From assembly GCA_019358935.1 (NCBI GenBank), contig JAHHIK010000146.1, forward strand, positions 1 through 16,882: 16,882 bases of DNA. The letters are read 5' to 3'. The position numbers and the translations under genes were made by a program. This stretch comes from Tolypothrix carrinoi HA7290-LM1. GTDB lineage: Bacteria > Cyanobacteriota > Cyanobacteriia > Cyanobacteriales > Nostocaceae. A model generated the notes under the pieces. That model ran no database searches. It was not told the origin of the DNA and saw only the letters and a list, made by a program, of their open reading frames with translations. Below, piece after piece: positions 1 through 16,882 of the stretch (positions are counted from its first letter, which is position 1; every line of letters begins with the position of its first letter).

Positions 1-83
1 CCTCTGGAGACATCGACCTCTGTTTGGGTGGGGAAACTCCTTTAAATAAGCCGAGTCGCGGAAAGAGGAAACCCAAGAAGTGA
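1..83 (+). CDS. tnpB: C-terminal tail of RNA-guided endonuclease TnpB (partial)
   Basis: The frame from nt 3 reads SGDIDLCLGGETPLNKPSRGKRKPKK*, a basic tail like those of cyanobacterial TnpB, overlapping the right-end scaffold. No catalytic motifs fall within the window. Confidence 0.65.
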   Translation, partial: SGDIDLCLGGETPLNKPSRGKRKPKK

Positions 84-124
84 TTCTTGGAATCCCCGTG
101 TCTTCAGACCGGGGAGGATGTCAA
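1..124 (+). mobile_element. Right end of an IS200/IS605-family tnpB element, including the omegaRNA/reRNA scaffold (element continues upstream of the window)
   Basis: GAAT (90-93) precedes a subterminal hairpin TCCCCG..TCT-TC-AGA..CGGGGA (93-115), followed by TCAA (121-124). This is the IS608-type right-end guide and cleavage-site arrangement. A second hairpin CCAAGAA/TTCTTGG lies at 73-90. Confidence 0.85.
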
Positions 125-843
125 TTAGTCGAATTTATCCGTTTGAAGCTTTTTTAAGTGCTGAGGGGAAACCGCTAATTGAGTATGAAGTGAAGGAGGT
201 TAAGAAAGTCGAGAAAGAGCGCCGCGATGGTCAAAATATAATTAAGCGATCGCCCGGAGATGTTAAACGCACTCCTGGCTACCGCTCTGGCGATGCTTTT
301 AAGATGAGAATCGGTATGGGGACGGTGCTGGAGCAATCGGGTGATGAGCTAGTAGAAAAAGCATCCGGTTCGGCTCTGTGTCGTATGGCGCTTTGGCAAT
401 ACGTACTGTGTCAGGTGGAGACTGGTAAACTAAAGCCCAACTCGGTTACAAAGCGACTTCTAGACTATAAAAACGCTTTGAAGAATCTCACAACCCCTGC
501 AATAACCCATCGCCTTATGTGGCACAAGCGTTCGTTTTGTAGATCCACTTGTATACGCGCGAATATTTTTGATGAACGCGCAACGCGTCTCCCTTTGGGA
601 GAAGGCTGTCCACATAAGGCTTGCGTAGGACTCGCCCCTCAAGGCAAGCAACTACTTAACGGTAAGCACTTACAAGGTAAACTTATGGCGAAAGTTGCGA
701 ATATGCTGTTTGATGAATTGGTTCAGGCGATCGCGCACCCCAACAACGCTCCTAGAGTGAACTGGTATAGGATTGAAGCTGAAGAGACTAAAGCTTTGCT
801 TTCTTGTAACGTTAAGACGGATAGAGGAAGTGTTAGGCGTTGA
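125..843 (+). pseudogene. C-terminal part of an IS110-family-like transposase/recombinase, interrupted at its 5' side by the IS605 element
   Basis: FKMRIGMGTVLEQSGD...ASGSALCRMALWQY resembles the Transposase_20 pattern G-x-x-P/T-x-x-x-Q-S-G...G-x-x-x-x-R-x-A-L. The ORF-track ATG at 118 belongs to the IS end (GATGTCAA), and no N-terminal DEDD domain is present in the window. Confidence 0.6.
494..639. mobile_element. Putative 141-bp in-frame miniature insertion flanked by CCCCT direct repeats
   Basis: CCCCT occurs at 494-498 and 635-639 (141 bp apart, 47 codons). An internal perfect inverted repeat GCCTTATGTGG (512-522) / CCACATAAGGC (610-620) is present, and the segment contains a GCGTCTCC..GGAGAAGG motif also seen near 11930. 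Confidence 0.5.
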
Positions 844-993
844 CTTTGGGGTGAAATTTGATGATGAGTCCTAAGTGTTGGCGGAGCAACTATATAGTAC
901 ATTATTACTAGCTACAACGATGTGAGTCTCCCTTCTTAGTGCCAACTACACTGATATCAGCCTGAAAACGCCAAATATAGAGGTGCTGTAAGC

Positions 994-1743
994 ATGGTAC
1001 AACAAGTAACGCCCCTTCCTAACGCTCTTGTCATCTACCCAGAAAGCGACGGACAACCGATGGCAGATAATACCGAACAATTTCAATGGATAGTAAAAAT
1101 TAAAGAAAATTTAGAAATCTTATTTGCATTACAGGATAATGTCTTTGTCGCAGGTAATTTACTTTGGTATGCTGTCCAAGGCGATGTGAAAGTCCGACAA
1201 GCACCTGATGCAATGGTTGTGTTTGGTAGACCAAAAGGAAAACGCGGTTCATATAAACAGTGGGAAGAAGATAATATTCCCCCACAGGTGGTATTTGAAA
1301 TTTTATCGCCTGGTAACAAAACTAAAGATATGGCAAATAAACTGCTGTTCTATCAACGCCACGGTGTAGAAGAGTATTATATCTACGATCCGCAGACGAA
1401 TGAATTAACTGGGTTGCTGCGTGAGCAAGAGAATTTAGAAGTTATTGAAGAGATAAATAATTGGGTTAGTCCTCGCTTGGAAATACGTTTTGAACTTACA
1501 CCGAATACTCTAGAAATTTTCTCTCCCTCAGGACGAAGGTTTCTCACTTCTGTAGAACTAGATCAAATACGAGAACACGAACGTCAACGCGCTGAACACG
1601 AACGTCAACGAGCTGAACACGAACATCAACGCGCTGAACAAGAACGTCAGGACAAAGAAGCAGTGCAGCTTCAGTTGGAGGAAGAACGACAGCGCTATCA
1701 AGATTTGTTAAGGCGACTACAAGAAAGAGGAATTGATCTGTGA
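994..1743 (+). CDS. Uma2 family PD-(D/E)XK endonuclease with C-terminal coiled-coil repeat
   Basis: Motifs YPESDGQPMADNT, QAPDAMV, FEILSPGN and GVEEYYIYDP; GAGG RBS-like sequence at 980; HERQRAE repeats. Confidence 0.92.
   Translation: MVQQVTPLPNALVIYPESDGQPMADNTEQFQWIVKIKENLEILFALQDNVFVAGNLLWYAVQGDVKVRQAPDAMVVFGRPKGKRGSYKQWEEDNIPPQVVFEILSPGNKTKDMANKLLFYQRHGVEEYYIYDPQTNELTGLLREQENLEVIEEINNWVSPRLEIRFELTPNTLEIFSPSGRRFLTSVELDQIREHERQRAEHERQRAEHEHQRAEQERQDKEAVQLQLEEERQRYQDLLRRLQERGIDL
1573..1650 (+). repeat. 21-bp coding tandem repeat (about 3.7 units, EHERQRA)
   Basis: GAACACGAACGTCAACGCGCT-type units start at 1573, 1594 and 1615, with a partial unit at 1636. Confidence 0.9.
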
Positions 1744-1763
1744 AAATATGTGAGTTTAATTTG

Positions 1764-2333
1764 CTACCACACTTTATTCAAATTCAACTCAAACCCTGGT
1801 AAAACATCTTCACCGGATACAGTTGTAGGAGATTGCAATATTTCTACCTCTTTCCCTAGACGATAAATTTCTACTGTTTTATTCTTGGGGTCAAGCAACC
1901 AACCTAAACGAACCCCGTTGTTAATATACTCTTGCATCTTTTCTCTAAGTTTTTTCAGGGAATCACTACTAGAACGCAATTCCACGACAAAATCAGGTGC
2001 GAGAGGAGAAAATTCTTCTTCTTGTTGAGTTTGGGTTAAAGCCTCCCATTTTTCATTACTTACCCAAGAAGCATCGGGTGAGTAAACTGCACCATTAGGC
2101 AAGGTAAAACCACTGGAAGAGTCAAATACAATACCTAAATTTGTGCGATCGTTCCAATTCCATAGTTGAGCATTCAAACCAGAGTTTTTCTTACCCGTCC
2201 ACGGATACGTTGGAGGCATAATTATAACTTCTCCAGTTGCAGCACGTTCTAACTGTAAATCTTGATTAGCTTGGCACAGTTCCTTAAATCCCTCTGCACC
2301 CAGATTGGGGATATTCAAAGTGATGGCGTTCAT
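1764..2333 (-). CDS. Uma2 family endonuclease
   Basis: Motifs LERAATGEVIIMPP, FDSSSGFTLPNGA, SPDASW, PDFVVELRS and NGVRLGWLLDP. Confidence 0.93.
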   Translation of the reverse strand: MNAITLNIPNLGAEGFKELCQANQDLQLERAATGEVIIMPPTYPWTGKKNSGLNAQLWNWNDRTNLGIVFDSSSGFTLPNGAVYSPDASWVSNEKWEALTQTQQEEEFSPLAPDFVVELRSSSDSLKKLREKMQEYINNGVRLGWLLDPKNKTVEIYRLGKEVEILQSPTTVSGEDVLPGFELNLNKVW

Positions 2334-2450
2334 AAGCTTTAAGAATGAACTTTTCTTTTTAATTATAAGTTTGGCTTAACGTCTGGGGTTGCTGATTTTA
2401 AATTCATATTTAAAATTTTTGCGAACAATTTAAAACCTAAAATTATTATT

Positions 2451-2507
2451 TGTAGAGACGTTCCGGCGGAACATTTGTAGAGACGTTCCACGCTTTACGT
2501 CTCTACA
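2451..2507. repeat. REP-like palindromic repeat TGTAGAGACGTT...ACGTCTCTACA with a duplicated left arm
   Basis: TGTAGAGACGTTCC at 2451 and 2476, with the complementary arm ACGTCTCTACA at 2497-2507, just past the uvrB stop codon. A degenerate relative lies at about 15112-15141. Confidence 0.8.
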
Positions 2508-2518
2508 TTCAACAACGT

Positions 2519-4516
2519 TTAACGTCCCACTAATTTATCGCGCAAATTCTTAATACGATCGCGCAATTTACCCGCTTGTTCAAATTCCAATTTCTTCGCT
2601 GCTTCTTTCATTTGTGCTTCTAGCAAAGTAATCAAATCGGGAATTTGTTCTAACGGTAGTTCATCCATATGTTGATCGACAGTTTCTAACTCAGTTGCAT
2701 TCAAGCGCCGCGATACTTCCAAAAATGATAAAATCGCATTACTCGATTTTTTCACAATCGGTTGCGGTGTAATATTGTGCAACTTGTTGTATGCTGTTTG
2801 AATACCACGACGCCTGTCAGTTTCGTCAATTGCCTTAATCATGCTATCTGTGAGATTATCAGCATACATAATCGCTTTGCCGCGAACATGACGCGCTGCT
2901 CTACCTATAGTTTGAATGAGCGATCGCTCTGCACGCAAAAATCCTTCTTTATCTGCGTCCAAAATCGCTACCAGCGAAACTTCCGGTAAATCCAAACCTT
3001 CCCGCAGCAAGTTCACCCCAACCAACACATCAAATTTACCCTCACGCAAATCCTGAATTATCTCAATTCTTTGAATTGAATTAATCTCAGAATGCAAATA
3101 TCGCACTCGAATCCCATTATCTTCCAAATACTCAGTTAAATCTTCCGCCATCCGCTTAGTTAATGTGGTAATTAACACGCGTTCGCGAAGGTCAACTCTA
3201 TCTTTAATTTCTCCCAACAAATCATCAATTTGTCCTTCTGTCGGACGCACAACAATTTCTGGGTCAATTACTCCCGTTGGGCGAATTATTTGTTGTGCTA
3301 TATTATTTTCCGAAATTTCTAATTCCCAATTTCCCGGTGTAGCAGAAACAAAAATACATTGATTCACCTTTTCCCAAAATTCTTCTGCTTTCAAAGGACG
3401 GTTATCAGCAGCACTGGGTAAACGAAATCCATGCTCAATTAATACTTTTTTTCTTGCCTGATCGCCGTTGTACATGCCGCGAATTTGTGGCACAGTAACG
3501 TGAGATTCATCGATTACTAACAGCCAATCTTTAGGAAAATAATCAATTAAAGATTCTGGAGGTTCTCCAGCTTGTCTGCCGGCTAAATGGCGAGAATAGT
3601 TTTCTACACCGTTACAATAACCGACTTCGCGCAACATTTCCAAATCATAGCGCGTGCGCTGATCTATACGTTGCGCTTCTAATAATTTTCCTGCTTCTTC
3701 TAATTCGGCTTTGCGTTGTTTTAATTCGGCTTGAATGTCATCACAAGCGATTTGTAATCTTTCTTCTGGAGTGACAAAGTGACGCGCTGGATAGATATTT
3801 ACCGCTTGTATACTTTTAATGATTTCCCCTGTCACCGGATCTACGTAACGAATTGCGTCAATTTCATCACCAAAGAATTCAACGCGAATAATTCTATCTT
3901 CGTAAGCCGGACCAATTTCTAAAACATCACCTCGAACGCGAAATTTACCGCGACCCATTTCTATATCGTTGCGGCTATATTGAATTGATGCTAAATCTCG
4001 TAAAATCTCGCGTTGATTAACTTCCAAACCTACTTGAAAGGGGATGGCAGCTTTGAGATATTCTGAAGGCATTCCTAAACCGTAAATGCAGCTGATGGAA
4101 GCAACAACGATGACATCACGACGTTCAAAAAGCGATCGCGTCGCTGAGTGACGCAACATGTCAATTTCATCGTTAATCGAAGCTGTCTTTTCTATATACG
4201 TGTCACTGACGGGAATATAAGCTTCTGGCTGATAGTAGTCGTAGTAGCTGACGAAGTACTCGACTGCGTTGTGGGGAAAGAATTCCCGCAACTCGTTACA
4301 AAGTTGTGCGGCGAGGGTTTTATTATGCGCTAATACAAGTGTGGGTTTCCCTACCTTTTCAATTACTGATGCGATTGTAAATGTCTTGCCTGTTCCCGTG
4401 GCTCCCAGTAAAGTTTGATAATGGTTGTTGGCTTGGATACTCGTGGTAAGTTGGGCGATCGCTTGTGGTTGATCTCCTGTCGGCACAAACGGTGCTTGAA
4501 GACAAAATTCTGTCAT
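2519..4516 (-). CDS. uvrB: Excinuclease ABC subunit B
   Basis: Motifs [16 protein letters not shown] (Walker A), [27 protein letters not shown] and [27 protein letters not shown], plus a C-terminal UVR domain; 665 aa. Confidence 0.99.
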
Positions 4517-4860
4517 ACAAATGTACTATAAATACCCTATCTCATGGTAGCGAATGCGCTGTGTTTTACGTTGAGTACTAACCGAACGTCATTCCACACC
4601 TGAATAAACTTAATAAAACGTCACTTTTTATTACAAAAATTTACTATTTTAATTTACTTATATGTATCTTTTGAATAAATATATATCCATAGCAACTTTT
4701 TTAAGGTTACACTCTAAATATTAAGGAAAAATTCATTTTTTCACTAATTATTGTAAAATTTACTTAACAAGCGAGGGGGGGTTAGGTCATAAGCGTTAGT
4801 AGTACTGGTAAAACAATCAGTCCTAGACAAAAGCTTGGCAAGTTAAAGGGAGACACGACA

Positions 4861-5217
4861 GTGGAAGTTAAAAATAACCAAGGTAATAGCTTGAATACAG
4901 ATGCACAAGGGCAAGATATTGATAAGCTAGTGAAGCTAGAGTCACCAAATGTAGAAGTTCATGACACACTAGCTATTTCTCATGTACGTCCAACTAGCGC
5001 CAGTCATTTGGAAGTTACTCATACAATGAATTCTTCAGGAATTCGTCCAATTGGTGCGAATACAATGGAAGTTGTTGAAAGTATTTACGAATCTGGGATT
5101 CGTCCAATCAGCTCAAGTGGACTAGTAATTTCGCAAACTTACTCCGCAATGGGCAATCGTCCAGTAGCATCAAATATGATTGACGATCCAGATAGTATAA
5201 TGGGTTTTCTGGATTAA
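4861..5217 (+). CDS. Hypothetical protein with four 19-aa G-x-R-P repeats
   Basis: GTG start preceded by GGGAG (4848-4852). CGTCCA (Arg-Pro) recurs at 4987, 5044, 5101 and 5158 with exact 57-nt spacing. A terminator-like hairpin follows. Confidence 0.8.
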   Translation: MEVKNNQGNSLNTDAQGQDIDKLVKLESPNVEVHDTLAISHVRPTSASHLEVTHTMNSSGIRPIGANTMEVVESIYESGIRPISSSGLVISQTYSAMGNRPVASNMIDDPDSIMGFLD

Positions 5218-5242
5218 ACAAAGTAATACTTAGACCTTTATC

Positions 5243-5273
5243 AACTCGGTTTCTCTGCGGAACCGAGTTTTTT
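5243..5273 (+). terminator. Rho-independent terminator-like hairpin
   Basis: AACTCGGTT / AACCGAGTT stem running into a T tract, 25 nt after the stop codon. Confidence 0.7.
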
Positions 5274-5302
5274 ATTATATAGCTAATAGTTAACAATTAT
5301 TC

Positions 5303-5343
5303 AGATCCCCGACTTCGCTCTTTGTTGTCGGGGATGTTTTTTT
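5303..5343. repeat. ATCCCCGAC...GTCGGGGAT palindromic dispersed repeat or second terminator
   Basis: 9-bp stem at 5305-5313 / 5327-5335 followed by a T run; resembles a common Nostocales repeat. Confidence 0.65.
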
Positions 5344-5536
5344 AGCTATTTGCTTTGTTAGTACCTTAGTTCTTGTTGATTTTCTTATCTCCCTCTTTAA
5401 GCATAGATAACTAATATATCTTGTGACGGAAGGCTACAGTAAAAACATTAAGCTAGTTTGTAATAGTGATAAAAAACAATTTCAAAGTTATCAATAAGCT
5501 TTGAAATAAAAACTATTCTTTATAAGGACAACAAAA

Positions 5537-5719
5537 ATGAGCATAGAAGATCGCGCTAAAGCTGCTGCTAAAAATGTAGAAGGTAAAGCTCAAGAAGCAC
5601 TGGGAAATGTTACCGGCGACCCAGAAGATAAAGCAGAAGGCAAAGCAAAGCAAGCCGAAAGCGAAGTACGTCACGGTGTTGAAGACGTAAAAGATAACGT
5701 CAAAAAAGCAATTGACTAA
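5537..5719 (+). CDS. csbD: CsbD family general stress protein
   Basis: 60 aa with EGKAQEALGNVTGD...AEGKAKQAE; AAGGA RBS at 5524. Confidence 0.92.
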   Translation: MSIEDRAKAAAKNVEGKAQEALGNVTGDPEDKAEGKAKQAESEVRHGVEDVKDNVKKAID

Positions 5720-5914
5720 GCAGAATGCTTTTTGCTTTATGTCTGTAGGATAGGGTGCATTCCCTGACTGGATGGCTGAAAAACGTAAATCCCCACATTC
5801 CTTTTATCCCCCTTGAATGGGGGATAAAGGTGCAAAGGATAGATGTGCAGACTAAATTCCCAAATTAAGGGATGCTTACTACCAAGAGCGATTTTAAGAT
5901 ATAAAGAATAACAA

Positions 5915-5999
5915 ATATAGCAATCCTAAACGATTCGTAAATATAGTGTAGTTGCTATAGAAAAATGGGTTTAAAAAACCTTAGATAGGATTACTATAT
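5915..5999. mobile_element. Short MITE-like element with TATAGCAATCCTA termini
   Basis: ATATAGCAATCCTA (5915-5928) versus TAGGATTACTATAT (5986-5999), a 13/14 inverted match. The same left arm recurs at 12311. Confidence 0.6.
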
Positions 6000-6039
6000 T
6001 TTGTCTGATTGCAAATGTAATTTTTGGGAGGATACAAAA

Positions 6040-6483
6040 ATGATTCTGCTTCAGCGGGGTCGGAAAATCTTGACAGCTTTCGTGTTGATTTTAGTTCTGA
6101 CAATAAGTACAGCTTGCAGTAGCGGTAATGTAGCACAACTTGACCGCACAACTAATCAACCAGCAATTGGTACAACTACAGCTTACGCGGAACTAGAGCG
6201 AGGAAATACTGCGACAGGACAAACCTTTGGTGACTGGGTTGTGCAATCATCCAAGGGATTAATTCGTGATGCTTACGTGCGTGATAATAACAAACTAGGT
6301 GTTGTGATTTCTCCTCAAGTTCGTCCTAACGAAGTGCGAGACTTGGCAAAATCTTTAGCGCAAGGTTTCCGGAAGAATTTCCCGAATCAAGACTTAACAG
6401 TTCTGATATATGCGCCTGATAAGCAATTGATTTTGACGACTAAGTATGATGTTCAGACCAATAAAATTGAGTATAACGCATAA
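6040..6483 (+). CDS. Conserved hypothetical lipoprotein
   Basis: ATG at 6040 after GGAGG (6027-6031) is preferred over the TTG at 6001. It has a basic N-region, a hydrophobic stretch and a lipobox-like STAC. Confidence 0.8.
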   Translation: MILLQRGRKILTAFVLILVLTISTACSSGNVAQLDRTTNQPAIGTTTAYAELERGNTATGQTFGDWVVQSSKGLIRDAYVRDNNKLGVVISPQVRPNEVRDLAKSLAQGFRKNFPNQDLTVLIYAPDKQLILTTKYDVQTNKIEYNA

Positions 6484-6493
6484 TTACTCGATA

Positions 6494-6579
6494 TTGGTCA
6501 TGGGGAACGCGGTAATTGGTAATGGGGAACGCGGTAATTGGTAATGGGTTTTTATCAATTTACAATTACCAATTATCAA
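6494..6579. repeat. STRR-type heptamer repeats (GGTAATT/GGTAATG, with a 22-bp duplication) followed by complementary TACCAAT-like units
   Basis: TGGGGAACGCGGTAATTGGTAA at 6501 and 6523; TATCAAT/TACCAAT units at 6553-6579. Confidence 0.8.
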
Positions 6580-6665
6580 CAAAAAGTGAAAGCAAGCAAC
6601 ATAAATGCACGTTAATTAGTTGCTGCGTGGAAATTTGACAAAGAAAGCTATGAGCTTTCTAAATA

Positions 6666-7205
6666 ATGGAGGTAAGTAAAGTGTCAAGTAGCGAACAGTA
6701 CAAGCGTCAAATAATGAACGACTTGGCTCAAGGGAATGTAGAATCATTGGATGATGCTCCAGTTGATCCATCAAAGCAATATCAAAACTTTGACGATTTT
6801 GCTCAACGGACAACTACAGATGAACGTCGTCAGATGTTTGGTAAATCTTTGCATCCCGATCGCATTCCCACCAGCCAAATGGAGCCAGAATTGCAGAAGG
6901 CGATCGCTCAAATCAAACCCAACGAACGCGATGATGTAGCGCGATCGTTTTTCAAACACCTCAAGCAAAGAGGATTGGATGAGCGTCATCTAGAGCAACA
7001 GCTCGGACTTTCCACTCATCATGCCGGTCGCATGAGCGCTGATGACGTCAGCAAACTCGCATCCTTCGCATATCACAACCATCCCGACATCTTCCGCGAA
7101 GTCCTAGCAGAGCAACCAGGTATTCTCAAGTTTCTCAGCAACCCCGTCGTCGCAGCCGTTTTGGGAATCGCAGCAGCCAAATGGCTGGGTGGTCATCATA
7201 AATAA
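6666..7205 (+). CDS. Hypothetical protein with C-terminal hydrophobic helix
   Basis: 179-aa ORF (alternative GTG start at 6681 after GGAGG) ending in PVVAAVLGIAAAKWLG; followed by a terminator. Confidence 0.82.
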   Translation: MEVSKVSSSEQYKRQIMNDLAQGNVESLDDAPVDPSKQYQNFDDFAQRTTTDERRQMFGKSLHPDRIPTSQMEPELQKAIAQIKPNERDDVARSFFKHLKQRGLDERHLEQQLGLSTHHAGRMSADDVSKLASFAYHNHPDIFREVLAEQPGILKFLSNPVVAAVLGIAAAKWLGGHHK

Positions 7206-7242
7206 TAGCTGAGTATTAAGTTGTGTGTAAGTTGTGATTAAA

Positions 7243-7277
7243 TAAGGTGGGGTATAATATCCCACCTTAATTTTTTT
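7243..7277 (+). terminator. Rho-independent terminator
   Basis: TAAGGTGGG / CCCACCTTA stem followed by a T tract. Confidence 0.75.
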
Positions 7278-7323
7278 CGTAGTAAGCACGGAGAGTGCTT
7301 AAAATAGATACAAGTATAATCTG

Positions 7324-7634
7324 GTAGGGTGCGTTATGGACGGAACGTCCTAACGCACCGAAAATCTAGGATGGTGCGATCTTCCTACGGCATAACACAA
7401 CGCCACTTGCAGATAGCGCGGGAAACCCGACGGCAGGTGCTATAACGTTCGTGACCTCCCTTCGGGTTCGCGCCTTGCCGGCACGAGGGAAACCCTCCCT
7501 TTCTCGCTGGTCTCACCGCAACGCACTGCCTCCGCAACGCAGTGGCTCCCCTACAAAACTAGGGAAAATTAAGGTTTTTGAAGCCTGCCTAGGCAGGCTT
7601 TGTACGTATAGCCGCACCCTTCTAGGGTGACGGC
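7324..7634. repeat. Nested small dispersed repeats / REP-like mosaic
   Basis: Outer GTAGGGTG...CCCTAC (7324-7554) contains ACGCCACTTGC...GCAGTGGCTC, ACGGCAGGTGC...GCACTGCCTC and CCCTTCGGGTTCGC...TCAC. Further palindromes lie at 7581-7600 and 7611-7634. Confidence 0.8.
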
Positions 7635-8222
7635 GTTGTGGTGCAACATGTGAGTATGAAAACGCAGACTAGAAACTACTAAGTAATTTAGTACAATTTA
7701 AAGAGTATTCACACAAATTTTATACAATCTACAACTAAATTTAGCCTACAAGCCTTATAAAATCTAACTTTTGGTAGGTGAATATATCTAAAAGTAACCT
7801 CCACTAGTTTAAAGATTCCATCAAGACAAGCCTCTACTAGTTGATTTTTTCTACCTAACTAGTAACACTGATTACTGTGCAGTTCGGGAATAAACACTGA
7901 AGACATCGCCAGCAACTCGAAGTAAAAGCCAGATTAAAGACTGAAGTCATATCTGCGCTTTCTTGTCACAAGCAGCACCCACCTATCGCCGCGTGAATGC
8001 CTCTTGCGGGAGTTTGTGCAGCAACTTTGAGATAAAGAGCGTATCTCACTACCGGGTAAATCTACCATCAACCTTTACCTATTCATGGAAGTGAGTTCAA
8101 TGACAAGATTTCAAGTTAGAAATAAGTTACGCAAAGCTGGTTCTAAAGCAAAATCTATTGCTGTGGAAAGACTGGGGAATGTTAGTCAAGGCACATCCAG
8201 ACTGAGCATAAGCAAAGCTAGT

Positions 8223-9038
8223 ATGAAACTAGTAACAATGAAGTCGTTCATTCGAATCTTCGCATATGGCACTACCACTGTATTGGGAATGAGTGTAGTA
8301 GCAGGTTCAGCGCACGCAACTAGCTTTACACTAACTTCTCCAACCTCAGGTGGAACGGTGGCTAATGGAATTAGCCCAGTAGGTGGAATCGTTTTGGATT
8401 TAATTGGTCAAAACGATGTACGGGTGACTAGTCAGTTAGCAGCTAATCAGCTGTACCAAGGCTTCTATAGTAACAATCCAGGTAATATCGGTACTCAAAC
8501 TGGTTTTACTTCAGCAATTACCGGAGCATTAGGAGGCGGTTTGAAACAGGCTGCCATTCGCTTTACCCTTTATGACGGTGATACAGCCGCAGGCGACTTC
8601 GACTTTAATGACAATACACTACGACTCAATGGTTTGAACTTTGGCAATTGGAGCAATGTTAATACTCAAAACACTGACGCTAATGGAAATGCTGGTTCTG
8701 CCAATTTTAGTGGCGGCGGTTTCCGCGATAATACACTTGACACAGGCTGGTTCTCTAGTAGTGATGCTGCACTTCTCACTAGCTTCTATAACAGCGTTGT
8801 GAATACACAACAAGTTGTTTACCAAGTTGATGATGTAGATCCGGGTGAGAACTTTTATGACTTCACTCAAGGGATTAGTTCAAACTTCACAAACGTGGGT
8901 CAGGGTCCAACAGTACAACCACCCTCTAATGCCGTCCCCGAACCTTTTACCATCTTAGGTTCATTAACAGCCGGTGGTATCGGTGTAGCATTACGCCGCA
9001 AGCGTCAGCAGCAACAAAAAGAAGCCGCCAAAGTCTAA
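8223..9038 (+). CDS. PEP-CTERM sorting-domain surface protein
   Basis: C-terminal VPEPFTILGSLTAGGIGVALRRKR and a signal peptide ending in AHA. The start is probably 8223 or 8238 rather than 8085. The mature region is rich in G/N/T/D. Confidence 0.92.
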   Translation: MKLVTMKSFIRIFAYGTTTVLGMSVVAGSAHATSFTLTSPTSGGTVANGISPVGGIVLDLIGQNDVRVTSQLAANQLYQGFYSNNPGNIGTQTGFTSAITGALGGGLKQAAIRFTLYDGDTAAGDFDFNDNTLRLNGLNFGNWSNVNTQNTDANGNAGSANFSGGGFRDNTLDTGWFSSSDAALLTSFYNSVVNTQQVVYQVDDVDPGENFYDFTQGISSNFTNVGQGPTVQPPSNAVPEPFTILGSLTAGGIGVALRRKRQQQQKEAAKV

Positions 9039-9060
9039 CCTTAGCAGGTTTAACAAGCAA

Positions 9061-9256
9061 ATCGGTAATTGGTAATAGCGAATCGGTAATTGGTAATAGC
9101 GAATTGGTAATTGGTAATTGGGAAAGCGTTCTTTTCCCCTTTCCCATGCACCTCTTTTCCCCCCTGAAAATCCCCATTACCCATTACCCATTACCCATTA
9201 CCCATTACCCATTACCCATTACCCATTACCCATTACCCATTCCCCATTCCCCATTA
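9061..9256. repeat. STRR arrays: GGTAATT-type (21-bp superunit) then 12 x CCCATT(A/C)
   Basis: ATCGGTAATTGGTAATAGCGA units at 9061-9122; CCCATTA/CCCATTC x12 at 9173-9256. Confidence 0.92.
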
Positions 9257-9286
9257 AATATTAGCTGAAACTACCGCTACATCTAC

Positions 9287-10153
9287 ATGAAATCCATCCA
9301 CCTGACCCCGGTCAGTCGTTTAAAAAATGCCCAATTCTGGCTATTAGCAATAGGCGCGGGCTTAATTGCAATTCACATAACTTTAACTTGTAAATCAAAT
9401 ATTCCTAGCCTTTTAGGAAGCAGTGTTTTATTTTGGATTGCTGTCTCTTCTCTCATTTGGGAAAAACGCCACAGCTTAAATCTAGAAAGTGGAGTTTTTC
9501 CCAGCTTTTTAGGAATATCAATCATTGCAATTGTACTTATCAAAAGCGCATCTTTAACAAGTTTTGGTGGCTTTCTATTCCTCTCACCTTTCATTCTTGC
9601 CTTTGGTCTTGCTCTGCTAGCTTCTGGCTTTCGTGGATTAAAGCAATATAAAGGAGAATTGCTGGCGCTGTTTTTTATTGGCGCACCTAAACTATTACCA
9701 TCATTCCTGATTAAGCATATAACTTTACTCACGGCAAAACTTGCCGCTTTTATCCTTTGGTACACAGGTTTTGAAATTACTCGCTCTGGAGTAAACATTT
9801 ATCTGCCAACAGGAAGTATAGAAGTAGCTAGTGGCTGTTCTGGTGTACAACTCATCTTCCAACAATTGGGTTTAGCAATAATTTTTATTTTAATGTTTCC
9901 TCTAAATAAACAGCAAAAAATTCTTGCGCCGATAGTAGCGGCAATTTTGGGATTTATCGTCAATGGGGTACGAGTTGCTGTCATGGGTGTTATAGTCGCA
10001 AAAGGCAATCAGGAAGCGTTTGAATATTGGCATCATGGAGATGGTTCTTTAATTTTTTCCATGATTGCCGTCATACTATTTGGTTTATTTTGCTGGTTTT
10101 TACTAAATATCAATGAAACAAAAAACAAACAGCACAAGTCTTCAATAAGGTGA
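9287..10153 (+). CDS. crtA: Cyanoexosortase A
   Basis: Multi-pass membrane protein with exosortase catalytic motifs EVASGCSG (Cys), NGVRVA (Arg) and EYWHHGDGS (His); adjacent to a PEP-CTERM gene. Confidence 0.92.
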   Translation: MKSIHLTPVSRLKNAQFWLLAIGAGLIAIHITLTCKSNIPSLLGSSVLFWIAVSSLIWEKRHSLNLESGVFPSFLGISIIAIVLIKSASLTSFGGFLFLSPFILAFGLALLASGFRGLKQYKGELLALFFIGAPKLLPSFLIKHITLLTAKLAAFILWYTGFEITRSGVNIYLPTGSIEVASGCSGVQLIFQQLGLAIIFILMFPLNKQQKILAPIVAAILGFIVNGVRVAVMGVIVAKGNQEAFEYWHHGDGSLIFSMIAVILFGLFCWFLLNINETKNKQHKSSIR

Positions 10154-10806
10154 TGATTATTTGGAAACAATTTCGCCTTCCACTTTTGGCTCTCACCTTT
10201 AGCGGTGTCTTTTTAGTTTTGGGCAAAGTCATTCTATTTCCCAACGCCGAAAAAAGCACGCTTCTCCCCGTGGTTTTTCCAGATGCAGTACCATTATCAG
10301 AATGGCAGTTAAATACAAAATATTCTCAGCCTACATTAACTAAAGAACATTCTAATCTCATTGCTCAAAAGCATTATCAATACACTCAAAAAGACCAGTC
10401 CCTAAATATCGAAATGCGCTATGTGACAATTTTTGATGTTAACAAACTTATCAAAGAATACACTTCGATTTCATCCTCTCCTGTGGTGCGTCAGCAAGAT
10501 AAAGTAGGTTACTACGGGCTTGGCGTTGACAAAGGACGAGCATATTTGAGTGCCTGTATTAACCCACAAGGCAGCAGTACCTTCACCTATCAACAGTTTA
10601 TCCAAAATCGCTCTTTATACGATCGCCCTACAGAGCGTCTATTACCTTGGTTAATGGGCAAAAAGCCAATCGAAGATAAACGTTGTTTATGGGCGCATTT
10701 GTCGATTACTGTACAGAATTCTACCCCAGAAGCTGCTTACAAAAAACTGGAAAACGCCTGGTTTTCTTGGCATCAATGGTGGCAACCCCGCTTTCCAAAA
10801 CTTTAA
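10150..10806 (+). CDS. Cyanoexosortase A system-associated protein
   Basis: Overlaps the crtA stop (GTGA). It has an N-terminal TM segment, motifs YLSACINPQGSSTFT and DKRCLWAHLS, and a C-terminal WFSWHQWWQPRFP. Confidence 0.85.
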   Translation: MMIIWKQFRLPLLALTFSGVFLVLGKVILFPNAEKSTLLPVVFPDAVPLSEWQLNTKYSQPTLTKEHSNLIAQKHYQYTQKDQSLNIEMRYVTIFDVNKLIKEYTSISSSPVVRQQDKVGYYGLGVDKGRAYLSACINPQGSSTFTYQQFIQNRSLYDRPTERLLPWLMGKKPIEDKRCLWAHLSITVQNSTPEAAYKKLENAWFSWHQWWQPRFPKL

Positions 10807-10807
10807 A

Positions 10808-11085
10808 GTGGATAGGGGATAGTGGATGGTGGATAGTAGATAGTGGATGGTGGATAGTGGATGGTGGATAGTTGTTAGTAGATAGTGGATGATGGATAGT
10901 GAATAGTGGATAGTAGTCAACAACTAACAACCAACAACCCTTCGGGTTCACCACTTGCTACAACGGGGGGAACCCCCGCAACGCAGTGGTTCACCAACAA
11001 CCAACAACCAACAACCAACAACCAACAACTAACAACTAACAACCAACAACTAACACTTAACAACTAACAACCAACAACCAACAAC
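10808..11085. repeat. STRR arrays TGGAT(A/G)G then CAAC(C/T)AA, with an embedded small dispersed repeat
   Basis: TGGATAG/TGGATGG at 10808-10915. CAACCAA/CAACTAA at 10918-11085 is interrupted at about 10938-10994 by CCCTTCGGGTTCACCACTTGC...GCAGTGGTTCACC. Confidence 0.9.
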
Positions 11086-11805
11086 ATGACTAAATCAAAT
11101 AGTGATAGATTTACTCCCATAGTACAAGAGTTACAAGCGTTTGCTTTTAGTCAGCAAGGGTCGATGACTATTTTGCGATCGCTTGGCTATGGTCTGCTAT
11201 TATTAGCACTTTTTGACATCGTTGAGATGTTTGTTCCACCCAACTTTATGAACCCCGCTTGGGAATTTAAAACTTTTGGAGCGCTGGTTGAACGAGTACC
11301 CGTTCCATTAATCGGTTTGGTGTTGGTATTTTTTGGAGAAATGAATTCGCGAACGAAATGGGAATTCCCTATATTAAAGTTATTATCTTGGTTAACTTTG
11401 TTATTTGCCTTATTGTTTTTCTTACTAATTCCTTTAGGAATTGGTAACACTCTCCGGCTCAATAATCAAAGTGCTGCTCAAATTAGTACTTTATCTAAGC
11501 AACAATTATCTCAAGCCGAACAGTTTGAAAAGCAACTGAACCAAGCTACACCGCAACAAATTGATAATTTTATCAAAAGCCAAGGTCGCTCATTAGACGG
11601 CAAAAATCCTGACGAATTAAAAACTCAAGTATTGTCACAAGTTTCTCAAGCGAAGAAACAAATTCAAACTCAAGCTGAAGCAACTCAATCTTCTCGAGGT
11701 TTAAGTTTAATTAAGTCTTCTGTCAAATGGAATTTGGGAGCTTTAGTTGCTAGTGGTTTGTTTATTAGTATTTGGAGAGGAACTCGCTGGGCAAGAACAA
11801 ATTGA
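11086..11805 (+). CDS. HpsJ-like membrane protein, cyanoexosortase A-associated
   Basis: Motif PPNFMNPAWEFKTFGALVERVPVPLIGLVLVFFG; three N-terminal TM segments, a Q-rich coiled coil and a C-terminal TM (SVKWNLGALV); gene context supports the call. Confidence 0.8.
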   Translation: MTKSNSDRFTPIVQELQAFAFSQQGSMTILRSLGYGLLLLALFDIVEMFVPPNFMNPAWEFKTFGALVERVPVPLIGLVLVFFGEMNSRTKWEFPILKLLSWLTLLFALLFFLLIPLGIGNTLRLNNQSAAQISTLSKQQLSQAEQFEKQLNQATPQQIDNFIKSQGRSLDGKNPDELKTQVLSQVSQAKKQIQTQAEATQSSRGLSLIKSSVKWNLGALVASGLFISIWRGTRWARTN

Positions 11806-11881
11806 TATTTGTAAATAATCGGTACAATTAAACATCACTCTTTAAGGTTGGGCAAAAAGCATAAAGCATGGGAAAAAACAA

Positions 11882-12008
11882 GTAGGGTGCGTTATAACGT
11901 ACCGAGTAGCGCGGAACCCGTTCGCGGAGCGTCTCCGACAGGAGAAGGGTAGTTTAACGCACCATTAATGGTTCAAGCTGCCGTAATGAATGGCGGTAAC
12001 ACACCCGC
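11882..12008. repeat. REP-like GTAGGGTGCGTTA...TAACGCACC element with internal insert
   Basis: Same arms as 7324-7359, with an inner CCCGTTCGCGGAGCGTCTCC..GGAGAAGGG segment; ends in TAACACACCC. Confidence 0.7.
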
Positions 12009-12080
12009 AGGTGGTTTTATATTTAATTCAACCCACCTACTTAGTACATACCAGCTACAAATACAATCGGCTAATCGCAA

Positions 12081-12316
12081 GCTATAGCACAATACGCTTG
12101 GTGTTAGTGTTGTTCGATTCTGGTAAATCCCCCCAACCCACGCCACTTTGCTCAAGTCGAGCCAGCCGCTTGCGGGGGTTCCCCCCGTTGTGCGGACTGG
12201 CGTGGGAAACCCTTCCTGTGCAAGTGGCTCCCCTTAAAAAGGGGGGCTTAATTCCCTCCTTTTTAAGGAGGGTTAGGGAGGATCAAGTCTTAATACCAAG
12301 CGTATTGAGCTATAGC
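12081..12316. mobile_element. MITE-like element with 26-bp terminal inverted repeats, containing nested repeats
   Basis: GCTATAGCACAATACGCTTGGTGTTA (12081-12106) versus TAATACCAAGCGTATTGAGCTATAGC (12291-12316), a 24/26 inverted match. Confidence 0.75.
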
Positions 12317-12499
12317 AATCCTACTTGACTTGTGAGAATGCTTGTATCGCCATCAGCCCGATTTCTCCTGTGAAATCGGGCTTCTCATTTCTTACGATTG
12401 ATTACTGAAGATTTGGATCTACATTTCTGGCGCTGTCGCTATGATTAATAGGGGTTTGTTGAAAACAAGCTCTCTGAAAGCATCTACCCCAGGTAATAA

Positions 12500-12853
12500 A
12501 TGGTAACAGTAGTTGTCATTATTAATACTCTCATTTCCTTAATATTACTTTATATCGCTCGGCGAGTGTGGCAACTTAAAAAGCGGTTGGCGAACATAGC
12601 CAATCGGTTAACTGCTGCTGAACGCTGCACTCATGCGGTACTTGACAAAGCACCGTCCAATATTTCTATACGACAGCAGAATATCCACAACTTGCGGCAG
12701 GGAAACCAGTCGATACAAGTACAAATTCAACAAGTGCGGCAAATCTTCAGCCTGCTGCTTGTCGGACAGCAAATTCACGGGCGCTATTTTGTCAAACTTG
12801 GGTTAGGAACAAAATTTAAGAAAAAGATAGTAGTAAAATCAATTGAGAAATAA
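12500..12853 (+). CDS. Hypothetical protein with N-terminal TM helix and coiled coil
   Basis: 117-aa ORF with a hydrophobic N-terminus; co-oriented upstream of the ytxH-like gene. Confidence 0.7.
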   Translation: MVTVVVIINTLISLILLYIARRVWQLKKRLANIANRLTAAERCTHAVLDKAPSNISIRQQNIHNLRQGNQSIQVQIQQVRQIFSLLLVGQQIHGRYFVKLGLGTKFKKKIVVKSIEK

Positions 12854-12964
12854 AGGCAACAATTCCAGCTAGGATATTGTCACTGAAAAAAGATAAGTAA
12901 AATTATTTTGACTTGCAAGGCGTGAAAACCCACCTAAAATGGGTGTAAGGAGAAAAATAAGAAG

Positions 12965-13345
12965 ATGTCTAACAACCGTTCTGGAGTATTTATTGGCGGT
13001 TTGATGCTGGGAGCTACCATCGGTGCTTTGACCGGTTTACTGGCAGCTCCACGCACAGGGCGCGAAACGCGGAAAATATTGAAGAAATCTGCCGATGCTT
13101 TGCCAGAATTGGCAGAAGATTTATCAACAAGCGTCCAGATTCAGGCAGATCGTCTGTCTACCAGCGCACTGAGAAACTGGGATGAGACATTGGATCGACT
13201 GCGAGATGCGATCGCCTCCGGGATAGATGCAACTGTGCGAGAAAGCCAAGTCTTGAAGCGGCAAACCACACAAGAAAACCAAAGCGCTGCAAGAGTGCAA
13301 GTAGAAAATTCCGATTCCCGAACATCAAATCTAGATCGCCCATAA
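12965..13345 (+). CDS. YtxH domain-containing protein
   Basis: FIGGLMLGATIGALTGLLAAPRTGRETR signature; AAGGAG upstream. Confidence 0.9.
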   Translation: MSNNRSGVFIGGLMLGATIGALTGLLAAPRTGRETRKILKKSADALPELAEDLSTSVQIQADRLSTSALRNWDETLDRLRDAIASGIDATVRESQVLKRQTTQENQSAARVQVENSDSRTSNLDRP

Positions 13346-13356
13346 ATAGCATAACT

Positions 13357-13908
13357 GTGATTGACCCCCTGTTTTGGCTGGGACTATCGATTCTTTTGGT
13401 CGCCGTTAGTTTAACTGCTGTTTTAATAGCGGCTATACCAGCTTTGCAGGAATTAGCTAGAGCCGCCCGCAGTGCTGAAAAATTATTTGATACCCTCTCA
13501 CGAGAGTTACCACCGACTCTAAATGCTATCCGCACCACTGGTATGGAAATCACTGACTTGACTGATGATGTCAGTGAAGGTGTTAAAAGTGCTAGTCAAG
13601 TTGTTCAACAAGTCGATCAAAGCCTCGATAGTGCTAAAAAGCAAGCGCAAAACGTTCAAATAGGCACGCGCAGCATATTTGTTGGCGTGAAAGCAGCCTG
13701 GAAAACCTTTACACGCCAAAAATCTCCCAGGCGACAAGTTGACCGTTTGTCACCCAATGCCTCATCAGCGCTCACGTTGCGAGAACGAGAAGCCAAGAGG
13801 CAACGCAGCCGCAATGACAACGGTTACAACGACGCTGCTAACTGGGATTTCGATGATGAAGATTCGTTGCCTCAATCCACTGCCGCTGAGGAATGGTCTG
13901 AGGACTAG
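13357..13908 (+). CDS. DUF948 (YtxG/YoxC-like) membrane-anchored coiled-coil protein
   Basis: N-terminal TM followed by ELARAARSAEKLFDTLSRELPPTL; starts 11 nt after the ytxH-like gene. Confidence 0.8.
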   Translation: MIDPLFWLGLSILLVAVSLTAVLIAAIPALQELARAARSAEKLFDTLSRELPPTLNAIRTTGMEITDLTDDVSEGVKSASQVVQQVDQSLDSAKKQAQNVQIGTRSIFVGVKAAWKTFTRQKSPRRQVDRLSPNASSALTLREREAKRQRSRNDNGYNDAANWDFDDEDSLPQSTAAEEWSED

Positions 13909-14089
13909 GGCATCGGGCATCGGGCATCGGGCATCGGGCATCGGGCAAGCGTCCAAGTAGGCAAGTGAAATACGCGATCGCTTCTTTTTATTCCCATTGC
14001 CCATTGCGAGCGTGCCCATTGCCCATTGCGAGCGTGCCCATTACCCATTACCCAATGCCCATTGCCCATTGCGAGCGTGCCCATTGCCC
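13908..14089. repeat. STRR arrays GGGCATC x5 then CCCATT(G/A) units with CGAGCGTG spacers
   Basis: GGGCATC units at 13908-13942; CCCATTG-type units at 13993-14089. Confidence 0.9.
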
Positions 14090-14232
14090 CAAAAATGAGG
14101 ATGTCAAACAATGCTTTGATCTACACCATTAGATTAGAGTAAAGTAAACAAGTGTAAAGAAGTATCACTTTTACCGTATTCTTTTAAAACCACTTCTTCA
14201 CGTCTACTGTTGAAATTTGTATAAAAACGTCC

Positions 14233-15042
14233 ATGCAGAATTGTTTTTGGCGACGAATTCTGGTATCGATTACTGTATTTTTCTTGGTTGGGTCAATTTG
14301 GGTGATGCATTCCCAAAGCGCACTGGCTTATAACAATCCTGAGTTACTACCCGACAAACCAACCCCAGTTGTAGACTTAGCTAAAACTCTTACCGACATT
14401 CAAGAACAACAGCTTGTCCAAGACTTAAATCAATTTCAAGCTGAAACCGGCTGGAAACTGAGAGTTTTGACTCAATATGACCGCACCCCAGGTCGCGCTG
14501 TAATTAAATTTTGGGGTTTGGATGACAAAAGCATTTTGCTAGTTGCCGATTCCCGTGGGGGTAACATCCTCAGCTTTAGTGTCGGTGACGCAGTTTATGA
14601 ACTTCTACCGCGCACTTTTTGGATAGAATTACAAACCCGCTTCGGTAACTTGTACTTTGTCCGAGAAGAAGGCGAAGACCAAGCGATTCTCCAAGCCTTA
14701 CAATCAGTTAAAGGCTGTTTGCTTAAAGGCGGTTGCATTGCCGTTCCCGGACTACCACGAGAGCAATGGATTCTTACCCTGATTAGCTCTGTGCTTGGTG
14801 GGGTAATTTGTGGATTTGCAGGTCAACCCCGCAGCGATAAACAAGCATTTGCTTGGCAATGGGCTTTAATTTTCTCGCCTTTGTGGGGAATTTTGTTTAT
14901 AGCCTTCGGTATCGGACCAGTAGTAACGCGGACGCAGGAATGGCTACCTATAGTTCGTAATATCTCCGGTTTTCTCATTGGTGCATTAGTTGCCTATCTC
15001 TCAGTTGTTTTCAGCCGGTCTTCTCCTAGTGCTGAGTCTTAA
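14233..15042 (+). CDS. TPM domain-containing protein (thylakoid lumen 15-kDa-protein-like)
   Basis: Signal peptide ending in ALA; motifs YNNPELLP, TGWKLRVLTQYDRTPG and RTFWIELQTRFGN; three C-terminal TM helices. Confidence 0.85.
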   Translation: MQNCFWRRILVSITVFFLVGSIWVMHSQSALAYNNPELLPDKPTPVVDLAKTLTDIQEQQLVQDLNQFQAETGWKLRVLTQYDRTPGRAVIKFWGLDDKSILLVADSRGGNILSFSVGDAVYELLPRTFWIELQTRFGNLYFVREEGEDQAILQALQSVKGCLLKGGCIAVPGLPREQWILTLISSVLGGVICGFAGQPRSDKQAFAWQWALIFSPLWGILFIAFGIGPVVTRTQEWLPIVRNISGFLIGALVAYLSVVFSRSSPSAES

Positions 15043-15043
15043 G

Positions 15044-15186
15044 GAGTTATGAGTTATGAGTTATGAGTTATGAGTTATGAGTTTTTAATTAACTCCTCAC
15101 TCCCCACTTTCGTACAGACGTTACGAAAGGAACGTCTTTACCGCTTGGACGCTCCTCCTAACTCCTAACTCCTAACTTTTAACTCC
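15044..15186. repeat. STRR arrays GAGTTAT x5 then CTCCTAA x3
   Basis: Arrays at 15044-15085 and 15155-15186 flank a GTACAGACGTT...AACGTCTTTAC palindrome. Confidence 0.88.
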
Positions 15187-15242
15187 GCGCCTCTCTATTG
15201 CTGATAAGCTGTAAGCTGAAAGCTCTAGAGAAGCTGATACCG

Positions 15243-15872
15243 ATGGAATGGCACGTAACTGATGCTCAAAGTTTGGCAATCATTGATAGTGAAATTGGCG
15301 AACATGTCTTTTCACCCGCAGAGTATGAAATTGTCCGACGGGTAATTTACGCTACGGCTGACTTTGAGTATAAGTCTTTGATTCGCTTTTCTGAGCGTGC
15401 CTTGCAAGCGGGAGCAGCAGCACTAGCGGCGCGTACCACGATTGTTGTAGATGTGCCAATGGTACAAGTGGGTATCGCCCAACACATTCAAAATACTTTT
15501 GCCAATCCGGTGTATTGCAGCATGGAAGCGCTGACACGTCCCCAAAAAGATAAAACTCGTGTTGCCTGGGGAATTGAAACTTTAGCTAAACGTTACCCAG
15601 AAGGCATTTATATTATAGGTCAAGCGCAAACGGCTTTGACAGCACTAGTTGATTTAATTGAAGCGGAAGAAATTCGACCAGCTTTAATCATCGCCACCCC
15701 AGCCGGATTTGTAAATGTGGATGCGGCTAAAGAACGTTTGCAAGATTCTCTCGTACCTAATATTACAATTGACAGTCGCAAAGGTAATGCTGTGGTAGCA
15801 GCAGCGATCGCCGACGGTCTGATAGATTTAGCTTGGCAAGCTTACGGGCAAGATGGAAATCGGATAAATTAA
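15243..15872 (+). CDS. Precorrin-8X methylmutase (CobH/CbiC) family protein, divergent paralog
   Basis: Motifs SLAIIDSE, RRVIYATADF, IVVDVPMV, PAGFV and RKG; the ATG at 15243 is preferred over the TTG at 15198. Confidence 0.85.
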   Translation: MEWHVTDAQSLAIIDSEIGEHVFSPAEYEIVRRVIYATADFEYKSLIRFSERALQAGAAALAARTTIVVDVPMVQVGIAQHIQNTFANPVYCSMEALTRPQKDKTRVAWGIETLAKRYPEGIYIIGQAQTALTALVDLIEAEEIRPALIIATPAGFVNVDAAKERLQDSLVPNITIDSRKGNAVVAAAIADGLIDLAWQAYGQDGNRIN

Positions 15873-15924
15873 AATGAATTTTAATCTTGTTTGATAGCGC
15901 GATAATTCAGCAACGCCCAATTTT

Positions 15925-16374
15925 TTATGTAAAACTTAACCAAGCGAATACATCTGCAACTGATAATTGCCAGTCTTTTAATACACTGAGAACTGGTAAA
16001 ATATCTTGTCCTTCTTTAATTTCTGGTAATTGGTTAGGTTGAAAAATCATTACAGATTCATCTTCAGGGTCAAGAAACCAACCTAGCTTTGTACCATTTT
16101 GTATAGAAAATGTAATTTTACGGATAACTCGGTTTGGAGATTGTTCGGGAGAAAGAATTTCAATTATCCAATCTGGATAAATTTCAAATTTATTAGCTAC
16201 TCTCCCTTTGGCATCAAGAGGAATTCTTTGCCATTCAAACACAGCAATATCTGGAACTAAAGAGCGATCGCCAAATGTGCAGCGTAATTCAGTAAAAGCA
16301 TAAGCTAATTTTTGTTGTTTACCAACTTGATTGATGGCAGAGACTAATTCAGTTTGAATTGTACTATGTTTTCC
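15925..16374 (-). pseudogene. Uma2 family endonuclease, 3' part, interrupted by an IS607-type element
   Basis: GKHSTIQ...ELRCTFGDRSLVPDIAVF...PDWIIEILSPEQ...GWFLDP is Uma2-like. The sequence upstream of GKH is IS right end rather than the usual ...KPMPQ N-terminus. Confidence 0.85.
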
Positions 16375-16757
16375 GTTACATAAGACCTCCTCAAATCTAT
16401 CCAAAGCTATGCAAGTCTGCTTAGATTTGATGCTTACTTCCTGTTTCATCCGAGAGAGTCGGCTCTTACTCGTCCACAGGCTGTTCACCGCCTAACTGAC
16501 GGCTACACACAAATTAATCGAAGCATTTAAGTCACGGTCACAAATGAAGCCACAGTGACCGCACTCAAACACTCTTTCAGATAGCGAGAGTGTTTCTTTT
16601 TTGGTTCCGCAGTTAGAGCAAGTCTTGCTGCTGGGGAACCATCTATCGACTACAACCAGTTCACTGCCGTACAGTTCACACTTGTATGTCAGCTGACGGC
16701 GAAACTCGAAAAAGGACATATCCGCAATGGCTTTAGCCAGCTTGTGGTTTGCCATCA
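16373..16757 (-). mobile_element. Right part of an IS607-type tnpB element, with the omegaRNA scaffold at about 16373-16500
   Basis: On the minus strand, the sequence after tnpB reads GCCTGTGGAC...GCCGAC...GGATGAAACAGGAAGTAA, then a TCAAATCTA/TAGATTTGA stem (16391-16430), and ends TGTAACGG. The terminal GG is consistent with IS607 serine-recombinase crossover at GG. Confidence 0.78.
16492..16757 (-). CDS. tnpB: RNA-guided endonuclease TnpB, 3' exon
   Basis: MANHKLAKAIAD..FFEFRRQLTYK, zinc finger PSSKTCSNCG...CGHCG and RuvC-III DRDLNASINL are all intact. The frame is cut at 16757 by an intron. Confidence 0.92.
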
Positions 16758-16882
16758 GTTAGAGTCGAGAGGGGATATTATTCCCCGTCCCTCTCTGTTA
16801 GAACCGTGCGTGCAACTTTTGCTGCACACGGCTCCCGATATTCTTAAGGGATAACCCTTTTACTCATGTGGGTATAATCGTG
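16758..16882 (-). mobile_element. 3' end of a group II intron (domains V and VI)
   Basis: Domain V is GAGCCGTGTGCAGCAAAAGTTGCACGCACGGTTC (16834-16801, 34 nt, AGC triad). Domain VI is the stem GAGAGGGACGGGGA...TCCCCTCTCGACTCTAAC, ending in the canonical AY (AC) at 16758. Confidence 0.93.
16844..16882 (-). CDS. Last residues of the intron-encoded RT/maturase, probably the end of an HNH domain (partial)
   Basis: The frame reads HDYTHMSKRVIP* and stops 9 nt before domain V. H-x-x-x-H fits the end of an HNH domain, but only 12 codons are visible. Confidence 0.6.
   Translation of the reverse strand, partial: HDYTHMSKRVIP

What the first reader, a model, noticed from the sequence alone, without database searches (positions are those of the whole stretch)
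15925..16882. Three-layer nest: group II intron inside an IS607-type tnpB inside a Uma2 gene
Seen: intron domains V/VI end in ...CTCTAAC joined directly to TG ATG GCA AAC CAC, which splits the codon before MANHKL. The tnpB zinc finger and RuvC-III remain intact, and the IS end TGTAACGG runs into Uma2 GKHST. Known: in TnpB this position follows the RuvC-II motif EDLNVxGM, and group II introns retrohome into multicopy IS elements. Inference: TnpB here would be produced only after splicing. The intron could hitch-hike on IS607 transposition and TnpB-driven retention while using a conserved catalytic-motif sequence as its homing site. This would be a group II counterpart to the group I IStrons, but placed inside the nuclease gene.
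Basis: partly seen in the sequence, partly recalled or inferred. Interest (0 to 1): 0.75.

Follow-up and report, generated by a model that had tools for sequence, protein, structure and literature searches.

The report
Mobile intron homing into tnpB genes
A self-splicing mobile intron sits exactly in frame inside the RNA-guided nuclease gene (tnpB) of a small transposon and has hit the same conserved spot in several unrelated tnpB genes of this cyanobacterium; this is real, but the habit has already been described, and only the target spot is new.

Summary
The contig ends inside a collapsed multicopy group IIB intron. Its 5' end lies on contig C85, joined to this window by synteny. The 5' exon ends EDLNVSG-A as predicted, and the ligated exons give an undecayed 362-aa TnpB. 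The host is a tnpA-less IS607-type element. It replaced the first 40 codons of Uma2 rather than splitting the gene. Of 5 identical intron 3' ends in the genome, 4 lie at the same RuvC-II codon in TnpBs only 38-59% identical; the fifth is an intergenic site with the same DNA motif. So the intron spreads by retrohoming to a codon-conserved motif. I found no sign of hitch-hiking, and the architecture is the inverse of an IStron. Identical RT-HNH introns at one site in divergent cyanobacterial TnpB genes were published in 2016 (PMC4810608, Fig. S9), and this scan has found intron-in-tnpB nestings on other DNA. The RuvC-II site and IS607-type hosts were not in what I read. Splicing is untested.

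The parts
16844..16882 (-). Last 12 codons and stop of the intron-encoded RT-maturase-HNH protein (HDYTHMSKRVIP*)
   Evidence: The same C-terminus ends the 524-aa IEP of sister introns L070 and L114. L070's IEP matches RVT_1, RVT_N and GIIM.
16758..16836 (-). Group IIB intron domain V (about 16835-16800) and domain VI with bulged branch A at about 16765; 3' splice site after 16758. The intron continues beyond the contig end; its 5' end is at G000:C85:37138.
16492..16757 (-). tnpB 3' exon: last 2 nt of the split Met codon, then MANHKL..., zinc finger, RuvC-III (DRDLNA), stop
16373..16515 (-). Right end of the IS607-type element and presumed omega-RNA scaffold, overlapping the tnpB stop, ending TATGTAACGG
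   Evidence: Conserved in 15 family members, with pairs that change on both sides. No Rfam family reached.
16373..16374 (-). GG core dinucleotide shared by the element end and the Uma2 Gly codon
15925..16374 (-). Uma2 (PF05685) gene remnant from codon 41 (GKHST...) to the stop; its first 16 nt would be the TnpB guide (inferred)
   Evidence: 92-97% identical to intact genes in 10 same-genus relatives

Best explanation
A recently active chloroplast-like group IIB intron (RT-maturase-HNH, about 2.2 kb) has retrohomed into a short DNA motif, roughly AAYGTNNNNGGNA|T. TnpB genes supply that motif again and again, because it is what the codons N-V-x-G-M after the RuvC-II glutamate spell. EBS2 (NACGU) reads the N-V codons, EBS1 reads the x-G-M codons, and insertion falls after the A of ATG. 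Each insertion is an independent homing event into a different tnpB. One of these hosts is this non-autonomous IS607-type element, which had earlier landed at a GG in Uma2 and lost 139 bp of flanking host DNA. tnpB genes are abundant, dispensable and horizontally mobile, so they act as a renewable safe harbour. Splicing would restore a complete TnpB, but that follows from precise homing and need not be selected. Shown: anatomy, exon junction, copy pattern, EBS/IBS register in sister introns, element ends. Inferred: the C85-C146 join (synteny), this copy's own EBS sequences, the order of events, splicing, and the safe-harbour argument.
For: Five 3' ends identical over 120-125 nt; 4 are followed by tnpB at the same codon. 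The four hosts are 38-59% identical in protein and 52-58% in DNA over the 3' exon. Two have IS607-type GG ends and two IS605-type ...TCAA ends. The fifth copy (C166 + C6) is an intergenic site, empty in 3 of 3 relatives that cover it, and reads TTAAATGTGTCTGGGA|T. The same site is occupied in G009 (complete 2052-nt intron), in L071/L260 and in L113. L070 sits in a tnpB 16 nt further downstream, at a DNA look-alike of the motif. EBS1/IBS1 pair at 5-6 of 6 in 19 of 19 related introns where both could be read. The ligated TnpB departs at 3 of 170 invariant columns, against 0-8 for 17 intact relatives. The site is empty in 18 of 18 readable homologues. Introns in tnpB are common here: 9 of 23 intron 3' ends in this genome and 14 of 119 in relatives, against 0.67% tnpB DNA. 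Precedent.
Against: This copy's own domain I is not in the assembly. The EBS1 inferred from indels in the probable source run (UGCCCG) pairs at only 4 of 6 with each of the two readable 5' exons, weaker than in sister introns, though unlisted substitutions could change it. The simple motif occurs at 336 empty sites, only 5 of them tnpB RuvC-II. Base pairing alone therefore does not explain 4 of 5 (P 2e-6; 0.008 with two further upstream bases), and protein-read bases or purifying selection must be added. The 5' exons of 3 of the 4 tnpB hosts are not in the assembly. EBS3 could not be located.
Confidence: 0.8

Rival explanations
1. Functional symbiosis: the intron makes TnpB splice-dependent and is spread and retained by IS607 transposition and TnpB-driven restorative homing, as a group II analogue of IStrons.
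For: The ligated gene, the omega-RNA region and both element ends look intact. Seven IS607 tnpA genes over the cut-off exist elsewhere in the genome and might act in trans. All 9 of 9 and 14 of 14 tnpB-associated 3' ends are in sense orientation. A possible composite transposition is discussed, and left undecided, in PMC4810608 Fig. S9.
Against: No intron-plus-element composite occurs twice in the assembly. There is no tnpA in cis. 18 of 18 readable family homologues lack the intron. The G009 copy at the same site has lost the HNH end of its IEP. An intact host gene is expected anyway for a recent insertion. No RNA data from this organism.
Confidence: 0.15
2. Dead end or host benefit: the intron splices poorly here and simply knocks out a nuclease. 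Such insertions accumulate in tnpB because loss of TnpB is neutral or mildly beneficial, with no specialisation of the intron.
For: Inferred EBS1 pairing is only 4 of 6. Introns of many lineages hit tnpB at 18 or more different positions along the gene. One intron with a similar 5' end (L064) has tnpB upstream in antisense. PMC7306698 (parts 1-3 of 4 read) raises both hiding in mobile elements and repression of them.
Against: Seven of 11 insertions of the close lineage fall at one codon across four genomes or samples, and EBS2 matches the N-V codons. That is site-specific homing rather than scatter. The strong sense bias is not expected from random disruption.
Confidence: 0.3
3. Assembly artefact or exon shuffling: C85 and C146 are not the two sides of one insertion, or recombination between intron copies has paired unrelated exons.
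For: No contig or laid record spans the locus. Only 2 5' ends were found for 5 3' ends. 139 bp of flank are missing.
Against: In relatives L002, L005 and L006 the DNA next to the C85 element end runs directly into the Uma2 gene of this window. Both tnpB halves have the same level of identity to the same 17 intact homologues (75-79% and 75-89%). The other 5' end (C166) is accounted for by C6.
Confidence: 0.05

Closest known systems
RT-HNH group II introns targeting TnpB of IS605-1_CC and IS605B-1_CC in Coleofasciculus chthonoplastes (Kapitonov, Makarova, Koonin 2016, PMC4810608; main-text passages, supplementary file 1 passages on Fig. S9; supplementary file 2 could not be searched)
   Same: Identical copies of one RT-maturase-HNH intron inserted independently at one position of TnpB genes only about 60% identical, in sense orientation, in a cyanobacterium. 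The authors state there are many other examples at different TnpB positions (data not shown).
   Different: Their site is near residue 50 (EQQ|NC/SL); here it is 7 codons after the RuvC-II glutamate. Hosts here include IS607-type as well as IS605-type elements, and are 38-59% identical. EBS/IBS pairing and an intergenic look-alike site are shown here.
TeI3 family F4 introns in ISEL1 (IS200 family) of Thermosynechococcus elongatus (PMC2882425, passages)
   Same: Cyanobacterial IIB intron with EBS sequences tuned to a conserved site in an insertion element; named there as a proliferation mechanism.
   Different: F4 introns are ORF-less and sit in copies of one element; here the sister introns encode a full IEP and the hosts are unrelated tnpB genes.
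RmInt1 in ISRm2011-2 and RmInt2 in ISRm17 of Sinorhizobium meliloti (PMC8496243, passages)
   Same: Group II intron whose natural target lies within a multicopy insertion sequence.
   Different: The target is one IS family, not a protein motif shared by divergent paralogues; no RNA-guided nuclease is involved.
IStrons, including the IS607-family CboIStron (10.1101/2023.11.20.567912, passages; PMC13565253, passages)
   Same: A self-splicing intron, an IS607-type element with GG ends, TnpB and an omega-RNA at one locus.
   Different: IStrons fuse a group I intron to the element so that the whole element, tnpB included, is spliced out of the host mRNA. Here a group II intron with its own mobility interrupts tnpB, and the element stays in the host gene.
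Non-autonomous IS607-family elements (PMC6188088, passages; PMC13565253, passages)
   Same: GG at both termini, no inverted repeats, no target duplication, G-rich 5' flank, tnpB and right-end RNA.
   Different: No serine-recombinase tnpA in cis; a 59-codon divergent ORF lies in the left end; 139 bp of host DNA are missing at the site.

Membership tests
Group IIB (chloroplast-like) mobile intron | 5' end GUGYG | tested here: met
   GTGCG at G000:C85:37138 and C166:12033; tied to this 3' end by synteny
Group IIB (chloroplast-like) mobile intron | Catalytic domain V; domain VI with bulged A about 8 nt from an AY end | tested here: met
   RF00029 60 bits; fold z -6.6 with the bulged A at -8 and end AC. 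The -8 rule for IIB is recalled.
Group IIB (chloroplast-like) mobile intron | EBS1/IBS1 and EBS2/IBS2 pairing at this site | tested here: inconclusive
   Register established in sister introns: EBS1 5-6 of 6 in 19 of 19, EBS2 4-5 of 5 in 7 of 8. Own EBS inferred from run X1: EBS1 4 of 6, EBS2 4 or 5 of 5, with unlisted substitutions possible.
Group IIB (chloroplast-like) mobile intron | EBS3/IBS3 | tested here: inconclusive
   +1 is T in every copy of the close lineage with a 3' exon, but no covarying intron base was found
Group IIB (chloroplast-like) mobile intron | Intact RT-maturase-HNH ORF in this copy | tested here: inconclusive
   Only 12 codons are in the window. Sisters L070 and L114 (95-96% identical over the last 216 nt) encode 524 aa. 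Contigs of run X1 cover 27 of 30 bins of the L070 stretch but none spans it.
Group IIB (chloroplast-like) mobile intron | Class CL1 versus CL2 by IEP phylogeny | not tested
   Best solved relative is 6ME0, E 1e-67. A length of 524 aa with an HNH end fits the description of CL2B in PMC8919778 (passages). No tree was built.
Group IIB (chloroplast-like) mobile intron | Splicing and retrohoming activity | not testable with these tools
   No RNA run of this organism; best RNA share 0.18
IS607 family | GG at both termini, no terminal inverted repeats or target duplication, G-rich 5' flank | tested here: met
   Left end ..GGCAG-GG-CTAGGAACTGTAAC at C85:36031; right end ..TATGTAAC-GG at window 16373; same end motifs in family members at other loci
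IS607 family | Serine-recombinase tnpA in the element | tested here: not met
   None on the C85 element. Present beside 75%-identical TnpBs in 2 of the 29 loci searched, L249 and L257, so this is a non-autonomous derivative of an IS607 lineage.
IS607 family | TnpB with RuvC D-E-D triad and zinc finger | tested here: met
   After in-script ligation: GVDLG 182, IEDL 267, DRDLNA 348, CxxC 321 and 340
IS607 family | NCBIfam IS607_TnpB cut-off | tested here: inconclusive
   The halves were scanned apart. Both pass guided_TnpB; both are below the IS607_TnpB and IS200_TnpB cut-offs, and IS200_TnpB scores slightly higher.
IS607 family | Structured right-end omega-RNA | tested here: met
   Consensus structure over 15 right ends with several pairs changing on both sides (no shuffle control). 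No Rfam match.
IStron | Group I (IA2) intron fused to the element's left end | tested here: not met
   The intron is group II and lies 274 codons into tnpB
IStron | Splice sites coincide with the element ends, so the whole element leaves the host mRNA | tested here: not met
   Splice sites are internal to tnpB; the element ends are about 1.1 kb upstream and 385 nt downstream
TnpB-targeting group II introns of PMC4810608 Fig. S9 | Identical copies at one position of divergent TnpB genes, sense orientation | tested here: met
TnpB-targeting group II introns of PMC4810608 Fig. S9 | Same target site (residue 50/51) and 2511-bp intron | tested here: not met
   Site here is profile position 282, after RuvC-II; sisters are 2052-2210 nt. 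Same habit, different lineage.

The most novel reading that the evidence does not exclude
Cyanobacterial TnpB as a whole is a standing homing substrate shared out among intron lineages, each tuned to the codons of one RuvC catalytic motif: RuvC-I (3 identical intron ends in 3 divergent tnpBs of G009), RuvC-II (this lineage) and RuvC-III (G026 and this genome). The RuvC-II lineage makes TnpB splice-dependent, is copied along when spliced TnpB drives restorative homing, and places an HNH-coding sequence between RuvC-II and RuvC-III. That is the topology of IscB/Cas9 (position recalled), so the lineage would be a living, testable model of the proposed intron origin of that HNH.
Probability: 0.2. 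Interest if true: 0.65.

Novelty: new member of a known kind. Interest (0 to 1): 0.33.

Why it matters
It gives a clean worked example of how one intron can use a protein motif as a DNA target across transposon families. It comes with a natural intergenic control and named empty targets in the same genome (C50, C84, C95, C100, C174). Practically, many cyanobacterial tnpB genes that look fragmentary are intact genes split by an intron and a contig break, which matters for TnpB mining. If the spliced allele proved active and self-retaining, it would link intron splicing to control of an RNA-guided nuclease, but nothing here shows that.

Tried and rejected
Extending the contig directly: impossible, the window is the whole contig. 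Reading this copy's domain I from reads: only contigs of the probable source run were available; they gave indels but not all substitutions, and no record bridged intron and exon. X1 depth over the intron (about 5,250-5,850) is about ten times that of other introns (about 490-590), a weak hint of more than five copies; the tool warns that depth is not copy number. RNA evidence: shares of 0.11-0.18 only; run X21 was laid on the sister intron and shows other organisms' introns, nothing on splicing. Exact domain VI pattern: found only in this genome among 401 of the order and in 3 metagenome records. C166's upstream sequence first looked like a decayed tnpB; rejected, it is chromosomal intergenic DNA shared with relatives. 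L070 was first taken as a non-tnpB control; corrected, it lies in a tnpB. One search used a site offset by one codon and was redone. One search had a wrong range for L236 and was replaced. EBS3 search failed. An 820-codon 'open frame' spanning a tnpB in G535 proved to be another transposase inserted in tnpB, not an HNH fusion. The small left-end ORF has no Pfam family and only unnamed cyanobacterial Atlas clusters. Literature searches that returned no paper describing the RuvC-II site; the library lacks most subscription journals. PMC3073962, PMC10055086 and PMC7923331 were read as passages and held nothing on introns inside tnpB. No structure or complex prediction was run, as the fold was not in question.

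Full report
Observation. The window is the whole of contig G000:C146. On the minus strand its last 958 bases hold, in order: 12 codons of an intron-encoded protein; group II intron domains V/VI (RF00029, 60 bits, 16836-16758; fold z -6.6); a direct join to TG ATG GCA AAC CAC; an 87-aa TnpB C-terminal frame (PF07282); about 120 nt of right end closing with TATGTAACGG; and a Uma2 gene from GKHST onward (PF05685).

The other side of the intron. The 125-nt intron end is 100% identical at five contig ends or near-ends (C146, C123, C151, C27, C6), so the assembly broke at a collapsed repeat. Two contigs end in the matching 5' end (C85, C166). In same-genus relatives the Uma2 gene is intact (10 of 10), and in L002, L005 and L006 the DNA upstream of it is the DNA that precedes the element on C85. 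Ligating the exons in a script gives one 362-aa frame with the RuvC D, E and D motifs and both CxxC pairs. It is 75-79% and 75-89% identical in its two halves to 17 intact homologues, and departs at 3 of 170 invariant columns against 0-8 for those homologues. Unspliced read-through ends 16 codons into the intron. No read or contig spans the locus, so the join rests on synteny and protein concordance.

The host element. It begins GG-CTAGGAACTGTAAC about 285 nt before tnpB and ends TATGTAAC-GG, as do family members at other loci, with G-rich 5' flanks. These are IS607 hallmarks (PMC6188088 and PMC13565253, passages). Two of 29 loci searched carry a serine-recombinase tnpA next to 75%-identical TnpB, but this element has none and holds a 59-codon divergent ORF instead. 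Seven IS607 tnpA genes lie elsewhere in the genome; whether they recognise these ends was not tested. The right end is conserved and can fold with compensatory changes in 15 members (no shuffle control), and the intron does not touch it. Against relatives, 139 bp between two CAG-GG sites, holding the Uma2 ribosome-binding site and first 40 codons, are gone. The third layer is therefore an insertion with an adjacent deletion (mechanism inferred), not a gene split in two.

What the intron targets. Four of the five 3' ends are followed by tnpB at the same codon. The four hosts are 38-59% identical in protein and 52-58% in DNA. C146 and C123 end like IS607 elements, C151 and C27 like IS605 elements, and none has a second copy in the assembly. 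The fifth copy joins C166 to C6 at an intergenic site that is empty in 3 of 3 relatives covering it (2 more did not) and reads TTAAATGTGTCTGGGA|T, a DNA look-alike of N-V-S-G-M codons. Outside this genome the close lineage (91-97% identical over its length, or with the same domain VI) sits at the same tnpB codon in G009 (complete intron, L016), in L071/L260 and in L113. It sits 16 nt further downstream in another tnpB in L070, and outside tnpB in L114 and L115. That makes 8 of 11 insertions in tnpB and 7 at one codon. L058 gave the same junctions as L016 and was counted once. L115 may not be independent of this strain. L064 and L083 were left out because their genome has no 3' end above 83% identity; neither is at the RuvC-II site. 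For C123, C151, C27 and L113 only the 3' exon is seen.

Mechanism. Aligning domain I of related introns located EBS1 and EBS2. EBS1 pairs with the last six exon bases at 5-6 of 6 in 19 of 19 introns where both were readable, and EBS2 pairs at 4-5 of 5 in 7 of 8. In this lineage EBS2 is NACGU and pairs with bases -12 to -8, the N-V codons; EBS1 covers the x-G-M codons. For this strain's own intron I have only the difference tables from laying the probable source run on L070. They imply EBS1 UGCCCG if no unlisted substitution falls there, which pairs 4 of 6 with each readable site, including the four exon-terminal bases at the window's locus. This is weaker than in the sisters and is the main open point. 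The minimal motif occurs at 336 empty sites, 5 of them tnpB RuvC-II; adding two upstream bases shared by both readable sites leaves 24 and 2. Four of five in tnpB is still more than either gives (P 2e-6 and 0.008; partly circular, and it assumes the unread exons fit). Protein-read target bases, or loss of insertions in useful genes, must therefore contribute.

How general. In this genome 9 of 23 RF00029 matches are followed by tnpB by a locally built profile, 2 more probably, all in sense, against 0.67% tnpB DNA (an underestimate, since collapsed elements and contigs under 10 kb are missing). In relatives 14 of 119 are, all in sense (119 of 226 matches, taken from the top of the list; kin are not independent). 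Sites are spread along the gene, with repeated use just after RuvC-I (G009: 3 identical intron ends in hosts 53-56% identical), around RuvC-II (at least four lineages) and at RuvC-III (G026 and this genome). Occupancy of the RuvC-II site is low: 18 of 18 readable homologues are empty; 6 of 24 loci were unreadable by the script, one of them the G009 locus known to be occupied.

Comparison with what is known. Supplementary Fig. [quoted passage not shown] It reports identical RT-HNH intron copies at one position of TnpB genes about 60% identical in Coleofasciculus, in sense orientation, mentions many other examples at other positions (data not shown), and suggests such an intron as the source of the IscB/Cas9 HNH (passages). 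Introns homing into insertion sequences are also described for T. elongatus (PMC2882425, passages) and S. meliloti (PMC8496243, passages), and as a general hiding strategy (PMC7306698, parts 1-3 of 4). IStrons differ in every defining feature. My searches returned no description of the RuvC-II site or of IS607-type hosts; supplementary file 2 of PMC4810608 could not be searched. Earlier notes of this scan report similar nestings in other genomes. One of them names the same 2016 paper, which I had opened in the same round of calls.

Verdict. Real, well anchored, and a new member of a known kind. The hitch-hiking and IStron-counterpart ideas have no support in these data, and splicing remains untested. 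Interest 0.33. The boldest reading not excluded is a set of intron lineages each tuned to one RuvC motif, with splice-gated TnpB and an HNH placed where IscB/Cas9 carry theirs (PMC6452270, passages, describes the HNH insert; its exact position is recalled). I give it 0.2.

Noticed in passing
window 15925-16488 (-): The right end of the element is in frame with the Uma2 remnant, giving a 187-codon ORF with possible GTG/ATG starts inside the omega-RNA region, nearly the length of the intact gene. Probably chance; it could yield a chimeric Uma2.
   Followed up: no
G000:C84 1-5000 (-): Deeper nest: an IS605-type tnpB element sits inside the RT ORF of one group II intron and itself carries two further introns, one complete at 2739-346 and one starting at 116, whose 3' side is probably C66.
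   Followed up: partly
G000:C151 1-342: This copy of the intron is interrupted 216 nt before its 3' end by a repeat shared with 9 other contig ends, probably a multicopy insertion sequence in the HNH region.
   Followed up: partly
L122 3072-3248 (-) (G000:C85 36071-36247): 59-codon divergent ORF in the left end in place of tnpA. It is 98% identical in L236 although that TnpB is only about 80% identical, and is related to an ORF at the end of a 16-copy collapsed element of this genome. No Pfam family; unnamed cyanobacterial clusters in the Atlas.
   Followed up: partly
G000:C180 8554-8630; L200, L224, L230: Group II introns followed by IscB-like sequence; at C180 the insertion lies just before an HNH motif. 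Identified by eye from the translation only.
   Followed up: no
L191-L193 (G009), L153-L155 (G026), G000:C65 and C93, G000:C70 and C125, L321, L322: Other intron lineages repeatedly inserted at fixed tnpB positions: after RuvC-I, at RuvC-III and in the helix between RuvC-I and RuvC-II.
   Followed up: partly
L016 2694-4745: The complete G009 intron at the same tnpB site is 2052 nt and its IEP (465 aa) lacks the HNH end.
   Followed up: partly
window 994-1743 (+), 1764-2333 (-); G000:C26 134-690: Two further Uma2-family genes in the window; the closest paralogue on C26 has a frameshift and an internal stop.
   Followed up: no
window 8085-11805: Exosortase gene (PF09721, 9287-10153) beside a protein ending in a VPEP motif (8085-9038) and two unannotated ORFs; looks like an ordinary cyanobacterial PEP-CTERM cluster (recalled).
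   Followed up: no
window 118-843 (+): 241-codon ORF at the contig's left end with no Pfam match.
   Followed up: no
window 13909-14090, 15045-15085, 10850-10960: Short tandem heptamer repeats between genes, typical of heterocystous cyanobacteria (recalled).
   Followed up: no
L318 (G535:C46): A tnpB split by a different transposase-like ORF fused in frame to its 3' half.
   Followed up: partly
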